Below are positions 1 to 64,000 of a stretch of DNA of 64,000 bases, piece after piece. A program made the position numbers and the translations under genes. Below the pieces are notes generated by a model that saw only the letters and a program-made list of their open reading frames with translations, made no database searches and was not told the origin of the DNA. Location: IMG/VR virus record IMGVR_UViG_3300017766_003652, positions 25,012 to 89,011 of that record; one strand, written 5' to 3'. How positions within the stretch are numbered: position 1 is the first letter of the stretch; each line of letters starts with the position of its first letter. This DNA is from a virus. Its lineage: Duplodnaviria; Caudoviricetes.

Positions 1-82
1 GCGGACCTCGGATGCGGCATTTGCCGTTATCTACTGCGGGGCAACGTACCACATCCTGAAGGCTGATCTATAAGGACTCCCG

Positions 83-211
83 ATGCACGACTTCCTCGCC
101 GCTATCGATGCCTACCCAAAGCCCGCCGCGGGCGTTGGCATCCTCCTCGTCTTCCTCGTATCGCTCGTTGCCGATATGGTTAAGACCATGAACCGAAAGG
201 GCAAACCATGA
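83..211 (+). CDS. Small membrane protein (42 aa)
   Basis: Manual translation MHDFLAA...GILLVFLVSLVADM; AAGGA upstream; stop overlaps next start (ATGA). Confidence 0.5.
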   Translation: MHDFLAAIDAYPKPAAGVGILLVFLVSLVADMVKTMNRKGKP

Positions 212-1224
212 CAAACGTAACCGTTGAAGTATATGAACTCGAACGCCCCACCACAGGGACCCTGGAGATGCAGCTGCCCATAATGGGCAATCTCCTCGGC
301 CTCTTCTCCTCCTGCGCTCCCAAGGCCTCGAACCTCGCCTGGCTGGCGTACACTAACCCCGGCATAGGGATGGAGACCCGCACCCTCCAGGTCCTCCAGG
401 CGGGAGCGGTTCTGCCTCCTGGCGCCAAGGTACTGGGGATTCTCTCGGCCAAGGAAGGGGGCATGGACCTGCTCATACTCCTCCGGCCTACCCTCCAGGG
501 TCGGCAGATTGCCAGTATGGTTCATGATGAGCTGCGGGAGATCCCCGCAGAAGTCCTGGAGAGCCTCCGGCATACGCAACCCTCCGGGGAATGGCTCCAG
601 GAGGTGCGGGAAAAGTACGTGGGTAAAGGACCCACCACCCCTACACCAGCTTCGGACTCTCTGGCTCCGATCAGTAAAGAGGCCCAGAACGCGCCCTGGC
701 CAACGCGCCCGGCTCCACCAAGGCCCTCACCACCCTCACCACCCTCACCACAACCTGTATCCGGGATCGCCTCCGGGGCTACCTTCTCCGCTCAGGAGCG
801 AGCCGATATAGCCGCCGCGGTCGCTCCATCTTCGTCGACAGACGCAACCAAAGGCGCAACCGAGATCCCAGCGTCTCCATCCGTGCCGGCAGACGCAACC
901 CTCCCTGCCGAGGACCCCAGCTCCCGTTTCTACCGCGGCACCTGTGGTTCTCCGGTCTCCGCACCACCACCCACCAACTGCCAGCCGCGTTCCTCCGCCC
1001 CGGTTGATCTCCGGGTTCTCCCGCAAACACCTGGCTTTCCCGGGTTAGCCGTCACCAATAACGAGCTGGACCGTATCGATCAGATGCGGGACGCCATCAA
1101 TCAGGGCTGTGGGTGCCATACCTGTGCCCTCCGGCGAGACTCTTTCCGTAACCTGGCGGTGGATGTGTACCCTCTCCTGGTCGAGGAGCTGCGGTACTGG
1201 CGTGCCCGCAATCCTACTGTATAA
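208..1224 (+). CDS. Hypothetical protein with Pro/Ser-rich linker and C-terminal Cys/His cluster
   Basis: 338-aa ORF coupled to upstream ORF; GCGCHTC near C-terminus. Confidence 0.7.
   Translation: MTNVTVEVYELERPTTGTLEMQLPIMGNLLGLFSSCAPKASNLAWLAYTNPGIGMETRTLQVLQAGAVLPPGAKVLGILSAKEGGMDLLILLRPTLQGRQIASMVHDELREIPAEVLESLRHTQPSGEWLQEVREKYVGKGPTTPTPASDSLAPISKEAQNAPWPTRPAPPRPSPPSPPSPQPVSGIASGATFSAQERADIAAAVAPSSSTDATKGATEIPASPSVPADATLPAEDPSSRFYRGTCGSPVSAPPPTNCQPRSSAPVDLRVLPQTPGFPGLAVTNNELDRIDQMRDAINQGCGCHTCALRRDSFRNLAVDVYPLLVEELRYWRARNPTV
823..900 (+). repeat. 51-bp period repeat (about 1.5 units), same family as 2144-2285
   Basis: ctccatc at 824 and 875; encodes APSSSTDATKGATEIPA/SPSVPADAT. Confidence 0.75.
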
Positions 1225-1234
1225 TCAGGGCATG
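1220..1234 (+). promoter_or_regulatory. -10 box, probable leaderless start
   Basis: TATAAT-N6-ATG(1232). Confidence 0.55.
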
Positions 1235-1411
1235 CAACTCAAAGTGGGAGACCTCGTACGCCACCGGGATGAGCCCCGGACCATCTGGCGTATTGCCAAG
1301 TTCCGATTCCTCCCGGACCGGCGGCGTACCGTGGCGTACATCGCCTATAACCGGCATACCCAACACATTGCCCGGGTCGATGATCTCCGATTGATCCACC
1401 GCCCGGTATAA
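1232..1411 (+). CDS. Small hypothetical protein (KOW/SH3-like start)
   Basis: MQLKVGDLVRHR; ATG 6 nt after TATAAT. Confidence 0.6.
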   Translation: MQLKVGDLVRHRDEPRTIWRIAKFRFLPDRRRTVAYIAYNRHTQHIARVDDLRLIHRPV

Positions 1412-1461
1412 TCAACACAACGGGCCTCCGGAAGGGGGCCCTCCTTACAAAGGACTCACCT

Positions 1462-1719
1462 ATGCTCGATATCCTTTCCAGATGGAGCCTCGCCGGCCCG
1501 CCTGGCTCCCGGTCGTTTCTACTGACCACCCCGTACTCTGTACAGTTCCCGGAGGGTATCCCGCCTTCCATGTATTGCCTGATGCTCCGTCTCTCCACAC
1601 CCTCCGCCGTCTGCGGCTCCGTGGTAGGCATCAGCCCCCTCGTCATGGCAGATCCCAGACAGCTGAACCTCCTTATCGGGGATGAGATCGCCCGGCTTGA
1701 GCTGGAGGCCCGCCACTAA
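1462..1719 (+). CDS. Hypothetical protein
   Basis: AAGGA upstream; TAATG overlap with next ORF. Confidence 0.6.
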   Translation: MLDILSRWSLAGPPGSRSFLLTTPYSVQFPEGIPPSMYCLMLRLSTPSAVCGSVVGISPLVMADPRQLNLLIGDEIARLELEARH

Positions 1720-2645
1720 TGCCTACCCGAAACCAACGCAAAGAAGCCATCCTCGCCGGGCTAAAGGCCGGCATACTCAAGAGCCGGGACCAGGAAGATC
1801 ATGGCAGCACCTGGGTCGAGGATCAGGGAGGGGAGGTCCTTGGGGTCGATGGCTCCCTATACCTGGAAACCGTGACTGAGTCGATCCTGGCCAGCCTGGA
1901 GCGTCAGGAGGAGGCTCTCAGGGAGGAAGCGATAGCGGCCATTAAGGCTCTCGGTAGGAGCTTTGGTCAGTTCCAGACCATTCCACCCTCACCACTCGCT
2001 GACCAAGCTATCCGGGAGCATACCAAGCAGGAGGCTATGGCTCGAGCCAGGGCTATGGCAGGTACCCTCTACGAACGGCAACCGGATGGCCAGCTCTCTC
2101 CCTTCATCCTCGATATCAACGGCAAGCGCCGGGATTTCTCCCCGTCTCCATCTGCGCCGGCAGGCGTAACCCAAGGCGCTCCCGAGGAGACTGCGCCTCC
2201 CTCTGCGCCGGCAGACATAACCAAAGACGCAACCGATGGCCCCGCGTCTCCATCTGCGCCGGCAGACGCAAGCCAAGGCGTACCCCCTCTTCCCATGCTT
2301 GGGGCTTTCTTCGTTGACTTTACGGGACGGCTCCGAGGGACCCCACCCATAACGCAGGAGATCTTCCTGTGGGATCTCCCTATCGCTGGCGTAACCGCGG
2401 AGAGGACCGCCGAGGAGGTAACCGCCACAGTTGAGCCCCTTGGTCCCCGTATGCAAGAGCTTATCCGCAAGTTCCGGAACCGGGAGTATCCGTTCTGCAT
2501 CGGACCGGAACCCCCTCTCAAACGCTGCGCCGCCCACTCGGATGGGGACTGCGTACATAAACAGTGCCCACAACTCCGGGATGGAGAGCCGACCAAGAGC
2601 GGACGGCACTGCCCCCTCGACAACTGGAAAGATGAGGAGGTCTGA
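1719..2645 (+). CDS. Hypothetical protein with 17-aa repeats and C-terminal Cys/His cluster
   Basis: 308-aa ORF; CAAHSDGDCVHKQCP...HCPLD. Confidence 0.7.
   Translation: MPTRNQRKEAILAGLKAGILKSRDQEDHGSTWVEDQGGEVLGVDGSLYLETVTESILASLERQEEALREEAIAAIKALGRSFGQFQTIPPSPLADQAIREHTKQEAMARARAMAGTLYERQPDGQLSPFILDINGKRRDFSPSPSAPAGVTQGAPEETAPPSAPADITKDATDGPASPSAPADASQGVPPLPMLGAFFVDFTGRLRGTPPITQEIFLWDLPIAGVTAERTAEEVTATVEPLGPRMQELIRKFRNREYPFCIGPEPPLKRCAAHSDGDCVHKQCPQLRDGEPTKSGRHCPLDNWKDEEV
2144..2285 (+). repeat. Three tandem 51-bp units
   Basis: Units start at 2144, 2195, 2246; core tctccatctgcgccggcagacgcaa. Confidence 0.85.
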
Positions 2646-2920
2646 TGCTCGAATACCTGATGGCCTGGCTACTTGAGATCTCAAGTGCCGAGGGGGAACG
2701 GCACTGGACCTGTAGCCCCTCTGCTCCTTATGGTATGGGTCCTGGTGTAACCTTCCTACTCTCCCAGAAGCCCATAGGCGCCCCTGATTGGAACCGGGCT
2801 CAGATCACATTTTCTCAGGAGTTTGTGACGGAGATGGGACCGGAGTATATGGCCCGATTTCTCCAGCAAGAGGTCGAGATCGCAACGAAACAATGGCAAA
2901 CAAAGGAGAACGCAGGATGA
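2645..2920 (+). CDS. Hypothetical protein
   Basis: GAGGAGG upstream; TGATG overlap. Confidence 0.6.
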   Translation: MLEYLMAWLLEISSAEGERHWTCSPSAPYGMGPGVTFLLSQKPIGAPDWNRAQITFSQEFVTEMGPEYMARFLQQEVEIATKQWQTKENAG

Positions 2921-3144
2921 AGACCGGACCGTTACCCGATAATTTCAAACCCCCAGGCCTAAAGCCGGGGCAACGCCTGCTGGAGTACCAGCTCGTGACC
3001 AGCTACGAGCCATCAGAGCTTGAGCGCACCGTGAACAGCCTGTTACGCCAGGGGTTCAACCTCAAAGGTCGCCTCAAGCTGGTTGTCGTTCCCGGGCACA
3101 GACCCCTCTACCTCCGGGAAATGACGAGAGGGGTCGAGGTCTAA
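2917..3144 (+). CDS. DUF1737-like small protein
   Basis: YQLVTS...LERTVNSLLRQGFNLKG pattern; ATGA overlap. Confidence 0.5.
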   Translation: MKTGPLPDNFKPPGLKPGQRLLEYQLVTSYEPSELERTVNSLLRQGFNLKGRLKLVVVPGHRPLYLREMTRGVEV

Positions 3145-3146
3145 TT

Positions 3147-3404
3147 ATGGAACAGCCACTGCAATACCTTCACCGTCTACTGTCCGAGCTGGAGGAGATG
3201 ATGCCCCCAGACCCAGGCAAACATCACACGATCACCCGGGCCATCGGCGGTTCCGGGCGAGATCAGGGGGATATCCTCATGGTCAGCCTCTCCACCCGGG
3301 GCACCTGGGTCCACCTCCCCTTGGATCAGGACCGCTGCGCCTGTCTGAGCGCCGAGACGCTTTCCTGCGCCTTGGTCCACCGTGCGGGGTCCGGGAATGG
3401 CTAA
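3147..3404 (+). CDS. Hypothetical protein
   Basis: Tandem ORF, GAGG upstream. Confidence 0.55.
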   Translation: MEQPLQYLHRLLSELEEMMPPDPGKHHTITRAIGGSGRDQGDILMVSLSTRGTWVHLPLDQDRCACLSAETLSCALVHRAGSGNG

Positions 3405-3597
3405 CGGGGTCCTGACCAGCAAGGAGGTTTCCCAGCAAACCGCCCTGTACTCCGCAATCAAGGAACTCCAGAACGCAATCGAGATGGGGAGCCAGGGTCG
3501 AGTCCCTCCCCCTCGACTACTCGACCGGTGGCGGGGCGTTTTAGCCCATTGCCAGGATACAGCCGGGGTCCAGCCCCATCTGAGAAAGAAGGTCTGA
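3397..3597 (+). CDS. Hypothetical protein
   Basis: MANGVLT start, overlaps neighbours at both ends. Confidence 0.5.
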   Translation: MANGVLTSKEVSQQTALYSAIKELQNAIEMGSQGRVPPPRLLDRWRGVLAHCQDTAGVQPHLRKKV

Positions 3598-3935
3598 TGA
3601 TGAAGCCGCTTTGCCTAATCCTCCTGCTCCTCCCTTTGGTACTGGGGCAAACCAAGGTTAAGCCGGAACAGGTCCGGAACTGGACCCAATTGAAGCACGC
3701 GGGAGGGGGAGGTACACAGCTCTCCATCCGGCAACTACAGCTCGGCAGTCCTTATGCCACCGCAAGCTGGGAAGCGGTGGCTACCCGGTCCACCTATCCA
3801 GCCCAGTACAGAGTAGCCATTGTGCCCACCCAGCGGCTGCCCATCCTAATCACCTGCTACGAAAGAACCTCCGAGTGTAACGCCAGGGCCTCCCGGGTCT
3901 ACCCTCTGTGGTTCAATCAGCCCAACACCTTCTAG
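3597..3935 (+). CDS. Predicted secreted protein (Sec signal peptide)
   Basis: MMKPLCLILLLLPLVLG-QTKVKPEQVR; TGATG overlap. Confidence 0.65.
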   Translation: MMKPLCLILLLLPLVLGQTKVKPEQVRNWTQLKHAGGGGTQLSIRQLQLGSPYATASWEAVATRSTYPAQYRVAIVPTQRLPILITCYERTSECNARASRVYPLWFNQPNTF

Positions 3936-3941
3936 AATCCT

Positions 3942-4154
3942 ATGGCCAGTAACCGCAACTATTGCTGTGATGTTTGTGGCAGGATCAGACGTATGCCCGT
4001 TCTAACCACCCGCCGCTTCTGTCCCTCAGAAGGGTGTCACGGTATCATCAAACAAGTGGCCAACCTCCCCAAGGTGCGCAAGCGCCGTAAGCGGAAGCTC
4101 AAAGGGGACCGGGCAGACCTCCGGGGCCGCAAACCAAGCAGGAGAGTAAACTGA
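3942..4154 (+). CDS. Small zinc-ribbon protein with basic tail
   Basis: CDVC...CPSEGC, then KVRKRRKRK. Confidence 0.55.
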   Translation: MASNRNYCCDVCGRIRRMPVLTTRRFCPSEGCHGIIKQVANLPKVRKRRKRKLKGDRADLRGRKPSRRVN

Positions 4155-4420
4155 TGTCACAAAGCAAGATAGGCAACAAAGACTCCAACGCCCAGTTCAA
4201 TGCCCTGGGTCAGGAGATCATACGGATGCTTCGGCATCTTCAATCCGCCCCACCGGAAGGGGATACGGGCTACGTCATCCGCACCTTCACCTACCCTGGA
4301 GGGGCTTTCCACCTCCTGATGACGGAGAACCCGGAGGTAGCCGCGGCAATGGAGAAGGGGGTAGCCGAGTCCTTCAACGTCAAGGACCTCACCCTCCCCA
4401 GTACGCCGGAGGTAAACTAG
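4154..4420 (+). CDS. Hypothetical protein
   Basis: GGAG upstream; TGATG overlap. Confidence 0.6.
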   Translation: MSQSKIGNKDSNAQFNALGQEIIRMLRHLQSAPPEGDTGYVIRTFTYPGGAFHLLMTENPEVAAAMEKGVAESFNVKDLTLPSTPEVN

Positions 4421-4422
4421 CC

Positions 4423-4866
4423 ATGCGCAAAAGGGAGGAACTCTCTAATCCGGCGAGCTGTATGAGCCGGGCCCATGATGACGAGATGACGTTTGTCCTC
4501 CTCGGTAGAGATCCGGCAGCCCGTGTAGCCATTGAGTCCTGGATTGAGGAGCGCATCCGTATCGGCAAGAACAAACGGCGGGACCCTCAGATACAGGAGG
4601 CCACCGCAAGCCTGGCTTTGATGGCCCCCGCCCAGATGCTAGAAGAACGTAAGGCCTTCAACATCCGGCTCATTCAAGCGGCCCTGTACATCGCCTTCAA
4701 ACAGGGGCTCGAGACACGCACAGGCATAGAATGGCGAGGAGGCTATACCATTGATCGGGAGGGGGTCGCAATACATGGCATTTCCTCAATCACGTTCGAG
4801 CCCCTGGCTGCTCTGATTCTTGAGGCCCTTGCCGAATACCCGATTCAGGCGGAGCGACCATCATAG
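4423..4866 (+). CDS. Hypothetical phage protein
   Basis: DDEMTFVLLGRD motif resembling a common phage hypothetical family. Confidence 0.6.
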   Translation: MRKREELSNPASCMSRAHDDEMTFVLLGRDPAARVAIESWIEERIRIGKNKRRDPQIQEATASLALMAPAQMLEERKAFNIRLIQAALYIAFKQGLETRTGIEWRGGYTIDREGVAIHGISSITFEPLAALILEALAEYPIQAERPS

Positions 4867-4868
4867 TT

Positions 4869-5153
4869 ATGACGATCAGAGAGTTCCGGGCCCTCCTGGC
4901 AAGAGAGCCCAACCAAGATGCCGAGATTGGCAAAGTGTTCCACGAGCCCCTCGGAGCCTACGTGGAATGGAGCCCGGTGATCGGGACCCGGCCCCTGGTG
5001 ATAAGGAGCCTGTCCCCAAGGCTCCCCAAGGCCGGGGTGGAATTGTTATGGGGGCCTGGCATACGAGTCCTCAAGGCCCCCAAGGAGAAGCGGACAAAGC
5101 CGAGGGTTCGCCGGCCAACGGTCCGCAAAACAATGATAGAAGGAGAGTTATGA
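4869..5153 (+). CDS. Hypothetical protein
   Basis: Tandem ORF; ATGA overlap with next. Confidence 0.55.
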   Translation: MTIREFRALLAREPNQDAEIGKVFHEPLGAYVEWSPVIGTRPLVIRSLSPRLPKAGVELLWGPGIRVLKAPKEKRTKPRVRRPTVRKTMIEGEL

Positions 5154-5887
5154 GTTCCAAATTCATTCCAGGTGTCCTCGACGAGGGCATCATCGAAGGC
5201 CATGGGCAGGAGGACTGGGCTGGTAAGTACAAGAACCTGCGGGCCGCTTTCGCTAATCTACAGGCCGAGCATGGGGCTTTGCAGACCCGAGCCGAGCTCT
5301 TGCAGGCCGGCTGTACAAACGGGGACAAGGCGATAGCGGCTCTGAACGCTCTCCGGGAGGAGCACACCACCCTCCAGGAGAAGTGCAGGGCACTGGAGTT
5401 CAATGCCAGGCATATCCCGGATCTGGTCATGGTCGCCGAGGAGTACGGGTGGAATGGGACCAGCAACTCGAAGATCCTCCCTGACTTCTTTGCCCAGCGG
5501 CTCGGCTACCTCCGGCAGATGACTAATCACCTGCTCTCCCTTGAGAACGTGATTAACATGGAGCTGGCCTCCCAGCTGCCCCGGCCGTTCCTGCGGGAGA
5601 TCGCCATCAGTTTGGGGAGCATCCTCCGACCGAACAGCGCCCCGGCTCTCCCGGCAGTAACCTACAGCCTCGGCTTTGCGGGTAGCCGCACCCGGTGGGG
5701 GCGTACGACCCAGGCTGCCGCCCGCGAGATGGCAAAAGAGCTGGTCGAGCATATCAAAGCCCCGACCCAGGTACTCTGCCACGAGGAACCTTCTGGTCGC
5801 CTGGCGTTCGTAGCGTTCAACCGCGTTAACGAGTCCGGGGGTCTGGGGCCAGTAGAGTTCCAGGTTATGGAATCCGGCGTCTCCTAG
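5150..5887 (+). CDS. Hypothetical coiled-coil protein
   Basis: AAGGAG upstream of MSSKF; heptad-like segment. Confidence 0.65.
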   Translation: MSSKFIPGVLDEGIIEGHGQEDWAGKYKNLRAAFANLQAEHGALQTRAELLQAGCTNGDKAIAALNALREEHTTLQEKCRALEFNARHIPDLVMVAEEYGWNGTSNSKILPDFFAQRLGYLRQMTNHLLSLENVINMELASQLPRPFLREIAISLGSILRPNSAPALPAVTYSLGFAGSRTRWGRTTQAAAREMAKELVEHIKAPTQVLCHEEPSGRLAFVAFNRVNESGGLGPVEFQVMESGVS

Positions 5888-5940
5888 TGGAGCCCAGCGC
5901 CGGCAATCGCAACTGTACAATCAATCTGAAGGAGGACTCA

Positions 5941-6381
5941 ATGTCCAAACAAGTCCGCAAGGGCGTAGTGAAGGGGAAACCCAAGCCGGCACCCGCCGAG
6001 ACCCAGGAGGTAACCGGGCAACCCACGGCGGAGCCGGGAGCAGCTGAGAACGTAGCCAAGTTCTCGGAGGCTCTGGATGCCGGCATCGCCCGTATCGAGG
6101 AGGCAAACCGGGCGGCCTTCGGGGAAGCGGGACCGGAGAAGGATCTCGCCGCTATCGAAGAGGCCAGCCGCGGGGTGGCCAAGGGGATTCCCTTGAAAGA
6201 CCTGGACTGGAGCGAGGGCCAAGCTCGGGTCTATATCTCCAATGAGCTGGAGATCCCGACCGGGATGAACCTGGAGGGGGCGTTCAGCCTGGCCTGCCAT
6301 GAGCAGAGCCGCGGCAAGTTTGCGGGGCAACTCGTATCGTTTGTCTTCGAAGGGCGCCGCTACTCCATCCAGCCGGCGTAA
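5941..6381 (+). CDS. Hypothetical protein
   Basis: TACAAT at 5916 and AAGGAGG upstream of MSKQVRK. Confidence 0.65.
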   Translation: MSKQVRKGVVKGKPKPAPAETQEVTGQPTAEPGAAENVAKFSEALDAGIARIEEANRAAFGEAGPEKDLAAIEEASRGVAKGIPLKDLDWSEGQARVYISNELEIPTGMNLEGAFSLACHEQSRGKFAGQLVSFVFEGRRYSIQPA

Positions 6382-6450
6382 CCCAAACCACAACCAACAA
6401 ACGGGGGCCCTTACCGGCTCCCGTTTCCGTATCATCACTTCGGAGGTCCT

Positions 6451-6630
6451 ATGTCCGAGCAAGACCAATCATTCCAGCAGGTATTGAGCCGGCTGGAGAA
6501 CCTAGAACAAGCGATGGCTCAAACGACCGCGGCCGTACAGAACCTAGCAGCGTCCATGCTACACCTCAAAAGGGAGCAGGACCGGCAACGCCGTCCCCGC
6601 CCCAGAAAGACCCTGGTCAAACATGCCTGA
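6451..6630 (+). CDS. Small coiled-coil protein (59 aa)
   Basis: Manual translation MSEQDQSF...; GGAGG upstream. Confidence 0.55.
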   Translation: MSEQDQSFQQVLSRLENLEQAMAQTTAAVQNLAASMLHLKREQDRQRRPRPRKTLVKHA

Positions 6631-6949
6631 ACCACAAGAGACAAAGCCCGTTTGTACTTGGCTGGATAAGCGCCCCTGCGGGCGCATCCCGATCCACAAG
6701 AAGGTCGGGCGAGATGAGAAGCAGTGGGCCTACCTTTGCGAGGCTCACCACCGGCAACTTGAGGAGGCGCTTAACCCCGAATCCCCGATGTTCGACTACC
6801 AGTACGCCGTGAAGTGCTGGATGCGGGCCTCAGGTGGGGTGGAGGTACTCGCCCGCTCCCTTGGGGAGTCCCTGGTCGACAACCTCGGTACCGAGTTCTG
6901 CAAGAAGTTCCTGGTCAAGGTGAAGGAGGACATCAGTGCTAAGCGATAA
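6623..6949 (+). CDS. Hypothetical protein, possible Zn-binding
   Basis: CTW...PCG...CEAHH. Confidence 0.55.
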   Translation: MPEPQETKPVCTWLDKRPCGRIPIHKKVGRDEKQWAYLCEAHHRQLEEALNPESPMFDYQYAVKCWMRASGGVEVLARSLGESLVDNLGTEFCKKFLVKVKEDISAKR

Positions 6950-7517
6950 CCTCAATGCCCTTCAATCCTGCCTGATTGCCTGGGTCGGTGCCGGCGATAT
7001 CCCCTCCCGCAGCTACACCGTGACCGTTGATACGCCTTCCAAGGTAGTGGTCGTGAATATCGCCGAACGGTTCTCGGACGGGAGGATCTACGCGGCAGAG
7101 CAGGTCTACAGCCTGACTTTCATCCTTGATACCTCCCCTCCCGCCCTTGTGGGGACTGTAGCCCATTGGCTCCGCGGCGTTGAGAAGGAGATCGAAGTTC
7201 TTCGGAGTACACCTCCAGCCTCAGTTGAAGCCGCGGCATCCTCGGCTGAGATCGGGCGGGAGTCCATCTCTGAGGGATTCCGGGCGTTCCTCCGGGGTAT
7301 CCACTACAATGGCGGGACAGATGACGAGCGGGTCCTCTGCTACGCCTATTACTCCGGCTTTGTCCAGGGGTTCACCGCCCTGGACCATACGGTCGTCATG
7401 ACCCTGAGCGAGGAGGAAATCCTTGCCCTGTATTCCTGGTATGAGCGGGAGTTGAAGACATTCTACGCAAAGGTAAAGGCAGATGCTGGCATCCCGGAAT
7501 CCACTAAACCAAACTGA
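6936..7517 (+). CDS. Hypothetical protein
   Basis: GGAGG upstream of GTG start. Confidence 0.6.
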   Translation: MLSDNLNALQSCLIAWVGAGDIPSRSYTVTVDTPSKVVVVNIAERFSDGRIYAAEQVYSLTFILDTSPPALVGTVAHWLRGVEKEIEVLRSTPPASVEAAASSAEIGRESISEGFRAFLRGIHYNGGTDDERVLCYAYYSGFVQGFTALDHTVVMTLSEEEILALYSWYERELKTFYAKVKADAGIPESTKPN

Positions 7518-7530
7518 ATCGAATCCCCGG

Positions 7531-8037
7531 ATGGAGCAGTTGAACAGTATCCTCGCCATGCGGCGAGAGATGGTCATCGAATTCCTGGAACTCCTCCGCA
7601 CCAAGGGGTACAGTAAGGGTCTCTGCTCCGGGGACCTGTTCCGGGCGATCTGCCGGCACTTCGATGTTTATGTTGCCCGCTGCAAGGAGTGCCACAAATA
7701 CTATGGGCGGGAGGATTTCCCACACTGGGCCGCGATGAAGGGAGTGGCCCTCCCTCGGTACTTCACAAAGCTCATCTGCTTCACCTGCAAGAAGGATAAG
7801 ATGACCACCCACCCCTCCAGGCAGTGCCGTAAATTCCAGATATCCATGCAGGTCAACGGAGAGCCGCGGATCTACTATGTTGCCGCCAGGAGGAAGCGGG
7901 AGGCCTTCTCCCTCCTGTTCCGTGCTAACTACCACCAGCTGGACCCCGCCCTGGCGGATGAGGCTGCCCTGCTCTATCAGGGACTCCCGGCCGATATCCA
8001 AGAAACCCGGAGGAACGATGTCAAAGCCAAGCCGTGA
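7531..8037 (+). CDS. Hypothetical protein with CxxC pairs
   Basis: CKEC and CFTC motifs. Confidence 0.55.
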   Translation: MEQLNSILAMRREMVIEFLELLRTKGYSKGLCSGDLFRAICRHFDVYVARCKECHKYYGREDFPHWAAMKGVALPRYFTKLICFTCKKDKMTTHPSRQCRKFQISMQVNGEPRIYYVAARRKREAFSLLFRANYHQLDPALADEAALLYQGLPADIQETRRNDVKAKP

Positions 8038-8320
8038 GGCATACATAAGGGGGCGGATCGTCCGGTATGAGCTACGCCAGGCCTTTATGCCGGAGGACCA
8101 GCCCCTAGAGCAGATGGTGGGCACCCTTTGACTGGACGGCCACGAGGTTATCCGTGCGATGACCACCGAGACCCTCCGCAAGGAATACCGCATTACCGAG
8201 GAGAGCCCGCAACCTTACGCTATTGGACGGGATACGTTCCATAAACGCGTTACCTACGAAGTCCGAATCGGACCGGAACCGGGACCCATGCCGGAGCCCG
8301 ATTGGAAGCGGTCCGTATAA
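8018..8320 (+). CDS. Hypothetical frame interrupted by one TGA (or two small ORFs, 8018-8131 and 8159-8320)
   Basis: GGAGG upstream of ATG 8018; in-frame TGA at 8129-8131, then 62 more sense codons. Confidence 0.4.
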
Positions 8321-8338
8321 TCAAGGGGAGGAGGACAG

Positions 8339-8827
8339 ATGTCCTGGCTCAAACGCATTACAGACTGGTTACTCTATCTTCTCTTTGGGGGCGCGACTAC
8401 CTTGAGTTTGTTCTACACAGTACGGGCACAAGCGCGTTCCTTTTCCGTCAACCCACCACAACTCTGGAGCAAAGACCCCATGAATCCCGTTCTCCTGCCT
8501 TTTGGCTTTCTTCTTGATGCTTCCTTCTCCGCCCTCACCGGCGGGGCGACCCCGACCCCGGCGCCGGTCGATACGATCAAGTGGACGATCAGCGACCCGA
8601 CCCTGGCGGAACTCATCCCCGTCAAGGACAACGCTGCGGCCATCTCGGTCCGCCCGCTGGCCTCCGGTAAGGTCCAGCTCCGGCTGGAGGTCGATGTCCG
8701 CCTCGGCCCCGGCGTCAAAACGCTGACCGCCGTGGGTGAAATCGAGATCCCCGCCGAGGCCGTCACCCTCGGTATCGTTTTCGGTGGCCTCCGCGAGGAC
8801 GTCCCGACTCCCGCAGTCGCCGTTTAA
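8339..8827 (+). CDS. Membrane-anchored protein with Ig-like beta domain
   Basis: N-terminal hydrophobic helix; PAPVDTIKWTISDPTLAEL Ig-like pattern; TATAAT at 8316 and GGAGG; possible internal start at 8479. Confidence 0.55.
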   Translation: MSWLKRITDWLLYLLFGGATTLSLFYTVRAQARSFSVNPPQLWSKDPMNPVLLPFGFLLDASFSALTGGATPTPAPVDTIKWTISDPTLAELIPVKDNAAAISVRPLASGKVQLRLEVDVRLGPGVKTLTAVGEIEIPAEAVTLGIVFGGLREDVPTPAVAV

Positions 8828-8924
8828 TCAACGCCGGCATAATGATGGCCCCGTTACCAGCGGGGCCATTGTTCTGTCTGGTCGTACTATCAAACTGTCC
8901 CCGATATGGGGAGAAAGGAACCTG

Positions 8925-9530
8925 ATGTCGATTCTAGCCGTTGCCGCTCCACTCCTAGCCAAGACTGTTCTCCCGTTACTGGGCAAGGGGGTCGTCAAAC
9001 TGATGGACAAGATTCACGGTCGAGGGGATGCCGATAAGAACCCGACCAAGAAGTTCGATGCCGTAGTCACTTTCCGTGCCCTGATGTCGGCCCTCGAACA
9101 GACCCTGCCCGGTCTCAGCCTCCCGGTCGGGGATGAGGTCGGCGCCTTGATTGAGCAGTACCATGCCGAGCTGAAGGCTGCCGGGGTCCTAAAGGGCTTT
9201 GATACCGAGATGGAGGACCCCACCATCCCCTCACCTTCCTCACCTTCCTCACCTTCCTCACCTGCTCCCGTTCCCCGCTCTCTCCCTGCCGCCATCCTGG
9301 CTCCGCCCTCCCTCCTGATGGAACTGGTGGATATTGCCCGGCTCCATCACAAGCGCACGGTTGGCCTCTGCTACCAGGTGGAGGAACTTCTGGGGCAGGG
9401 CCCAACGGTCGGGGTCTACCAGGTGGAGGCCTCCTCCCAGAAGACCTTAGCCGACTTCTGGGCTGGCAAACTGGGCAAACCCCAGCCGAGCCAGGAGGTT
9501 GCCCCGGAGGATAAAGATGCCGAAGGATGA
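8925..9530 (+). CDS. Hypothetical protein with hydrophobic N-terminus and SSP repeat
   Basis: AAAGGA upstream; 9-bp repeat ccttcctca. Confidence 0.6.
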   Translation: MSILAVAAPLLAKTVLPLLGKGVVKLMDKIHGRGDADKNPTKKFDAVVTFRALMSALEQTLPGLSLPVGDEVGALIEQYHAELKAAGVLKGFDTEMEDPTIPSPSSPSSPSSPAPVPRSLPAAILAPPSLLMELVDIARLHHKRTVGLCYQVEELLGQGPTVGVYQVEASSQKTLADFWAGKLGKPQPSQEVAPEDKDAEG

Positions 9531-9870
9531 ACCGAAAGAGCCTATCAACCTTGGGACCGGGACCTCGCTTTCCTTTGATGGGAAGCCCCTCTACTCCCTA
9601 ACGCAACTGACCATCTCGAACCCGGAGTCCGCAAAGCTCCTATTCGGGCACCCCATCATTGAAGCCGCGGATGCCGAGTTCGATCTGTCCCAGATCAAGT
9701 TCGGTCCCCTCCAGCCACAGGCCCCGGAGGACCGGCTGTACTACTTTGAATTCCCCAACGGAGCCAGGCGTGGACCGTACCGGGTCATCGAACAAAAGCC
9801 GGGGACTGATGAGGAGGGGAATGCCACTCTTGACCTCGTATTCCAGGAGGTCAAGGACAAGGAACTCTAG
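9517..9870 (+). CDS. Hypothetical protein
   Basis: GGAGG upstream of MPKDEPK. Confidence 0.55.
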   Translation: MPKDEPKEPINLGTGTSLSFDGKPLYSLTQLTISNPESAKLLFGHPIIEAADAEFDLSQIKFGPLQPQAPEDRLYYFEFPNGARRGPYRVIEQKPGTDEEGNATLDLVFQEVKDKEL

Positions 9871-9897
9871 GATCGACTACAGAGAGCCGGAGGATGC

Positions 9898-9929
9898 GGG
9901 GGTACTCAAGGGTGCCCCCTTTCTCTTTT
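9898..9929 (+). terminator. Intrinsic terminator-like hairpin
   Basis: GGGGGTACT-CAA-GGGTGCCCCC followed by TTTCTCTTTT. Confidence 0.6.
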
Positions 9930-10038
9930 GGAGTCCCTCAGTGGATGCCAGCCGGGATTGCCGCGACTTTACAGGGGTCGAGCGGGGTCGATTATCAAGG
10001 GGAGCCGGTTCCCGGCATCTCAAACACAAGGACCTCCA

Positions 10039-11268
10039 ATGAATACACAATTCCGCAAGTGGGCAGTACTCCTGCTGCTCCTGTTCTGCTCCCTGGGTCT
10101 CCACGCTCAGGGCTCCGCTCCTGACTGTAAGCTCGATTTCGTTCTCACCTCCGCCAGCAACTCCAGCACCTACGACAACCGGAGCGGCTACTGCTCCACC
10201 TGGGTCGTCTCCTACAATTCGGTGGGCTTTACCAGCACGCTGGCCCTCACCGTTCAGCACGCTCCCTTGGCCGCGGGCGGAGTCGCCGGGACCTGGGCAA
10301 CCTTTGGCGGAACGGTCGTGTCCGGCATCAATCCCAACACCAGCGTCGCTCAGGGCACCACCCGTCTAGAAGGCTATTACCCGTTCATGCGGGTCAATCT
10401 GGCTTCCCTGACCGGAACCGGCACGGTAACCGGGCGGCTGTACGGGTATCGGTACGTGGCGAGTAAGGTGACCGAGTCCAGTACCGGAAGCGGGCTTACC
10501 GAGGTAGCGACCACGGATATCGCCGCCGGCTCGGCCAACGGCAACGGCACCAAGTTCCAGCTCTTCACGGGCAGTACCGCTACTAATGACTGTGCCAAGT
10601 TTGATGCCAACGGCAACATTGTCTCGGCAGGTGCGGCCTGCGCCTCCGGTACGGTGCCCACTGTGACGGTGCCCTATATCAATGTGGGCGGTACGCTTTA
10701 CGGACCGGTGTATACGTTCACGGACCCCTCCTTGCCTAGCTACTCCTGGGTCAATCAGGGGACCGCGACTATTACCAGTTCCAACGGGGCCCAGATCCTT
10801 TACTCGCCGGATAGCGCGGGGGCCGTGGCTATCCATGCGCGGGAGATCACGCCACCGGCCGCCCCGTATACTCTGACGGTCGCTATGCTTGCCTCTCAGC
10901 TGTCCGTCAACTATTACAGAACGGGCATCGGCTTTCGGGAATCCGGTACCGGCAAGCTGACAACGATTAACGCCACGGTGGGCAACCTCGCCATTGACTA
11001 CTGGACGAACCCCACTACCTACTCAAGTACGCCGCTGAACATCAGCTGCACGTGGTGCGCAGGGGGTGTAGTCTGGTACCGGATTCAGAACACCGGGAGC
11101 GCCCTGAAGTACTATCTCTCAAAGGACTCTTTCAACTACGTGGAGATTTACTCCACCGCCTTGACGTCCCACTTCACGACCGCTCCCGACCGCATCTTCT
11201 TCTTTGTTAACCCCAACGCCGCCACATACGGCGTTGGGGTAACCGTCCTGTCCTGGCTGGTCTCTTAG
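10039..11268 (+). CDS. Predicted secreted beta-rich protein
   Basis: MNTQFRKWAVLLLLLFCSLGLHA-QG signal peptide; Thr/Ser/Gly-rich. Confidence 0.7.
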   Translation: MNTQFRKWAVLLLLLFCSLGLHAQGSAPDCKLDFVLTSASNSSTYDNRSGYCSTWVVSYNSVGFTSTLALTVQHAPLAAGGVAGTWATFGGTVVSGINPNTSVAQGTTRLEGYYPFMRVNLASLTGTGTVTGRLYGYRYVASKVTESSTGSGLTEVATTDIAAGSANGNGTKFQLFTGSTATNDCAKFDANGNIVSAGAACASGTVPTVTVPYINVGGTLYGPVYTFTDPSLPSYSWVNQGTATITSSNGAQILYSPDSAGAVAIHAREITPPAAPYTLTVAMLASQLSVNYYRTGIGFRESGTGKLTTINATVGNLAIDYWTNPTTYSSTPLNISCTWCAGGVVWYRIQNTGSALKYYLSKDSFNYVEIYSTALTSHFTTAPDRIFFFVNPNAATYGVGVTVLSWLVS

Positions 11269-11296
11269 CCTAACCCCTATCTATTCAAGGAGCCTT

Positions 11297-11773
11297 ATGC
11301 CGCGCTTTATCCTTCTCCTCTGCCTCGCCTGCGTCCTCCCCTTAATGGGGCAATCGACCCAGGTCACCCCCTCTCAGCTCAAGGTCGGAACCAACCTTGT
11401 GACCTCTGGTAACACGACCCTCCTCGGTTACGCCTTTGGTGGCTCGTTCCGGATCGTGAAACAGGGACCCGGTCTCAAGCTAACGCCGAACTCGGACGGC
11501 ACGCTCACCCTCAGCATCGACCTCAGCCAGCTCCGCCTAGTGATGGTCAACGAAACCCGCCCTCTGCTCCGGAACTCGACCGGGGCATATGAGGGAGCGA
11601 CCCCCTCCTGCGCAATCTTCCGCAACGGGCTGGCCCAGAATCCGGGCGTTGACTATACCTTCTCCGGCAACACGGTCGTGCCGAACTCTCAGTACCCCTG
11701 GTCTGCGGGTGATGCGGACAACCCGCCCGATACGGCCGTGGCGGTCTGCCCGGTCCTGGTGGCTGCCCCGTAA
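11297..11773 (+). CDS. Predicted secreted protein
   Basis: MPRFILLLCLACVLPLMG-QSTQVTPSQLK; FRNGLAQNPGVDYTFSGNTV motif; AAGGAG upstream. Confidence 0.7.
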   Translation: MPRFILLLCLACVLPLMGQSTQVTPSQLKVGTNLVTSGNTTLLGYAFGGSFRIVKQGPGLKLTPNSDGTLTLSIDLSQLRLVMVNETRPLLRNSTGAYEGATPSCAIFRNGLAQNPGVDYTFSGNTVVPNSQYPWSAGDADNPPDTAVAVCPVLVAAP

Positions 11774-11801
11774 TATCAAGGAGCGGCGTTCCATTCCCTC
11801 A

Positions 11802-11836
11802 AGGGGGCCCGGTGGAAGCCGCGGCCCCCTCTTTTT
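11802..11836 (+). terminator. Intrinsic terminator
   Basis: AGGGGGCC...GGCCCCCT plus T tract. Confidence 0.55.
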
Positions 11837-12046
11837 ATGAAACATACACATCAAAACAAAACAGATGGCACGCAGCTTCAGAGTTCCGAGTACTGGACTC
11901 AGTTCCTAACCGTAGCCAGGATGAACCGCTGGAACCATATCCGGTTCCGGGCCGGGGTCCATCAGGTCTCCCGGGAACAGGCGGTTGACCTCATTATGCG
12001 GCTGCCCCTGGATCAGCGCGGGCATATCTGGGCCAACCTCCAGTAG
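11837..12046 (+). CDS. Hypothetical protein
   Basis: 69-aa ORF. Confidence 0.45.
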   Translation: MKHTHQNKTDGTQLQSSEYWTQFLTVARMNRWNHIRFRAGVHQVSREQAVDLIMRLPLDQRGHIWANLQ

Positions 12047-12057
12047 AAAGGGAACCG

Positions 12058-12567
12058 ATGGTAGACTTTGCCTCCAAACTCCGCACCCAGCGCACGGTCT
12101 CCTTCAGCGGCAAGAGGATCTACCGCTACTGGCTACAGATCGTCTGGAATGAGGACAAGCCCTTCCTGCCCATCATTGGGCTAAACCCTTCGACCGCGGA
12201 CGAGACCCAGGATGACCCCACGATAACCCGATGCCGCGGCTTCGCTCATCGGTTCGGGTGCGGTGGGCTCCTCATGCTCAATGTGTTTGCCTACCGATCA
12301 ACGGACCCCGCGGGTCTCTGGAAGACTGATTCCCCGATAGGCCGGCGGAACGTACTGCCCAACCTCAAAGAATGGATTGCCGGGGCGGGGCACCCTCCTG
12401 TAGCCGCATGGGGAGTCAACGCCCATAAGCGGGACCCGCTCTGGGTCGATATCCTGACCCGCAACCTGGACCTCTACTGCCTCCGGCATACCAAGTCCGG
12501 GCACCCGGAGCATCCCCTCTACCTGCCCGCGGACCTGGACCTGAAACCCTGGAAAGGAACTCGATGA
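12058..12567 (+). CDS. DUF1643 family protein
   Basis: GLNPSTADETQDDPTITRC, NVFAYRSTDP, AAWG and HPLY motifs. Confidence 0.9.
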   Translation: MVDFASKLRTQRTVSFSGKRIYRYWLQIVWNEDKPFLPIIGLNPSTADETQDDPTITRCRGFAHRFGCGGLLMLNVFAYRSTDPAGLWKTDSPIGRRNVLPNLKEWIAGAGHPPVAAWGVNAHKRDPLWVDILTRNLDLYCLRHTKSGHPEHPLYLPADLDLKPWKGTR

Positions 12568-13115
12568 AACTTCTACTCCTCCTACTTCTTTTGCCTGTTT
12601 ATGGGCAGACCCGGATATCACTGGAGCAACTCCAGGGAAACGGCACCAGCCCCAAGGCTGTATGGAACAGCCGTGGGATGAGGGGGCAACATGTCCACCC
12701 GAGCCAGGTGCGGGCAGTCCGCCCCAGTATCTCCGTCTCTGGGGCAAGGACCCTGGCGATCTCCACCCCGACCATCTCCTGCGAGGTAACCCTGAAGCCC
12801 TCTTTCGGAGGGATCGTCCAGGTTGTTTACTATCGCGGCAGGTTGGCCCTGCTCTCCGGCTACTTTGATTCGGTTGGCTACAACAGAACGCGGGATCTCC
12901 TCAGCATAACGGGGCCCTGCCTCCCTATCGATACCGTTGCCGGAACCTATCCTGCCGGCATCAATGGCTTTCTGTGGTTCTCGACGATCGGGATGCCCCA
13001 GTCTACCGCCCCATTCCGAGGGGTCTATCATGAGGTGGTTCCCTACTCCTACGCCATGGACCAGTCAGGGTTCACCTCAGTGACTGGACCTAGCGGGAAG
13101 GCCTCCACTCCTTGA
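12564..13115 (+). CDS. Predicted secreted protein
   Basis: MKLLLLLLLLPVYG-QTRISLEQLQ. Confidence 0.7.
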   Translation: MKLLLLLLLLPVYGQTRISLEQLQGNGTSPKAVWNSRGMRGQHVHPSQVRAVRPSISVSGARTLAISTPTISCEVTLKPSFGGIVQVVYYRGRLALLSGYFDSVGYNRTRDLLSITGPCLPIDTVAGTYPAGINGFLWFSTIGMPQSTAPFRGVYHEVVPYSYAMDQSGFTSVTGPSGKASTP

Positions 13116-13154
13116 TCCTCCCTCTGTCGTACCATCAGGCTAGGAGACGTTTTC

Positions 13155-13424
13155 ATGAATCAACCACCCACTGATGACCCCCTCGCCCCTGGCACCTCCC
13201 TGGAGCGAGCCCAAGCCGAAGAAATCGCAGCTCTACGAGCCCGGAGGGATGGGCTCCTGGCGGGAGCCGCTACCTCGGCCGATGAGCGCCGGGCTCTGCA
13301 GAAGAGAATCACAGAGCTCGACGCCGCACGCCTTGGGGCCTCTGCCACCATCGAGGTGCTCGGCAAGTACATCCTGAAATGCAAAGCCAAGTTTGCCGCC
13401 ATGGGGCAAGAGGCCCCGGAGTAA
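13155..13424 (+). CDS. Coiled-coil hypothetical protein
   Basis: AGGAG upstream; heptad pattern. Confidence 0.6.
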   Translation: MNQPPTDDPLAPGTSLERAQAEEIAALRARRDGLLAGAATSADERRALQKRITELDAARLGASATIEVLGKYILKCKAKFAAMGQEAPE

Positions 13425-13427
13425 CCC

Positions 13428-13979
13428 ATGAATCTCAATCGCCGCGGTTTCATCTCCTCCATCATGTCGGGCCTCTCAGCCATGGGACTCCTGACGGCCG
13501 CTACCCCCTCGGTGGAATCCATGCTCAAGCGCCCGGAGCTGACCCCGCCGCCGGCTCCACCGCAGGATCAGCTCAAGTTCTGGAAGTTCCTGGTGGAGCG
13601 GTACCGGAAAGGGGACGAGTTCTACCTGCATGGGGACATCTCCGGGTTCCTCAAGGAATGGCGCCTTGAGACCAAAAGGGAATACATGGACATCACCAGC
13701 CTCACTGATATCCACCACCAGTACGCCCCCTGCTACCAAGGGATTGATATGCGCATGGAACTCCAGCTCCAGGATGCCCCGCCGACCACGTTCCATATCC
13801 AGCGGCTGGACTCCGGCAAGGTCCATCTGCTTGATAAGCCGATTCTCACAAAGGATCTCCCACCGCGGACCTCCCTGATTCTCCTGCCTCCCATGTGGCA
13901 GTCTGATGAGCAGACCGCCCTTTACCTACCGGACGCCCGGTACATTATCACAAGGGCGGACCATGGCCTGGAGATCTGA
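13428..13979 (+). CDS. Protein with twin-arginine (Tat)-like signal
   Basis: MNLNRRGFISSIMSGLSAMGLLTAA. Confidence 0.65.
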   Translation: MNLNRRGFISSIMSGLSAMGLLTAATPSVESMLKRPELTPPPAPPQDQLKFWKFLVERYRKGDEFYLHGDISGFLKEWRLETKREYMDITSLTDIHHQYAPCYQGIDMRMELQLQDAPPTTFHIQRLDSGKVHLLDKPILTKDLPPRTSLILLPPMWQSDEQTALYLPDARYIITRADHGLEI

Positions 13980-13997
13980 TTCCCCGGTTAGCGAGAG

Positions 13998-14024
13998 GGG
14001 CCCCGGTCGGGGCCCTTTTCTTTT
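13998..14024 (+). terminator. Intrinsic terminator
   Basis: GGGCCCC-GGTC-GGGGCCC plus TTTTCTTTT. Confidence 0.8.
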
Positions 14025-14039
14025 GTCTGGAGATCGGTC

Positions 14040-14078
14040 TTGCCAGGGTCGGCAAAATGGGCGTACTCTGATGGCATG
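14040..14078 (+). promoter_or_regulatory. Sigma70-type promoter with palindromic operator, leaderless
   Basis: TTGCCA-N18-TACTCT-N6-ATG; TTGCC-N6-GGCAA overlaps -35. Confidence 0.65.
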
Positions 14079-14414
14079 AGTTCCAAACTACCTACCGTTC
14101 AACCGACCCTGCAATCGCCGGACCTCCTGGTCCAGCATGGCACCTACCACCTCCACCATCTCCTGTTCCCCTTCCTCGGATTCGACCGGGAACTGACCCG
14201 CGTCCTGGAGGGAGAGGGGCCGAACTATATCGCCTCCTACACCCCCTGTGGCAAGGATATCAACGCCCTGTTTGAATCCTTCAACACCCTGGCAACTCGC
14301 CTCCTCAAGGAGAAGGAACGGGACTCCAAGGCGGAGCGGTTCAAGGTTATCCGCCGCCTCCAGGGGCTCGCAGTGGATGTGATTGAGACCGCCAGCGTTT
14401 ACGCCTTCGGTTGA
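14076..14414 (+). CDS. Hypothetical protein
   Basis: ATG 6 nt after -10 box. Confidence 0.6.
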   Translation: MSSKLPTVQPTLQSPDLLVQHGTYHLHHLLFPFLGFDRELTRVLEGEGPNYIASYTPCGKDINALFESFNTLATRLLKEKERDSKAERFKVIRRLQGLAVDVIETASVYAFG

Positions 14415-14438
14415 TCCGGTTCCAACCTCGTCTAAGGT

Positions 14439-14470
14439 AGTCGCCCTAGTTTGCCGCTAGGGCGACTTTT
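14439..14470 (+). terminator. Intrinsic terminator
   Basis: AGTCGCCCTAG-N7-CTAGGGCGACT plus TTT. Confidence 0.7.
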
Positions 14471-14474
14471 CGGG

Positions 14475-14513
14475 TTGCCTTGATCGGCAAAACCGGCGTA
14501 ATATCATCTCATG
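14475..14513 (+). promoter_or_regulatory. Sigma70-type promoter with palindromic operator, leaderless
   Basis: TTGCCT-N18-TAATAT-N6-ATG; TTGCC-N6-GGCAA. Confidence 0.65.
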
Positions 14514-14891
14514 GTTAAACATACTTACAACGTAACGACGCCGAACGGCACCTTTGCCCGCACGACCGCCCACACCTATGGGTTCCTGGTCTGCAGCCTC
14601 GGGGAAGATGAAGCGGTTATCGCCGACCGGCACGCCCTCCACACCAAGTGGTCCCTCAAGCCGGGGCAGAACTGGCTCACCCCGAAACCCCTGGATGTCC
14701 TACTGGCCGCAAACGCCGCCACGATCGCCTCCGGTCAGGGTATGTGCCACGGTTGGTCCGGTACCAAGGAAAACGCCATCCGCCTCCTCAATAGCCTCAA
14801 GGCGGAACGGGTATCCCGGAGACACCGCGGGGGTGGGATGAGCACCCCGGTCGGTTACCGCAACCTGATGGTCGTCGAGGTTCCCCAGTAA
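14511..14891 (+). CDS. Hypothetical protein
   Basis: 126-aa ORF directly after promoter. Confidence 0.65.
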   Translation: MVKHTYNVTTPNGTFARTTAHTYGFLVCSLGEDEAVIADRHALHTKWSLKPGQNWLTPKPLDVLLAANAATIASGQGMCHGWSGTKENAIRLLNSLKAERVSRRHRGGGMSTPVGYRNLMVVEVPQ

Positions 14892-14965
14892 GGGGAACCC
14901 GCCTGCGGCGTAAGGCAACATACCTATTGAGCCCGGGTCAGACCCGGGCGTACCATCAAACCAAG

Positions 14966-15055
14966 ATGAACGACTACTATCAGTACCTTCCCTACGTTAT
15001 CGGCGCCCTCCTGTTCTGGGGGATCTACCGTCAGATAACCGCACGGCACAAGTAA
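14966..15055 (+). CDS. Small membrane peptide (29 aa)
   Basis: MNDYYQYLPYVIGALLFWGIYRQITARHK; TACCAT at 14951. Confidence 0.4.
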   Translation: MNDYYQYLPYVIGALLFWGIYRQITARHK

Positions 15056-15066
15056 AGGAGCCCCCT

Positions 15067-15237
15067 ATGACACTCGAAGAGTGTAAAGCCCTGTTCCTCC
15101 AGGACCACGGCTACGAAGCCTCCCTTTCCGCATCCCCGGTACTCCATGCCTACCGGAAAGGGCTTATCAATCAGACCCAGGCGGTCACCCTCATGACTGA
15201 GGCCCGCAACCTCCGGGAGGGGACCCCATGCACCTAG
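15067..15237 (+). CDS. Small hypothetical protein (56 aa)
   Basis: AAGGAG upstream; manual translation MTLEECKALF. Confidence 0.5.
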   Translation: MTLEECKALFLQDHGYEASLSASPVLHAYRKGLINQTQAVTLMTEARNLREGTPCT

Positions 15238-15392
15238 ACCCCACTCCCACTCTCGTTAACGGCATCGCCACCCTGTTCCTCCTCCTGGCTGGGGCCTGGC
15301 TCCTGTTCGACGATCTGATGTCCAGGGCTCACTACAAGCGGCTCCTGCGGCAACGCCTGGACGAGATCCATGCGAGGCGGTATGGACGGTAA
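15228..15392 (+). CDS. Small membrane protein (54 aa)
   Basis: GGAGG upstream; GIATLFLLLAGAWLLF helix. Confidence 0.5.
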   Translation: MHLDPTPTLVNGIATLFLLLAGAWLLFDDLMSRAHYKRLLRQRLDEIHARRYGR

Positions 15393-15615
15393 CTCCCAGT
15401 TCCTTGGGGTCCTCCGGGCGGTACGGACCAGCCTGGGTCCAGAAGGTGCCGGACCGGAGGGGTTTGCGCGGGCAATCTCGGTTACCTGCAAGACCCTGGA
15501 CCTCTGCCCCCATTGTTTGGCCGGCAAAGGTACCGTACTGAATACAAGATCCGGCAGACTGGAGACCTGCCCCTCCTGCCGCGGGGTCGGAGCGTACCAT
15601 CAAAACGAGCCATGA
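15382..15615 (+). CDS. Small CxxCxGxG zinc-finger protein
   Basis: CPHCLAGKG and CPSCRGVG. Confidence 0.55.
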   Translation: MDGNSQFLGVLRAVRTSLGPEGAGPEGFARAISVTCKTLDLCPHCLAGKGTVLNTRSGRLETCPSCRGVGAYHQNEP

Positions 15616-15920
15616 AATACATCACCATTGAAGTAGACCACGAGCATCTCCCTATCCGGTACGGGTTTGTGTTCCCGGAGGAGATGATTCACGCCGAGAT
15701 GGCAAAGTATATGTGCCATGCACTGTACCGCCAGTTTCCGAGGACTACCGTCAAGGTTATCGGAGCCGGTTTCATCTCTAATACCTGGCAGGTGTACGGC
15801 GAGTCCGAGAGCCTCAAACTCAAGGTGGCCCCTGGCGATCAGGAGGTCTTCACCTATGGACCCCGTAACGCGGCCCAGTTGAAACAGCTAGCCGAGATGG
15901 GAGCGCAAATCAAACTATGA
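15612..15920 (+). CDS. Hypothetical protein
   Basis: ATGA overlaps at both ends. Confidence 0.6.
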   Translation: MKYITIEVDHEHLPIRYGFVFPEEMIHAEMAKYMCHALYRQFPRTTVKVIGAGFISNTWQVYGESESLKLKVAPGDQEVFTYGPRNAAQLKQLAEMGAQIKL

Positions 15921-16408
15921 GCCGCATCTTCTCCTCCTCAGCCAGTGCCGAGAAAGCCGGGCTGGCTACCTTCGATACCCTGGAGGGTTCCCACCGTTGG
16001 GAACTGGAGATCAGGGAGCACGGACCGGCAGAGTACTGCTACCACCTAACTCTGTTCCACGAAGAGGGCCCGTTCCTCGATGTCTGGGAGACCGATGTGG
16101 GGGAGTTTGTTGCCAAGGCTCGCCACCCTACCCTCCGCAAGGCCGTCCTCTTCATCTCGGCCAAGACCGCACCCAAGGCTGTCGATGCCCTCCTAAACGC
16201 AGCGCAAGAGTACATCCATGCCCTACGCAATGAGTTGAGTGCCACCGCCCTGATGATGAAGGCGGATGCTCAGGTCTACCGGCAATGCAAACGGGCACGC
16301 AAGGAAGTACTGCCCCGCATAACCCATCAGGAGTCACCCAATGGACAACGGCAGCGACCTTCTAATCTCCGCGGAACTCGAACGGTACAAGCGGGAGAAC
16401 CGGGATAA
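15917..16408 (+). CDS. Hypothetical protein
   Basis: 163-aa ORF coupled to upstream ORF. Confidence 0.55.
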   Translation: MSRIFSSSASAEKAGLATFDTLEGSHRWELEIREHGPAEYCYHLTLFHEEGPFLDVWETDVGEFVAKARHPTLRKAVLFISAKTAPKAVDALLNAAQEYIHALRNELSATALMMKADAQVYRQCKRARKEVLPRITHQESPNGQRQRPSNLRGTRTVQAGEPG

Positions 16409-16601
16409 CCGGGCCCTAGTAGCCAGGCTTCGAGAGGAGATCGGGCTTCTCCGGGATCGGGAGGAGCGCCTCCAGGCTCAAGCCATCCGACAGTCCCGGC
16501 AACTCCGGGCGGGGATGCTTCTGGAGGAGAGATTCCCTCAGCTCAAGACGGGACCCATCGAGCCCGTTATCAACTCCCTGTATATCCGAGATGTATCATA
16601 G
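16341..16601 (+). CDS. Coiled-coil hypothetical protein
   Basis: AGGAG upstream. Confidence 0.55.
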   Translation: MDNGSDLLISAELERYKRENRDNRALVARLREEIGLLRDREERLQAQAIRQSRQLRAGMLLEERFPQLKTGPIEPVINSLYIRDVS

Positions 16602-16604
16602 AGT

Positions 16605-16856
16605 ATGCCTCAGCAACTCAAGATAACCGCGGTCGCGCAACCTGTACCCCAGACCCTCCTGCCGTACTCGGCGATTCTCTCCGCTTTTGGATTTCAGGCA
16701 GTCCTGCTCCTGACGTTTGGGTTGCTGGTCTGCCGGTATCATAAGCACAAACTCATCCACCTCTGTCAAAAGGACCCCAATGAAAAAGCCCACAAAGAAA
16801 CCCACTCGCAGCCGGCTAATCGAGGCCGACGCTCTGGCAACCCCTCTCGTCAATAG
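16605..16856 (+). CDS. Hypothetical membrane protein
   Basis: AILSAFGFQAVLLLTFGLLVC helix. Confidence 0.4.
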   Translation: MPQQLKITAVAQPVPQTLLPYSAILSAFGFQAVLLLTFGLLVCRYHKHKLIHLCQKDPNEKAHKETHSQPANRGRRSGNPSRQ

Positions 16857-17142
16857 AGGGGCCGGTCAGGGTAAACCCTCACCCTCCTCCTCAAAGAAGC
16901 CTGTAGCGGCTCCTACACCGGCTTATACCCCCAATAACGGGCGGGAGACTGAGCAACTCCTCCGGGTCATCCTGGATCAGTACCGGGACAAGACCCGGGA
17001 GCTGCTCTCCCGGAGTTTCCCCGGCTCGCTCCCTCCCGCCGCGGACGACTCGGTCCTGCTCTCTGGGCTCGAGTCAATCATCCGCTCCTTTGGCCCCCAG
17101 AAACCGGCGATGCCTGGACCGTCCAAGGTAAAGCGCCGATAA
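16780..17142 (+). CDS. Hypothetical basic protein
   Basis: AAGGA upstream of MKKPTKK. Confidence 0.55.
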   Translation: MKKPTKKPTRSRLIEADALATPLVNRGAGQGKPSPSSSKKPVAAPTPAYTPNNGRETEQLLRVILDQYRDKTRELLSRSFPGSLPPAADDSVLLSGLESIIRSFGPQKPAMPGPSKVKRR

Positions 17143-17178
17143 CTAAAGCGAATCCTCCGTTCTGTAGCACAAACTCAT

Positions 17179-17212
17179 GGCGCCAGGGGTCCTCACTCTG
17201 GCGCCTCTTTTT
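17179..17212 (+). terminator. Intrinsic terminator
   Basis: GGCGCCAG...CTGGCGCC plus TCTTTTT. Confidence 0.65.
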
Positions 17213-17258
17213 ATGGGGAGTTGCCCGGAGGCTTGGAACCGGGGTATAGATTAAGGGC

Positions 17259-18008
17259 ATGGCCAAACCGAAGCCGATTAACACGAAGTCCCGCCGCCAA
17301 AGTAGCGCCAGGGCTCCGGGACCCAGGGTGTCAGCCACCCGTAATATGAAGGGGAAACCTCCCTCGGCCAAGCGCAAACCTCCTAAGCCTGGAGCCGCCA
17401 ACCTGATGACCGCGGAAGCCCTCATCTCCTCCCAGCTAAAGGGCGTAGACGAGTTCGCATCCTTGGTTCAACCCTACTTCCTCAAGATCAGCGATGTGGT
17501 CCGAGGGGTAACCCTCCCCATGCAACCGAGTGACGACATCATCCGGGCTATCGGGCACTTGGTCCGGCTAGGCAACTTCCCGGAGGTGGCGGCTCGGGCC
17601 TTGGGAGTACGCACCCATCTGTTCCGGGAGTGGGTAGCCTTGGGACTCAAGGACCCCCACAGCTCCTACGGTCGGCTCGTTGCAGCGATTGATATCGCCG
17701 ATGCGCAGGACGAGATCTCCGATGTCCAGCTCATCACCATCGGCGTTAAGCACTGGAGCGCGCTCGCCTGGAAACGTGAGCGCAAAACGGCACGGCGCTG
17801 GAAACCCAAGTTCGAGCACACGATCATTGGAACAGATGACTATGGTGGCGGAGGTACTCCAAAGTATGAGCACGTGCCGGATGCCAACACCGCCGAGTCA
17901 ATCCTTCAAACTTTACAAGACCTGGGAGTACTACACAATGTCATGCCATTACCCACCAAGGACTCAGAAGCCCCTGTGGCTGAGGATGAAGATGAGGGTG
18001 CCGGCTAG
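17259..18008 (+). CDS. terS: Probable terminase small subunit
   Basis: HTH-like AARALGV...FREW, then helical domain with WSALAWKRER motif typical of small-terminase-like proteins; upstream of TerL. Confidence 0.55.
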   Translation: MAKPKPINTKSRRQSSARAPGPRVSATRNMKGKPPSAKRKPPKPGAANLMTAEALISSQLKGVDEFASLVQPYFLKISDVVRGVTLPMQPSDDIIRAIGHLVRLGNFPEVAARALGVRTHLFREWVALGLKDPHSSYGRLVAAIDIADAQDEISDVQLITIGVKHWSALAWKRERKTARRWKPKFEHTIIGTDDYGGGGTPKYEHVPDANTAESILQTLQDLGVLHNVMPLPTKDSEAPVAEDEDEGAG

Positions 18009-18306
18009 CGAGAAGCGTTCTCTCCGGGCCAGTACCCCTGACCGATTCCTGATGGTCTCTATACACCATCTGAAAGCCGAGGGGGTCAATGATCGGTTTG
18101 TCCTCTTTGCTTGGGAGTACAGCCAGGAGGAGCAGGAAGCCTTGCCGGTTACTCCAGTTCTACGCCGTAGGGAACTGGAGTCCGCCCGTAAGTTTTGCCG
18201 GGATCAGGGCTTGATCCCGTTGCCAACCTCGGAGAAGGACCCGTTGAACACTCTGGAGTACTGGGTCCAGGCGGACGCCCGCAGTATCATCGAATCATGG
18301 ACATAG
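17992..18306 (+). CDS. Hypothetical protein
   Basis: GAGG upstream; overlaps terS end. Confidence 0.45.
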   Translation: MRVPASEKRSLRASTPDRFLMVSIHHLKAEGVNDRFVLFAWEYSQEEQEALPVTPVLRRRELESARKFCRDQGLIPLPTSEKDPLNTLEYWVQADARSIIESWT

Positions 18307-18710
18307 ACCGTTTATTCGTGACTCCCCACTTTTGCCCAGACCTCCGGGCAAACCTCACCAAGGCTATAACCGCAGTTGAGGGGGCTTCCTCTGTGAGGTT
18401 CCCTCCCCTCCTCGCCTTCACAATGGAGGTGCCCAAGAATCTGGGGGACCACCTCCGGGATCAGTACACCGCCGCGGCAAAAGCCCAAGGTCTCCCGCAC
18501 TGCATCATGGTATCGAAGTTCACCTTCCCTTTCTATAATCCGGGGAAAGCCTACGTTGCCTTGCTTTACCCTATGGACCCATCGGCGTTCCTGGTACTGA
18601 CCCAGTCTCAGGGTGGAGATGGGGAGGAGATCCTTCTGGCCCTGCACCGTAACTGGGCAAGGTTGTATCAATCCCCTTTGCTGAGCCTGCTGGGCTCTGA
18701 GGAAAACTGA
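18297..18710 (+). CDS. Hypothetical protein
   Basis: MDIDRLF start in 18195 frame. Confidence 0.5.
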   Translation: MDIDRLFVTPHFCPDLRANLTKAITAVEGASSVRFPPLLAFTMEVPKNLGDHLRDQYTAAAKAQGLPHCIMVSKFTFPFYNPGKAYVALLYPMDPSAFLVLTQSQGGDGEEILLALHRNWARLYQSPLLSLLGSEEN

Positions 18711-18711
18711 C

Positions 18712-19026
18712 ATGCTCCCTTACCGCAACTATGACCGCCGGCTCCAACCGTCCCACCACGGTCTCATCCTGACTGACTGGTTCGATAAGTCCTGCCAGGC
18801 ATTGACCGCTGACCGTGCCCTGGTCCAGCTCGTATTCAACACCCTGGTGGCCTGGAAGCAAAAGGGCTTCCAGTACATTGGGGAGCCCTTGGATGGCTCG
18901 GAGGTGGTACACCCTACCTCTCGCCGTCCTACAAACTGCCGAGTGGTCGCCGCGATAGAATCCAAAGCCGCGGCTGACCATCTCCTCGACCGGTTGAAAT
19001 CCGGTTGGCGTACTATCAACACATAA
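18712..19026 (+). CDS. Hypothetical protein
   Basis: Tandem ORF, GAGG upstream. Confidence 0.5.
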   Translation: MLPYRNYDRRLQPSHHGLILTDWFDKSCQALTADRALVQLVFNTLVAWKQKGFQYIGEPLDGSEVVHPTSRRPTNCRVVAAIESKAAADHLLDRLKSGWRTINT

Positions 19027-19046
19027 CCGTTCTCGAAAGGACAACC

Positions 19047-19925
19047 ATGCAACCCACAAGCGTCCCGGTACTCCCGCCGCTACCAAGCTCCGCCACCTAC
19101 GGACCGGAGCAACTCCAGATCTTCACCCGCTTCAATCGGGGCACCTACATGGCCAAGTTCGGCCAGCAAGCCCCGCCTTGGGACAAATCCAAGCCGATCA
19201 AACGCTGGTTCCATACCGGCGCCGCTTCGACGGAGAACTACCTCTACTTCAACGACAGCGCAAAGCAACTCCAGGTCATGACGATGTCCGCCGAGGAAGC
19301 GGCATCGATCAACCTGCCGGGGTCCTATGACTACCCCGCCTACGTTATCGCCCCGACCCCGGCCACCATCATTTCCATGGGCTCCCGGTATCCGGTCCGC
19401 GCCGATGTCCTCAGCGCCGAGGAGGATGCCAGGGGCCTGGCGGATATCCTCCAGCGGTTTCTCGGTCCGGTCCCGGCGATACAGGTGCGGGAGAGCGACT
19501 CCTTTACCGGGGTCAACCTCGCGGTGGACTGGGGCGCCGAGACCCGGCGAGCCTGGACCGTTGTGATCGGGAGCCAGGCTTACTCCGTGGGCCTCCTCCT
19601 CCGCACCCGCAACCTGAACGGGGTCGGGGCTCCCGGAGTCTGGAATGTCAAAGTGGGCCTCGCCCCGACCTGGGCCCCGGCCAGCCCTGGCGAGACCGGG
19701 GAACAGGATATCCGCCCGGAGGTTCCGATTCCCTGCCGTGCCCTCCAGCAGAACGAGTCCATCCGCCCGCATCCCCTGGGTCCGGTCTATATCTACCGCA
19801 ACGACATGCCGAATCCGTTTGAGACCGCGACCGGAGCCGGCGGCGGCTTCTCGGATAGCGACCGCAACACCCTCACCACGATCCTGAATAACACTCAGGT
19901 CATTCTCGCCAATACCGCCCAGTAA
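19047..19925 (+). CDS. Hypothetical protein (292 aa)
   Basis: AAAGGA upstream; strongly C-ending codons; terminator follows. Confidence 0.7.
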   Translation: MQPTSVPVLPPLPSSATYGPEQLQIFTRFNRGTYMAKFGQQAPPWDKSKPIKRWFHTGAASTENYLYFNDSAKQLQVMTMSAEEAASINLPGSYDYPAYVIAPTPATIISMGSRYPVRADVLSAEEDARGLADILQRFLGPVPAIQVRESDSFTGVNLAVDWGAETRRAWTVVIGSQAYSVGLLLRTRNLNGVGAPGVWNVKVGLAPTWAPASPGETGEQDIRPEVPIPCRALQQNESIRPHPLGPVYIYRNDMPNPFETATGAGGGFSDSDRNTLTTILNNTQVILANTAQ

Positions 19926-19950
19926 ACGGCGGTCACCTTCAACCTCAGCA

Positions 19951-19975
19951 GGGCCCCCATCTCCGGGGGCCCTTT
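19951..19975 (+). terminator. Intrinsic terminator-like hairpin
   Basis: GGGCCCCC-ATCTCC-GGGGGCCC plus TTT. Confidence 0.6.
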
Positions 19976-19990
19976 CCATAGGAGCCTCTC

Positions 19991-20326
19991 ATGTCCATAG
20001 ACCTCAATGCCTCAATCGATCTTCTCGATATCTCCACTCACAATGGCCCGGAGAAGACCATGGCCGTGCCGCGGACTACCGTAACCGGGGATGGTCTCAA
20101 CCTCGCTTTCTCCGGCATCGCGAACTTCGATATCGATTTGAAACAGGACGCCGCGGATCGGCGCCCCGTCATCCGCATCGGTTTCTACCTCGATACCCCG
20201 GCGCAACTGCTCAAGTACGCCCCGCAACTCCTCGGTATTATCCGGGACCAATGGATCGCTCAGCAGCAGGAATCCAGCTCCACCCAGGCGACGCCGGAGG
20301 TGGGAGGGGGACCCGAGGTACCCTAA
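19991..20326 (+). CDS. Hypothetical protein
   Basis: AGGAG upstream. Confidence 0.6.
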   Translation: MSIDLNASIDLLDISTHNGPEKTMAVPRTTVTGDGLNLAFSGIANFDIDLKQDAADRRPVIRIGFYLDTPAQLLKYAPQLLGIIRDQWIAQQQESSSTQATPEVGGGPEVP

Positions 20327-20388
20327 AGGGTCCCCGGACCGTCCTGGGTCGATCCTAGCGAGAAGTAAAGGGACCGTACAATCAAGCC

Positions 20389-20691
20389 ATGGCTATAGAA
20401 GGACTCACTCAAGCAGAAGTCAAGGTACTGGCAGAAACCTCAAACTTCCCCACCGGGATTCTTGGGACTGAAAGCCTGTTCCCAGCGAACCGCCCGTACT
20501 TGTCCCGCCTAACGGATATCCTGAAGGATGTCCCTGATGCGGTACTCAACGCAAATTTCAAAGATCAAAGTGCCCGGGAAGAACTCTTTCGGCGGCACTT
20601 GAATAACAGACTCGGTCAGATGGTCCGCTTTATGACCTATGAGCGGCGTAAGAAAGCAAAGGAGCTTAACAATGGACGCGACAAGCGATAA
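20389..20691 (+). CDS. Hypothetical protein, probably leaderless
   Basis: TACAAT(20377)-N6-ATG. Confidence 0.6.
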   Translation: MAIEGLTQAEVKVLAETSNFPTGILGTESLFPANRPYLSRLTDILKDVPDAVLNANFKDQSAREELFRRHLNNRLGQMVRFMTYERRKKAKELNNGRDKR

Positions 20692-21514
20692 CGTGCTGGC
20701 GATGCCGGCCCCGGTACCTCCCGGAGATGAGGAGGGCGGTTCCCTTCTGGAGCTGGCTGATGGCAAGACCTATCGGCTGGTCTTCGATGGGGTGGCCATC
20801 ATGGCCCTTGACGATCTCATGGGGATCAACTTCATCGAGGGCAAGTTCATCCCCAATAACGCCACCCGTTTGCGGGCCCTGCTCTGGGCGTGCACCCGGG
20901 CCCATCACCCGGAACTTACCCTGGAGGATGTCGGGGATCTGGTCCTGGCTGCCAATATGACCGGGGTCATGGCTGCCGTTTATCAGCTTCTCTCCGGGAA
21001 CGCCAAGAAGGACCCCGATAGCCTGGCGCCGTTTGTCCCCTCCCATCTGGAGGTGGTTGAGAAAGCCCTGGCTCTCTCCGGGCTCCGGGAGGGTCAGCGG
21101 TTCGCCGACCTGGGCTGCGGAGATGGTCGGGTCCTCGCAAAGGCCTTTGCCATTACCAAGACCCATGTCCTTGGGTACGAGTACGATGCTGGCCGGGCCA
21201 AGCAGAGCCGGGACCTGCTGGAGCTGATGAAGATCGATGGCCGGATCGTGGAGGATAAGATTCAGAACGCCGACCTCCTCGGTATCGACGTCGTGTTTGT
21301 CTACCTCCTGACCGAGAGCAACGCCCGGTTGAAGGCGAAACTCCTCCAGTTCCTCAAGCCGGGGGCCAAGGTAGTCAGCCATGACTTTCCGATGCCCGGC
21401 TGGACGAGCCAGGTAGAGGAGCGGTTCGTGATCGCGGACGGCGACAACCCGGAAGCCGGGATCAGCCACTCGGTCTTCGTTTACGAGATCGGGGAAGGGA
21501 CCCCGGCAGAATGA
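20672..21514 (+). CDS. Tail-assembly-chaperone-like domain fused to class I SAM-dependent methyltransferase (FAM173/aKMT-like)
   Basis: N-terminal LRALLWAC...HPELTLEDVG; C-terminal PFVPS, DLGCGDGRV, GYEYD, DVVFVYLL, LKPGAKVVSHDFPMPGW; GGAG upstream of ATG 20672. Confidence 0.8.
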   Translation: MDATSDNVLAMPAPVPPGDEEGGSLLELADGKTYRLVFDGVAIMALDDLMGINFIEGKFIPNNATRLRALLWACTRAHHPELTLEDVGDLVLAANMTGVMAAVYQLLSGNAKKDPDSLAPFVPSHLEVVEKALALSGLREGQRFADLGCGDGRVLAKAFAITKTHVLGYEYDAGRAKQSRDLLELMKIDGRIVEDKIQNADLLGIDVVFVYLLTESNARLKAKLLQFLKPGAKVVSHDFPMPGWTSQVEERFVIADGDNPEAGISHSVFVYEIGEGTPAE

Positions 21515-21684
21515 GCATCCACATCGAGATAGGCGTTCACCTGGCGATCACCGTGGGGGTGGTCGCTCTCCTAGCCTTTGTAGGGCTAGCGGCATGGGCC
21601 AACCGCAAGCCGGAGATCACAACCAAGAACTTCAACTGCCAGATTCACAAGACCCAGGAGGAGCCGCCCCATGAAGCAGCCTAG
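21511..21684 (+). CDS. Small membrane protein (57 aa)
   Basis: LAITVGVVALLAFVGLAAWA helix; ATGA overlap. Confidence 0.55.
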   Translation: MSIHIEIGVHLAITVGVVALLAFVGLAAWANRKPEITTKNFNCQIHKTQEEPPHEAA

Positions 21685-22021
21685 CCAGCCGGCCCTCGAA
21701 GGTCTCCCTCCCGAACTGCTCATCCGTGGCAGCCGGGAGGGGGAGCCCCTGGAGACTCCGGAACTTTGTCGGCGGGTCTCGGTGCGGATCGTGGCCCCGC
21801 TCCTCCTGGAGATCTTCAAACGCAACGTGAACGACCCTGCCATCTGGGCTCGGGTCGTGACCCCGGATATCCCCGCGGATGCCAAGGTGGTGGGGGTTAG
21901 CCTTGATCCCTATGCCGGCTCTGATGTCTTCATCATGATTCTGGAGTCCGCCTCTTTTGCCCCTGTACCTTGGGGGCAGCAGTGTCCGGAACTCCTGATA
22001 ACCTTTCATCAGCTACCCTAA
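21671..22021 (+). CDS. Hypothetical protein
   Basis: AGGAGG upstream; TAATG overlap. Confidence 0.6.
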   Translation: MKQPSQPALEGLPPELLIRGSREGEPLETPELCRRVSVRIVAPLLLEIFKRNVNDPAIWARVVTPDIPADAKVVGVSLDPYAGSDVFIMILESASFAPVPWGQQCPELLITFHQLP

Positions 22022-22497
22022 TGGCCAAAGCAACAGAGATCGTCGAGGTCCGTTTCATCGGGGTGGTCTATCTGTACCTGAAGGGAACCCTGTTCTTTCC
22101 TATCAAGGTCAGGAGCGAGGTCGAACGCAAGTTTGTCCGTAGCCTCTGGCGAGATAAGGCAAAGGGCAGGACCACCCGGTTTGTCCAGTTCGAACACCCG
22201 CTACTGGCCTCCAGTATGTTCCTTTTGAAGATCCGGTTCTCCGTCGACGAAGAGCCGGTTCAACGGATGTTTGTGGATACCGAAACCACTACCGAGGTCC
22301 TCTGCTGTCTCTGGGAGGCTCAGAACCACAAGCATGTTGCCCAATATCAGATTCCATCCACTTACTTCATGGGAACCCCGGTACCGGAAGCCCCTCACAA
22401 GTTAAGCTGGGGTGAGATCCTAACTGTAGCCAGGCTCAGGGAACGCTTAAAGGTGGAGGACTCCTTCCCCAAAAAGAAAGGCTGGGTCCCCTTCTAA
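22021..22497 (+). CDS. Hypothetical protein
   Basis: MAKATEIV start coupled to upstream stop. Confidence 0.55.
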   Translation: MAKATEIVEVRFIGVVYLYLKGTLFFPIKVRSEVERKFVRSLWRDKAKGRTTRFVQFEHPLLASSMFLLKIRFSVDEEPVQRMFVDTETTTEVLCCLWEAQNHKHVAQYQIPSTYFMGTPVPEAPHKLSWGEILTVARLRERLKVEDSFPKKKGWVPF

Positions 22498-22522
22498 CGC
22501 GCCCTATATAATCGAGCCGAGG

Positions 22523-22560
22523 AAAGGCAACCCCCTGACCGGGAGTTGCCTTTTCCTTTT
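22523..22560 (+). terminator. Intrinsic terminator
   Basis: AAAGGCAAC...GTTGCCTTT plus TCCTTTT. Confidence 0.75.
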
Positions 22561-22637
22561 GGGTGGGTTAGGCTTGGAATCGGTTAGTGTGATCGCGGCG
22601 GTGCCGGCGTAAGGATCTTCAATCTAGGGAGAAGTCT

Positions 22638-23951
22638 TTGCTAGACACCGCTACAGGCTGGCGGGCTGTCATCAACAGCCACCCGGAGCTTCTCAGGAAG
22701 CTCACGCCCCGCTTCAACAAGTACATTCCCATACGCCCCAATGCGAAGCAATGGGTCGCCCTCCTACTTAACAACGTCCCGGAAGTTTTCTATGGTGGCG
22801 CTGCCGGAGGGGGCAAGACTGACTGGCTCCTCGCCGAGGCCCTCCAGTATGTTGACGTCGAGAACTATGCGGCGCTCATCCTCCGCAGAACCTACAGCCA
22901 GCTGGATATGCAGGACTCCATCCTACATAGAGCCCACCTATGGCTCCGCAACACTGAGGCGATCTGGCAACCCAAGCAGTACAGGTACCTATTCCCCTCG
23001 ACCGGGGCCACTGTTACCTTTGGCTATCTGGAGAATGAGGCTGACAAGTACCGATATGACGGCCCAGCGTTCCAGTGCGTTTGCTATGATGAGCTAACCC
23101 ACTTTAAGGAGTCACAGTACACCTTTCTGGCCAGCCGCCTCCGCAAACCTCCGGGGATGCCCGTTCCCCTCCGCCTCCGATCCGCTAGCAACCCGGGAAA
23201 CTTGGGGCATGGGTGGGTGAAGGATCGGTTCGTTAAGAGCAACTCAGCCGACCGCATCTTTGTACCGGCCAAGCTGGAGGATAACGCCGAGCACGTTGAT
23301 ATCGCCTCATACGAACGCTCCTTTGCGATCCTTGATCCGATCACCCGCAAACAGCGGCGGGAAGGGGACTGGGATGCGGATATCGAAGGGGCTTACTTCA
23401 AACGCAGTTGGTTCACACAGTTCGTAGATGCCGAGCCCGCCAAACTACATGCGGCCCGCGCATGGGATCTGGCAGCGACCCAGGGAGCGGGCGACTTTAC
23501 CTCCGGGGCCAAAGTAGGGACCGACCCGGACAAACTATGGTATGTCTGCGATATCAAGTCCGGGCAGTACTCCTCCCTCACTGTACGCCGGTTAATCCGG
23601 CACGTAGCGGAGACTGATGGAAAGATACCTATCATTCTGGAGCAGGAACCTGGGTCTGCCGGAAAGACCGTTGCTGAGGACTACATCCGGCAGCTGGCCG
23701 GTTGGCGAGTTGAGGCAATTCCCTCGACCAAGAAGAAGTACATCCGGTGGCAGCCCTTTATCTCTCAGTGTGAGGCGGGCAACGTAGTCATCGTGAACGG
23801 GGCCTGGAACGTCTCTTTCTTTCAACAGCTGTTCTCTGTACCCTTCTCCGCCCATGATGACGATGTCGACTCGGTGACCTCGGCGTTCAATTGGTTGGCA
23901 AAGAATCCCTCTGGCAGATTCGGTATTAGTTTCCTAGGAGGTCGGCGATGA
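22638..23951 (+). CDS. terL: Terminase large subunit
   Basis: Walker A YGGAAGGGKT, Walker B CYDELTHF, ASNPG coupling motif, nuclease AWDLAAT...HDDDVDS. Confidence 0.95.
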   Translation: MLDTATGWRAVINSHPELLRKLTPRFNKYIPIRPNAKQWVALLLNNVPEVFYGGAAGGGKTDWLLAEALQYVDVENYAALILRRTYSQLDMQDSILHRAHLWLRNTEAIWQPKQYRYLFPSTGATVTFGYLENEADKYRYDGPAFQCVCYDELTHFKESQYTFLASRLRKPPGMPVPLRLRSASNPGNLGHGWVKDRFVKSNSADRIFVPAKLEDNAEHVDIASYERSFAILDPITRKQRREGDWDADIEGAYFKRSWFTQFVDAEPAKLHAARAWDLAATQGAGDFTSGAKVGTDPDKLWYVCDIKSGQYSSLTVRRLIRHVAETDGKIPIILEQEPGSAGKTVAEDYIRQLAGWRVEAIPSTKKKYIRWQPFISQCEAGNVVIVNGAWNVSFFQQLFSVPFSAHDDDVDSVTSAFNWLAKNPSGRFGISFLGGRR

Positions 23952-24604
23952 AGCGCATCAAGATCAGCCCTGCGCAAGATAAGCGGGAGGGAACCTCCAC
24001 CGTACCGGCTTCCCGGGTCCAGGTTAGCCGCCTCAAGATCAAGCCCCACGGGCACGCGGAAGTGGAAATCTATCCGCTGGTTCTACGCCTGGTCAAGCGG
24101 TGCTATAAGGGCATCGCCGAGGATGGCCGGCTAGAGTATCAAGACCTTATCAGTGAAGGGGTCCTCGCCGTACTGGAATGCCTACGCCGGTACAAACCGC
24201 CCAAGGGTAAGGCAAAGCCTACCAAGTTCTCGACCTTTGCGTTCTTCCGGATAGTCGGAGCCCTCAAGGATGTCGTCAAGAAGCAGGACAAGTTTGGGGT
24301 ACGGATACAGCTCGTGGGCGGGGATGAGTTTGACCAGCAGGTAGCCCGCCCCAGTTTCCTGGAAATGGATGTCTCGAACCGGGAACTCTTCCTGAAGGTT
24401 ATCCAGATCATAGAGAAGAAACTCCCGCCGACTCTGGCGGTCGTGCTTATCCGGTCCTACCTGGAGGAGTGGCCGGATCGAACCATAGCCAAGGAGCTGG
24501 GGGTTACCTTGGTTCAACTTGAAATACTCCGGCAAAAAGCTCTGGAGGGGGTACGCCACCAGCTCCCTGTATCCCGGAAGCAGTTTGGAACCTGGGTCGG
24601 ATGA
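23948..24604 (+). CDS. Sigma-70 family RNA polymerase sigma factor, FliA/WhiG-like
   Basis: Region 2 QDLISEG...KFSTFAFFRIVGALKD; region 4 HTH LPP...TIAKELGVT...ALEGVR. Confidence 0.85.
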   Translation: MKRIKISPAQDKREGTSTVPASRVQVSRLKIKPHGHAEVEIYPLVLRLVKRCYKGIAEDGRLEYQDLISEGVLAVLECLRRYKPPKGKAKPTKFSTFAFFRIVGALKDVVKKQDKFGVRIQLVGGDEFDQQVARPSFLEMDVSNRELFLKVIQIIEKKLPPTLAVVLIRSYLEEWPDRTIAKELGVTLVQLEILRQKALEGVRHQLPVSRKQFGTWVG

Positions 24605-24630
24605 GATTCGATAACTAGGGAAGGCAAATC

Positions 24631-26034
24631 ATGCAAAGTTCTCTCATTAAAACAATCACGGCGCCGATCAGTACGGTCTGGTCCGCTTTCACCAAGAGTG
24701 TAGCGGTCCGGGCTGCCTCCATGAAGTTCCAGGCAGTCCGAGGTGTGTTCTCGAACCCTTATGATGGCATCAGTTTCCATCAGGCCTGCCAGCTTGGGTA
24801 CAAAGGACTGGTCTGGGTGTACCGCTGCATCAATGCCTACGGTGATGCGGTGGGCAGCGTAAAGTGGGTCGCCTACCGAGTGAAAGAGGATGGCTCTGAG
24901 GAGCTGCTCCCGAATCATCCGCTGGAGCAACTCGCCAATAAGCCGAACCCTTACATGGCGAGGAAAGAGTTCTACAGCCTCTGGGGAATCTACCTGATGC
25001 TGGCCGGGGAATCCTATTGGGAAGTTGCCTATGACTCCAAGAAGATGCCGCGGTTCCTGTATCCTGTCCGGCCCGATTGGATCAACGCGATTCCGCACCC
25101 GGTGACGTTTATCAATGGCTACCTATTTGATCCGGGCGGTGGCGAGAAACCTACCCGCATGGAGAACGACGAGATCGTTTGTTTCAAGTTCCCGAACCCG
25201 GAGAATGACTATAAGGGGCTCTCGCCTCTATCGGCTGGTATGCGGACCCTGGAAACGGAGAACCGCATTATCAATTGGAACAATAGCCTTCTCGAAAACA
25301 ATGCGGTTCCCGGTGGTGTCCTCTCGGTCCCCTCCACCTCCCTGGAAACCACGGAGCGGGACGATCTGGTCAGGACCCTGGAAGAAGAGTACTCGCGGCG
25401 TAACGTACACCGGCCTATGGTCCTCTGGGGTGGGATGCAATGGACCCAGATGTCCCTATCACAAAAGGATCTGGATTTCGCCGGCTTGAAGAACCTGACC
25501 AAGCAGGAGATTCACGGCGTGCTCGGCGTGCCGGAGGAGTTGACCAACGCAAACCCCGCGGCCAAGTACGAGAACAAAGCCCAAGCGCGGACCATGTTCT
25601 GGGAGGATCGGGTCCTTCCTCTCCTCGATTGGCTGACCAACACTTTCAACATGCGGCTCGCCCCTTTGTACGGGGATGGAGTCCTGCTCCGTGCCGACAT
25701 CTCCAATCATCCGGCGATGATTGACGCCTTCATCCGCAAGGTGAACACGGCGAAGATACTTGTCGAAGCCGGCTGGCCTTTGAACGGGGTCAATCGCCGG
25801 CTAGACCTGGGCATGGGTGATGTTGCTTGGGGCAACGTGGCTTGGATGCCCTCCAGCAAGGTTCCGGTCGGAGATGAGGAAGGCCACCTGCTCGATCCCA
25901 CCAACCTCCCGGACCCGGAGGAGGAAGACCCGGCTGATCCTATCGAGGAGCCGGATGAGGACGAGGCCGAGGCTGAGGCCCGGCAGGAAGACGTTTCCGA
26001 AGACAAACCAAAGAAGCCGAAGAAGGGGATCTAA
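24631..26034 (+). CDS. Portal protein (HK97 family)
   Basis: WVYRCIN, PNPYM, GESYW, GLSPL, NNAVPGG, GVP motifs; position after terL. Confidence 0.95.
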   Translation: MQSSLIKTITAPISTVWSAFTKSVAVRAASMKFQAVRGVFSNPYDGISFHQACQLGYKGLVWVYRCINAYGDAVGSVKWVAYRVKEDGSEELLPNHPLEQLANKPNPYMARKEFYSLWGIYLMLAGESYWEVAYDSKKMPRFLYPVRPDWINAIPHPVTFINGYLFDPGGGEKPTRMENDEIVCFKFPNPENDYKGLSPLSAGMRTLETENRIINWNNSLLENNAVPGGVLSVPSTSLETTERDDLVRTLEEEYSRRNVHRPMVLWGGMQWTQMSLSQKDLDFAGLKNLTKQEIHGVLGVPEELTNANPAAKYENKAQARTMFWEDRVLPLLDWLTNTFNMRLAPLYGDGVLLRADISNHPAMIDAFIRKVNTAKILVEAGWPLNGVNRRLDLGMGDVAWGNVAWMPSSKVPVGDEEGHLLDPTNLPDPEEEDPADPIEEPDEDEAEAEARQEDVSEDKPKKPKKGI

Positions 26035-26038
26035 GACT

Positions 26039-26725
26039 ATGCCGGTTACCATCGACCAGACAACCCACCGCCTCCCCGTGGATCAGTACTTCAACATTCC
26101 ACAGGTGAAGTCCTCGGTGGTGCTGCACTTTACCGCTGGAGGATCTGTAGCCGGGGCTGTCGCCGCCTGGAGGAGCGACTTGCTCCAGGTAGGAACCGCC
26201 TACATTGTGGACCGGGAAGGGGCGATCTTTGAAATCTTCCCACCGCAATGTTGGGCGTACCATCTGGGCATTCGAGGGGCGGACGCCGAGCATCGGGAGG
26301 ATAAGCGGAGCATCGGCATTGAGCTGGTGAACTTTGGCCCCCTCCGTTATCAGAGCCGGGTCCCTGGTCAGGACCCCACCGGCAGAGATGGTACTCTCTA
26401 CTGCTGGCCCAACATATGGCGGACCCCGTACTGCCTGGGTCACGAAACCGGCAAGTACATTAAGCAAGAGTACAGAGGCGAGAAGTACTTCGCCACCTAC
26501 ACCGAGCGCCAGATCACGGCAGCCTCCGCCCTCACCGCCTACCTCTGCGACCGGTTCCGTATTGAGCCCCGGTTCCTCCAGGCAACCGGGCTGGAGGAGT
26601 TCAACCTTCAGAAGGCGATGGCCCACAAAGGCATCCTCAGCCATCAGAACTACCGGTCGGACAAGACCGATGTCGGACCGGCTTTCCCCTGGGAACAGTT
26701 CAAGCACAGCTGGCTGCTCCCTTAA
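26039..26725 (+). CDS. N-acetylmuramoyl-L-alanine amidase (Amidase_2/AmpD-like endolysin)
   Basis: VVLHFTAG, AYIVDREG, WAYHLG, SIGIELVN, LSHQNYRSDKTDVGPAFPW. Confidence 0.9.
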   Translation: MPVTIDQTTHRLPVDQYFNIPQVKSSVVLHFTAGGSVAGAVAAWRSDLLQVGTAYIVDREGAIFEIFPPQCWAYHLGIRGADAEHREDKRSIGIELVNFGPLRYQSRVPGQDPTGRDGTLYCWPNIWRTPYCLGHETGKYIKQEYRGEKYFATYTERQITAASALTAYLCDRFRIEPRFLQATGLEEFNLQKAMAHKGILSHQNYRSDKTDVGPAFPWEQFKHSWLLP

Positions 26726-26814
26726 ACCCCGCGGATTTCTCGCGGATTCCCTGCGCCACGCGATTTCAAACCCCGGTTAGGTGCCCAAGGTACCCCGGAC
26801 CCCTAGAGAAGCCC

Positions 26815-28680
26815 ATGTTCTACCGTTTCGACAAACTAGATCCCAGAACCCGCAACTGGCTCCGTACCCTTTACCGGGGCATGGAGCCTCACCAATTAAC
26901 GGACCTTGTATGCACGGAAGAGGTCACCCGTGTGTTTCAACTCAAGTCCATAGAGACTCGGCGCCAGAACTGGGAGAGGGCCTGGGAACCCAAGCTCGGG
27001 TCCCTCCTCCAGAAAGTCGGGCGGGAAGTGGCTCTGGACTACAGAGGGGCTCAGAGCGCGGAGCATGCCGTTACGGTTATGCGGCGGGAACTGGAAGTCC
27101 CTTTGCACAGATCCCTGGTGGCTCTGTACTCTGATGTCCAGACCGAGTTCATCCGTATAGTCCCGGTAAGCCTGGCCGGCAAGAACTTCCAGCCGGTACA
27201 GTACGTGAAGCAGGATGACCCTTTCGATATCGATCCAGCAAACTGGCAGGAGCAGAACCCCTTGGATCTGCCCAAGATGCAAAAGTATAACCGGCTGACC
27301 ATCGGAGCCCACGTTTCAAAGATCCTGGAGAGCACGACCATCTGGATTAAAGAAATGGTCAGCGATGCCCTGGAGAATGGCTGGAGCGTTGACCGTACCG
27401 CCCAGAAGCTCACAGAGCTCTATGGGTTCTCGTTCAAGCGAGCTCGGCTCATCGCACAGACCGAGGTGGTTGGAGCCAGTAACGCGGCTACCTACTTCTC
27501 CATGGACAAGAACGTCCCGACCGCCACCATGATAAAGGACTGGATCAACGCGGGAGACCATAGGGTTCGCGACTCCCACATAGATGCAGGACTATCCCAG
27601 CGAGGCATCCCCTTCAGCGATCCCTTCGAGGTCGGAGGCAGCCAGCTGATGTTTCCGGGAGACGCCTCCCTTGGGGCCTCAGGCCGGGAAATCATTGGGT
27701 GCCGCTGTACCGCCCTCTACCAGACTCCCGGATCTCGCCGGTCTCGGATCTACCAAGGGCTGCAGGAGAACAATGACCGGGCAAACGTAGGAGGTAAACG
27801 CCCGCAACCGGCACCAAAGCCGGCACCAAAGCCGGCACCTAAACCGAAACCGAGTCCCAAACCGAAACCCAAGCCGGCACCGATGCCCCCGCCCAAGCCA
27901 GCACCTCCACCTCCACCTCCAAAGCCGGCTCCTACTCCTCCACCTCCTCCAGCCCCTAAGCCGCCCCCTCCACCTCCACCTCCTCCTCCTCCACCTACCT
28001 GGCCTAAGCCAGCCCCTAAACCGGCACCAAAGCCGGCTCCTACACCAAAGCCAGCTCCAAAGCCAGCTCCTACACCTCCGCCCCCTCCACCGCAACCCTC
28101 CGCGGCCCCGCCCGCCTCGGCTTTCTCCAGGGATCGCTCCAAGGTATTCCCTACCTTCAATGAGGCAAAAGAGTATTTGACAACGCAGGGGGTTAACTGG
28201 TGGAACAGATTGTACGAGGAAGAGAAGACTGCGACCATGAAGTATACCGGGCACGCCTATAAAAGAATCAATACAGCTCTGCGGGGTGGGAGTGTACTGT
28301 CCCCAGAAGGTAAACGAACCGTGGCTGATATTGATTCCGCTATCCGCAAGGGCGTGCTCCAGGATCAGCTCCTCGTCTACCGCGGTATCGAGAACGGGGC
28401 AAACCTCGCAGAGCTGAAACATCTCCAGGTCGGGGGCTACTATACCCCCTCTGCCTATATCTCTACCTCCATTCGATCAGAGGCTGCCTTTGGCGGGGAC
28501 ACCTTCATGAAGATCCACCTCCCAAAGGGTTCCAGGGTCGGACTGATAGACGGCAACTCCTATAATCCCCAAGAGCTGGAACTCCTCCTCCCTCGCGGGG
28601 CTAGGTTGAAACTGATTAGCACCAACACCGGGCACCGAGGGAGCAAGCCCGTTCGCATCCTGGAGTTTGTGCTTGAATAG
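26815..28680 (+). CDS. Head morphogenesis protein (MuF/SPP1 gp7-like) fused to VIP2-like ADP-ribosyltransferase
   Basis: RARLIAQTEV, KDWINAGDHRVRDSH, GCRC; C-terminal YTGHAYKRIN, VYRG, YISTS, QELELLLPRG. Confidence 0.9.
   Translation: MFYRFDKLDPRTRNWLRTLYRGMEPHQLTDLVCTEEVTRVFQLKSIETRRQNWERAWEPKLGSLLQKVGREVALDYRGAQSAEHAVTVMRRELEVPLHRSLVALYSDVQTEFIRIVPVSLAGKNFQPVQYVKQDDPFDIDPANWQEQNPLDLPKMQKYNRLTIGAHVSKILESTTIWIKEMVSDALENGWSVDRTAQKLTELYGFSFKRARLIAQTEVVGASNAATYFSMDKNVPTATMIKDWINAGDHRVRDSHIDAGLSQRGIPFSDPFEVGGSQLMFPGDASLGASGREIIGCRCTALYQTPGSRRSRIYQGLQENNDRANVGGKRPQPAPKPAPKPAPKPKPSPKPKPKPAPMPPPKPAPPPPPPKPAPTPPPPPAPKPPPPPPPPPPPPTWPKPAPKPAPKPAPTPKPAPKPAPTPPPPPPQPSAAPPASAFSRDRSKVFPTFNEAKEYLTTQGVNWWNRLYEEEKTATMKYTGHAYKRINTALRGGSVLSPEGKRTVADIDSAIRKGVLQDQLLVYRGIENGANLAELKHLQVGGYYTPSAYISTSIRSEAAFGGDTFMKIHLPKGSRVGLIDGNSYNPQELELLLPRGARLKLISTNTGHRGSKPVRILEFVLE
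27802..28116 (+). repeat. Pro/Lys/Ala low-complexity linker (PAPKPAPK and poly-Pro)
   Basis: ccggcaccaaag-type and cctcca-type repeats, about 105 codons. Confidence 0.9.
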
Positions 28681-28710
28681 TGCGGCAAACTTTGATAGAC
28701 TGGATTCGTA

Positions 28711-28893
28711 ATGGCAGACTTCGAAAAGACCGACAAGTGGCTAGCTCCCCTGGGTGGGTACGTTACCCTCCCAGATGGAACCCCCATAGTTCCGACCGAT
28801 GACGATAAGCTGGTACGTCATCGGGTGACGGGGCAACTGGGGCGAATTTTCAATGGAAAGTTCGTCCCGGAAGAAGAAACCCCCAACGTCTGA
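28711..28893 (+). CDS. Small acidic protein, candidate antitoxin/immunity
   Basis: 60-aa ORF right after the toxin gene; TAGACT at 28696. Confidence 0.5.
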   Translation: MADFEKTDKWLAPLGGYVTLPDGTPIVPTDDDKLVRHRVTGQLGRIFNGKFVPEEETPNV

Positions 28894-28937
28894 CTAGGCA
28901 ACCTCCCGATAATTACGGGAGAGGCCCAGATCAGACA

Positions 28938-29738
28938 ATGAAGAAAAAGTACATTCACTGCCAGCTGGCTAAGGTCGAGGTGAAAGCCGATCTGCCGGAG
29001 CAGTACCCGAACGGGTATATTGAAGGCTACGCCTCCGTGTTTGGCAACGTGGATAACGGCAGGGAAGTTGTCGTTAAGGGCGCTTTCGCTAAGACCCTCC
29101 GCGAGCGGCTAAAGCGGGGCATGATTAAGCTCATGGACAACCACCAGTTCCACGTAGGGACAGGTGCGGTGGTTGGCCTCGTCACAGAGGCAAAAGAGGA
29201 TGACTACGGGCTATGGTTCCGAGCCCGGCTCTCGGCCGTACAGAACGCCCAAGACATCCGCACCAAGATTTCGGAGGGCATCCTGAACGCTCTGTCGTTT
29301 GGGTATGATGTCCTTCAATACGAGATGGACGAGGGCAAGAAACTCCGCAAGCTCGTGGAACTTCGGCTCCATGAGGTCAGCGTGGTTATCTGGGGGATGA
29401 ACTCTCAGGCCCTCATCACTGAGGCCAAAGGTACCAACGGGGAAGCCGAGGAAACCGGCTTCGCTCAGGGCTTTGAGCTGGACGAACCCCAGACCAAAGG
29501 AGATCCGGAACCGGAACCCGCTCCGGCGCCGGTTGATCCTCCCGCTCCCGTTGATCCTCCGGTGGACCCGCCCGCCCCGGTTGATCCTCCGGTCGATCCT
29601 CCGGCCCCGGTTGATCCTCCGGAAGGAGAGAAGGGGGTCTCCTCGGAGGAGATCGCCCAGTTCCTCGCCGAGATGGAGGCCACGACCTTCAAGCACTTGG
29701 TTCTCGGAACCGCCCGGCAGTTCAACATCAAAGACTAG
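28938..29738 (+). CDS. Prohead protease (HK97 family) with PVDPP-repeat extension
   Basis: IEGYASVFGNVD, LMDNH, GLWFRARL, LSFGY, LHEVSVV. Confidence 0.93.
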   Translation: MKKKYIHCQLAKVEVKADLPEQYPNGYIEGYASVFGNVDNGREVVVKGAFAKTLRERLKRGMIKLMDNHQFHVGTGAVVGLVTEAKEDDYGLWFRARLSAVQNAQDIRTKISEGILNALSFGYDVLQYEMDEGKKLRKLVELRLHEVSVVIWGMNSQALITEAKGTNGEAEETGFAQGFELDEPQTKGDPEPEPAPAPVDPPAPVDPPVDPPAPVDPPVDPPAPVDPPEGEKGVSSEEIAQFLAEMEATTFKHLVLGTARQFNIKD

Positions 29739-29760
29739 GCGAGATCCTGGCAGTAAGAGG

Positions 29761-29795
29761 ACCCCGGAGTTTCTACAGAGGCTCCGGGGTTTCTT
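29761..29795 (+). terminator. Intrinsic terminator-like hairpin
   Basis: ACCCCGGAG...CTCCGGGGT plus TTCTT. Confidence 0.6.
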
Positions 29796-29813
29796 CTGTC
29801 AACTTTTCTACCT

Positions 29814-29822
29814 GCCGATAAT
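29814..29822 (+). promoter_or_regulatory. Sigma28-like -10 box upstream of capsid gene
   Basis: GCCGATAAT in intergenic DNA; related boxes at 28905, 34570, 45936. Confidence 0.45.
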
Positions 29823-29935
29823 CAAGAGCGACCAGGCACTCTGCCCCGCTCATAACGAGCAGAGCCGCCTCCTACCTGCAGCGAGCCGGACCATCGTGCA
29901 CCACTCGGGCAAACAACACCATTTAGGAGATAAGT

Positions 29936-31204
29936 ATGAATCGCGAAGAACTGGAGCAGATGCAGAAGACCTTTACCGGCTTCAAAACTTTGCTCGATAC
30001 GCAGGCAGCGGAACTCAAGACGACCGGGCAACTTTCCAGCGAGACCAAGGAACGGCTGGACAAGTTCAATGCCAAGTTCGATGAGCTGGAAAAGGGCATC
30101 AACGAACGCATGGATCGCATCGATGCGATCAAGGCCTTCCAGGCGGACGTCGAGAAGCGCATCGGCGAGATTGAGGCCACCTTCTCCCGCAAGGGCAAGT
30201 TCACTCACACCTCCGAGGTGGAGACCGAGGCCAAGCGCCTCCTGAGTCTCAAGTGGGGAGCCCTGGAAAAGGTCCTCCGCAAGGGCATCGCGCCGCAGGG
30301 GCTCAAGGGTACGGATGAGCTGACCCCGGAAGAGCTGAAGGCCTTGACGGTCTCCAGCAACCCGCAGGCCGGCTACCTGGCGCCCAAGGAATACGTCATG
30401 GAGATCCTGACGGATGTTGTCGAGTGGTCCCCGGTTCGGCCCCTGTGCCGCATCCGCACCACCGGCCGCAGCGGCATCGAGATCCCGCGCCGGTTGACCC
30501 CGGCCGCCGCCTCCTGGGTCAGTGAAACGGGGACCCGGTCCGAGACCACGAACCCGACCTTCACGATGGAAACGATTCCGACCCATGAGCTGTACGCCAT
30601 GGTCCAGGTTTCGGCGCAGGAGATGGAAGACTCCCTGTTCGACCTCCAGGCCTTCCTGCGGGAAGAGTTTGGCGAGCAGTTCGGCGTGACCGAAGGTGCG
30701 GCCCTGGTCGATGGCAACGGCGTTGGCCGGCCGGAAGGTTTCATGCAGCACACCGGCATCGGTCATGAGGTTTCGGAGCACGCCTCCGAGATCACCGCCG
30801 ATGGCCTCCTGAATGCGTACCATGCGCTGAAGGAAGCCTACCTGGCGAACGCCACCTGGGTCATGTCCCGCAGCACTCTGCGCGACATCCGGAAGCTCAA
30901 GGATGCCACCGGTAACTACCTGTGGTCGCCCGGCATCAAGATGGAAGCCCGCCCGGCTCAGTTGCTCGACCGCCCGTACGTCACCGCTCCCGACATGCCG
31001 TCGATTGCGGCCAATGCGTACCCCGTCATCGTCGGCGACTTCCGCCGCGGCTACCTCCTGGTGGACCGCATCGAAATGTCCATGATGGTCGACCCCTACA
31101 CCGCCAAGCGAACCGGCATGATCGAGATCAGCGCCCGCAAGCGGGTCGGTGGTCAGGTCGTCATCGCGGATGCGTTCAAGAAGCTCAAGATCGCTGCCGC
31201 CTAA
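29936..31204 (+). CDS. Major capsid protein (HK97 fold)
   Basis: N-terminal coiled delta domain; AGYLAPKE, WVSE, LEE-like FLREEF, DGNGVGRPEG, GDFRRGY, RVGG. Confidence 0.95.
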   Translation: MNREELEQMQKTFTGFKTLLDTQAAELKTTGQLSSETKERLDKFNAKFDELEKGINERMDRIDAIKAFQADVEKRIGEIEATFSRKGKFTHTSEVETEAKRLLSLKWGALEKVLRKGIAPQGLKGTDELTPEELKALTVSSNPQAGYLAPKEYVMEILTDVVEWSPVRPLCRIRTTGRSGIEIPRRLTPAAASWVSETGTRSETTNPTFTMETIPTHELYAMVQVSAQEMEDSLFDLQAFLREEFGEQFGVTEGAALVDGNGVGRPEGFMQHTGIGHEVSEHASEITADGLLNAYHALKEAYLANATWVMSRSTLRDIRKLKDATGNYLWSPGIKMEARPAQLLDRPYVTAPDMPSIAANAYPVIVGDFRRGYLLVDRIEMSMMVDPYTAKRTGMIEISARKRVGGQVVIADAFKKLKIAAA

Positions 31205-31255
31205 ACACGATGGGGAGGGCCACCCCTCCCCTTAACCAAGAAAGGAATCACCACC

Positions 31256-31690
31256 GTGTACAACCAACCGTGTTATTCAAGGCAGCGTGACGGCAACCCC
31301 TCCTTCCAGGGCGGGGGCTCCGTTGTTTACTCTGTCCAGGGCACCGCGACCCTCGCTCAGATCAACGCCGGGCTAACGGTAGTGGCCGGAGTCCCCGGCC
31401 AGCAGATCAAAGTGATTGGTGGCCGGGTCAAGGCCAACGGCGCATTCGAGGCCCTCACCGCGATCGAACTCCAGGAAGAAGACGGCAGCCCCGTTATCGC
31501 CGGCTGGTCTCAGGCAACTCTGACCAACGGAGCGGTGTTCGATCTTCGCAACACCATCTCCGGGCAAACCATCGGTGCCGGCTTCATGGCCGCGCTCACC
31601 GCTGGTAAAGGCCTCCTGCTGACCAAGACCGGCGGCACTGCCACCACCGCAACCTCTCTCGACTACATCATTGACTTCGTCGTGGTCTAG
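31256..31690 (+). CDS. Probable head decoration/structural protein
   Basis: Follows capsid gene; AAAGGA upstream of GTG; beta-rich. Confidence 0.6.
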   Translation: MYNQPCYSRQRDGNPSFQGGGSVVYSVQGTATLAQINAGLTVVAGVPGQQIKVIGGRVKANGAFEALTAIELQEEDGSPVIAGWSQATLTNGAVFDLRNTISGQTIGAGFMAALTAGKGLLLTKTGGTATTATSLDYIIDFVVV

Positions 31691-31723
31691 TCCGCACAAA
31701 CAAGCGAAAGGACATCAACCTCT

Positions 31724-32164
31724 ATGAATCCCGATCTTTTCAACTCTGTTACTCCCACCCTGGAAGAAGCGCGGGCGACCGTGACGGCCTCCGGTGACGA
31801 CATCATCGATACCAAGGGCTTTGCGGACATCCTGTTCCTGGTGGAGATCAGTGCCGTTGCCGCGGGTGACTCCAGCAACTACCTCCAGTTCACCGTCGAG
31901 GAATCCGACGATGACGACTTCAGCGATGGTACGGAAGCCGTGGTTACCGACTCGGCGCGCCTGACCTCGGATGCGGCTTCCAAGGTGATCGCCTCCGGCG
32001 TGGTCCTCAAGATCGCCGATACGGGCCTGGCCAACACCCTGGTCACCTTCGGCTACAAGCCGGGGACCAAGCGTTACGTGCGGGTCAAGTGGACCGAAAC
32101 CGGCACGGCCTCGGCCGTGTTCAGCCTCATCTCCCTCAAGAACGCCGCCCGTCATCTCGACTAG
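31724..32164 (+). CDS. Probable head decoration/structural protein
   Basis: IDTKGF...VEESDD...KRYVRV pattern common after capsid genes. Confidence 0.6.
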   Translation: MNPDLFNSVTPTLEEARATVTASGDDIIDTKGFADILFLVEISAVAAGDSSNYLQFTVEESDDDDFSDGTEAVVTDSARLTSDAASKVIASGVVLKIADTGLANTLVTFGYKPGTKRYVRVKWTETGTASAVFSLISLKNAARHLD

Positions 32165-32194
32165 TCCTTACCGGCTAGTTCATCAATAAACCGG

Positions 32195-32229
32195 CAGGCC
32201 CCGCGCAGAAATGCCGGGGCCTGACTTCT
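32195..32229 (+). terminator. Terminator-like hairpin
   Basis: CAGGCCCCG...CGGGGCCTG. Confidence 0.5.
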
Positions 32230-32244
32230 AGGAGGGTTTCTTTT

Positions 32245-32958
32245 ATGGCATGGATCGACGAGGTACTTGAGAGCGAACTATCCGGGGGCTCCAGGGGTAC
32301 GAACTTTTCCCTGGACCTCAGTGTGGATAGTGCCGTGGAGCCGGTCTCCCTGGCGGAGCTACAGAGCCACCTGTACCTGACCCGGGCCTCCACCTCGCAG
32401 CAGGAGGATCTGGTCCGCTTCGGCAAGGCTGCCCGGCAACATATCGAGAAGCAGATTAACAAAGCTCTGATTCAGCAAACGTGGTTTCAATACTACGATC
32501 GCCCCCACGCGACCCGAGGGCTCCCCCTACACAAAGGCCCTTACCCTACACTGGGAGTCGTCAGTATCGACTACCAAGCGAACTGGGACGTGGATACTTG
32601 GACCAATTGGCCTTCCTCAAACTACGCGGTGGTCAAAGGGCGGGAAGTACAGGCTCGGAGCTCCTGGCCCTCGCACCGCGGCAACGGCTCCCTCCGGGTT
32701 ACCTTTCGCACAGGGTACGCCCTGCTGGATCTTTCCGGGGATGACGATGCGGATGTAATAGCGATTGCCGCTGCTCGGGCGGCCATCCCTGGCGATCTTC
32801 TCAAGAGCGTTAAGGATCTAGCCGGTTTCTACTTTGAGAACCGTGAGGGGCAAGGGGTGGAACCCAAGTACGAGGTCACGGCAAAGAGCAGCACCGCGTT
32901 GCCCTCCTCGGTCGTATCCGTGATTGAGCAGTACCGGGACCGGAGGTTCCTGTCCTAA
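32245..32958 (+). CDS. Head-tail connector (gp6-like adaptor)
   Basis: EPVSLAELQSHL, AARQHIE...ALIQQTW, AGFYFENRE. Confidence 0.9.
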   Translation: MAWIDEVLESELSGGSRGTNFSLDLSVDSAVEPVSLAELQSHLYLTRASTSQQEDLVRFGKAARQHIEKQINKALIQQTWFQYYDRPHATRGLPLHKGPYPTLGVVSIDYQANWDVDTWTNWPSSNYAVVKGREVQARSSWPSHRGNGSLRVTFRTGYALLDLSGDDDADVIAIAAARAAIPGDLLKSVKDLAGFYFENREGQGVEPKYEVTAKSSTALPSSVVSVIEQYRDRRFLS

Positions 32959-33308
32959 TGGCACGTCAAGCTTTCCAGGTAGAGGCTGGAGACCTCCGGG
33001 AGCCCGTATACATTCAGACCCGGGTTGCCGTAGCCGATGACGGGGGTGGGCAGGAAGTCTCTTTTGCGGATGAGTTCGAGACCTACGCCAAGGTGACCCC
33101 GCTCTTCTCGCAGGATCGCTGGCAGGCTCTGGGCATCCAGGAGGCCCTAACCCATGAGGTAGTGGTCCGGTACGACTCGGCAATCACTACCAAGAAACGG
33201 GTCCGGTTCGATGACAGGTTCTTTCTGATTATGGGGATTCTGGACCCCAGCCTCCGGGGGCGCCGCATGATCCTCGGCTGCAAAGAAGTAGTAAACAAGA
33301 AGGGCTAA
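32958..33308 (+). CDS. Head closure / head-tail joining protein
   Basis: AGDLREPVYIQ...DDGGG, THEVVVRY, RVRFDDRFF. Confidence 0.9.
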   Translation: MARQAFQVEAGDLREPVYIQTRVAVADDGGGQEVSFADEFETYAKVTPLFSQDRWQALGIQEALTHEVVVRYDSAITTKKRVRFDDRFFLIMGILDPSLRGRRMILGCKEVVNKKG

Positions 33309-33761
33309 ATGGCAAAGCGAGCTGTGAACATAGGAATGATGGGGCATCGGGAGATCTACCGCAAACTGAAGGATATGCCAGCCTCAGTCAGAAACGAAGT
33401 ATCGAACGTGCTTCTGGATAGCTCCATAGCCATCATGAACGATGCCAGGATTCGGGCCCCGGTCCGAAAACTTGGCAAGGTTATCGGTGGGCGCCTCCGG
33501 GCCTCTATCAATGTGGTCTTCTTTGATAACGGGCTTACGGCTGATGTCGGAACGGATGTGGAGTACGCCCCCTTCGTGGAGTTTGGGACCGGCCGCCGCG
33601 GGGCCGCCTCTGGGCACTACATCCTCCCGGAGGGATACGTCCATGGACCCAAGGCCGGTATGCCCGCACAACCTTTTCTGCGGCCGGCCTACTTGGCCGA
33701 GATCGACCACTTTAAGAAGAAGCTAAAGTCGGCTTTCAAGAAAGGACTGGACGGCAAATGA
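33309..33761 (+). CDS. HK97 gp10-like neck protein
   Basis: GRLRASI, YAPFVEFGT, MPAQPFLRPA. Confidence 0.9.
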   Translation: MAKRAVNIGMMGHREIYRKLKDMPASVRNEVSNVLLDSSIAIMNDARIRAPVRKLGKVIGGRLRASINVVFFDNGLTADVGTDVEYAPFVEFGTGRRGAASGHYILPEGYVHGPKAGMPAQPFLRPAYLAEIDHFKKKLKSAFKKGLDGK

Positions 33762-34219
33762 ATGTACCTACGACCGCAAGCTGGGACGCCCAGCTATTCA
33801 TTGTCGAGACCCTCAAGGGGTTCCCGGATCTGAGCAATATGGTCGGGGGTCGGGTCTATGACGGGAGCGCCCCGCGGGTTTCCGTCCAGGATCATTCCGG
33901 ACCCCTGTTCCCATATATTCTGCTGGACAGTTGGAACATCCTGCCCCGGAATACGATGAACCGGATAGGCAAAGATGTATCCTGCTCTATCCACATCTTC
34001 AGCGACTACAAAGGGACTAAGGAGGTCAACGCCATTGCGGCCCTGATAGAACTCCTCCTCAATCATCCCGCCCCGGCCTTTGTAGAGAACTGGCATATCG
34101 AGTTCTGCCGTATCGAGGGTGGAAACATCCTCATGGAATCAGGCGATGAGGGAGAGGAACCCCTCCGCCACATGATCCTCCGAGCCCGCATGTTCCTCAA
34201 AGCAAAGGAAACCCGATGA
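33758..34219 (+). CDS. Tail terminator (DUF3168-like)
   Basis: VGGRVYD...PYI...IHIFS; position before tail tube gene. Confidence 0.8.
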   Translation: MNVPTTASWDAQLFIVETLKGFPDLSNMVGGRVYDGSAPRVSVQDHSGPLFPYILLDSWNILPRNTMNRIGKDVSCSIHIFSDYKGTKEVNAIAALIELLLNHPAPAFVENWHIEFCRIEGGNILMESGDEGEEPLRHMILRARMFLKAKETR

Positions 34220-34617
34220 GCTTTAAGAAACTACCGACCGAAGAAGAGCTGACCCCGGAGGCTCTCAAGAATGGCTACTACATGAGCACGTGGCGGGATC
34301 TCCCGAACCACCGCTGCATCAAGTGCCCCTTCTCCACCCTGTCCCAAACTGAGGCGGAACTGCACTACTTCTACAAGCACGTAATGAACAACACCGCCCC
34401 CTCGGTTATCCAATCAACTCGCCCGGCTGAGGCCAAGCTGGTCGGACCTAACGGAGCTCCTATCACCGAGATCCCCATTCAGGTGGAGGGGAAATCTATC
34501 CAGCTCCCAGCGGGGTACACCCCACCGGAAACGGTTATCCGCCACCTGGAACAGGCTGCCGAGGGTCCTGCCGATAATCAAACTGACGGCTCTGAGCCGA
34601 GATTCAAAAGGAGATAA
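34216..34617 (+). CDS. Hypothetical protein with C2H2-like motif
   Basis: CIKC...HYFYKH. Confidence 0.6.
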   Translation: MSFKKLPTEEELTPEALKNGYYMSTWRDLPNHRCIKCPFSTLSQTEAELHYFYKHVMNNTAPSVIQSTRPAEAKLVGPNGAPITEIPIQVEGKSIQLPAGYTPPETVIRHLEQAAEGPADNQTDGSEPRFKRR

Positions 34618-34623
34618 CACCAT

Positions 34624-34980
34624 ATGGCACGAACAGCACTCACTGTCACCACGGCTCCGGGCGCCTACCCTACGGCCGGCGTGGCCTTGACCTGGGATTC
34701 AGCGGATGCCTCGAACGGGAATGACTTCGTCTTTACCGGGCGGGAACTGATTCTGGTGCGGAATGCCCATGCGTCCACGGCAAAGACCGTTACGCTTACC
34801 TCTGCCGCTGATCCGCAGGGGCGTAGCGGCGACATCACAGCGGAATCGCTGGCGGCCGGGGTGGTCCGTTGCTTTGGTCCCTTCCGGAACAAGACCGGCT
34901 GGAATCAATCCGGGGGCAAGTTTCACTTGACCGCCGAGGATAACAACATCAAATTCGCCGTGATCCGGCTGCCCAAGTAA
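34624..34980 (+). CDS. Structural protein, paralog A
   Basis: TTAPGAYPTAGV...DITAESLAAG...GPF. Confidence 0.75.
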   Translation: MARTALTVTTAPGAYPTAGVALTWDSADASNGNDFVFTGRELILVRNAHASTAKTVTLTSAADPQGRSGDITAESLAAGVVRCFGPFRNKTGWNQSGGKFHLTAEDNNIKFAVIRLPK

Positions 34981-35003
34981 GGGACGGAAAGGAAACCACC
35001 CAG

Positions 35004-35354
35004 ATGCCTCGTGTACTCATTACCAAGACAACCGCGCCGGGCTCGTACCCCACCGCTGGCGTTACCGTATCGTTCCAGGATGCGGCCCCGGCCAGCGACG
35101 AGCACTTCATCATGGAGGGGAACGACCTCCTGATTGCCCGCAACACCCACGCAACGGACCCGTTCACGGTCACCATCACTTCGCAGCCCAGTTCCCGCAA
35201 CCGCTCCCGCGACATTACCGCGGAATCCTTGGCGGCGGGAGCGTACAAGATCTATGGTCCCTTCACTGACCGGGATGGCTGGTCTGCGGACGGCTACCTC
35301 CAGTGCGAGGCCTCCGATGCCTCCATCGAATTTGCCGTTATCAAAACGGCGTAA
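35004..35354 (+). CDS. Structural protein, paralog B
   Basis: TTAPGSYPTAGV...DITAESLAAG...GPF. Confidence 0.75.
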   Translation: MPRVLITKTTAPGSYPTAGVTVSFQDAAPASDEHFIMEGNDLLIARNTHATDPFTVTITSQPSSRNRSRDITAESLAAGAYKIYGPFTDRDGWSADGYLQCEASDASIEFAVIKTA

Positions 35355-35420
35355 CCTCTCGACCTCAAGTTAGTTGAAACACTTTGGGGCTGGTGCCCCT
35401 CCATCTGAAAGGAATACAGC

Positions 35421-35855
35421 ATGAGCAGCGTAGCAATCAGCGCCTTTGGAACACTCGTTCAGATCGGGGATGGTGGCACGCCCGAAGCGTTTACCACTAT
35501 CGCCGAGTTGCGGACGATCTCCGGCCCCTCTCTGACCGCGGATGTGATCGATGTCACCGTACACAATACGGCGACTCCGTTCCGCCGCTTCATTAGCGGC
35601 TTGATCGATGGCGGCGAGATCCAGATTGACATCAACTTCGTTCCCCAGGAAACGACCCACAGCTACAGCACGGGCCTTCTGGCGGATATGTTGAACCGCA
35701 CCCGCCGCAACTTCGCCCTCGTGTTCCCGGACTCGGGCACGACCACCTGGATTATCCCCGGCATCATCACCAGCTTCGAGTGCTCCTCGGACCCGGCTGA
35801 TGTTTTGATGGCCTCGGTGACGATCAAGGTTTCCGGCCCGCCGACCTTCGAGTAG
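35421..35855 (+). CDS. Major tail tube protein
   Basis: IAELRTISGPSLTADVIDVT, GLIDGGE, ASVTIKVSGPP. Confidence 0.9.
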   Translation: MSSVAISAFGTLVQIGDGGTPEAFTTIAELRTISGPSLTADVIDVTVHNTATPFRRFISGLIDGGEIQIDINFVPQETTHSYSTGLLADMLNRTRRNFALVFPDSGTTTWIIPGIITSFECSSDPADVLMASVTIKVSGPPTFE

Positions 35856-35975
35856 TACGCAGGCGGCTGGCATCGACCCAGACAAGCCGGAGTTCGCGAG
35901 GGTACCTTGGGTACCCTCCCGGCTCCGGTAACTCGTTACAGGACGCCCTGAGCGGAAAATAAGGACAGCGTAATT

Positions 35976-36341
35976 ATGCGACTCGAGAACATTCTTCAAC
36001 AGACTACCCCGGTTCGGCTCGACAAGCCTCGCCGGATGCTCATCACCCTGAACTCCCTGGCTGAGGTGGAAACCACAACCGGGCGTTCGATCCTCATCCC
36101 CGGCGACCTCGGTAAGCCGTCCGCCAAGATCCTGTTCACCATGATTGCCGCGTTCTGTCGGCATGAGGACCCGGAGGTTACGGTCGCTCAGATCGCCCGC
36201 GGGTTCAACATGCAGCGGATGCCGGAGCTCATGAAGGCTATCACCGGGGCCTGGGAAAAGAACGCGGCCGGTACTCCTGCCGCCAAGGCGGACCCCACCG
36301 GAAATTTTCCTCCGGCGGCTCTGGAAGCGGTGTCCGCCTAA
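35976..36341 (+). CDS. Tail assembly chaperone (gpG-like)
   Basis: Between tube and tape measure genes; RHEDPEVTV; slippery site near the end. Confidence 0.85.
   Translation: MRLENILQQTTPVRLDKPRRMLITLNSLAEVETTTGRSILIPGDLGKPSAKILFTMIAAFCRHEDPEVTVAQIARGFNMQRMPELMKAITGAWEKNAAGTPAAKADPTGNFPPAALEAVSA
36302..36308 (+). promoter_or_regulatory. Programmed -1 frameshift heptamer A AAT TTT
   Basis: In phase with chaperone frame (GGA AAT TTT); -1 frame open to 36730. Confidence 0.85.
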
Positions 36342-36730
36342 ACTGGTACGAGCTGTGGGCCCTGGCTCGCTATGATCTGGGGCTAACCGACACAGAGTTC
36401 TGGCAACTAACCCCGAAGCAGTTATTCGCTTTGATCGACCGCAAAAAAGCGGCGGATAAAGCGGAGGACTACCGCTTCGGGGTTATTGCGTCCACGCTTT
36501 GTAACCTCCAGCGGAATCCCAAGAAGCAAAAGAAGGCCTTCGAACCGAGTGACTTCTTTCTCAGCCTCAAGGATAAAGATGCCGCGGATAAGAAACAGAC
36601 GTGGAAGCAGCACCTCGCCATCGCGACCCAGCTCCATGCCCTGTTCAAGGGCGTAGGCAAACCAAAGCCGCAGGAAGATACAACGCCGCAAGTAGTAGAA
36701 GCCCCCAAACAGAAACGGTCCAGAAAGTAA
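36308..36730 (+). CDS. Frameshifted gpT-like extension of tail chaperone
   Basis: -1 frame reads ...ARYDLGLTDTEFWQLTPKQL...FEPSDFF. Confidence 0.8.
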   Translation, partial: SSGGSGSGVRLNWYELWALARYDLGLTDTEFWQLTPKQLFALIDRKKAADKAEDYRFGVIASTLCNLQRNPKKQKKAFEPSDFFLSLKDKDAADKKQTWKQHLAIATQLHALFKGVGKPKPQEDTTPQVVEAPKQKRSRK

Positions 36731-36742
36731 GCCGGAGGCAGC

Positions 36743-39700
36743 ATGGCAGAGATAGATGTCGGTCGAATGTTCATCAGGCTCGGACTCGAGCTCGAAGAGT
36801 TCTCAAACGGTCTGCAACAGGTTGAGCAGGAGTTAGAGAAACGGGCGATGGCCTTTGGGAAGCTGGGCATCGGACTCTCCGCTGCTCTCACTGCTCCTCT
36901 CGCGGGCCTCGCCTCTGAGGGGTTGTCTACCCTGGCTAGCTTTGAGAAGGAGATGAACAAGGTCTCCGCGGTCGGTGGCATCTTTGGGGAGGATCTAAAG
37001 AAGCTGACCGCTCAGGCCATGATGCTTGGTGATACCACGGTATACAGTTCCAAGCAGGCCGCAGCGGCCATGGGAGAACTCGCCGCCGCTGGCTTCAAAT
37101 CCAACGAAGTCTACTCTGCCATGCCCGGCGTTCTATCCCTGGCCGCTGTCGAGGGAATGAAGATCGGGGATGCCGCCAAGATCGCCGCGGCTGCGATCAA
37201 TCAATTCGGGTTCGAGGCCAAGGATATGGGCATGATTGCCGATACAATGGCAGCCACCTCCTCCGCCTCGGCCACCTCAGTACAGGCCCTCGGAAATTCG
37301 TTCCAGTATATTGGCTCCGTATCCCGCACCACCAATCAGAGTTTCAAGGATATCTCTGCCGCGTTGGGCGCCCTCGCTCAGGCCGGCCGTACCGGAGAGT
37401 CAGCCGGTACCGCCCTGCGTTCCATGCTTATGTCCCTGCAGGACCCGAGCAAGCGAGGTACTGCCGCCCTCAAGGCCCTCAAGGAATCAGTGTATGAAGC
37501 CAATGGGCAGCTGAAGCCCATGGGGGAACTCATCCGTATCCTTCAGCCTCTGATGGACGATGCCCAGAAAGGCATCGCTATCTTTGGTAAGCGGTGGAGC
37601 GACGTCTCCGCCCTCCTCCAGGATGGGGGCAAGAACTTCTACGCGATTTCAAAGGGCCTGGAGGATGTCACCGGGTCCTCTAAGAAAGCCGCGGATATCA
37701 TGCAGCAGGGGCTCGCTGGAGCCTTTGAGAAACTGACCAGCTCTTTGGAAGGGGTTAACCTCCGCATCGGTAAGATCCTGGCCCCGATCGCCATGGAACT
37801 GATGAAGATGGCCACCGCCGTATCCGATGCGGTCAGCAAGTCTCTGGACGAGTTTGTCAAGCTCGACCCCATGATTCAGAATGCCGTACTTGGGTTCGCC
37901 GCCCTCCTGGCAGCCCTGGGTCCGGTATCCCTGGCGATCGCTGGATTCTACGCAGCCCTGGCTACCCTGGCAACCACTCTCCCGGCCGTCACCGCTATGT
38001 TCGGAGCCGGAGGAGCCGGGCTGGCCGCTATGGCTACGGCAGGGACCGCGGTCGGTGTAGCTCTTGCCGGGTGGGAGCTGTACAAGATCTACAAAGACCT
38101 GGTGGAACTCAAGGATAGCGTCCAGGCTCTCACCTCTGAATTCGTTAACTGGAGCAAGTCGCTGGAGATTGCGACCATTATCGCGGAGGGCCTCTGGAAG
38201 ATCCTTCTTGAGCTACCTCCTGGCTTTGTGCCGTTCATCTCCATCCTGAAAGTCGCTGGGATGGAGACCGGCGGGTTCGTGAACTTCATCCGCACTTTGT
38301 ATGAGGGGTTGAAGAAGCTGGCCTCGGATATCGGCAACCCGGTCGGGGCCATCGTGAAGACCCTCCTCCAGCTATCCGAGTCCATGCGCAAGGCCTTTGG
38401 GGATGGAGGAGCCGAGAACGCCAAGGCCATGGCGGATGGCGCAAACAGCGTCATGCGCAACATGATGATGAACTCGGAAACCGTGGCCAAAGGCCTGGAG
38501 GCCATGACCATCCGGGTTAAGGAGGTCATCAAGAAAGAGAAGGCCAACGTCGACGACCGGGGCAAACTGCTTGACGAGGAGGACAAGCAAACCAAGAAGA
38601 AAAAGAAGATAGTCGACGAGGAGATGGTGACTATTAAGGCCGCTCTTGCCTCTAAGGAGGCTATGGCCAAGGTCGATGCAGCCATCATTGACTTCCAGGT
38701 CCGTGCCCACAAGCAACTATCTACTGATGTGCACGATGCCCTACGCAAGGTCATTCTGGACTGGGAAGCCCTCCATGCCATGATTGGGGACACCTCGGCC
38801 TGGAAGAAACTGACCCCGGTCATGGAAGAGGTTATGAAGGGGATTGCCAAGCCCCTGGAGGATGCAGTCGCTCATACCAAGGCTTTGGATGACGCATTCA
38901 AGAACCTTGGGGTAAAGTCGGTTGAATCCCTCCGGGCTGTCCGGGATCAGGCGATTGAATCCCAACGGGCCATTCAAGCGGCCATGGATACCGGCGAGAT
39001 CGAAACCTCACAGGCTGTTATCCTCGCAGGACAGGAGCGGATACTCAAGGCAGAGAAAGACCTGGCCATCGCCATGGGCCAGAACTTCGAGGTCTATGAT
39101 GAGCAGCTGAAGAACGTAGGGGAAACCCTCGACCAGATGTCGGGCAAGCCCACCAAGATGGCTCTGGAGTTTGAGGCCTTTGGCAAGGCGATCGGGGAAG
39201 CGTTCGGCAACCTCTCGGATAATCTGTTCGACGCTATCGTCTCTGGTGAGGGGTTCAAGAAAGCGTTCGATGGGTTCATCGATGACTTGAGTGCCTCCAT
39301 CCGCACCTTCGCCAAGAACATCCTGAAGGGCGTTCTCCAGGATGCAATCAAAGGCAACATCACCTCGATGAATGACTTGGGCAAATCAGCTACCAAGGCG
39401 TTCAAGGATGTCCAGAAGGTATTCACAGGAGATGTTCCGGGGTCAGGCGCCACCGGAGGAGGTGGGGGTCTGGGAGATTCTGCCAAGACCTCCCAGATGG
39501 CTGCCGGTGGGCTGACTGGTTGGATCACCGCGATTAGCTCCGCGGTCTCCGCGGTTGCTGACATCCTGATGTACTTGCAGGGTCGCCGGATGGAAAAGGA
39601 CATCGGGCGCATGGAGGTTACCACCCGGGAGATCAAAGCCGAGATTCAGAACCTGCGAGCTGATGAGTGGACCCGGGAAAAGCACCTCTTCAACCTGGAC

Positions 39701-40675
39701 CGGATGGCGGACGCTACAGACCGTTTCGGGGATGCCCATGGCGCCTACCTATCCGACATGCTGGGTCACCTCCAGGAGATCGTCCTCCTGCTTCAGAGCG
39801 GGGCCTTTAACGGCGGCGGTAGCGGGATTAGCCCGACCTGGATTGACTTCGGAGGTTCTGGTGGAGGCTCCGCGGTTGAGCGGCTGCAAGAGCTTGCCGA
39901 TCAGACCCACATGGCAAACTACTATCTGAAAGAGATGGAGGCCCAGGCCCAGGTCTCCGGCAGTAGCCTCTCTGACCTCTCTTACGCCACCGATACGGCT
40001 ACCGTGGAGCTGGCCGAGGTTTCCGAGACCGTAGCCGAAACCAACAAAGAGCTGAAGGCCGGGACTAAAGAGTACGAGGAATGGAAGAACAAGCTCAAGG
40101 ATACGCAAGACTATGACCGCTGGTATCAAGCCCGGCTAGATGCGGAGAAGCGGGCCCTCCGGTCGACCGACCGCTGGGGGAACGTCCTGGATGAAGCCGG
40201 CAATACCATCCTGCTCAGCATGGATTTCATCAACTCCAGCCGAGAGCAGGCCAAGGCCACGGATATGAAGTTCTCCGGGGCCATTGGTTACGCCGCCGAC
40301 CAGATCGTCTTTGGATCAGAGGCAGCCGCAGCAGCCCTACGCAAAACGGCGGAAGCGGCTAACAGCGCCTCCTCCGGGTTCGCCTCCTACTCCAGGACCC
40401 TCCTGTCCGACATAAACGATACTGCGAACACCCTCGGTTCCCAGGTGGGTTCGGTAGGAGGGGGCTCTCCCGCTGGATCGAATCCCGGAGGCTCTGCCCG
40501 TTCGAATGCCATCTGGTATAACGGCCGCTGGGTCGATCCGAAGACCTACCTCCCGGTGGATATGGGGAGCGGTGCGGGAGGCCTCAACCTAAACGTCACG
40601 GTAAACAACGCCGATGCGGGAAAGGTAGCCAACACTATGATGTCTACCTGGAGAGCTGGCGGCGTGAACATCTAA
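36743..40675 (+). CDS. Tape measure protein (TP901 family)
   Basis: 1310 aa, helical; FEKEMNKVSAV...QAAAAMGELAAAGF core. Confidence 0.95.
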   Translation: MAEIDVGRMFIRLGLELEEFSNGLQQVEQELEKRAMAFGKLGIGLSAALTAPLAGLASEGLSTLASFEKEMNKVSAVGGIFGEDLKKLTAQAMMLGDTTVYSSKQAAAAMGELAAAGFKSNEVYSAMPGVLSLAAVEGMKIGDAAKIAAAAINQFGFEAKDMGMIADTMAATSSASATSVQALGNSFQYIGSVSRTTNQSFKDISAALGALAQAGRTGESAGTALRSMLMSLQDPSKRGTAALKALKESVYEANGQLKPMGELIRILQPLMDDAQKGIAIFGKRWSDVSALLQDGGKNFYAISKGLEDVTGSSKKAADIMQQGLAGAFEKLTSSLEGVNLRIGKILAPIAMELMKMATAVSDAVSKSLDEFVKLDPMIQNAVLGFAALLAALGPVSLAIAGFYAALATLATTLPAVTAMFGAGGAGLAAMATAGTAVGVALAGWELYKIYKDLVELKDSVQALTSEFVNWSKSLEIATIIAEGLWKILLELPPGFVPFISILKVAGMETGGFVNFIRTLYEGLKKLASDIGNPVGAIVKTLLQLSESMRKAFGDGGAENAKAMADGANSVMRNMMMNSETVAKGLEAMTIRVKEVIKKEKANVDDRGKLLDEEDKQTKKKKKIVDEEMVTIKAALASKEAMAKVDAAIIDFQVRAHKQLSTDVHDALRKVILDWEALHAMIGDTSAWKKLTPVMEEVMKGIAKPLEDAVAHTKALDDAFKNLGVKSVESLRAVRDQAIESQRAIQAAMDTGEIETSQAVILAGQERILKAEKDLAIAMGQNFEVYDEQLKNVGETLDQMSGKPTKMALEFEAFGKAIGEAFGNLSDNLFDAIVSGEGFKKAFDGFIDDLSASIRTFAKNILKGVLQDAIKGNITSMNDLGKSATKAFKDVQKVFTGDVPGSGATGGGGGLGDSAKTSQMAAGGLTGWITAISSAVSAVADILMYLQGRRMEKDIGRMEVTTREIKAEIQNLRADEWTREKHLFNLDRMADATDRFGDAHGAYLSDMLGHLQEIVLLLQSGAFNGGGSGISPTWIDFGGSGGGSAVERLQELADQTHMANYYLKEMEAQAQVSGSSLSDLSYATDTATVELAEVSETVAETNKELKAGTKEYEEWKNKLKDTQDYDRWYQARLDAEKRALRSTDRWGNVLDEAGNTILLSMDFINSSREQAKATDMKFSGAIGYAADQIVFGSEAAAAALRKTAEAANSASSGFASYSRTLLSDINDTANTLGSQVGSVGGGSPAGSNPGGSARSNAIWYNGRWVDPKTYLPVDMGSGAGGLNLNVTVNNADAGKVANTMMSTWRAGGVNI

Positions 40676-40799
40676 ACCCTGCGGCAATCGCGTGGAAACG
40701 GGGCTCCACGCGATCGCTTTGTCCGTTTGGGGTATCGATACCCCCAAGGCAGACCAAAGTCCCCTGGACCGATTATCAACTCGAAGGAGATTACAGATT

Positions 40800-41207
40800 A
40801 TGGCAACCGGAGTTTACGCCCTCGGCTTGGAGCACTTTCTGGGAGGCGACATCGCTTGGGATAGCGACAACATCAAAGCGGTCCTAGTGGATGCAGCGGA
40901 TTATACGGTCAACCTCGCCACGGATGAGGCGCTCGACGACATCCCTGTCGGGGCCCGGGTCGCTACCTCCAGCAACCTGGCGAGCAAGACCATCACTGGA
41001 GGGGTAGCGGATGCGGCAGATGCGACCCTCACCAGCGTGACCGGTGATCCCTCGGAGGCCCTGGTCATCTACAAAGATTCCGGGGTGGAGGCGACCTCCT
41101 TCCTCATCGCCTATATCGACAACTACACTGGCTTGCCGGTTACTCCCAACGGCAGCAACATCACCATCGCGTGGCCGAACGACTCGAACAAGATCTTCAA
41201 GCTCTAG
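40800..41207 (+). CDS. Tail-associated protein
   Basis: AAGGAG upstream of MATGVYALG; IKAVLVD...GGVADAAD...IAYID...PNGSNITIAW pattern. Confidence 0.75.
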   Translation: MATGVYALGLEHFLGGDIAWDSDNIKAVLVDAADYTVNLATDEALDDIPVGARVATSSNLASKTITGGVADAADATLTSVTGDPSEALVIYKDSGVEATSFLIAYIDNYTGLPVTPNGSNITIAWPNDSNKIFKL

Positions 41208-41224
41208 GCTGAAAGGAACCCATC

Positions 41225-42232
41225 ATGGCCGCAATTCCGTTTCTCTGGGTCGATGGCTTCGACCACTACAACGTCACCAGTTCCACTCAGATGATTGCGA
41301 AGGGGTACACCGTAGTCCAGGCCGCTGCAACGAGTGGGACTGGTCGCTACGGTAATGGACTCTATTGCCGTATGGGTGGCAGCGTAGACTTCAACCGGGC
41401 GCTGGGCTCTACTTACGGCACCCTTTATATGGGCATCGCTTTCCGGACAACCACCGCCACCAGTAACACTACCCTCTTCAAGTTCCGGGAGAGCACGACC
41501 GTTCATATTGACGTCCGGCTTGACTCCTCGAACCGGCTCCAGATCACTCGCAACGGCACGACCTTGGCAACGGCTTCTGCGGGGCTCGCGGCCAATATCT
41601 GGTACTACCTCCAGATTAAGGTGGTCATTCACGATACCACCGGGGAATACGAGATCCTGGTCAACGGATCTGTCGGAACCCTCGGCGTGACCGGTACCGG
41701 GGCTGATACCCGCAACGGTGGTTCCGGGGTTATCGACAACGTCAATATCGGCAACAGTGCCGGCATCAATGTGGATATTGACGACCTGTACCTCTATGAT
41801 GGTGGTTACGCCGGCGAGATCAACATTCAAACCGTCTATCCTACCGGGGCCGGCAACTCCGCCCAGTTCACTCCGAATACGGGGTCGAATTGGCAAAATG
41901 TGGATGACTCCACCCCGGATGACGACAGCACCTATAACAGCAGCGGCACCGCTGGGCACCGAGATCTGTTTGCCACCGGGGACGTCCCCTCGACCTCCGG
42001 TTCCATCCTGGCCGTGGTTGCCAACGGGTATGCCCGCAAAGACGATGCGGGAACCCGGGAAATTAAACTGACCACCCGGATCGGCAGCACCAATTACGAC
42101 AGCGCCACAAACCCCATTACCTCCGGTTACGCCTACTATAGGCATCAGTGGGACACGGACCCCTCGACCGCAGCGGCCTGGGTCCGGGCTGATCTAAACG
42201 GGGCAGAGTTTGGCTACAAGCTAGAAGTGTAA
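41225..42232 (+). CDS. Tail protein (lectin/beta-sandwich-like)
   Basis: DGFDHY start; WYYLQIKV; FTPNTGSNWQNVDD; paralog of 44744-45943. Confidence 0.7.
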   Translation: MAAIPFLWVDGFDHYNVTSSTQMIAKGYTVVQAAATSGTGRYGNGLYCRMGGSVDFNRALGSTYGTLYMGIAFRTTTATSNTTLFKFRESTTVHIDVRLDSSNRLQITRNGTTLATASAGLAANIWYYLQIKVVIHDTTGEYEILVNGSVGTLGVTGTGADTRNGGSGVIDNVNIGNSAGINVDIDDLYLYDGGYAGEINIQTVYPTGAGNSAQFTPNTGSNWQNVDDSTPDDDSTYNSSGTAGHRDLFATGDVPSTSGSILAVVANGYARKDDAGTREIKLTTRIGSTNYDSATNPITSGYAYYRHQWDTDPSTAAAWVRADLNGAEFGYKLEV

Positions 42233-42242
42233 GGCGGACCTA

Positions 42243-44744
42243 ATGGCTGGACGCGTATCTCAGACCCCCATAGAAGTCGTCACTTCAGGCGATGCGAATA
42301 CAGCTCGGCTGTCTCATCTCGCCATAGAGGTGGTGACGGATGGGGCAAACCCTAACGCGAGGTTCTCGCAACTCGCAATCGAGGCGGTAACACTGGGAGA
42401 GGGGGCAATCGCCCGCTTCTCCCAGCTCGCCATTGAATGCGTTATGCAAGGGAACGAAATCCTTGTGTACGGGGCCTCCGGTATCGCCACCTCTGTGGCC
42501 TTTGGTTCCGGGGGTACTGTAGCGAATGATGGGCTGGGCTTGGTCGGCTCTGCCGGTATTCCAAGCTCGGTCGCCTTTGGTGCGGATGGGGAGGTCTGGG
42601 GCCCGCAGTATGTAACGGGCTCGGCAGGTATCGCTTCCTCTGTAGCCTTTGGGGCTGACGGAACCCTGGCGGATATCTATGGAACGGCAGGTATCCCCTC
42701 CTCCGTGGCGTTTGGCTCCGGGGGTTCCCTCGGGTTGAATATAGAGGGCTCCGCGGGTATCCCCTCCTCCGTGGCGTTTGGAGATGGGAGCGCGGCTCCT
42801 GCCGGGGTCTACCTCGTCGTGGAGTCCGGGGTCGGTGGTATCGCTTCCTCTGTAGCGTTCGGCTCTGGAGGCTCGGTCGATTGCGTTATTGCCGGCACCG
42901 CTGGCATCCCCTCCTCCGTGGCTTTTGGCCTGACCGGTACGGTCGTGAATCTGGACCCGGAGATCAGCCGGTTCGGCCTCTATATCAACGGGGTCAATAG
43001 GACAGACTACCTCCGGGAGAGTACCTGGAATGTCCAGCAGCCTTTGAACTTCAACGACCAGGGTTCCTTCCAGCTCTTTGATGACGACAACCTTATCGCT
43101 CCCCAGCCAGGGGAGCCTGTCGTTATGCTGCACCTGCCGGAGGGAGGAACCTCCTGGCTCCGCATCTTTGGTGGCAGTATCGAGAACACGGTCCGCACAA
43201 AGAACCCCACCACTAATGCGACAGAAACTTGGTTCGATTGCCGCTGTGTAGGTTACGCCTACAGCCTCGCCCGGAGGATCGTCACCAAGAATTATGATGG
43301 GGCGACCTATGGCAACTTCACGGCCATCATGGATGACCTGGCCCTCCTGTACTTGGCGCCGGAGGGTATAACCTGGATCTCTCAAGGGGACCCGGGCATC
43401 ACTCTTGGCAACATGGATTTCAAGTGGAAGCCCTTGAAGGTTTGCCTGGACGAACTCGGAGCCGCGACCAATCAGAACTGGAGAATCGATGCTTACCGGA
43501 GGCTCTACTTCTACAGCACTCCCAACGTAGTTGCCGCACCGATTGATATCACAGAGGATGACTCCGGCCCGAACGGGGAATCCTGGCGGGATATGCGGGT
43601 GACTCTCGACCGGGGTCTGTACCGCAACCGGCAGTACATCATGGTCACCCTGCCGCCGACCACCACGACTACGGTGCTGACCTACACAAAGCCCACCAAC
43701 GTGGGCGGGGCCTTCCCGGTACTCTTCAGCGACTACCTGCTCACCGACATCAACTATAGCGGGCGTATTAACAACATTACCCGCCTGCGGTTGAACGGCG
43801 TAGACATCCCGTACTATATGTACGGCGAGACCCCAGTAGCCGGCTGGAAGTATCGGCAGGTTACGGCTGGGGACCTGGACCTCTACTGGAACTGGACGGC
43901 GTACACTCCTCCTGCTGATGGCTCGACCCTGGAGGTCTCCTTCACGAGCACGAGCGAGGCCCCTGGCCCCATCTACGAAGAGGATGCGGCAGAGATCGCC
44001 GCTCGAGCCGGAGTAGAAGAGGGTTCCGGGGTGTACGAAGATGTTTATGATGCCGGGGACATTACGGATGAGGACACCCTCCGGGAGATCGCTCTTCAAC
44101 TCCTGGCAAAGTTCAAGTATATGGGGCTTGAGATCGATTTCGAGACCCATGTATTCGGCTGGGAGCCGGGCATGGTGGTTACGATCAACCTACCGTCCTT
44201 CACGGCAGGCTACTCGGTACCCTCTGAGCTGACCGTTGAGAATGTCGAGCTAATCGAGGAGAAGAAGTACAGCCTCCTATACCGGGTCAAGGCCTCCAAC
44301 AAAGTACAGCAACGGGATGCTATGACCGCGATGGCTCGGCTCATCGCCAGCCTACGCCGGCGTAGCAACTCCGCTCCTCTGGAGATCCAGTGGGAACTCG
44401 CCACCGATATCCCTGGCTTCACGAATCCGGGGCTGGAGGTTCTCTCAGCCCCTGGAAACGCCAAGGTAGTCAGAACCCGGATGGTCTGCGACAACATCGC
44501 CGTTCACTTTACCGATGCCCCGGCTGGGGATGATATCGAGCTCGATATCAAACGCAACGGAGTCAGCATCCTGACGAGCCCCTTGGTGTACCCTGCCGGC
44601 ACTTCTACAGTCATGACCTATAACGGGTTCATCACAAACCCGGTCACCCTGGAAGTCGATGACCTCCTGACCATCGATATCCTCCAGGTGGGTTCGACTT
44701 CTCCTGGCAGTAACGGGACCGCTACGATCAAGGGACGGGGCTGA
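42243..44744 (+). CDS. Tail hub/baseplate-like protein with N-terminal repeats
   Basis: 833 aa; four RxSQ-type repeats and seven GIxSSVAFG repeats; C-terminal hub-like GVYED...GWEPGM. Confidence 0.7.
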   Translation: MAGRVSQTPIEVVTSGDANTARLSHLAIEVVTDGANPNARFSQLAIEAVTLGEGAIARFSQLAIECVMQGNEILVYGASGIATSVAFGSGGTVANDGLGLVGSAGIPSSVAFGADGEVWGPQYVTGSAGIASSVAFGADGTLADIYGTAGIPSSVAFGSGGSLGLNIEGSAGIPSSVAFGDGSAAPAGVYLVVESGVGGIASSVAFGSGGSVDCVIAGTAGIPSSVAFGLTGTVVNLDPEISRFGLYINGVNRTDYLRESTWNVQQPLNFNDQGSFQLFDDDNLIAPQPGEPVVMLHLPEGGTSWLRIFGGSIENTVRTKNPTTNATETWFDCRCVGYAYSLARRIVTKNYDGATYGNFTAIMDDLALLYLAPEGITWISQGDPGITLGNMDFKWKPLKVCLDELGAATNQNWRIDAYRRLYFYSTPNVVAAPIDITEDDSGPNGESWRDMRVTLDRGLYRNRQYIMVTLPPTTTTTVLTYTKPTNVGGAFPVLFSDYLLTDINYSGRINNITRLRLNGVDIPYYMYGETPVAGWKYRQVTAGDLDLYWNWTAYTPPADGSTLEVSFTSTSEAPGPIYEEDAAEIAARAGVEEGSGVYEDVYDAGDITDEDTLREIALQLLAKFKYMGLEIDFETHVFGWEPGMVVTINLPSFTAGYSVPSELTVENVELIEEKKYSLLYRVKASNKVQQRDAMTAMARLIASLRRRSNSAPLEIQWELATDIPGFTNPGLEVLSAPGNAKVVRTRMVCDNIAVHFTDAPAGDDIELDIKRNGVSILTSPLVYPAGTSTVMTYNGFITNPVTLEVDDLLTIDILQVGSTSPGSNGTATIKGRG
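42470..42935 (+). repeat. Seven GIxSSVAFG peptide repeats
   Basis: Recurrent ggtatcccctcctccgtggcgtttgg-type units. Confidence 0.85.
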
Positions 44745-45943
44745 TGGCTATCACGCCTATATTTTGCGATGGCTTTGACCACTATCGGACCATAAGCCCC
44801 GCCCTGATTGCAGAGAAGTACATATCCAGAACGACCTTTGACCAGCAACTCCGGGAGGCCGGCCGCTACGACGACTCCTACTTGTCCGACTACTCCGCTG
44901 GCTCCATGAACAACGCGTTCGGAGAGGCCTGGACGGATGTAGCGGTGGCAACCACCTACAGCTATGCCAGCATGGATCTCAAGCTGGCCCATGGTACGGG
45001 CGGCACCTTCCTAACAGACGGCGACTTCCTGGTCCTCTCTGGGCTTATCCTCAGCACCTATACAAAGCAGACCCGGGTTGCTGTTCGTACCGATGGCCGC
45101 ATAGAGGTGTGGCGGGGTACAGGAGCCCAGTTCACGGGAACCCTCCTGGCCTCATCCGCTGCGGGCATCCTGGTCCAATCGGAATTCCGCCGGGTGGAAG
45201 TATGCTGGGGGCAGATTACAGGAATCTGGGTCCGCGTCAATGGGGTCACCGTAATAAGCGAGCCCGCAGCGAGCCTCCTCGCGGGGGCGGCCGGCATCTC
45301 CAGGGTCGGGCAATACTGGGCTCAGTTTGGTTTCAACGCAATCCTATGGGACAACTACTTCGTCTGGACTGATACGGTAGCGGAGGCCTGGCTGGGGGAT
45401 ATCCAAGTCGCAACCTTCTGGCCCTTCAACGGGGCCCCCGCCGATCAGGAGGCCGGTTCTTTTGTGCCGGACTCCGGTTCCAATATGTACTCGCGGCTGT
45501 ATGAGCGGCAGGATTTCCCCAGTGTTGGCAATGAGTTCCCGAACGGCAACACGAATTACATCTCGACCACGGTAAGCGACGAGTGCTACTTGCGCATGCA
45601 GAACCTCCGCTCCTACGGAACGGTCCTGGCCCTGGCGGTCAATCTGGAGGCATACTGCCTCTCAGGTTGTTCCCATCAGGGGGTGGCCCATAAGGACGCC
45701 GGTTCCTCCTACTATGCGACCGCTCAATCTCTGAGCGGGAGCGACTACAAGATCCACCAGTTCCTCTTCAGCACGAATCCCGATACGGGGTTGCCTTGGG
45801 ACCCGGCAGAGCTTGTACTGAATGGGTGGTACTTTGGAGCCAAGGTCACCAGCCCCCTCTCGGCTTACCGGCTTTCCCAGATCGCCCTTGAAATTGTGTA
45901 CCTGAAAAGCGGGGCTACTGGCGCCCGGTATCGTTGCCGATAA
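44744..45943 (+). CDS. Tail protein, paralog of 41225-42232
   Basis: DGFDHY start; FVPDSGSNMYSRL; TNPDTGLPW. Confidence 0.7.
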   Translation: MAITPIFCDGFDHYRTISPALIAEKYISRTTFDQQLREAGRYDDSYLSDYSAGSMNNAFGEAWTDVAVATTYSYASMDLKLAHGTGGTFLTDGDFLVLSGLILSTYTKQTRVAVRTDGRIEVWRGTGAQFTGTLLASSAAGILVQSEFRRVEVCWGQITGIWVRVNGVTVISEPAASLLAGAAGISRVGQYWAQFGFNAILWDNYFVWTDTVAEAWLGDIQVATFWPFNGAPADQEAGSFVPDSGSNMYSRLYERQDFPSVGNEFPNGNTNYISTTVSDECYLRMQNLRSYGTVLALAVNLEAYCLSGCSHQGVAHKDAGSSYYATAQSLSGSDYKIHQFLFSTNPDTGLPWDPAELVLNGWYFGAKVTSPLSAYRLSQIALEIVYLKSGATGARYRCR

Positions 45944-45959
45944 TAAACCACGGAGCGCC

Positions 45960-46619
45960 ATGTATAACAAACTCACGACCGCGCCAAAGGTTGGCGACGT
46001 TTTCGCTTTTGGAGGGATGAAAGGCTTCTTCTCCCATCTCATCCGGGTTGCCACTTGGAACCCGGTTACGCACGTTGCCATGGTCGGAGGGTACCGGAAC
46101 GGGCGGCCCTTCCTCGTGGAGTCCACCACGCTGTACCGGGATCAGACCGGCGTGCAAATCAATGACCTCATGCCGCGGCTGGAGGAGTACAAAGAACAGG
46201 GGCGGGTCTGGTGGCTCCCCCTATCCACTCAGGCCCGGTCGATCCTCAACGAACAGGCGGTCGCCTCCTTCCTGCTCTCCCACGTGGGGCGGGCGTACGA
46301 CTATCGGCAGGTTGTCGGGGTAGCCCTTAACGCAGTACCCCTCTTCCACCGGCTCCTCAATCAGGCGGACTACAACCGCTTGTTCTGCTCGGAGCTGGTG
46401 GCTGGAGCCTTCAAGGCCGGAGGTATCGTGCCCCCAAACTGGGGAGCCTCCCATGTGACCCCGGAACAGGTCTGTCAGTACCGGCTGTACTCGACCGCAA
46501 TCCAATGCATTGGGAGCCGCCGAGATATCCCCGGCTTTTGCTCTGCCCCTGTTTTCTATCCAGAAGATCCCCTGACCCAGGCTCAGACAACCATATGGGA
46601 CCCCGGTCTCACCCTCTAA
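45960..46619 (+). CDS. Permuted papain-like amidase (YiiX/YebB-like NlpC/P60)
   Basis: SHLIRVATWNPVTHVAM (His first), AYDY, LFCSELV (Cys later). Confidence 0.85.
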   Translation: MYNKLTTAPKVGDVFAFGGMKGFFSHLIRVATWNPVTHVAMVGGYRNGRPFLVESTTLYRDQTGVQINDLMPRLEEYKEQGRVWWLPLSTQARSILNEQAVASFLLSHVGRAYDYRQVVGVALNAVPLFHRLLNQADYNRLFCSELVAGAFKAGGIVPPNWGASHVTPEQVCQYRLYSTAIQCIGSRRDIPGFCSAPVFYPEDPLTQAQTTIWDPGLTL

Positions 46620-46635
46620 GACGCTGGGAAAGGGA

Positions 46636-46666
46636 AAGGGGTACCCAAGGGTACCCCTTCGTTATT
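46636..46666. terminator. Hairpin between convergent genes
   Basis: AAGGGGTACCC-AA-GGGTACCCCTT. Confidence 0.65.
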
Positions 46667-46710
46667 TGGATCGCGTGTAGCCCCGAATCCGAGGAATCGC
46701 CGGGGATCTG

Positions 46711-46965
46711 TTAGCGCGTGCAAGGGAGGATCTGGAAGTCTCCCTCTACGAATCCTTGCTGGCGTAGCTCTCCGTCCTGGAGGTCGAGTTCCCGGGCAAC
46801 AGCAGTCTCCGGGTCCGGGCTTTCCACAAACGCATCTGTATCGCTAGCCGAGCAAGTAAAGTGCCCGGCTCGAAACTGCCGGGGAATATCTTTGCATCCC
46901 CGGAGGTGGACCGCAAAGTGATGGGAGCGGGAGCCGGAGAGACGGAGAATGATGTACTGAGGCAT
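46711..46965 (-). CDS. Hypothetical protein
   Basis: AAGGAAGG upstream of MPQYIILRL. Confidence 0.55.
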   Translation of the reverse strand: MPQYIILRLSGSRSHHFAVHLRGCKDIPRQFRAGHFTCSASDTDAFVESPDPETAVARELDLQDGELRQQGFVEGDFQILPCTR

Positions 46966-47168
46966 TTGGCCTTCCTTATACGGGCAATGTTCTTGTCGAG
47001 TTGACGGTCATGGTACCGGGCGGTATCCCCTTGGGTTACGCACCATGCCCCCAGAATATACCAGATCCCGGCCTTGTCCCGACCCAGGGTCAGGAGCCTG
47101 GCCCCAAGGTAAAGGAGCCGGCCGAACACCAGGGTGCCCGCGGCGATCCCAACTATTTCCATAGCCAT
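46746..47168 (-). CDS. Possible membrane protein
   Basis: TGATG coupling to upstream ORF and hydrophobic N-terminus, but overlaps 46711-46965 by 220 nt. Confidence 0.35.
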   Translation of the reverse strand: MAMEIVGIAAGTLVFGRLLYLGARLLTLGRDKAGIWYILGAWCVTQGDTARYHDRQLDKNIARIRKAKCLSTSFSVSPAPAPITLRSTSGDAKIFPGSFEPGTLLARLAIQMRLWKARTRRLLLPGNSTSRTESYASKDS

Positions 47169-47389
47169 CAATACCCCCTCTGCCACATCTCGGCGAGATC
47201 CGGGTCAATATCCACCTGGTCCGGGGTGGCCTTTATAAACATGACCACTGGGGTAGAACTACCGTTCAAAAGGAGTACTGCGACCTCCTCCGTCCTTGAT
47301 ATGCAGTGGCTCCGGGCACTACGGCGTAAGCTATCCATGACCAGAATCGTTTCGGCTCTGGTATACCATCTCTGTTTTGAGTCGTCCAT
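47168..47389 (-). CDS. Hypothetical protein, probably leaderless
   Basis: Follows minus-strand promoter. Confidence 0.6.
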   Translation of the reverse strand: MDDSKQRWYTRAETILVMDSLRRSARSHCISRTEEVAVLLLNGSSTPVVMFIKATPDQVDIDPDLAEMWQRGY

Positions 47390-47424
47390 GCCTTGAGCCT
47401 ATACGAGGTCGATTTCAATGGCAA
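47387..47424 (-). promoter_or_regulatory. Sigma70-type promoter, leaderless
   Basis: TTGCCA-N17-TAGGCT-N6-ATG on minus strand. Confidence 0.6.
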
Positions 47425-47469
47425 GGAAAATCTAACCTTAGAGCAGAATAGGCATCTGCCTTAAACTGG

Positions 47470-47484
47470 TACAATCTCAATATG
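47470..47484 (+). promoter_or_regulatory. -10 box, leaderless start of helicase
   Basis: TACAAT-N6-ATG, no Shine-Dalgarno. Confidence 0.55.
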
Positions 47485-49005
47485 ACTCAGCGGAACCGCA
47501 AAGAGATCCTCAAGCCCATCACCCTCCCGGTCGACATGTTCAACCGGGAGTCCGTATTCACTGGGCGCCGCTGGCTCAAAAAGAAAGCCCATGATATCCT
47601 GAAGCGCCTGTTCTGGTTACCGCTGCCGGGAGCTTGGTTCTCCAAGATCTACCGCCGCGGAGTTTGGGACGGCAAGATCAAGATGCTAGATAACCGTGGT
47701 GGGATATCGACCGGGCTCCTCCTGGCCTCGGAGGGTCGCCTCAAGAAAGCCGGCATCCTCCTCCGCATCTCCGACTACCGGGAGCCCCCAAAGTTTCGGG
47801 AGATCCCACGGCTAAAGGGTTCAGTGGTCCTCAAGGACCTCCAGTATCAGAAGGACGCCGTGCTCTCTATGATCCGGGGCTCCGCTACCGGGGGCTTGAT
47901 CCTCAATGCGACCGGTACTGGAAAGACCGTTATTGCGGCGATGTTCCTTTCCCAGCTCAAGGGCTCGGCCTGTTTCGTGGTCGATCAGTTGAACCTTCTC
48001 GATCAGGCCCGCGAGTCCTTTGAGAAGATCCTTGGGGAAAAGATCGGGATGGTGGGGGATAGCGTTTTCAAGGTGGAGCGGATCACCGTTGCCACCATTC
48101 AAACCCTGGCAAAGCATAGGACAAAAGCGGCGTACAAGAAGTGGTTCGGTACGCTCCGGGTCGTACTCCTGGACGAGCTTCACGATCTCCTCGGCAAACG
48201 TAGCAACGCTATCCTCGATTCGATCCAGCCGAAAACCGTTTACGGGTTCACTGCCACCTTGGGGCTGGATAACCCGCTCATCGCGGCTAAGGCCTACCGC
48301 CTCTGTGGCCCGGTACTGTTCCGGTATCCGTACGCCAGGGCTGTGGCTGATGGGCACCTGGCTCCAGGAGTTTGCCTCCAGGTTCGGCTAGATCCCCGCA
48401 ATATGGGGGAGGCAATCGAGGCTGGGAAGGACCCCTACACCACCTTCACGGTTGGCTCCAAACGGTTCAACAAGACGCTGGAGGAGTTGACCCGGGCCTG
48501 CGTTGCGGACGGACGGGCTGTACTGCTCCTGGTGGATCGGGTAAAGCATCTGAAGAAGCTCTCGGAGCGGTTGAGCGACATCCCTCATGCTCTATTGTAC
48601 GGGGCAGTAAATCGGACCAAACGAAACACGGCCAAGAAAGACTTTCTTGCGGGCAAGATCGACCTGATAATCTCGAACCGGGTTCTCAAGAAGGGCGCGG
48701 ATATACCGCGCATAAACTGTGTGATAGATGGGGCCTGCCTCGGCAACAAGAATGACTGCCTCCAGAAGTTTGGGAGGGCCACCCGACTCCTCCAGGGCAA
48801 GAACGGGTTCCTCTACTTCGATGTGGGGTACGAGATGAGCCCGGACTACGGGAGCGCCGAGGAGGTTCCGCCCTTGGTCCGGGCAACCAACAGCCGGAGA
48901 ACCGCATTCCGCCGAGAAGGGATCTGGGTCACTGCCTCCAAGAGCCTGGAACCGAGGGCCTGCCTGAAACAGGCTAAGCAGCTGCTCAAGGATTTCACCA
49001 GCTAA
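47482..49005 (+). CDS. Superfamily II DNA helicase (UvsW/XPB-like)
   Basis: ATGTGKT, LLDELH, FTAT, KGADIP, QKFGRATR. Confidence 0.9.
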   Translation: MTQRNRKEILKPITLPVDMFNRESVFTGRRWLKKKAHDILKRLFWLPLPGAWFSKIYRRGVWDGKIKMLDNRGGISTGLLLASEGRLKKAGILLRISDYREPPKFREIPRLKGSVVLKDLQYQKDAVLSMIRGSATGGLILNATGTGKTVIAAMFLSQLKGSACFVVDQLNLLDQARESFEKILGEKIGMVGDSVFKVERITVATIQTLAKHRTKAAYKKWFGTLRVVLLDELHDLLGKRSNAILDSIQPKTVYGFTATLGLDNPLIAAKAYRLCGPVLFRYPYARAVADGHLAPGVCLQVRLDPRNMGEAIEAGKDPYTTFTVGSKRFNKTLEELTRACVADGRAVLLLVDRVKHLKKLSERLSDIPHALLYGAVNRTKRNTAKKDFLAGKIDLIISNRVLKKGADIPRINCVIDGACLGNKNDCLQKFGRATRLLQGKNGFLYFDVGYEMSPDYGSAEEVPPLVRATNSRRTAFRREGIWVTASKSLEPRACLKQAKQLLKDFTS

Positions 49006-49070
49006 TCGCCGGCGGAAACCCCCTTCCAATCCCCCAAGCCCCTAATGGCTCCGGCAAGGAGCAGGGTTAA

Positions 49071-49116
49071 GGGGATATATGATTAGGGACCCCTAAAGGG
49101 TCCCCAATATATCCCC
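49071..49116. repeat. Nested inverted repeat
   Basis: GGGGATATAT...GGGACCC-CTAAA-GGGTCCC...ATATATCCCC. Confidence 0.85.
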
Positions 49117-49422
49117 CTTAAATCACCCCGCCTTCCTAGCCGGATATCGAGCCATTTTCTGGGCTCTCCTCGGAACAAAGAAAACATACAAGCGGGGAAC
49201 TCCGTGCCGTGCTAGCGCACGTCCCTCCGTCCCCCAGCCTGGCGCTAAAGCGCCGGCTTTCCCTTTGGTTTCTTGCCGGAGTACCGAGAGGAGAAACCCT
49301 TCCTGAGAACTGGATATCAGGCACAGGGTCGGCTAGACCCAGGCGGATTCCTGGCTGGGAGGCCCGGAACAATTGGCTCGAAACGCAACCGGGAAAACTA
49401 TTACACAAAGAGAAAGAAATAG

Positions 49423-49451
49423 TTGACGGGGTACCCCCAGTTGCGTATAAT
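49423..49451 (+). promoter_or_regulatory. Near-consensus sigma70 promoter
   Basis: TTGACG-N17-TATAAT with A-rich UP-like tract upstream. Confidence 0.8.
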
Positions 49452-49523
49452 CACATTACCCCCACATCGCAGGTGCCGTTATCCGAACGCTCCTCCTGCA
49501 AATACCCAACGAAAAGGCAGGTT

Positions 49524-50099
49524 ATGATGACCGGTGCCGCAAACATTCCTGTGCTTAAACTCCAGACCAGACAGCTGGAGGTAGAGAGAGCGATAGCAAA
49601 GAAATTCCATGAGAGATTTCTGGTAGCCCTAGAATCGGTCCACCGTATCGTCGAGTACGGCTGGGAACCCATCCGGTGGAAGGCCCCTTCCACTGACAAC
49701 CTCATCCGGCTCCTAACCCTCCGGGGGCTGCAACTCCGTCATCGTCTCCCTTTGACGGAACTTCTTTTGGTAGTGTACCGGTCGGTCCCCTCCTCCCAGT
49801 ACCAGCGGATAAACATAGCCCGCCTCTGTGGGCCTCTCGCCGTGAAGAGTATCAACGCTTACGTCAGTCAGCAGTACCCTCAAGGGCAGAACCTCTCAGC
49901 CTGGAACAGCGATCAGCAGCTCAGACAGATCCTCAATAACTCGGCCCGTAGCGCCAAGCTAGGCGGGTTCCCGGAAGGGACCATGGTCGCAGACTATCGG
50001 CGTTACCTCCAGCAGGTGCGCAAGAGAATCGGAGATAAAGGAACAGGGGTCGGCTCCAAGCCTTACCGCGGCAACCCCTGGCTTAAACTCGGCAAATGA
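49524..50099 (+). CDS. Hypothetical protein preceding DnaB
   Basis: ATG downstream of promoter; ends in a KPYRGNPW motif; ATGA overlap with helicase. Confidence 0.6.
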   Translation: MMTGAANIPVLKLQTRQLEVERAIAKKFHERFLVALESVHRIVEYGWEPIRWKAPSTDNLIRLLTLRGLQLRHRLPLTELLLVVYRSVPSSQYQRINIARLCGPLAVKSINAYVSQQYPQGQNLSAWNSDQQLRQILNNSARSAKLGGFPEGTMVADYRRYLQQVRKRIGDKGTGVGSKPYRGNPWLKLGK

Positions 50100-51463
50100 A
50101 ATCCCCTCTTAACGACACAGTATTCCTAGAACAGGTAACCTTGCTGCTCGTGCAGGATCGGCAGTTCCTCCGTCAGTTTGGTTCCTACCTAAAGCCCGAT
50201 GATTTCAAACCTCGGGGCAAGGATGCGCTCGGAGATGAGCGGTGGGTCTGTTCGGCAAAGGCCCTCCAGCATTACGAGCAGTACAGCGAACCGATAGGGG
50301 AACTGCTCCTGCCGGCCCTCAAGGATCATGCGCGGGTGTCCAAGTATACGGACGACCGGCGTAAGGCCCTGATGCGATTCGGAAGGCGGATGGTCTCCAC
50401 CCCCTCCGCCAACCACCGGGCCATCGCTGAATCAATCCAGGGCTTCAAGCTGGCGAGCAGTATGGCCTCCGCGGTGGAGGAGATGCTGGCCCTGTCGGAA
50501 ATGGACGACCTCGATACCGAGAAGTTCCGAGAGATATGCCAGAAGGCAGTAAACGTAGACAACGATGTCCGCCGCTCGGTGATCGACTACTTCGAGGGGC
50601 TGGAAGGCCGCATCGATCGCCGGGCAATTCTCAATGATGATAAGGTCCCCGCCTTCTTCATCGATCAACTCGATGCCCTGGTCCGAGGTATCGGACGTAA
50701 ACACGTTGGCCTGATTGCGGCCCCTTGGAAACGGGGCAAGTCCCTGTTCCTCCTGTGGATCGCACTTGCCTACGCTCTTCAGGGTTTGAAGGTCCTGTGG
50801 GTAACCCTTGAGGACCCCCTAGATTTAGTGGAGGACCGCCTAGACGCTGCGACTTCGTTCGTCCCTATCGATCAGCTCAGGGAGAAGCTCAAAACGCTCA
50901 GGAGGCGCCACTCCCGCTACAAGTCTTTGGTGAAGGGCAACCTCCAGATCTATGACGGCACCGATCAGATGGTCACCGTGCAGTTTGTGGAACAGCTCAT
51001 AGAGGACGGGCGAGATAACGGGCAGATCTATGACGCCGTATTCATTGACTACGATGACGAGCTGGTCTCCAGGAATGGGGGCAAGGATCGCCGGTTCGAG
51101 TTTGCGGAGATCTACCGGGACCTGCGTAAACTAGCGGCCAAGTGGGACATCTACCTTTGGACTGCGGCTCAAACTCGCCGGGATACGATGGCCAAGAAAC
51201 TCCTGACAGGGGAGGATCTCGCCGAGGATATCAGCAAGGCCCGCAAGGTCTCCCTGGCTCTGGGTCTGGGCGTTGGGGACTGGGGTGATGAAAGTATCTA
51301 TGTGTACGTTATGGGCAACAAACTGGGCAAGCAGTTTGTGGGCACCAATATCATGACAGACAAGGGACGTATGTGCATCTATGATCGGCAGGCTACCTAC
51401 GAAATGGCAAAGAGAACTGCTCGGGATTCTGAGGACTACCCCGCAGGGGAGGATGTAGCGTGA
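50096..51463 (+). CDS. dnaB: Replicative DnaB-like helicase
   Basis: APWKRGKS Walker A, VTLED, FIDYDDEL Walker B, AAQTRR. Confidence 0.85.
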   Translation: MKSPLNDTVFLEQVTLLLVQDRQFLRQFGSYLKPDDFKPRGKDALGDERWVCSAKALQHYEQYSEPIGELLLPALKDHARVSKYTDDRRKALMRFGRRMVSTPSANHRAIAESIQGFKLASSMASAVEEMLALSEMDDLDTEKFREICQKAVNVDNDVRRSVIDYFEGLEGRIDRRAILNDDKVPAFFIDQLDALVRGIGRKHVGLIAAPWKRGKSLFLLWIALAYALQGLKVLWVTLEDPLDLVEDRLDAATSFVPIDQLREKLKTLRRRHSRYKSLVKGNLQIYDGTDQMVTVQFVEQLIEDGRDNGQIYDAVFIDYDDELVSRNGGKDRRFEFAEIYRDLRKLAAKWDIYLWTAAQTRRDTMAKKLLTGEDLAEDISKARKVSLALGLGVGDWGDESIYVYVMGNKLGKQFVGTNIMTDKGRMCIYDRQATYEMAKRTARDSEDYPAGEDVA

Positions 51464-51681
51464 AACCCACTTTGTTCGATATCTTTCCAACCAACGAACC
51501 GGGGCGTATCCTGGAGACTCTTTCGGATCTTATCGATGCCTTCGACTACTGCCGGGCGCAATCCGGGCTGGAGCTGACCATCATGGATCGCCGGCGGGTA
51601 TTTCAACGGGGTAAGTACGGGCGCAAATCCTGGTCGATCAATGAGGAGGGCACCGTTACCTTCCAGCTGGTGGAGGGGTAA
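51460..51681 (+). CDS. Hypothetical protein
   Basis: GGAGG upstream; GTGA overlap. Confidence 0.55.
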   Translation: MKPTLFDIFPTNEPGRILETLSDLIDAFDYCRAQSGLELTIMDRRRVFQRGKYGRKSWSINEEGTVTFQLVEG

Positions 51682-51684
51682 CCC

Positions 51685-52638
51685 ATGCGGATTCTGGAGA
51701 CCCTGGCCCTCAAGGGATTAGAGTTCCGGAGGCATACCTCCGATCCGGCAGAGATCAGCCTCTGCTGCCCGTTCCCAGGGTGCGACGATACCCGCTACCG
51801 TCTGGGGATCAACGTCAAAACAAATAAGGGCAACTGCTTCAACTGTGGTTGGAAGTCGGGCCGCAAGACGATCCAGAAGGTACTTGCTCAGCTACGCATG
51901 GAGGTCGGGGCCCTCCGGCTGGAGACTGAGGAAACGGCGAGGAAAGAGGCAGAGCCGGAGCCGACCCTCCCAGATGATTTCACTCTGCTCCATGATTGCA
52001 AGTCCTCAGATCTGGAACTGTGGGATGCAAAGCGTTACCTCCTGAAGCGGGGTATCTCCTCCGCCCAGATGAAGCGGCATTATATCGGGGCCTCCCTGAC
52101 CGGGCGATACCGCAACCGCATCGTTATCCCGGTGACGTATGAGGGTTACTTCCTCGGTACCGTGAACAGGGATTTCTCCGGGCTCGGCAAGGTTCGGTAC
52201 CTAAACAGTTTCGGGACCAAGAGCCTCTGGAACTGTCAGCCTACGGACTCCGCGGGACCCCTGATTCTCGCGGAGGGGATCTTCAAGGCCCTGGCAGTGG
52301 AACGCCTCCTCCGCAAGAGAAACTTTGAGAAGGATGCCGGCTTCGCTGCGATCAATGGGAGCAGCCTGTCAGCGAGTCAACTCTGGCAACTACACAAAGC
52401 CGGTTGGAAGAAGGTCCTCCTCCTCCCGGACCCGGATAAGGTCGGGCTCGAGAAGGCTCTGGTCATCGCTGACACCCTGGTCCGGGAGAAGCTGCAAGTG
52501 ATCGTGCCGGCCAAGTTTCCAACCAAGCAAGCCGATGATATGACCGAAGATGAGTTAGAGGCAGTTCTGACCAGCGGGGTTCGATACTCCTGGGTCTACG
52601 AGCAGAGAACCCGCCTCAGGATAAAGGGGATGCAATGA
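51685..52638 (+). CDS. DNA primase (zinc-binding plus TOPRIM)
   Basis: CPFPGC...CFNCG; RIVIPV; ILAEG; DPD motif. Confidence 0.85.
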   Translation: MRILETLALKGLEFRRHTSDPAEISLCCPFPGCDDTRYRLGINVKTNKGNCFNCGWKSGRKTIQKVLAQLRMEVGALRLETEETARKEAEPEPTLPDDFTLLHDCKSSDLELWDAKRYLLKRGISSAQMKRHYIGASLTGRYRNRIVIPVTYEGYFLGTVNRDFSGLGKVRYLNSFGTKSLWNCQPTDSAGPLILAEGIFKALAVERLLRKRNFEKDAGFAAINGSSLSASQLWQLHKAGWKKVLLLPDPDKVGLEKALVIADTLVREKLQVIVPAKFPTKQADDMTEDELEAVLTSGVRYSWVYEQRTRLRIKGMQ

Positions 52639-53624
52639 GAACCGTGGTGATCGTAGACGCAAAGAACTTGGTATACCGGGCCCACTTTGGGCACCCGGAT
52701 CTGGCGACCTCAACGGGGCAACCCACCAGTATCCTGTTCGGGGTACCGGTCATGCTCCTAGATATTGACAAGGCGGTCCCACAGGCAGATGTGGTGGTGG
52801 CCTGGGAAGGGACCATGGCCTTTGATAAAGGCAACCGGGTCAAGACCCCGCCGATATGGCGCAAGGAGTACTGCGATAAGTACAAAGCGAACCGGGTCCG
52901 GGACCCCAAGATGGAACGGGCTGACTCCCAGCTGCCGGAACTGTATCGGTTCCTGTCGATCATTGGCTGGCCTCAGCTCTGCGTGCCGGCCCTGGAGGCC
53001 GACGATGTGATAGGAGTTCTCGCCCATAAACTGAGCAAACGCTCAGATGTCGGCACCGTCATCATTTACAGCAAGGATCAGGATTTCCACCAGCTCCTCC
53101 GCCCGGGTCTCCTCCAGCTCATCCCCAGCAAGGACGGGGCCAAGATCTTTGGACCACAGGATGTCCTCCAGGCTACCGGGGTTACCCCCAAGAAGTTTCT
53201 CAGCCTCCGGGCTCTGGCAGGGGATACCAGCGACAACATTAAACCCCTGAAGGGGGTCGGGCCAAAGACGGCTCTTACGATGCTGGAGGATGGGGTGGAC
53301 CCGCGGTTGGAAACTTGGGCGGAGCATCCCAAGGCGGTTCGGCGTAAGTACCCCAAGCTGGAGGAGGCCTGGCCGGATGTCCGCAAGGCCTACCACCTCA
53401 GCAAGATCCCAAAGCAGTTCTCCTACCCTCTCTTCCCCCTGGCCAGCCAGGCCCTCCTATCCAAGCAGGTGACCCCGTTACTTGCCGATACAGGGCGGGT
53501 CATGAGCCGGAGGGTTAAGAACCTTTTGATGTCCGAGTTCGCAACCTTCTGCCGCGAGTACGAAATGGAGTACGTCGAGGAGCAGAGCCACCGATTCTTC
53601 AAGAACGTAAGGGAAACAAAGTAA
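52635..53624 (+). CDS. 5'-3' exonuclease / flap endonuclease
   Basis: IVDAKNLVYRAH, EADDVIG, SKDQDFHQL, LAGDTSDNIKPLKGVGPKTA. Confidence 0.93.
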   Translation: MRTVVIVDAKNLVYRAHFGHPDLATSTGQPTSILFGVPVMLLDIDKAVPQADVVVAWEGTMAFDKGNRVKTPPIWRKEYCDKYKANRVRDPKMERADSQLPELYRFLSIIGWPQLCVPALEADDVIGVLAHKLSKRSDVGTVIIYSKDQDFHQLLRPGLLQLIPSKDGAKIFGPQDVLQATGVTPKKFLSLRALAGDTSDNIKPLKGVGPKTALTMLEDGVDPRLETWAEHPKAVRRKYPKLEEAWPDVRKAYHLSKIPKQFSYPLFPLASQALLSKQVTPLLADTGRVMSRRVKNLLMSEFATFCREYEMEYVEEQSHRFFKNVRETK

Positions 53625-54241
53625 TGGCAACCACACCTACCATAGAGCCGACCCTAGAGAAGCACTCCCACCAGATCAAGGCGCTTGCCTTCAAGTACTG
53701 GAAACACGTTCCTGCCCAGGAACGAAACGCATGTGACCCGGAGGATCTCGTAGCCATCGGCTACCTAGTCTTCCATAAGTGCGTACAGGCATGGGACCCC
53801 AACGGTAAGGCCAAGTTCAACACCTACCTGTACACCGCCCTGCATAACAGGTTCAAAGACTTTATCGCTCACGCCTACCGCCGCCAGAAAATCGAGATGT
53901 GCGACCTCACCATCCAAGCCCTCGATGCTGGAGCCCGGGAAGGGGAACCCCATCAAACAAGGAAACAGGGGCGGGCCCTGGTCGCCGCCTGCCAGACTGA
54001 CATCAATGTCAGCTACCACATGATGCGCACCTTTGAGAGCGAGGTCTCTATGAAGCGCCTGCTCGCTACAGCTCCCTTTGAGGACGCCCGATTGATAGAG
54101 GCCATTATGTTCAGCCCCGACTCCCTCCCGGTCGATCCTGAGCGAACCCTGGCCCCTTTCTTCCCACGCCTCCGGGCTCTGTTCAACTCGGTTGGTATCA
54201 CCTATGAGGACCTGCGGTATCTCCGGCACGCCTCGGTATAG
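53624..54241 (+). CDS. Sigma-70-like factor (region 2 clear, region 4 degenerate)
   Basis: EDLVAIG...WDPNGKAKFNTYLYTALHNRFKD. Confidence 0.7.
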   Translation: MATTPTIEPTLEKHSHQIKALAFKYWKHVPAQERNACDPEDLVAIGYLVFHKCVQAWDPNGKAKFNTYLYTALHNRFKDFIAHAYRRQKIEMCDLTIQALDAGAREGEPHQTRKQGRALVAACQTDINVSYHMMRTFESEVSMKRLLATAPFEDARLIEAIMFSPDSLPVDPERTLAPFFPRLRALFNSVGITYEDLRYLRHASV

Positions 54242-54243
54242 AG

Positions 54244-54840
54244 ATGGAAAGCCGGCACGCAAAGCAACTCGGATGGACAGGAGCGGTCAAGAACCGCTCC
54301 TGTATCCTGTGCCACAAGGCCTATACAGAGACTGACGTGATCCTGTTCCGGTACTTCCCGGACACCCAAGTATGCCATGCCTGCTACCTCCTGATGGAGA
54401 AGGACCCTGGATGCTGTTTCGCCAAAGGGTACGACCCAGGCCATGTAGACTGTTTTAAGCTATGCCCGGATCGCCGGGTCTGCCAATTCTGGACAGAGGA
54501 GAGTATGCCAAAGACCCTACGCCTGAGCGAACGCAACCGGCACCTAGCCCTCCAGTTCCTCAAACAACATAAGGTCCTAAAGGAGAAGACCAAGCCCCGC
54601 CGCAAAGGAGAGCAGCACCCCTTCGCAAAAGGTTCCCTGGTCCGGGCCTGTTTTGATAAAGTGGTTAAGGGAACCACCCTGGAGGCCCTCCGCAAATACT
54701 GCAGCTCCTTGGGGGCTGACTTCCAGCTCATCTTTCGTAAACTCCGGCTAGAGGCCGCTCGCGGTTATGAATGGGAGTGGCTGGAGGACGATGACGGTAA
54801 CATCAAAATAGAATTCGAAAAGGTGAGGCATGACTCGTAA
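54244..54840 (+). CDS. Cys-rich hypothetical protein
   Basis: CILC, CHAC, CC, C..LC...VC; C-terminal PFAKGS helical domain. Confidence 0.65.
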   Translation: MESRHAKQLGWTGAVKNRSCILCHKAYTETDVILFRYFPDTQVCHACYLLMEKDPGCCFAKGYDPGHVDCFKLCPDRRVCQFWTEESMPKTLRLSERNRHLALQFLKQHKVLKEKTKPRRKGEQHPFAKGSLVRACFDKVVKGTTLEALRKYCSSLGADFQLIFRKLRLEAARGYEWEWLEDDDGNIKIEFEKVRHDS

Positions 54841-55855
54841 GAAACTATCTGGCAAGGTTGACTGGGAAGGGCGTAAGAGAACAGACCCGAGCCCGATACT
54901 GTACTTCAGTGGCAATCATGGAATCATGGGTGACAAGGAATCCGGTATCCTCTCGGCGGAGGAGCAGCTCCATAAGGAAACGGGATGGACCCACCGCTGC
55001 ATGAGCTACTGCTACTGGGAGAAGGAGCATCGAGTCAAGAACGCCCTTAACTTTGCCATCAATCATGGCATCAAGGTCTTTCTGGACTCCGGGGCGTTTA
55101 CCCTCCAGTCAGATCCGAACTGTACCTGGGAAACGGTACGGGCTTACGCCGAGCGGTACTGCAAGTTCCTCGATACCTACCGCCACAAAGTCCATTGGTA
55201 CGCCGGGCTTGATTGGAGGAGGGATGCCGCGACCTCCTGGGAAGCCCATCACATGATGCAGAAAATGGGTTACTACCCGGTCCCGGTCTACCATGGGAAC
55301 GACCCGATAACCGAGTTCAAGCGGCTCCTCGATACCGGGTTCCCTCTCATTGCGATCGCCAAGCCCGGCAAGCTCTGGTCCCCGAAGTCCTGGCTGACTG
55401 GGAAGGATCTGCGGACGGTGTACGATCAGGTTCACCACCTGGCTCAACCGTACAAGTGCGCTTTGCATGGGCTGGCCCAGACGGGCAAGTTTATGTTCTC
55501 GTACCCTTGGTACTCCGTTGACTCGACCAATTGGCTGGCCGGATGCAAGAACGGGCAGCTGTTCGATATCGATGCGGTTCATGGCCGGATCAACGCCGTA
55601 TACATTGGGCCTCAGATCCTCAAGGATAAGAAGCAGAACCCCAACAAGAAATACAGGAGCCCGGACTGGGAGGCTCTCGATGTCCAGACCAAGAAACGCC
55701 TGATGGCTGTAGCCCGGCGTTACGGGATGACGGACCAGCTCCTCCTAACCGACTACCAGACCCGCTGCATCTATAACGTGCGGGTCCTCCAGGAATCCAT
55801 TGACGCCGGCACCTTCAAGTTCCATGGGGCCCGGTACCAGAAGGTGCTCCTCTAA
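54830..55855 (+). CDS. dpdA: DpdA-like (TGT-family) DNA transglycosylase, copy 1
   Basis: FLDSGAFT, PVYHG, LHGLA, YPWYSVDSTNW; adjacent to folE. Confidence 0.75.
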   Translation: MTRKKLSGKVDWEGRKRTDPSPILYFSGNHGIMGDKESGILSAEEQLHKETGWTHRCMSYCYWEKEHRVKNALNFAINHGIKVFLDSGAFTLQSDPNCTWETVRAYAERYCKFLDTYRHKVHWYAGLDWRRDAATSWEAHHMMQKMGYYPVPVYHGNDPITEFKRLLDTGFPLIAIAKPGKLWSPKSWLTGKDLRTVYDQVHHLAQPYKCALHGLAQTGKFMFSYPWYSVDSTNWLAGCKNGQLFDIDAVHGRINAVYIGPQILKDKKQNPNKKYRSPDWEALDVQTKKRLMAVARRYGMTDQLLLTDYQTRCIYNVRVLQESIDAGTFKFHGARYQKVLL

Positions 55856-56835
55856 TGCCAAAGAAGTTCCGACAGCTCGATTGGATCGGCCGCAGGGATA
55901 ACGACCCGCGGCCAATCATCTATTTTAGCGGGCACTATATCGACGAGAGCGAGCACTGTACAGTGGTGCCGATCACCCATCGGTGCGTGTCTTACTATTC
56001 CTATCTGCACCGCGGATTCAAAGAGGCTAACTTTGAGGTCCTCTTTCAGCGAGGGGTCGGGGTCTTCCTGGACTCCGGGGCGTTTACCCTCCAGCAAAAG
56101 CCGGGGCTCAAGTGGAAGGACGTCAAGCCCTTTATCGCCGGATACTGCAAGTTCCTCGATACCTTCAAGAGCCGCCTGGACTGGTACGCCACCATGGACT
56201 ACCAGCGGGATGCCAAGACCTCCCAAGATGCGACGACCTACCTCCAGGAACGGGGGTACCTGGCAACCCCGGTCTATCATGGCAACGACAGCCTCGATTG
56301 GCTCCACCGGATGATAGACGAGGGGTACCCCTTGATTGCGGTCGCAAAGCCCTTCCAGACCGAGACCAGCCGCTCCTTCGCTACAGGCCCGAATCTCCGG
56401 CGCTTGTATGATCGGGTCCACAACATCGCCGCCAAGCATGGGGTCGCTCTCCATGGGCTGGCCCAGACCGGGAACCTGATGTTCGAGTACCCGTGGTACT
56501 CGGTTGACTCCACCTCCTGGCTCGATGGCCAACGCCGTGGGGTCCTCTTCCTCCCGGATACCGGGAACGGTCGAGTACTAAAGCTGGTGATGGGGTTCCG
56601 CACCGTTGCCGAGCTCCGGGCTGGTAAGCCCGCAAAGCCGGATGGGTGGGACCATGTTGAACCGAATCTCCTGGCGAGATTCGACGCCAAAAGGAAACAG
56701 CTCAAGATGTCCTGGAAACAGATCTGGACTGACTACCGATATCGGAACGCCTTCAATATGCAATCCTTCCAGGAGTACTCCAACCTCCGGGCAAAACAGA
56801 GCCCGAAGTACTCCCTTCAGAGCACCCTGCTCTAG
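55855..56835 (+). CDS. dpdA: DpdA-like (TGT-family) DNA transglycosylase, copy 2
   Basis: FLDSGAFT, PVYHG, LHGLA, YPWYSVDSTSW. Confidence 0.75.
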   Translation: MPKKFRQLDWIGRRDNDPRPIIYFSGHYIDESEHCTVVPITHRCVSYYSYLHRGFKEANFEVLFQRGVGVFLDSGAFTLQQKPGLKWKDVKPFIAGYCKFLDTFKSRLDWYATMDYQRDAKTSQDATTYLQERGYLATPVYHGNDSLDWLHRMIDEGYPLIAVAKPFQTETSRSFATGPNLRRLYDRVHNIAAKHGVALHGLAQTGNLMFEYPWYSVDSTSWLDGQRRGVLFLPDTGNGRVLKLVMGFRTVAELRAGKPAKPDGWDHVEPNLLARFDAKRKQLKMSWKQIWTDYRYRNAFNMQSFQEYSNLRAKQSPKYSLQSTLL

Positions 56836-56912
56836 GATCGCGTATAAACAATCTGAGGCCCCGGAGGGTATCCAACCGCCGGACGGGCCAGTACAATCGC
56901 AAGGAGCCCCGT

Positions 56913-57551
56913 TTGCGGTTGAAATTTCGGGGGTATAAAGAGGGAGTGATGCAAGATAAACCAAAGCCGGCCGGACATTGGGAACGGATGATAGCCGAGG
57001 GGCTCCGCGGGATGCTGGAGTCTCTGCACGAAGGGGACAGCCTTGCCCCGGAGGACTACGAGGAACACACCGAGGATACCCCGAACCGGGTTGTCAAGGC
57101 CTACCGGGAGTTCTTTGTGGGCTGCAAGATCGACCCGCGCAAGATCCTGGAGAGGAGCTTCACCAGCGGGAGCTACGATCAGATGGTCACTGTCATGGAT
57201 CTGGATGTCACCAGTTTCTGTAGCCACCATCTCCTGCCGTTTGTTGGGAAGGCCCATTTTGCGTACGTCCCCAATGGCAAGATCGTCGGGTTATCCAAGG
57301 TGCCCCGGTTCATCGACGTACTCGCGGCCCGGCCTCAGGTCCAGGAGCGGTTGTCGCAACAGATCGTGGACATATTCCAGGATACGGTCGGGCCCCTCGG
57401 TTGCGGGGTGGTACTGGATTGCCTCCACACTTGTATGAGCGTTCGCGGGGTCAAGAAAACCGGGATCACCCGGACAACGGCTCTGCGCGGGGTATTCACG
57501 CAGGATACGGTTCGCAATGAGTTTCTGACGGCCATCGGGAGGGCAAAATAG
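56913..57551 (+). CDS. folE: GTP cyclohydrolase I
   Basis: TPNRV, SFCSHHLLPF, GLSK, RPQVQERL, HTCMSVRG; TACAAT at 56892 and AAGGAG upstream. Confidence 0.95.
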   Translation: MRLKFRGYKEGVMQDKPKPAGHWERMIAEGLRGMLESLHEGDSLAPEDYEEHTEDTPNRVVKAYREFFVGCKIDPRKILERSFTSGSYDQMVTVMDLDVTSFCSHHLLPFVGKAHFAYVPNGKIVGLSKVPRFIDVLAARPQVQERLSQQIVDIFQDTVGPLGCGVVLDCLHTCMSVRGVKKTGITRTTALRGVFTQDTVRNEFLTAIGRAK

Positions 57552-58666
57552 TGCAGGTAAATGCGCATCAGCTACTAGGGGCAATCGAGGTACTGAACCT
57601 TGTCCCGGCACGGTCTGGCGTTCGCAGTAGCGAAATCGTTAAGATCGTAGCCAAAAAGAAATCGCTTCAGCTCATGCTGGCGAGCGAGATCAAAGGTTGC
57701 GTCTCGGTACCAACCGCGGACGGGGAGGACTACGAGGTCTTTGTGGATCGGGCAAAGCTGTTCTCGTTCCTCAACCTCGCCAAGGGCTCCAAGAAAGAGG
57801 CGACCTTCTCGCTGACCTACACCCAGGAGGCCGGAGGGGTTGCCCTGGAAATCAAACTCGGCCGGCGCCGTGCCGAGTATATCGGGATTGACCCGGTCTC
57901 TGGCTATAGCAAGGTCGGGGCTGTACAGGAGGAGAAGGAACTCTCCCTCGATGCTGAGCTGGTCGCCCTGGTCGGGCTGGCCGCAAAGTATACCACCACC
58001 GACTTTACCCGACCGGAGTTGAACGGGGTCCATCTCCTCAAGAAAACAGACATGGTCGTCTCCTCGAAGATCGGGGCGATTAACTTTGCCGGGGAACACA
58101 AAGGGATCTCCGTCACCACTCCCCTCCCGGAGGAGTTCTCGGCCTTCCTGACCCAGGCCACCAAGGTGCTGGTCAGCCGCTCCGGTTGTCGGCTGGTCTT
58201 CCCCTCCGGGAGCCTGTTCCGATCCTTCAACGACGATCAGTTCACGGGCAAGATCGCCAGTATTGCCGACCTGCTCAAGCAGTTTGCGGCCGAGCCCCTG
58301 GCGATCCAATGTAGTGCCGAGGCTCTGCAACGGGCCCTGGGTCGCCTGAAGAGCTGCTGCGGTGAGGACAGCGACTATCCGGTCCTCCTGTCCGCAGCGA
58401 AGGGGGAAACGACCCTGACGATGACCGTGAAGGGGGAAACCTGGCAGTTCGATGAGGTACTCCGCAACGTCACGTTGAAGGGGGCCGTGACCTTCGACCT
58501 CCCTCTGTTCCATCTCCTCCCGATGCTGGAGGCTGCGGCCTCCGACAAGGACTACTTGGTCAAACTCCACTTCTCAAAGGGGGCCTCAGCCGGCTACGCC
58601 AAACTGGATGCCAAGGGCTGGCACCTACTTATGTGCCGGACCAAGGTGGAGGAGAAGGGGAAATGA
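57551..58666 (+). CDS. dnaN: DNA polymerase III beta-like sliding clamp
   Basis: 371 aa; TDFTRPELNGVHL motif; three-domain length; replication context. Confidence 0.65.
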   Translation: MQVNAHQLLGAIEVLNLVPARSGVRSSEIVKIVAKKKSLQLMLASEIKGCVSVPTADGEDYEVFVDRAKLFSFLNLAKGSKKEATFSLTYTQEAGGVALEIKLGRRRAEYIGIDPVSGYSKVGAVQEEKELSLDAELVALVGLAAKYTTTDFTRPELNGVHLLKKTDMVVSSKIGAINFAGEHKGISVTTPLPEEFSAFLTQATKVLVSRSGCRLVFPSGSLFRSFNDDQFTGKIASIADLLKQFAAEPLAIQCSAEALQRALGRLKSCCGEDSDYPVLLSAAKGETTLTMTVKGETWQFDEVLRNVTLKGAVTFDLPLFHLLPMLEAAASDKDYLVKLHFSKGASAGYAKLDAKGWHLLMCRTKVEEKGK

Positions 58667-58872
58667 GCGAGGCCCAAGCAAAACAGGACCTCGCTATCAA
58701 GCACTACGCGGCGACCTGGAGGGATGCCAAAAGACTCGCTAAGGCCCTGGTCGGGACCGCGGAGTACTGGGGCGCCGTCCGGAACTACTACTTGGAGCTG
58801 GGCGGGCTTTACGTCCGCCAGCTGCCGGTTAAAAAGCAGGCCCTGTACTTCTCAGGGGCCCCAACGGTCTGA
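58663..58872 (+). CDS. Hypothetical protein
   Basis: ATGA overlap; GGAG upstream. Confidence 0.55.
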   Translation: MSEAQAKQDLAIKHYAATWRDAKRLAKALVGTAEYWGAVRNYYLELGGLYVRQLPVKKQALYFSGAPTV

Positions 58873-58889
58873 GCGTAGGATAGGTATAC

Positions 58890-61637
58890 ATGCCAGTACT
58901 TCTTGCGGATCTCCTTAGCGGCAAGGCTACCAAGATCCAAACGGTAAAGGGACGGGTCGTCAATCCTGACGGCTCCGTCTCAAAGCGGGGGCTCCTCGGA
59001 TGCGAGGGATGCCCCCTGAACAAGAGCCCATTCAAGTTCCTCAGTACCAAGAACCTTGCGGACAAGAAAGTGGTCCTCTGGTCCCTGGCTCCCGCGGCTC
59101 GGGAGATCGAGCAGGAGAAAATGTACGCCTCTGACTCCTGGCGATGGCTTTGGAAACAGTTTGAGAAGGTAGGTCTGGCAAAAGAGGATTTCGCAAAGCA
59201 GTACGTGGTACGGTGCCACCCTGTAGAGAAACGGGATGGCAAACTATTCAACCGGCTCCCGTCCAAGGTTGAGCTGCGGCAATGCTCCCATCATACGAAC
59301 CGGATGTTGAACGAGCTCGGGGATTCCCCGCGGGTATGGGTCGTTGTCGGGGTCGAGACCGCGGAGCAACTCCTCCGAGGGGAGTTCAAGAAGTCCAAGC
59401 CTGTATTTTGGTCGGAGAAGTACGGGGTCCATGTGATCTATATCGACCACCCTTTGACCCTTATGCAGGGCAAGGCTGATTGGAAACTGGAGAAGTTCCG
59501 GGCCCGTCTCAAGGCCCTGCCGTTTCTGATCGAGAACCGGGGTCGCTGGGCGTACCTAAACAAAGCGGACTATGGTGGCCTCTTCAAACCGAAAGAGGTG
59601 GCTCACTGGCTCGATATCATGCGGGCCAAGGCCAAGAAGGGCGTACGCATCTCGGTCGATATCGAGGATGCCAAGATAAACGGGACCCGCCGCCTACTCT
59701 GTGTAGGCTTTGCCGCTTCTACAACCAAGGCAAGGGCAGTGGTCCTCTACCATCCGGAAAACAAGTACCCTCAGTACATCGAACGGAACCTGGCCTTGGT
59801 GAAGGAGTTCCTGGAGGACCCCAGCATACAGAAGGTCCTCCATTATGGTTCGAGTGATAAGCGGGGGCTCCGCAAGACCGCGGGCATTAAACTCCGGGGG
59901 TACGAGTACGACACAACCTACGCCCATTACCTCCGGTACACCTTCCTGCGGAGTCATGGGCTGGAGGCGATCGCAGATGAACACTACCCCCTCTTTGCGG
60001 GGTACAAGCAGTATGTCGCCCAGTACACCGCGGGAGGGGATTTCAGCAAGATCCCCCTGCAAAAGATTATCCGGTATAACTGCCAGGATACCTGCCTGAC
60101 CAAGCAGATCGAGAAGGATACAGAGCCCCACATCTCCCTCCCCCTCCTCAAGGTCTACACCTGGGCGGGCATGACGATCTCCTCTATGGAACGCCGAGGC
60201 CCCGCTTTCGATGAGAGGTATGCCAAGGAAGTCGTCAGTATCGTTCCCAAACGCATCGAGAAACTGATTACAGAGCTGAAGCTCCTATCAGGGGACCCGG
60301 AGTTCAACCCCGGAGCCAACCTCGAAGTGGCGGCAATCCTCTATGACAAACTGGGGATGCCTTGCGTGAATGACAAACCCGGTAAGGAACGGGCTACGGA
60401 CAAGCAGACCCTCGACCTCCTGAGCCAGGAGGCGGAGCACCCATTTCTCGATGCCCTCAAAGAGTGGCGCTCCTACGAGAAGATGGAGGGCACCTATATC
60501 AAGAAATACGCTGAGAGCGCCCGTTTGAACAATGGGGAGCTAAGAGCCAAGTGGTACCTTACGGGCGCCGTAACGGGGCGCCTACGCTGCGGAGGGAAGG
60601 GAGATGGGTTCGAGGGGGTTATCAACTTTCAGAACCTCCATGGGAAGCCCTTCCTCCAGAACATGCTGGTCAGCGATCCCAAGTGGCGGGACATCCTAAT
60701 CGGCACAGATGAGTATACAGTCTCTACCTCCTTTGCCGAGGATAACGGGGACCTCTGGGTCTTTCTATCTGCCGACTATTCCCAGGTTGAAATCAGGATG
60801 CTGGCCGAGGTCAGCGGGGACAAGCTCCTCCTGAAGCAGTTCCAGGATGCGGCTCTAGCCGAGGACCCCAGTGATCCTAGAGCAGACATTCACTGCCTGG
60901 TCGGTAACCTCCTGAACCCGGCGTGGTCCCTGGAGTTCATCAAAGGGGATAAGCCGACCAGAACCTTCATCAAGAACTGCCACTTCGGTATGGTGTACGG
61001 ATTGTCCGAGGAGGGGCTGTATCACTACCTAGTTGCCAAGGGAGTCAAGACCTCGCTCAAGAAAGTACGCAAGTTCCATCGGGCCTACTTTGCCAAGTAC
61101 AAAGGCGTTGCCCGGTTCATCGAGGTTATGAGAGAGAAGGCCGAGAGAGAAGGGCACGTAGACACCATATTTGGTTTTGTCCGTAGGGTAGGAGCCGGCG
61201 ACTACGATACCTCCCGGTCAACTAACCCGATGAACCAAGCGATCAATAGCCCGATTCAAGGGGCTGCCCACCAGCTCCTCCTGAACATCATGGCGATTCT
61301 CAACCGCAAACCGGCCCAGTATCATCTGCTGGCCAACCTCCTCGCCGAGGTACACGACGCCCTGGTCTACCGCGTGCGGCTCCGGGATCTTCCCGCTGCG
61401 TATAATCAATGCAAGGAACTCATGGAGAAACAGGTCGCAGACTTTACGCATAAGATCTTTGGCCGGGCCCTACGGGTCCCGCTCCTCTCTGAATGTTCTG
61501 CCGGGTTCCGGTACGGGGTTCAGGTTGAGTATCATGGAGCCCCGGCCTCGGAGTTCCTCAAGGCGTGGAACAAAAAGAATGCCAAGGTAGAGGCCGAGGT
61601 AGCGGCAGAGTTTCTGACGGAGCGTAAGGCTCGATGA
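58890..61637 (+). CDS. polA: Family A DNA polymerase with N-terminal uracil-DNA-glycosylase-like domain and 3'-5' exonuclease
   Basis: CEGCPL...VRCHP...P...ELRQC; VDIED, YNCQD; ADYSQVEIR, KNCHFGMVYG, EVHDAL. Confidence 0.93.
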   Translation: MPVLLADLLSGKATKIQTVKGRVVNPDGSVSKRGLLGCEGCPLNKSPFKFLSTKNLADKKVVLWSLAPAAREIEQEKMYASDSWRWLWKQFEKVGLAKEDFAKQYVVRCHPVEKRDGKLFNRLPSKVELRQCSHHTNRMLNELGDSPRVWVVVGVETAEQLLRGEFKKSKPVFWSEKYGVHVIYIDHPLTLMQGKADWKLEKFRARLKALPFLIENRGRWAYLNKADYGGLFKPKEVAHWLDIMRAKAKKGVRISVDIEDAKINGTRRLLCVGFAASTTKARAVVLYHPENKYPQYIERNLALVKEFLEDPSIQKVLHYGSSDKRGLRKTAGIKLRGYEYDTTYAHYLRYTFLRSHGLEAIADEHYPLFAGYKQYVAQYTAGGDFSKIPLQKIIRYNCQDTCLTKQIEKDTEPHISLPLLKVYTWAGMTISSMERRGPAFDERYAKEVVSIVPKRIEKLITELKLLSGDPEFNPGANLEVAAILYDKLGMPCVNDKPGKERATDKQTLDLLSQEAEHPFLDALKEWRSYEKMEGTYIKKYAESARLNNGELRAKWYLTGAVTGRLRCGGKGDGFEGVINFQNLHGKPFLQNMLVSDPKWRDILIGTDEYTVSTSFAEDNGDLWVFLSADYSQVEIRMLAEVSGDKLLLKQFQDAALAEDPSDPRADIHCLVGNLLNPAWSLEFIKGDKPTRTFIKNCHFGMVYGLSEEGLYHYLVAKGVKTSLKKVRKFHRAYFAKYKGVARFIEVMREKAEREGHVDTIFGFVRRVGAGDYDTSRSTNPMNQAINSPIQGAAHQLLLNIMAILNRKPAQYHLLANLLAEVHDALVYRVRLRDLPAAYNQCKELMEKQVADFTHKIFGRALRVPLLSECSAGFRYGVQVEYHGAPASEFLKAWNKKNAKVEAEVAAEFLTERKAR

Positions 61638-62170
61638 AACTGGATATAGAGGGGACCTTGGATTTCATCACATCCCGGCAAATCGATCTGCCCAAACTCC
61701 TGAAGAGCCTGGACTACGAGCAAAGCCAGGTCGGGGAAGCCTCCAGAACCCACCATAAGATCTTTCTGGATGCCCTGACCTTCAGGACCACCGTTGCCCG
61801 CAAACTCCTAAACAAGAAGACCCTACTGAAGCGGGTCGAGATCGATAGCAAGGCAAAGGCTCGGCGAGAGGCCAAGGACAACCACCAGAAGGTCACGGTG
61901 AACCAATTGGCGGAACTCGCCTCCCTCGACCCTCGGGTCATGAGGCTCCGCAAGGAGGTCGACCAGTTAGAGTTACTGGACGACTACTGCAAAGCTCTTT
62001 TGAAGACTGTAGATAATCGCTTGTACCAGTTGCGCATGGGAACCGACCATCACAAGATGGAAGGCTACCTCCATGGGCAGCTTCCCAACCTTGAGAGATA
62101 CGGGCAGGCGGATGACATGAAAACCGTGCGGGATAACCTGCGCAAGAAATATCCTGGAGGTACTGAGTGA
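61634..62170 (+). CDS. Hypothetical helical protein
   Basis: ATGA overlap with polymerase. Confidence 0.6.
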   Translation: MKLDIEGTLDFITSRQIDLPKLLKSLDYEQSQVGEASRTHHKIFLDALTFRTTVARKLLNKKTLLKRVEIDSKAKARREAKDNHQKVTVNQLAELASLDPRVMRLRKEVDQLELLDDYCKALLKTVDNRLYQLRMGTDHHKMEGYLHGQLPNLERYGQADDMKTVRDNLRKKYPGGTE

Positions 62171-62338
62171 TAAGCGGATACCTTGGAATAAGTTTGTTAG
62201 TGGCGGGGGTCTCCGGGCTCTCCGCAGCTTTCATTTGGATTGTCGGCAGGAGTTTGATTCGGTTCTACTTTGCCCACAAATCCCGTTACCTGATGACGCT
62301 CGAAGCGTCGATTGATCCCCATAACTAAGGAGCCTATT

Positions 62339-63850
62339 GTGGCAAAAGAAATACCCGATTGGAAGAAGAAGGCGAAGGACACCGTAAAGAAGCGGCAGTC
62401 CTCCTCCCGGTACAAACTGGAGGGCGGCGAGAATACGTTCCGGGTCCTCCCCAACAAGAAGGGCGGCGACAAGGCCCCCTACATTGAAGTGATGGTCCAC
62501 CGGGAGGTCGGGCCGGAGCGCAAGTTCGTAACCTGCGGTCATGACCGGGGTGGGAAGGGCAAGTGCTGGCTCTGCGACAAGATCCTCCCCAAACTCACCA
62601 GCAGCGGTAAGCCGGCCCTCCTCAAACGGGCGGCCGAGATGGCGGCCGTGGAACAGATGATTCTCCAGGTCTCGCCGATTGACCCGGACAAGAGCGGGGC
62701 CAAGGCCTTTGGGGAACCGAAGCCCTGGAACCTCATGGCTGGGGGAGCCAAGGCCCTTTCGACCTCCCTGCTCCGGCTCCTCGGCTCCGATCGCCGGCAG
62801 TACGAGCACCCGCGGAAAGGGTATAACCTCAACCTGGAACGCACAGGGACCGGGTTAGATACCCGCTACGGGACCATCGAGCCGGACGATGAGCCGAGCG
62901 AGGTTCCGCAGAACATCCTCGACCTCATCAAGCCGCTGGAGACCCTCGTCCAGCCCTACAACGAAGCCGAGATGAAGAAGATCTACGGCGCCGGGGATAA
63001 GGGTGCCGATGACGAGGACCTCGACGAGGACGATGCCAACGACGAGGAGGAGGAAGAAGAGACCCCCAAGAAGGGCAAGGGTAAATCCAAGGCCAAGGGC
63101 AAGGCCAAGGACGACGAGGATGAGGACGAGGACGACTCCGAGGATGAGGACGAGGACGAGGCCCCCAAGAAATCCAAAGGCAAGGGCAAGGCCAAGCCTG
63201 CGGATGACGACGAGGATGAGGAGGACGAGGACGACGAGGAGGATGACGAGGACGAGGAAGATGAGGCTCCCAAGAAGGGCAAGGGTAAGCCGGTAGCCAA
63301 GGGCAAGGGCAAGTCCAAGTCCGATGACGAGGACGAGGATGAAGACGAGGACGAGGAAGATGAGGAGGACGAGGACGAGGACGACGAGGATGAGGCCCCC
63401 AAGAAGGGTAAGTCCAAGCCGGTAGCCAAGGGCAAGGCCAAGGCCAAGCCTGCGGATGACGACGAGGACGAGGATGAGGATGAGGATGAGGACGACGAGG
63501 ATGAGGACGACGAAGATCCTCCCTCCAAGAAGTCCAAGTCCAAGCCGGCCGCCAAGGGCAAGGCCAAGCCTGCGGATGACGATGACGATGAGGATGAGGA
63601 GGACGATGAGGATGAGGAGGACGATGAAGATCCTCCCGCCAAGAAGGGCAAGGGCAAACCCGCTCCGGCCAAGGGTAAGGCCAAGGCCAAGCCCGCAGAT
63701 GACGACGAGGATGAGGATGAGGACGATTCCGATGACGAGGACGATGAGGACGAGGATGAGGCCCCCAAGAAAACCAAGGCCAAGCCGGTAGCCAAGCCGG
63801 CGGCTAAGGGTAAAGGGAAACCGACCCCGGCCAAAGGCAAGAAGAAGTAA
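62339..63850 (+). CDS. ssb: gp32-like single-stranded DNA-binding protein with long charge-block tail
   Basis: NTFRVLP; H-x11-C-x9-C-x2-C; GYNLNLERTGTGLDTRY; AAGGAG upstream of GTG 62339. Confidence 0.75.
   Translation: MAKEIPDWKKKAKDTVKKRQSSSRYKLEGGENTFRVLPNKKGGDKAPYIEVMVHREVGPERKFVTCGHDRGGKGKCWLCDKILPKLTSSGKPALLKRAAEMAAVEQMILQVSPIDPDKSGAKAFGEPKPWNLMAGGAKALSTSLLRLLGSDRRQYEHPRKGYNLNLERTGTGLDTRYGTIEPDDEPSEVPQNILDLIKPLETLVQPYNEAEMKKIYGAGDKGADDEDLDEDDANDEEEEEETPKKGKGKSKAKGKAKDDEDEDEDDSEDEDEDEAPKKSKGKGKAKPADDDEDEEDEDDEEDDEDEEDEAPKKGKGKPVAKGKGKSKSDDEDEDEDEDEEDEEDEDEDDEDEAPKKGKSKPVAKGKAKAKPADDDEDEDEDEDEDDEDEDDEDPPSKKSKSKPAAKGKAKPADDDDDEDEEDDEDEEDDEDPPAKKGKGKPAPAKGKAKAKPADDDEDEDEDDSDDEDDEDEDEAPKKTKAKPVAKPAAKGKGKPTPAKGKKK
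63008..63847 (+). repeat. Seven acidic blocks alternating with seven Lys/Gly/Ala/Pro blocks
   Basis: GAT/GAC/GAG runs alternate with cccaagaagggcaag-type units. Confidence 0.95.
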
Positions 63851-63857
63851 CCCTAAA

Positions 63858-63884
63858 GGGGGCGCTCCGGCGCCCCCGTCTTTT
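63858..63884 (+). terminator. Intrinsic terminator
   Basis: GGGGGCGC-TCCG-GCGCCCCC plus GTCTTTT. Confidence 0.75.
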
Positions 63885-63893
63885 GGAGGATTC

Positions 63894-64000
63894 ATGAGAA
63901 GCCAATTGAACAGTCTGGACCAAATCAGAAAGAAGCTTGGGAGGGTTTGCCAGGAATGGAAACCTCAGTTCTTTCTGGATCTGGGACCGGATCTGAATAA
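63894..64000 (+). CDS. 5' end of a gene cut by the window edge (possibly RecA-like)
   Basis: GGAGG upstream; MRSQLNSLDQIRKKLG...FLDLGPDLN loosely resembles the RecA TGs..LD segment. Confidence 0.3.
   Translation, partial: MRSQLNSLDQIRKKLGRVCQEWKPQFFLDLGPDLN

Follow-up and report, generated by a model that had tools for sequence, protein, structure and literature searches.

A tail assembly chaperone-like domain fused to a predicted aKMT/FAM173-type methyltransferase in a group of tailed phages

Introduction

Two groups of described proteins are related to the halves of the phage protein presented here, the lambda-type G/GT tail assembly chaperones (phrog_2115; PF11836, Phage_TAC_11; the RcGTA gp10 family) and the lysine methyltransferases comprising archaeal aKMT (5FA8, 5FAD, 5JWJ), FAM173B/ATPSc-KMT and FAM173A/ANT-KMT. 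In the aKMT/FAM173 family an N-terminal appendage sets the localisation of the enzyme and thereby its target (PMC9006661). Methylation of a phage tail protein has itself been described: in 2026 the MepM-dependent methylation of the mycobacteriophage minor tail protein Gp34 was reported to be essential for infectivity (PMC13445384). A further relative of the methyltransferase core is found in the MADS defence system, where mad2 is a predicted methyltransferase required for the DNA m6A marks (10.1101/2023.03.30.534895).

The fusion compares with these systems as follows. Its N-terminal domain is a profile-level member of the G/GT chaperones, resembling them in size and in the family signature, and its second module is attached where G frameshifts into T. 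In one relative, L009, it even occupies the same slot as G/GT, between the tube and tape measure genes. In contrast to G/GT, the fusion has neither a slippery site nor a frameshift, an enzyme takes the place of the tube-binding T domain as its C-terminal module, and in the stretch of DNA analysed here the gene lies approximately 15 kb from the tail genes of a phage that keeps a separate canonical G/GT. With aKMT and FAM173 the fusion shares the full core (32% identity and a TM score of 0.88 to aKMT), including (A/V)P(F/Y)VP(T/S), DLGCGDG and SH(D/E)F..GW. Like the FAM173 proteins it carries an N-terminal appendage before the pre-motif, which may set the target, but in FAM173 this is a membrane anchor whereas here it is a phage chaperone domain. 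The likeness of MepM and Gp34 to the role proposed below lies in the methylation of a tail protein; however, that enzyme is host-encoded, its target is an ELS motif in a minor tail protein, and no chaperone fusion is involved. The mad2 model (PADLOC PDLC04134) shares the aKMT-like core with the fusion at model positions ~270-397, a stretch that takes in the pre-motif region, but it describes a defence protein of ~490 residues that has extra N- and C-terminal regions, is tied genetically to DNA m6A and has no chaperone domain.

Results

A single intact frame encoding two domains

The source record is 89,011 bp long, has direct terminal repeats and is rated complete; the window, the whole stretch analysed here, comprises its bases 25012-89011 (64,000 nucleotides), and its large genes are all on the + strand. 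Sequencing runs labelled RNA-Seq are probably DNA. The features of the window are collected in Table 1. The ORF enclosing the fusion gene runs from 20639 to 21514 (+), and the ATG at 20672, which has a Shine-Dalgarno sequence, is the preferred start. The translation contains PFVPS, DLGCGDGR, VVFVYLL and LKPGAKVVSHDF. Since no in-frame X_XXY_YYZ slippery heptamer is present within the gene, one product is expected. The whole protein is acidic, with a pI of 4.8, as is the N-domain (pI 4.4), and this acidity is common to all the fused relatives, with pI values for the N-domain in the range 4.3-5.3. Such acidity is not like that of enzymes acting on nucleic acids, and it fits a role in protein binding rather than nucleic-acid binding. 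A first-pass annotation of this DNA had proposed that the gene continues in frame into a SAM domain at the point where a chaperone would frameshift; consistent with this, in a multiple alignment the domain junction falls on the frameshift region of the true chaperone.

Table 1. Features of the window around the fusion gene and in the tail module (positions are those of the window)
Feature	Position	Strand	Remarks
Terminator-like hairpin (17179-17205), then 14-nt motif AGGCTTGGAACCGG (17229-17242)	17179..17242	+	
Small terminase subunit (terS)	17259..18008	+	phrog_4102, E 1.4e-7; first gene of the unit containing the fusion
Conserved ~300-aa protein, no predicted function	19047..19925	+	in most relatives, lies 1-4 genes before the fusion
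Small basic ORF, 100 aa	20389..20691	+	overlaps the start of the fusion by 20 nt; conserved in two relatives
Shine-Dalgarno AAGGAG	20660..20665	+	7 nt 5' of ATG 20672, read from the sequence
Chaperone-methyltransferase fusion gene	20672..21514	+	280 aa, single intact frame, two domains
Tail-assembly-chaperone (G)-like domain	20738..21022	+	residues ~23-117; phrog_2115
aKMT/FAM173-type class I SAM methyltransferase domain (predicted)	21026..21496	+	residues 119-275; starts at pre-motif LAPFVPS
Hairpin and T run (by eye), then 14-nt motif AGGCTTGGAATCGG (22570-22583)	22522..22583	+	5' of terL
Large terminase subunit (terL)	22638..23951	+	Terminase_6N/6C
Sigma-70-like gene	23948	+	
Portal	24631	+	
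MuF fused to ADP-ribosyltransferase	26815	+	
HK97-type capsid	29936	+	
Tail tube protein (lambda-type), 144 aa, 1 Lys	35421..35855	+	Phage_TTP_12, E 6e-10
Canonical tail assembly chaperone G, 121 aa	35976..36341	+	phrog_2115; between tube and tape measure genes
Slippery heptamer A_AAT_TTT (-1 frameshift, G/GT)	36302..36308	+	
T-like extension, 140 aa, -1 frame	36308..36730	+	13.6% Lys (19 Lys)
Tape measure protein, 1310 aa, 94 Lys	36743..40675	+	position and length

The N-terminal domain belongs to the G-type chaperone family

The profile phrog_2115 ('tail protein') matches the fusion with an E-value of 1.1e-8 over residues ~23-115. The first-pass annotation had left open that the N-domain might not hit tail-chaperone profiles; in isolation it matches this one at 1.7e-9, and the protein encoded from 35976 matches the same profile at 4.2e-7. 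The by-eye alignment of these two proteins, on which that annotation had relied, is real, although as a pairwise match it is weak (BLASTP, E 0.1) and it is phrog_2115 and the family HMM that carry it. The family HMM, built from 57 rows with the fusion query among them, reaches 1.5e-32 on the fusion and 2.9e-21 on the true chaperone. Those 57 sequences comprise 55 phmmer homologues together with the query domain and the G protein of the window itself; all of them match phrog_2115 and 35 match Pfam Phage_TAC_11 (PF11836), with no Pfam match for the N-domain of the fusion itself. With the 35976 chaperone as tblastn query the N-domains of the fused relatives were matched at E-values of 1e-7 to 1e-10. 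An exhaustive phmmer search with the N-domain gave 136 proteins at E <= 1e-3, nearly all of them stand-alone proteins of 100-145 residues matched from their own N-terminus.

That phrog_2115 is a family of G-type chaperones follows from the tail position of its stand-alone members and from the slippery site seen in three phage genomes (G000, G001 and G002). In these the true G genes lie between the tube and tape measure genes with an in-frame slippery heptamer near the 3' end, and the -1 frame after the slippery site is open for 140-166 codons. The gene at 35976, which the first-pass annotation had called the true chaperone, is by the same features of its sequence a G-type chaperone, given its position between tube and tape measure, its A_AAT_TTT heptamer and the 140 residues open in the -1 frame. 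Taken together, the profile and HMM matches assign the N-domain of the fusion to the family to which the G protein of this phage belongs.

The AF2 model of the N-domain (pLDDT 84) is a beta hairpin with four helices. When this model was compared with 48,161 chains using VIA-align, the HK97 chaperone 2OB9 came first with a Z-score of 4.7, which is suggestive but too weak to carry weight alone; YqbN (3KLU) was second with a Z-score of 3.7, and the lactococcal p2 ORF12 was at rank 18 (Z 2.6). The fused N-domains are ~22% identical to the cognate chaperone, and in a poorly resolved tree of the chaperone domain they do not cluster with it. This divergence and separation suggest that the client may have changed. 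The resolution of the tree was too poor for the fusion to be dated from it.

The C-terminal domain resembles protein-lysine methyltransferases

Searched against the PDB with phmmer, the C-terminal half matches the aKMT of Sulfolobus islandicus (5FA8/5JWJ) with an E-value of 8.6e-19 over residues 7-159 of the 161-residue chain. The full-length AF2 model of the fusion has a pLDDT of 86. Foldseek, which had been suggested for each half, gave different outcomes for the two models: the full-length one, with a class I Rossmann-like fold, superposed on 5FAD (E 3.8e-16, TM score on the target 0.88, rmsd 1.9), while for the N-domain model nothing in the PDB was returned at E <= 0.001. All the aKMT/FAM173 motifs are present, namely the pre-motif, DLGCGDG, the acidic post-I residue, (F/Y)LL..N and SH(D/E)F..GW, in agreement with the first reading of this domain, and by these motifs it is predicted to be catalytically intact. 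That reading had also found no DPPY or NPPY motif, and indeed the DNA-methylase motif IV, (D/N/S)PP(Y/F/W), is absent from the translation, in which VYLLTESN follows strand 4 in its place. Judged from sequence and model, then, the domain is an enzyme of the aKMT/FAM173 type in which motif IV of the DNA methylases is missing.

The best NCBIfam model is NF041081 (archaeal protein-lysine N-methyltransferase) with an E-value of 2e-18, at a score of 66.9 bits that is far under the curated equivalog cut-off of 200. The fusion is therefore a relative of the archaeal lysine methyltransferase and not an equivalog, and lysine methylation is a prediction. The PADLOC model for MADS mad2 also matches the core, at 4.3e-12 over positions 269-397 of 492; it matches cellular stand-alone members of the family more strongly, at 1e-21 to 1e-23. 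A structural relative, 5BXY, is deposited as 'RNA methyltransferase'. In an unrooted tree of the methyltransferase domain, from which no donor was assigned, the fused copies lie together at one end, apart from the cellular proteins.

The architecture is conserved among related phages

In a first search, ten proteins covered 87-99% of the fusion at 34-58% identity. The same architecture is found in 15 cluster representatives and in L007, L008, L009 and L034, approximately 19 relatives in all. Across the 15 fused representatives DxGxGxG, E170, YLL..SN, F239 and W244 are invariant, and LAPFVP(S/T), DLGCGDG, G-x-E, VYLLT.SN, SHDF and GW vary little or not at all; the signature of the chaperone family (NA..E..TG, R..W, DP.LT.E.VG) is likewise kept. 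Contigs of a ~98% identical strain are present in an independent wastewater study, one of which spans 20651-22389 and carries the gene without an indel. With these relatives and this contig, the concern that the junction might be an assembly chimera can be dismissed. The search for the same architecture in phages was successful in part, since it yielded these relatives, but tblastn of the fusion protein against 50,697 deposited phage genomes gave no match. Three other candidates were discarded: P0020 and P0052 are tandem double methyltransferases and P0011 is a truncated gene call. No longer fused form (491-2000 residues) with the methyltransferase part was found at E <= 1e-8, which is weak evidence, and no chaperone-family ORF was found within 10 kb of the stand-alone aKMT-like genes at 18 viral loci (L010-L027).

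Most relatives share the layout of the window around the fusion. In G000, G001 and G002, which are all the genomes in which this could be checked, there are exactly two matches to phrog_2115, the fusion and the true G; as these genomes are mutually related, they represent about two independent lineages in which the two genes occur together. An exception to the common layout is L009, a divergent relative and the sole one with the fusion placed inside the tail module. Here the order of genes is HK97-gp10-like, tail completion, small tail protein, tube, fusion, an ORF at 3074-3709 and tape measure, the last identified by Pfam TMP_3 with an E-value of 2e-35. The ORF at 3074-3709 is an in-frame G-T chaperone: hhalign aligns its first half to the chaperone profile with a probability of 96% and an E-value of 3.5e-9, and its second half matches the T extension of the window (BLASTP, E 2e-10). 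In L009 the fusion therefore fills the chaperone slot of the tail module, beside the G-T chaperone.

The fusion gene lies between the terminase genes

In the window terS and terL are separated by ten ORFs, one block to which the fusion belongs, and here and in most relatives it is ~15 kb from the tail genes, amid small uncharacterised ORFs. An exact 14-nt motif, AGGCTTGGAAYCGG, occurs at both 17229 and 22570 and so heads both the unit that begins with terS and contains the fusion and the unit of terL, which suggests that the fusion may be co-regulated with the morphogenesis genes. A scan for sigma-70 promoters found sites no more numerous than in shuffled sequences.

The most consistent neighbour is the gene for the ~300-aa protein. 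It is 34-39% identical in L001, L004, L005, L006, L008 and L034 and 29% identical in L007, and in the P0002 and P0145 contigs genes of 295 and 297 residues stand at the same slot, identified by size and position only. The family spans 85 clusters, wider than that of the fusion, and is present without the fusion in L035; no such gene was detected beside the fusion in the P0136 context or in L009. As each occurs without the other, this protein is not an obligatory partner. It has no match in Pfam, PHROG, NCBIfam, PADLOC or the PDB, and its Atlas model (pLDDT 0.32) has no credible structural look-alikes.

Discussion

Literature searches found no paper on a chaperone-methyltransferase architecture, in line with the first-pass annotation, which knew of no described example of this fusion. 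The two-domain architecture is conserved among the phages that carry it, its motifs are intact, it coexists with a canonical G/GT and in one lineage it is positioned in the tail module. In a single protein, a G-type chaperone domain is joined to an aKMT-type methyltransferase at the point where the normal chaperone frameshifts into T. The appendage of this methyltransferase is a chaperone domain that has kept the family signature in full, and read most simply it would place the enzyme on the complex of tape measure and chaperone. The chaperone-like domain would bring the enzyme to the client of the G-type chaperones, either directly or by co-assembly with G; that client would be the tape measure protein, which is coated by G and GT, and lysines of the tail-assembly components would be methylated while the tail is being built. 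The lysine contents in Table 1 make the tape measure and chaperones the likelier bulk substrates and the tail tube, with its single lysine, a poor one, so the candidates would be the lysine-rich tape measure and T extension rather than the near lysine-free tube. The benefit may be in stability or in a block on proteolysis or on ubiquitin-like conjugation at lysines. We infer that the fusion binds the tape measure complex, that its substrate is protein lysine and that there is any such benefit. The idea of targeting is plausible, and the position of the fusion in the tail module of L009 and its coexistence with the canonical chaperone back a role in tail assembly indirectly; for docking on the tape measure complex and methylation of lysines in tail components during assembly, we would put the chances at about even.

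The chaperone-like domain may instead have been re-used for a client outside the tail, such as a host protein, the ~300-aa neighbour or the product of the small basic ORF just upstream, with this client being methylated. This would seem unlikely, though it is the likeliest of the rival readings. The ~300-aa gene is 1-4 genes upstream in most contexts checked, the 100-aa ORF that overlaps the start of the fusion is conserved in two relatives, and the fused N-domains have diverged from the cognate chaperones. However, synteny among these phages is wide, and the linkage may thus be inherited rather than functional, while the broader spread of the ~300-aa family, its occurrence without the fusion and the P0136 and L009 cases in which the fusion stands without it all argue against this gene as the client; in L009 the neighbours of the fusion are tail genes. 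The same position in L009 tells against a generic function of the N-domain, in which it would merely oligomerise or stabilise a promiscuous aKMT-like enzyme with many targets among phage or host proteins in late infection. In its favour, G-type chaperones form multi-copy assemblies, and among solved chaperones the one from HK97 fits the N-domain model best. aKMT itself has a broad specificity (PMC9006661). Nevertheless, the full chaperone signature has been kept over ~19 diverged copies, suggesting a specific retained interaction and not a generic scaffold, and we consider this reading improbable.

A nucleic-acid substrate would be a different matter, either phage DNA, methylated at N6-adenine ahead of packaging so as to shield it from restriction or MADS-like systems, or RNA. 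The match of the core to mad2 at 4e-12, the deposition of 5BXY as an RNA methyltransferase and the location of the gene between terS and terL could all be taken this way. On the other hand, no (D/N/S)PP(Y/F/W) motif and no target-recognition domain are present, the match to mad2 covers 129 of the 492 model positions, the protein and its N-domain are acidic, the characterised relatives with the highest scores act on protein lysine, and a chaperone domain would be an odd partner for a DNA enzyme. Methylation of DNA or RNA is thus distinctly improbable. That the gene is an assembly chimera or decayed found no support, has next to no probability and was rejected, in view of the ~19 homologues with the same architecture at 34-58% identity, the independent contig that crosses the gene without an indel, the intact frame and the conserved motifs.

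Returning to methylation of the tail during assembly, the sequences suggest that these phages may modify parts of their own tails as these are put together. A more specific version is tentative and would have to be called doubtful at present: this group of siphophages may make a third form, 'G-KMT', beside G and GT on the tape measure protein, which would methylate the tape measure before the tail is completed and may also reach other tail components. If so, the ejected protein would differ in stability, or its methylated lysines would be closed to attack by the host, whether through proteolysis or through the Bil-type conjugation of a ubiquitin-like protein to the tail (10.1101/2023.09.04.556158).

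Post-translational modification of phage virions has barely been explored. The fusion itself indicates where the substrate should be sought, and recombinant proteins together with mass spectrometry make the finding directly testable. If the proposal is correct, this modification would have its first example encoded by a virus, in the form of a phage lysine methyltransferase coupled to a tail chaperone, and the G/GT design, a chaperone domain with a swappable C-terminal module, would be one that can deliver an enzyme.

Genes surrounding the chaperone-methyltransferase gene

In the L009 contig, from a relative that carries the fusion inside its tail module, the chaperone-methyltransferase gene is immediately followed by a gene (L009:3074-3709) in which the G-like and T-like chaperone parts lie in a single frame with no slippery heptamer. 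No separate stand-alone G gene is visible within this 5.3-kb contig.

The protein encoded at 19047-19925 of the window belongs to a well-conserved phage family of about 300 amino acids (85 clusters), with 42 columns invariant across the five members compared. No relatives with an assigned function were detected in Pfam, PHROG, NCBIfam, PADLOC or the PDB, and the predicted structure is very poor.

Within the window 4.6 kb separate terS (17259) and terL (22638), and the 14-nt motif repeated upstream of them may be a common regulatory site. The phage also encodes a sigma-like factor of its own, and the order terL, sigma-70-like gene, portal is kept in every relative seen (the P0002, P0145, L006 and L034 contigs). 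The paralogous gene pair next to the tail tube gene is also carried by two related phage genomes, G001 and G002.

Features of the window outside the fusion gene
Feature	Window position	Location	Detail
Hairpin and T run, then AGGCTTGGAAYCGG	17179-17242	Ahead of terS	Exact 14-nt motif
Hairpin and T run, then AGGCTTGGAAYCGG	22522-22583	Ahead of terL	Exact 14-nt motif
Sigma-70 region 2/4 protein	23948-24604	Between terL and portal	
MuF-like head protein fused to ADP-ribosyltransferase exoenzyme domain	26815-28680		PF04233 plus PF03496, E 6.5e-24
Paralogous gene pair	34624-34980 and 35004-35354	Immediately 5' of tail tube gene	116-118 aa

The aKMT-like core in mad2 and cellular proteins

In two cellular stand-alone aKMT-like proteins from Bryobacteraceae, P0015 and P0029, a hydrophobic signal- or anchor-like N-terminal segment precedes the LAPFVP pre-motif, paralleling the membrane anchor of FAM173. 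The aKMT-like core, including the pre-motif region, is also present in mad2 (PADLOC PDLC04134), a protein of the MADS defence system predicted to be its methyltransferase. The mad2 model matches P0015, P0029 and another cellular stand-alone aKMT-like protein, P0065, with E values of 1e-21 to 1e-23. This likeness bears on the substrate methylated by either family.

What the first reader, a model, noticed from the sequence alone, without database searches (positions are those of the whole stretch)
54830..57551. Two tandem DpdA-like transglycosylases plus FolE: a possibly new 7-deazaguanine DNA modification variant
Seen: two coupled paralogs (TAATG overlap) that both keep the TGT-type Asp motifs (FLDSGAF and SVDST) and share an identical 27-nt stretch (55082-55108 and 56068-56094), yet diverge in the N-terminal and C-terminal regions. 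folE follows. Established: phage DpdA swaps guanine for 7-deazaguanine derivatives made through FolE, QueD, QueE and QueC, protecting DNA from restriction, and described phages generally carry one dpdA. QueD/E/C are not in this window. Inference: the copies may differ in base or sequence-context specificity, work as a heterodimer, or one may act on RNA, giving a doubly modified genome.
Basis: partly seen in the sequence, partly recalled or inferred. Interest (0 to 1): 0.8.

Follow-up and report, generated by a model that had tools for sequence, protein, structure and literature searches.

The report
Two coupled DpdA enzymes in phage
A complete 89-kb uncultured phage carries the known gene set for replacing guanine in its DNA with a 7-deazaguanine base, but with two old, intact, back-to-back copies of the base-swapping enzyme; this layout recurs in other phages and nobody has tested what the second copy does.

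Summary
Window 54830-55855 and 55855-56835 encode two paralogs, 41% identical, joined by a TAATG overlap. Both belong to phrog_887, which also holds the validated DNA transglycosylases (DpdA) of phages 9g, CAjan and Iggy. Both fold as TGT-type TIM barrels and keep every catalytic residue. folE follows. queD, queE and queC lie elsewhere in the same complete 89,011-bp phage genome, so the preQ0 pathway is whole. queF, a ParB/DpdB partner, a canonical tRNA TGT and tRNA genes were not found.

The pair is old. A-type and B-type orthologs appear to sit together in at least two or three related contigs, and both evolve at similar rates, so neither copy is decaying. Complete sister genomes carry one copy.

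Independent pairs occur in about 5% of the DpdA loci I sampled and in cultured Microbacterium phage Nicole72. This scan has also noted multi-copy DpdA arrays on other DNA, in Streptomyces prophages and another uncultured virus. I found no paper on the subject.

Most likely both enzymes insert preQ0 into DNA. The conserved active-site motifs are shared, but the flanks diverge, which suggests different sequence contexts; a heterodimer is the main rival. An RNA target is unlikely.

This is a new variant of a known system, of moderate interest.

The parts
54830..55855 (+). dpdA-A (P0001, 341 aa): DpdA1-like DNA guanine transglycosylase, paralog A. GGTGAGG ribosome-binding site upstream; overlaps the upstream ORF by 11 nt.
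   Evidence: phrog_887 E 6.5e-25. AF2 pLDDT 90.7. TGT fold Z 17.7 over 278 residues. D86, F90, D128, H155, H213 and D231 are conserved.
55855..56835 (+). dpdA-B (P0002, 326 aa): paralog B, translationally coupled to A through the TAATG overlap.
   Evidence: phrog_887 E 8e-22. AF2 pLDDT 89.9. Foldseek hits TGT at E 2e-5 and the DpdA structure 7ui4 at E 2.2e-4. D73, F77, D115, H142, H200 and D218 are conserved.
55082..55108 (+). 27-nt stretch identical to 56068-56094; encodes LDSGAFTLQ, which includes the general acid/base Asp.
   Evidence: P about 0.0008 under synonymous-codon resampling. This fits a short gene-conversion tract or a constraint at nucleotide level.
56068..56094 (+). Second copy of the identical 27-nt stretch, inside dpdA-B.
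56949..57551 (+). folE, GTP cyclohydrolase I, first step of preQ0 synthesis. The ORF is open from TTG 56913; the ATG at 56949 behind GAGGGAG is the likelier start.
   Evidence: PF01227 E 6.7e-54. NCBIfam FolE E 1e-54. phrog_2197 E 1e-54. Sequence read.
57551..58666 (+). Beta-type sliding clamp (P0004), directly downstream. The dpdA-folE-clamp-polA order is kept in relatives, and folE-dpdA-clamp is found in 9g and Iggy.
   Evidence: phrog_947 E 3e-7. Synteny.
58890..61637 (+). Family A DNA polymerase with an N-terminal uracil-DNA-glycosylase-superfamily domain; part of the conserved replication module that holds the dpdA pair.
   Evidence: PF00476 E 1e-55, PF03167 E 2.5e-12, PF01612 E 2e-10.

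Best explanation
Both genes encode active, DpdA1-like DNA guanine transglycosylases. The phage makes preQ0 from GTP with its own FolE, QueD, QueE and QueC. After replication, the two enzymes exchange guanines in phage DNA for preQ0, or for a close derivative, which shields the DNA from restriction.

The reaction is the TGT-type double displacement. In A, D231 is the nucleophile and D86 the general acid/base; D128 and H155 read the base and F90 stacks on it. B has the same set at D218, D73, D115, H142 and F77.

The pair arose by an old duplication and both copies have been kept. The conserved active-site motifs are shared, but the N-terminal part, the loop just after the nucleophile and the C-terminal third have diverged. 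I therefore infer that the two enzymes take the same base but prefer different DNA sequence contexts, so that together they modify more guanines, and protect more restriction sites, than one enzyme could.

Shown: family, fold, residues, pathway, age and retention of the pair. Inferred: activity, the base inserted and the division of labour.
For: Family: phrog_887 matches at E 6.5e-25 and 8e-22. The same family takes 9g, CAjan and Iggy DpdA at E 2e-98 to 5e-86 and rings in none of 14 cellular control genomes.

Fold: Z 17.7, 278 residues aligned to TGT; B also hits the DpdA structure 7ui4.

Residues: eight columns are invariant over 68 homologs, including the three Asp, in both copies. They correspond to D95, F99, D130, H181 and D256 of Salmonella DpdA, whose D95A and D256A mutants are dead (PMC10164549).

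Pathway: FolE, QueD, QueE and QueC are all present. There is no QueF hit apart from FolE itself.

Retention: B-type orthologs P0011 and P0008 group with B (96/94) and the A-type group has 100/99 support.

Rates: identity between the window phage and the phage of the 2763-bp contig is 53/78/56% for A and 74/81/61% for B, in the N-terminal, core and C-terminal parts.

Divergence pattern: core 53% against C-terminal third 20%. Fifteen sites are fixed differently in A and B, including A237/D224 in the loop after the nucleophile, where all three B orthologs read DGQRRG.

Recurrence: independent pairs occur in other lineages.

Precedent: known DpdAs are motif-specific, GA only for Iggy and GA plus GGC for CAjan (PMC10484667; PMC7544227).
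Against: There are no modification data and no isolate. Which residues set the sequence context in DpdA is unknown, so divergence of the flanks does not prove different motifs. CAjan covers two motifs with one enzyme, so a second gene is not required for that. Tight translational coupling and strict co-retention would also suit a heteromer. Some unannotated neighbours could alter the base after insertion, so the final base is uncertain.
Confidence: 0.45

Rival explanations
1. The two paralogs form an obligate or preferred heterodimer, a single enzyme made of two different but both catalytically competent subunits. This would parallel the way TGT works as a dimer and eukaryotic TGT as a QTRT1/QTRT2 heterodimer.
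For: The TAATG overlap would give coupled translation, which suits 1:1 subunits. A-type and B-type copies appear together in each related contig long enough to hold both. Other pairs also overlap, such as L071 by 4 nt. The fold matches dimeric TGTs, including the murine heterodimer.
Against: Both copies keep every catalytic residue over deep divergence, whereas the non-catalytic partner of eukaryotic TGT does not (established knowledge). Complete sister genomes manage with one copy. Pairs arose several times independently, which fits an easy gain such as added specificity better than repeated invention of an obligate complex. No fused A-B protein was found, which is weak evidence. Overlapping genes are common throughout this operon.
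Confidence: 0.25
2. The two enzymes insert different bases, for example preQ0 and CDG, ADG or another derivative, giving DNA with two kinds of 7-deazaguanine.
For: DpdA subfamilies differ in base preference, and VH7D DpdA2 is promiscuous (PMC10516641). Several neighbours of queC and queD have no assigned function, and QueD has an unexplained C-terminal extension of about 95 aa.
Against: The conserved active-site motifs and their flanks are nearly the same in A and B (LHGLAQTG, YPWYSVDST, VYHGND). No QueF, amidotransferase-fused QueC, second PTPS paralog or PADLOC Dpd protein was detected.
Confidence: 0.1
3. The copies are functionally redundant and kept for dosage, or as a backup against host factors that inhibit DpdA or force its loss.
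For: The catalytic sets are identical. Hosts do carry defences aimed at deazaguanine DNA, and phages escape them through dpdA mutations (bioRxiv 10.1101/2025.10.29.685425).
Against: Only 41% identity remains, and each lineage has its own conserved, lineage-specific residues (15 fixed differences). That is the signature of divergence in function rather than simple dosage.
Confidence: 0.12
4. One copy acts on RNA (host tRNA) instead of DNA.
For: The fold is shared with tRNA-guanine transglycosylases.
Against: Pfam TGT finds no match anywhere in the genome. There is no CxCxxC zinc motif. Neither ~330-aa protein has length beyond the ~320-residue barrel model in which a PUA domain could sit. The phage has no tRNA genes. 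Both copies sit inside the phage DpdA clade as each other's near relatives.
Confidence: 0.04
5. One copy is a decaying pseudo-enzyme.
For: None found.
Against: Both frames are intact and both give confident models. All invariant residues are kept. B is, if anything, more conserved between orthologs than A.
Confidence: 0.02

Closest known systems
Phage DpdA1 of Escherichia phages 9g and CAjan and Pseudomonas phage Iggy (Queuovirinae / Iggyvirus), with FolE-QueD-QueE-QueC
   Same: Same PHROG family (phrog_887). Same catalytic residues. The CxCxxC zinc motif is likewise absent. The preQ0 pathway is the same, and dpdA likewise sits next to folE and the sliding-clamp gene.
   Different: Only about 25% identical. 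The window's proteins belong to a separate, strongly supported clade with a long stem (100% support). There are two coupled paralogs instead of one gene. The phage is unrelated at DNA level and larger, at 89 kb.
Microbacterium phage Nicole72 gp2 and gp4 (the BFVD structure library also lists two such proteins for Microbacterium phage Megan)
   Same: Two near-tandem DpdA paralogs, 48% identical, both with the DSGAF and DSS motifs, next to preQ0 genes.
   Different: This is an independent duplication in an actinophage lineage. A 70-aa ORF lies between the copies. A ParB-like gene is adjacent and the QueC-like protein is long (462 aa). Both genes are annotated only as hypothetical in Nicole72. 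I found no paper on them.
Bacterial DpdA/DpdB of the Salmonella Montevideo Dpd system (PDB 7UI4)
   Same: TGT-like barrel and the same three active-site Asp. It inserts preQ0 into DNA (PMC10164549).
   Different: The bacterial enzyme needs the ParB-like ATPase DpdB and keeps the structural zinc site. Here there is no ParB-like gene, no zinc motif and no PADLOC Dpd match.
Eukaryotic tRNA-guanine transglycosylase heterodimer QTRT1/QTRT2
   Same: Two paralogous TGT-fold subunits arising from a duplication; structures are among the fold matches.
   Different: QTRT2 is non-catalytic and the substrate is tRNA (established knowledge). Here both copies keep all catalytic residues and the context is DNA modification. 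No interaction has been shown.

Membership tests
Phage DpdA, DpdA1 type (phrog_887) | Profile match to the family that holds experimentally validated phage DpdAs | tested here: met
   A scores E 6.5e-25 and B E 8e-22. 9g, CAjan and Iggy score 2e-98, 8e-96 and 5e-86 in the same family. There are exactly two matches in the genome, and 0 of 14 cellular controls ring.
Phage DpdA, DpdA1 type (phrog_887) | TGT-type TIM-barrel fold | tested here: met
   AF2 pLDDT 90.7 and 89.9. VIA-align Z 17.7, rmsd 3.8 A, 278 residues to TGT. Foldseek gives TGT at E 2e-5 and DpdA 7ui4 at E 2.2e-4.
Phage DpdA, DpdA1 type (phrog_887) | General acid/base Asp in the DSGxF motif, base-reading Asp and His, and nucleophile Asp (Salmonella D95, F99, D130, H181, D256) | tested here: met
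   A has D86, F90, D128, H155 and D231; B has D73, F77, D115, H142 and D218. These are invariant over 68 homologs and shared with 9g, CAjan and Iggy. The correspondence to Salmonella numbering rests on motif order, not on a superposition.
Phage DpdA, DpdA1 type (phrog_887) | Encoded with a 7-deazaguanine precursor pathway | tested here: met
   FolE is adjacent. QueD, QueE and QueC are in the same complete genome.
Phage DpdA, DpdA1 type (phrog_887) | Guanine-for-deazaguanine exchange in DNA; modified base present in virion DNA | not testable with these tools
   This is an uncultured IMG/VR genome; no biochemical or modification data exist.
Canonical tRNA-guanine transglycosylase (Pfam PF01702) | Match to the TGT Pfam model | tested here: not met
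   Neither protein has a Pfam hit at E <= 1. The whole genome has no PF01702 match at E <= 10, while 14 of 14 controls ring.
Canonical tRNA-guanine transglycosylase (Pfam PF01702) | Structural zinc site (CxCxxC...H) | tested here: not met
   A and B have no CxCxxC. B has only three Cys, none after the nucleophile.
Bacterial Dpd modification module (DpdA with DpdB) | ParB-like ATPase DpdB partner | tested here: not met
   PF02195 has no match in the genome at E <= 1. Neither the two DpdAs nor eight neighbours hit PADLOC.
DpdA2, DpdA3, DpdA4 subfamilies | Closer sequence or structure kinship to nt-1/VH7D (DpdA2), CP220/phiST (DpdA3) or HVTV-1 (DpdA4) than to DpdA1 | tested here: inconclusive
   The clade profile found nothing in those five records at E <= 1, but the tool warns that an empty answer shows nothing. 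In BFVD the nt-1 and phiST proteins rank 30th and 44th (E 1.7e-5 and 3.5e-3), behind DpdA1-type actinophage proteins. Their sequences were not placed in the tree.
Heterodimeric TGT of the QTRT1/QTRT2 kind | One catalytic subunit and one paralog that has lost the catalytic residues | tested here: not met
   Both copies, and both members of every other complete pair examined, keep all catalytic residues. Physical interaction cannot be tested here.

The most novel reading that the evidence does not exclude
The pair is a two-subunit, clamp-tethered DNA transglycosylase. A and B would form a heteromer in which both active sites work. Each would dock on the phage's beta-type sliding clamp through its conserved C-terminal Q-x-x-L-L tail. 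Deazaguanine would then be written into both daughter strands, or into two motif classes, right behind the fork. That could achieve far higher replacement than single DpdA1 enzymes do.
Probability: 0.15. Interest if true: 0.7.

Novelty: new variant of a known kind. Interest (0 to 1): 0.45.

Why it matters
What makes a DpdA choose GA, GGC or every G is not known, and it decides which restriction and CRISPR defences a phage escapes. Natural paralog pairs that share the conserved active-site motifs but differ in their flanks are a ready-made experiment for finding the specificity determinants. They also bear on whether phages stack transglycosylases to raise coverage. The pair is old, both copies are intact, and similar pairs arose several times, including in cultured Microbacterium phages. 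This suggests a general strategy that the deazaguanine literature has not yet addressed. It does not change the known chemistry or pathway.

Tried and rejected
- **Empty locus scans.** Single-protein scans of IMG/VR gave nothing. The JGI metagenome scan gave two short irrelevant pieces. GTDB genomes gave nothing close and no host clue. tblastn of P0009 against cultured phages found nothing.
- **DNA similarity.** Only a 106-nt folE match to a Variovorax phage.
- **Family libraries.** PDB sequence search, Pfam, NCBIfam and PADLOC gave no family for A or B.
- **DpdA2/3/4.** The clade profile found nothing in the genomes that carry these subfamilies, so they are not in the tree and its root is not fixed.
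- **Fused forms.** The search for fused long forms was empty, which is weak evidence.
- **AU test.** It did not finish on 52 rows and was rerun on 18 rows without the mixture model.
- **Sonali gp81.** It is annotated 'DpdA-like' and looked like a cultured two-copy case, but it does not match the family and was dropped.
- **Clamp-tail idea.** No other replisome protein of this phage ends in the same tail, so it stays a lead only.
- **Promoter and terminator scan.** Nothing above the shuffled background.
Full report
**What is in the sequence.** The window is bases 25012-89011 of a single 89,011-bp IMG/VR virus record. The record has a 123-bp terminal repeat and is rated complete.
- On the + strand, an ORF at 54830-55855 (341 aa, P0001, 'A') is followed by one at 55855-56835 (326 aa, P0002, 'B').
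- The TAA stop of A and the ATG of B share one base, the TAATG overlap.
- A has a GGTGAGG ribosome-binding site and overlaps the upstream ORF by 11 nt.
- After a 113-nt gap comes folE. It matches PF01227 at E 7e-54, and its likely start is the ATG at 56949.
- Next come a beta-type sliding clamp and a UDG-domain/family A polymerase fusion.
- Upstream lie a DnaB-like helicase, a primase-like protein, a 5'-3' exonuclease and a sigma-70-like factor.
- The pair therefore sits inside the replication module of one long co-directional gene block. No promoter-like or terminator-like signal exceeds the shuffled background.

**The paralogs.** A and B are 41% identical (E 1e-82).
- Identity is 53% in the core, 32-40% in the N-terminal part depending on the alignment, and 20% in the C-terminal third.
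Redrawing synonymous codons from the phage's own usage gives a run that long in 0.08% of trials.
- Codon identity at shared residues is about four standard deviations above expectation.
- A short gene-conversion tract between the tandem copies is the simplest reading. It would also explain why the tree pulls A and B slightly towards each other.

**What they are.**
- Neither protein matches Pfam, NCBIfam, PADLOC or any PDB sequence.
- Both match phrog_887, at E 6.5e-25 and 8e-22.
- That family takes the experimentally validated DpdAs of 9g, CAjan and Iggy at E 2e-98 to 5e-86. It rings in none of 14 cellular control genomes and matches exactly twice in this genome.
- tblastn finds the same cultured-phage DpdAs at about 25% identity.
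- AlphaFold2 models built on a 68-sequence alignment are confident, with pLDDT 90.7 and 89.9.
- The models match tRNA-guanine transglycosylases at Z 17.7 over 278 residues. B also matches the DpdA crystal structure 7ui4.
- Among viral models the nearest are uncultured phage proteins and actinophage 'queuine tRNA-ribosyltransferases'. The nt-1 and phiST proteins rank far lower.
- Eight columns are invariant across the 68 homologs: D86, S87, D128, H155, H213, P226, S229 and D231 in A numbering. B has all of them, and so do 9g, CAjan and Iggy.
- By motif order these are the general acid/base Asp, the base-reading Asp and His, and the nucleophile Asp of Salmonella DpdA. Changing either catalytic Asp of that enzyme to Ala abolishes exchange (PMC10164549).
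- The CxCxxC zinc motif of TGT and bacterial DpdA is absent. It is equally absent from the validated phage enzymes.

**The pathway.** QueD, QueE and QueC are encoded at genome positions 6443-7072, 7075-7842 and 15591-16322.
- Because the record is circularly permuted, they lie 7 to 24 kb downstream of the pair.
- The only QueF 'hit' is FolE itself.
- QueC is the plain 243-aa form, and there is a single PTPS-family gene.
- There is no ParB-like DpdB, no canonical TGT and no tRNA gene.
- The predicted product is therefore preQ0, inserted as dPreQ0. Several unannotated neighbours leave a later conversion possible.

**Age and retention of the pair.** The protein database holds close relatives of both copies.
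- P0005 is 94% identical to A. The 90% cluster of B has a second member.
- P0006 (66% to A) and P0011 (74% to B) come from contigs of the same length, 2763 bp.
- P0009 and P0008 come from an 84,586-bp NCBI contig, and P0010 and P0012 from a 23,167-bp contig.
Co-residence is therefore an inference from contig length.
- In the careful tree the A group has 100/99 support, and B with P0011 and P0008 has 96/94.
- Placing P0009 with the A group is not rejected (AU p = 0.097). So one old duplication, kept in at least two deeply diverged phages, remains allowed by the data.
- Both lineages evolve at similar rates. Between the window phage and the phage of the 2763-bp contig, identity is 53/78/56% for A and 74/81/61% for B. 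Neither copy is decaying.
- Four complete sister genomes of 115-129 kb have exactly one DpdA in the same DnaB...dpdA-folE-clamp-polA setting.

**Recurrence elsewhere.**
- Of 80 IMG/VR loci with a relative, four carry two copies: L009, L023 (one copy truncated), L066 and L071.
- Of 28 loci in GTDB genomes, one carries two (L106).
- On the trees these pairs fall in different places, several as near-sisters, so the duplications are independent.
- Every complete member keeps the catalytic residues.
- Among cultured phages, the window's proteins hit one place per record.
- With an actinophage query, however, three of 225 records show two places. Microbacterium phage Nicole72 has gp2 and gp4, 48% identical, both with the motifs. 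BFVD lists two such proteins for phage Megan.
- Sonali gp81, annotated 'DpdA-like', is not of this family.
- No paper in the library mentions two DpdAs in one phage.
- This scan has noted multi-copy DpdA arrays on other DNA, including Streptomyces prophages and another uncultured virus.

**How it most likely works.** The shown facts are two intact enzymes of the DNA-modifying family, a complete preQ0 route, and old, retained duplicates that diverged in specific parts.
- The residues around the active site are almost the same in A and B (LHGLAQTG, YPWYSVDST, VYHGND).
- The loop that follows the nucleophile differs, as do the N-terminal part and the C-terminal third. In Salmonella DpdA the corresponding loop is modelled near the modified site in the minor groove (PMC10164549).
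- That loop is conserved within each lineage. All three B orthologs read DGQRRG, while the A types read AGCKNG, AAMRQG or AGGRNG.
- Known DpdAs are motif-specific: Iggy takes GA only, and CAjan takes GA and GGC.
- I therefore favour two enzymes that take the same base in different sequence contexts (0.45).
- The main rival is a heteromer (0.25). The coupling and the co-retention favour it. Against it stand the fully catalytic second copy, the single-copy sister phages and the repeated independent origins.
- Different bases (0.10), redundancy (0.12), an RNA target (0.04) and decay (0.02) follow.

**A side lead.** Both proteins end in a low-confidence tail...YQKVLL and ...LQSTLL. The clade shares a terminal W-x-x-[LI]-[LIF] pattern, and CAjan and Iggy end in ELF.
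- This resembles beta-clamp-binding peptides, a resemblance I state from memory.
- The gene sits next to the clamp gene in many phages.
- No other replisome protein of this phage has such a tail.

**Verdict.** The system is the known phage 7-deazaguanine DNA-modification system in a divergent DpdA1-like clade. The unusual element is a conserved, coupled, fully catalytic DpdA pair. That arrangement is undescribed in the papers I could search, but it recurs in sequence data and had already been noted by this scan on other genomes. It is a new variant of a known kind and of moderate interest.

Noticed in passing
window 55838-55852 and 56818-56832 (C-termini of A and B): Both DpdAs end in a low-pLDDT tail, YQKVLL and LQSTLL. 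The clade shares a terminal W-x-x-[LI]-[LIF] pattern, and CAjan and Iggy end in ELF. This looks like a beta-clamp-binding peptide, and the clamp gene is next door. No other replisome protein of this phage has the tail.
   Followed up: partly
L004:6443-7072 (genome coordinates, outside the window): QueD is 209 aa. The PTPS domain fills residues 3-114, which leaves a C-terminal extension of about 95 aa with no family match.
   Followed up: no
window 58890-61637: The family A DNA polymerase carries an N-terminal uracil-DNA-glycosylase-superfamily domain (residues 58-207) ahead of the 3'-5' exonuclease and polymerase domains.
   Followed up: no
L009:1244-3927: In this related contig the two DpdA copies are separated by four genes: a short-chain dehydrogenase, two unknowns and a HAD-type hydrolase. 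These could act on the inserted base or its precursor.
   Followed up: partly
L071:3542-5896: Another two-DpdA locus has a FolE fused to an N-terminal phosphoribosyltransferase-like domain. It also has a second radical SAM enzyme besides QueE.
   Followed up: no
L101:2744-4132 (Microbacterium phage Nicole72): Next to its two DpdA paralogs this cultured phage has a 462-aa 'QueC-like' protein, much longer than plain QueC, and a ParB-like gene. Both DpdA genes are annotated only as hypothetical.
   Followed up: partly
L100:83-700 (Arthrobacter phage Sonali gp81): This protein is annotated 'DpdA-like tRNA-guanine transglycosylase', but it does not match the DpdA profile (hhalign probability 0.5%). 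It falls in phrog_15826, of unknown function, so the annotation looks unsafe.
   Followed up: yes
window 56836-56948: The 113-nt gap between dpdA-B and folE is the only sizeable intergenic space in this stretch. It holds an imperfect G+C-rich inverted repeat (ggccccgg...ccggacgggcc). The consensus scans called no promoter or terminator there.
   Followed up: no
window 53624-54241: A sigma-70 region-2 protein (205 aa) lies two genes upstream of the pair, inside the replication block.
   Followed up: no
L004:13946-15325 (genome coordinates, outside the window): A 459-aa protein of phrog_2319 (unknown function, E 1e-69) lies upstream of queC with one small 90-aa ORF between them, which it overlaps. 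It is a candidate extra pathway component.
   Followed up: no
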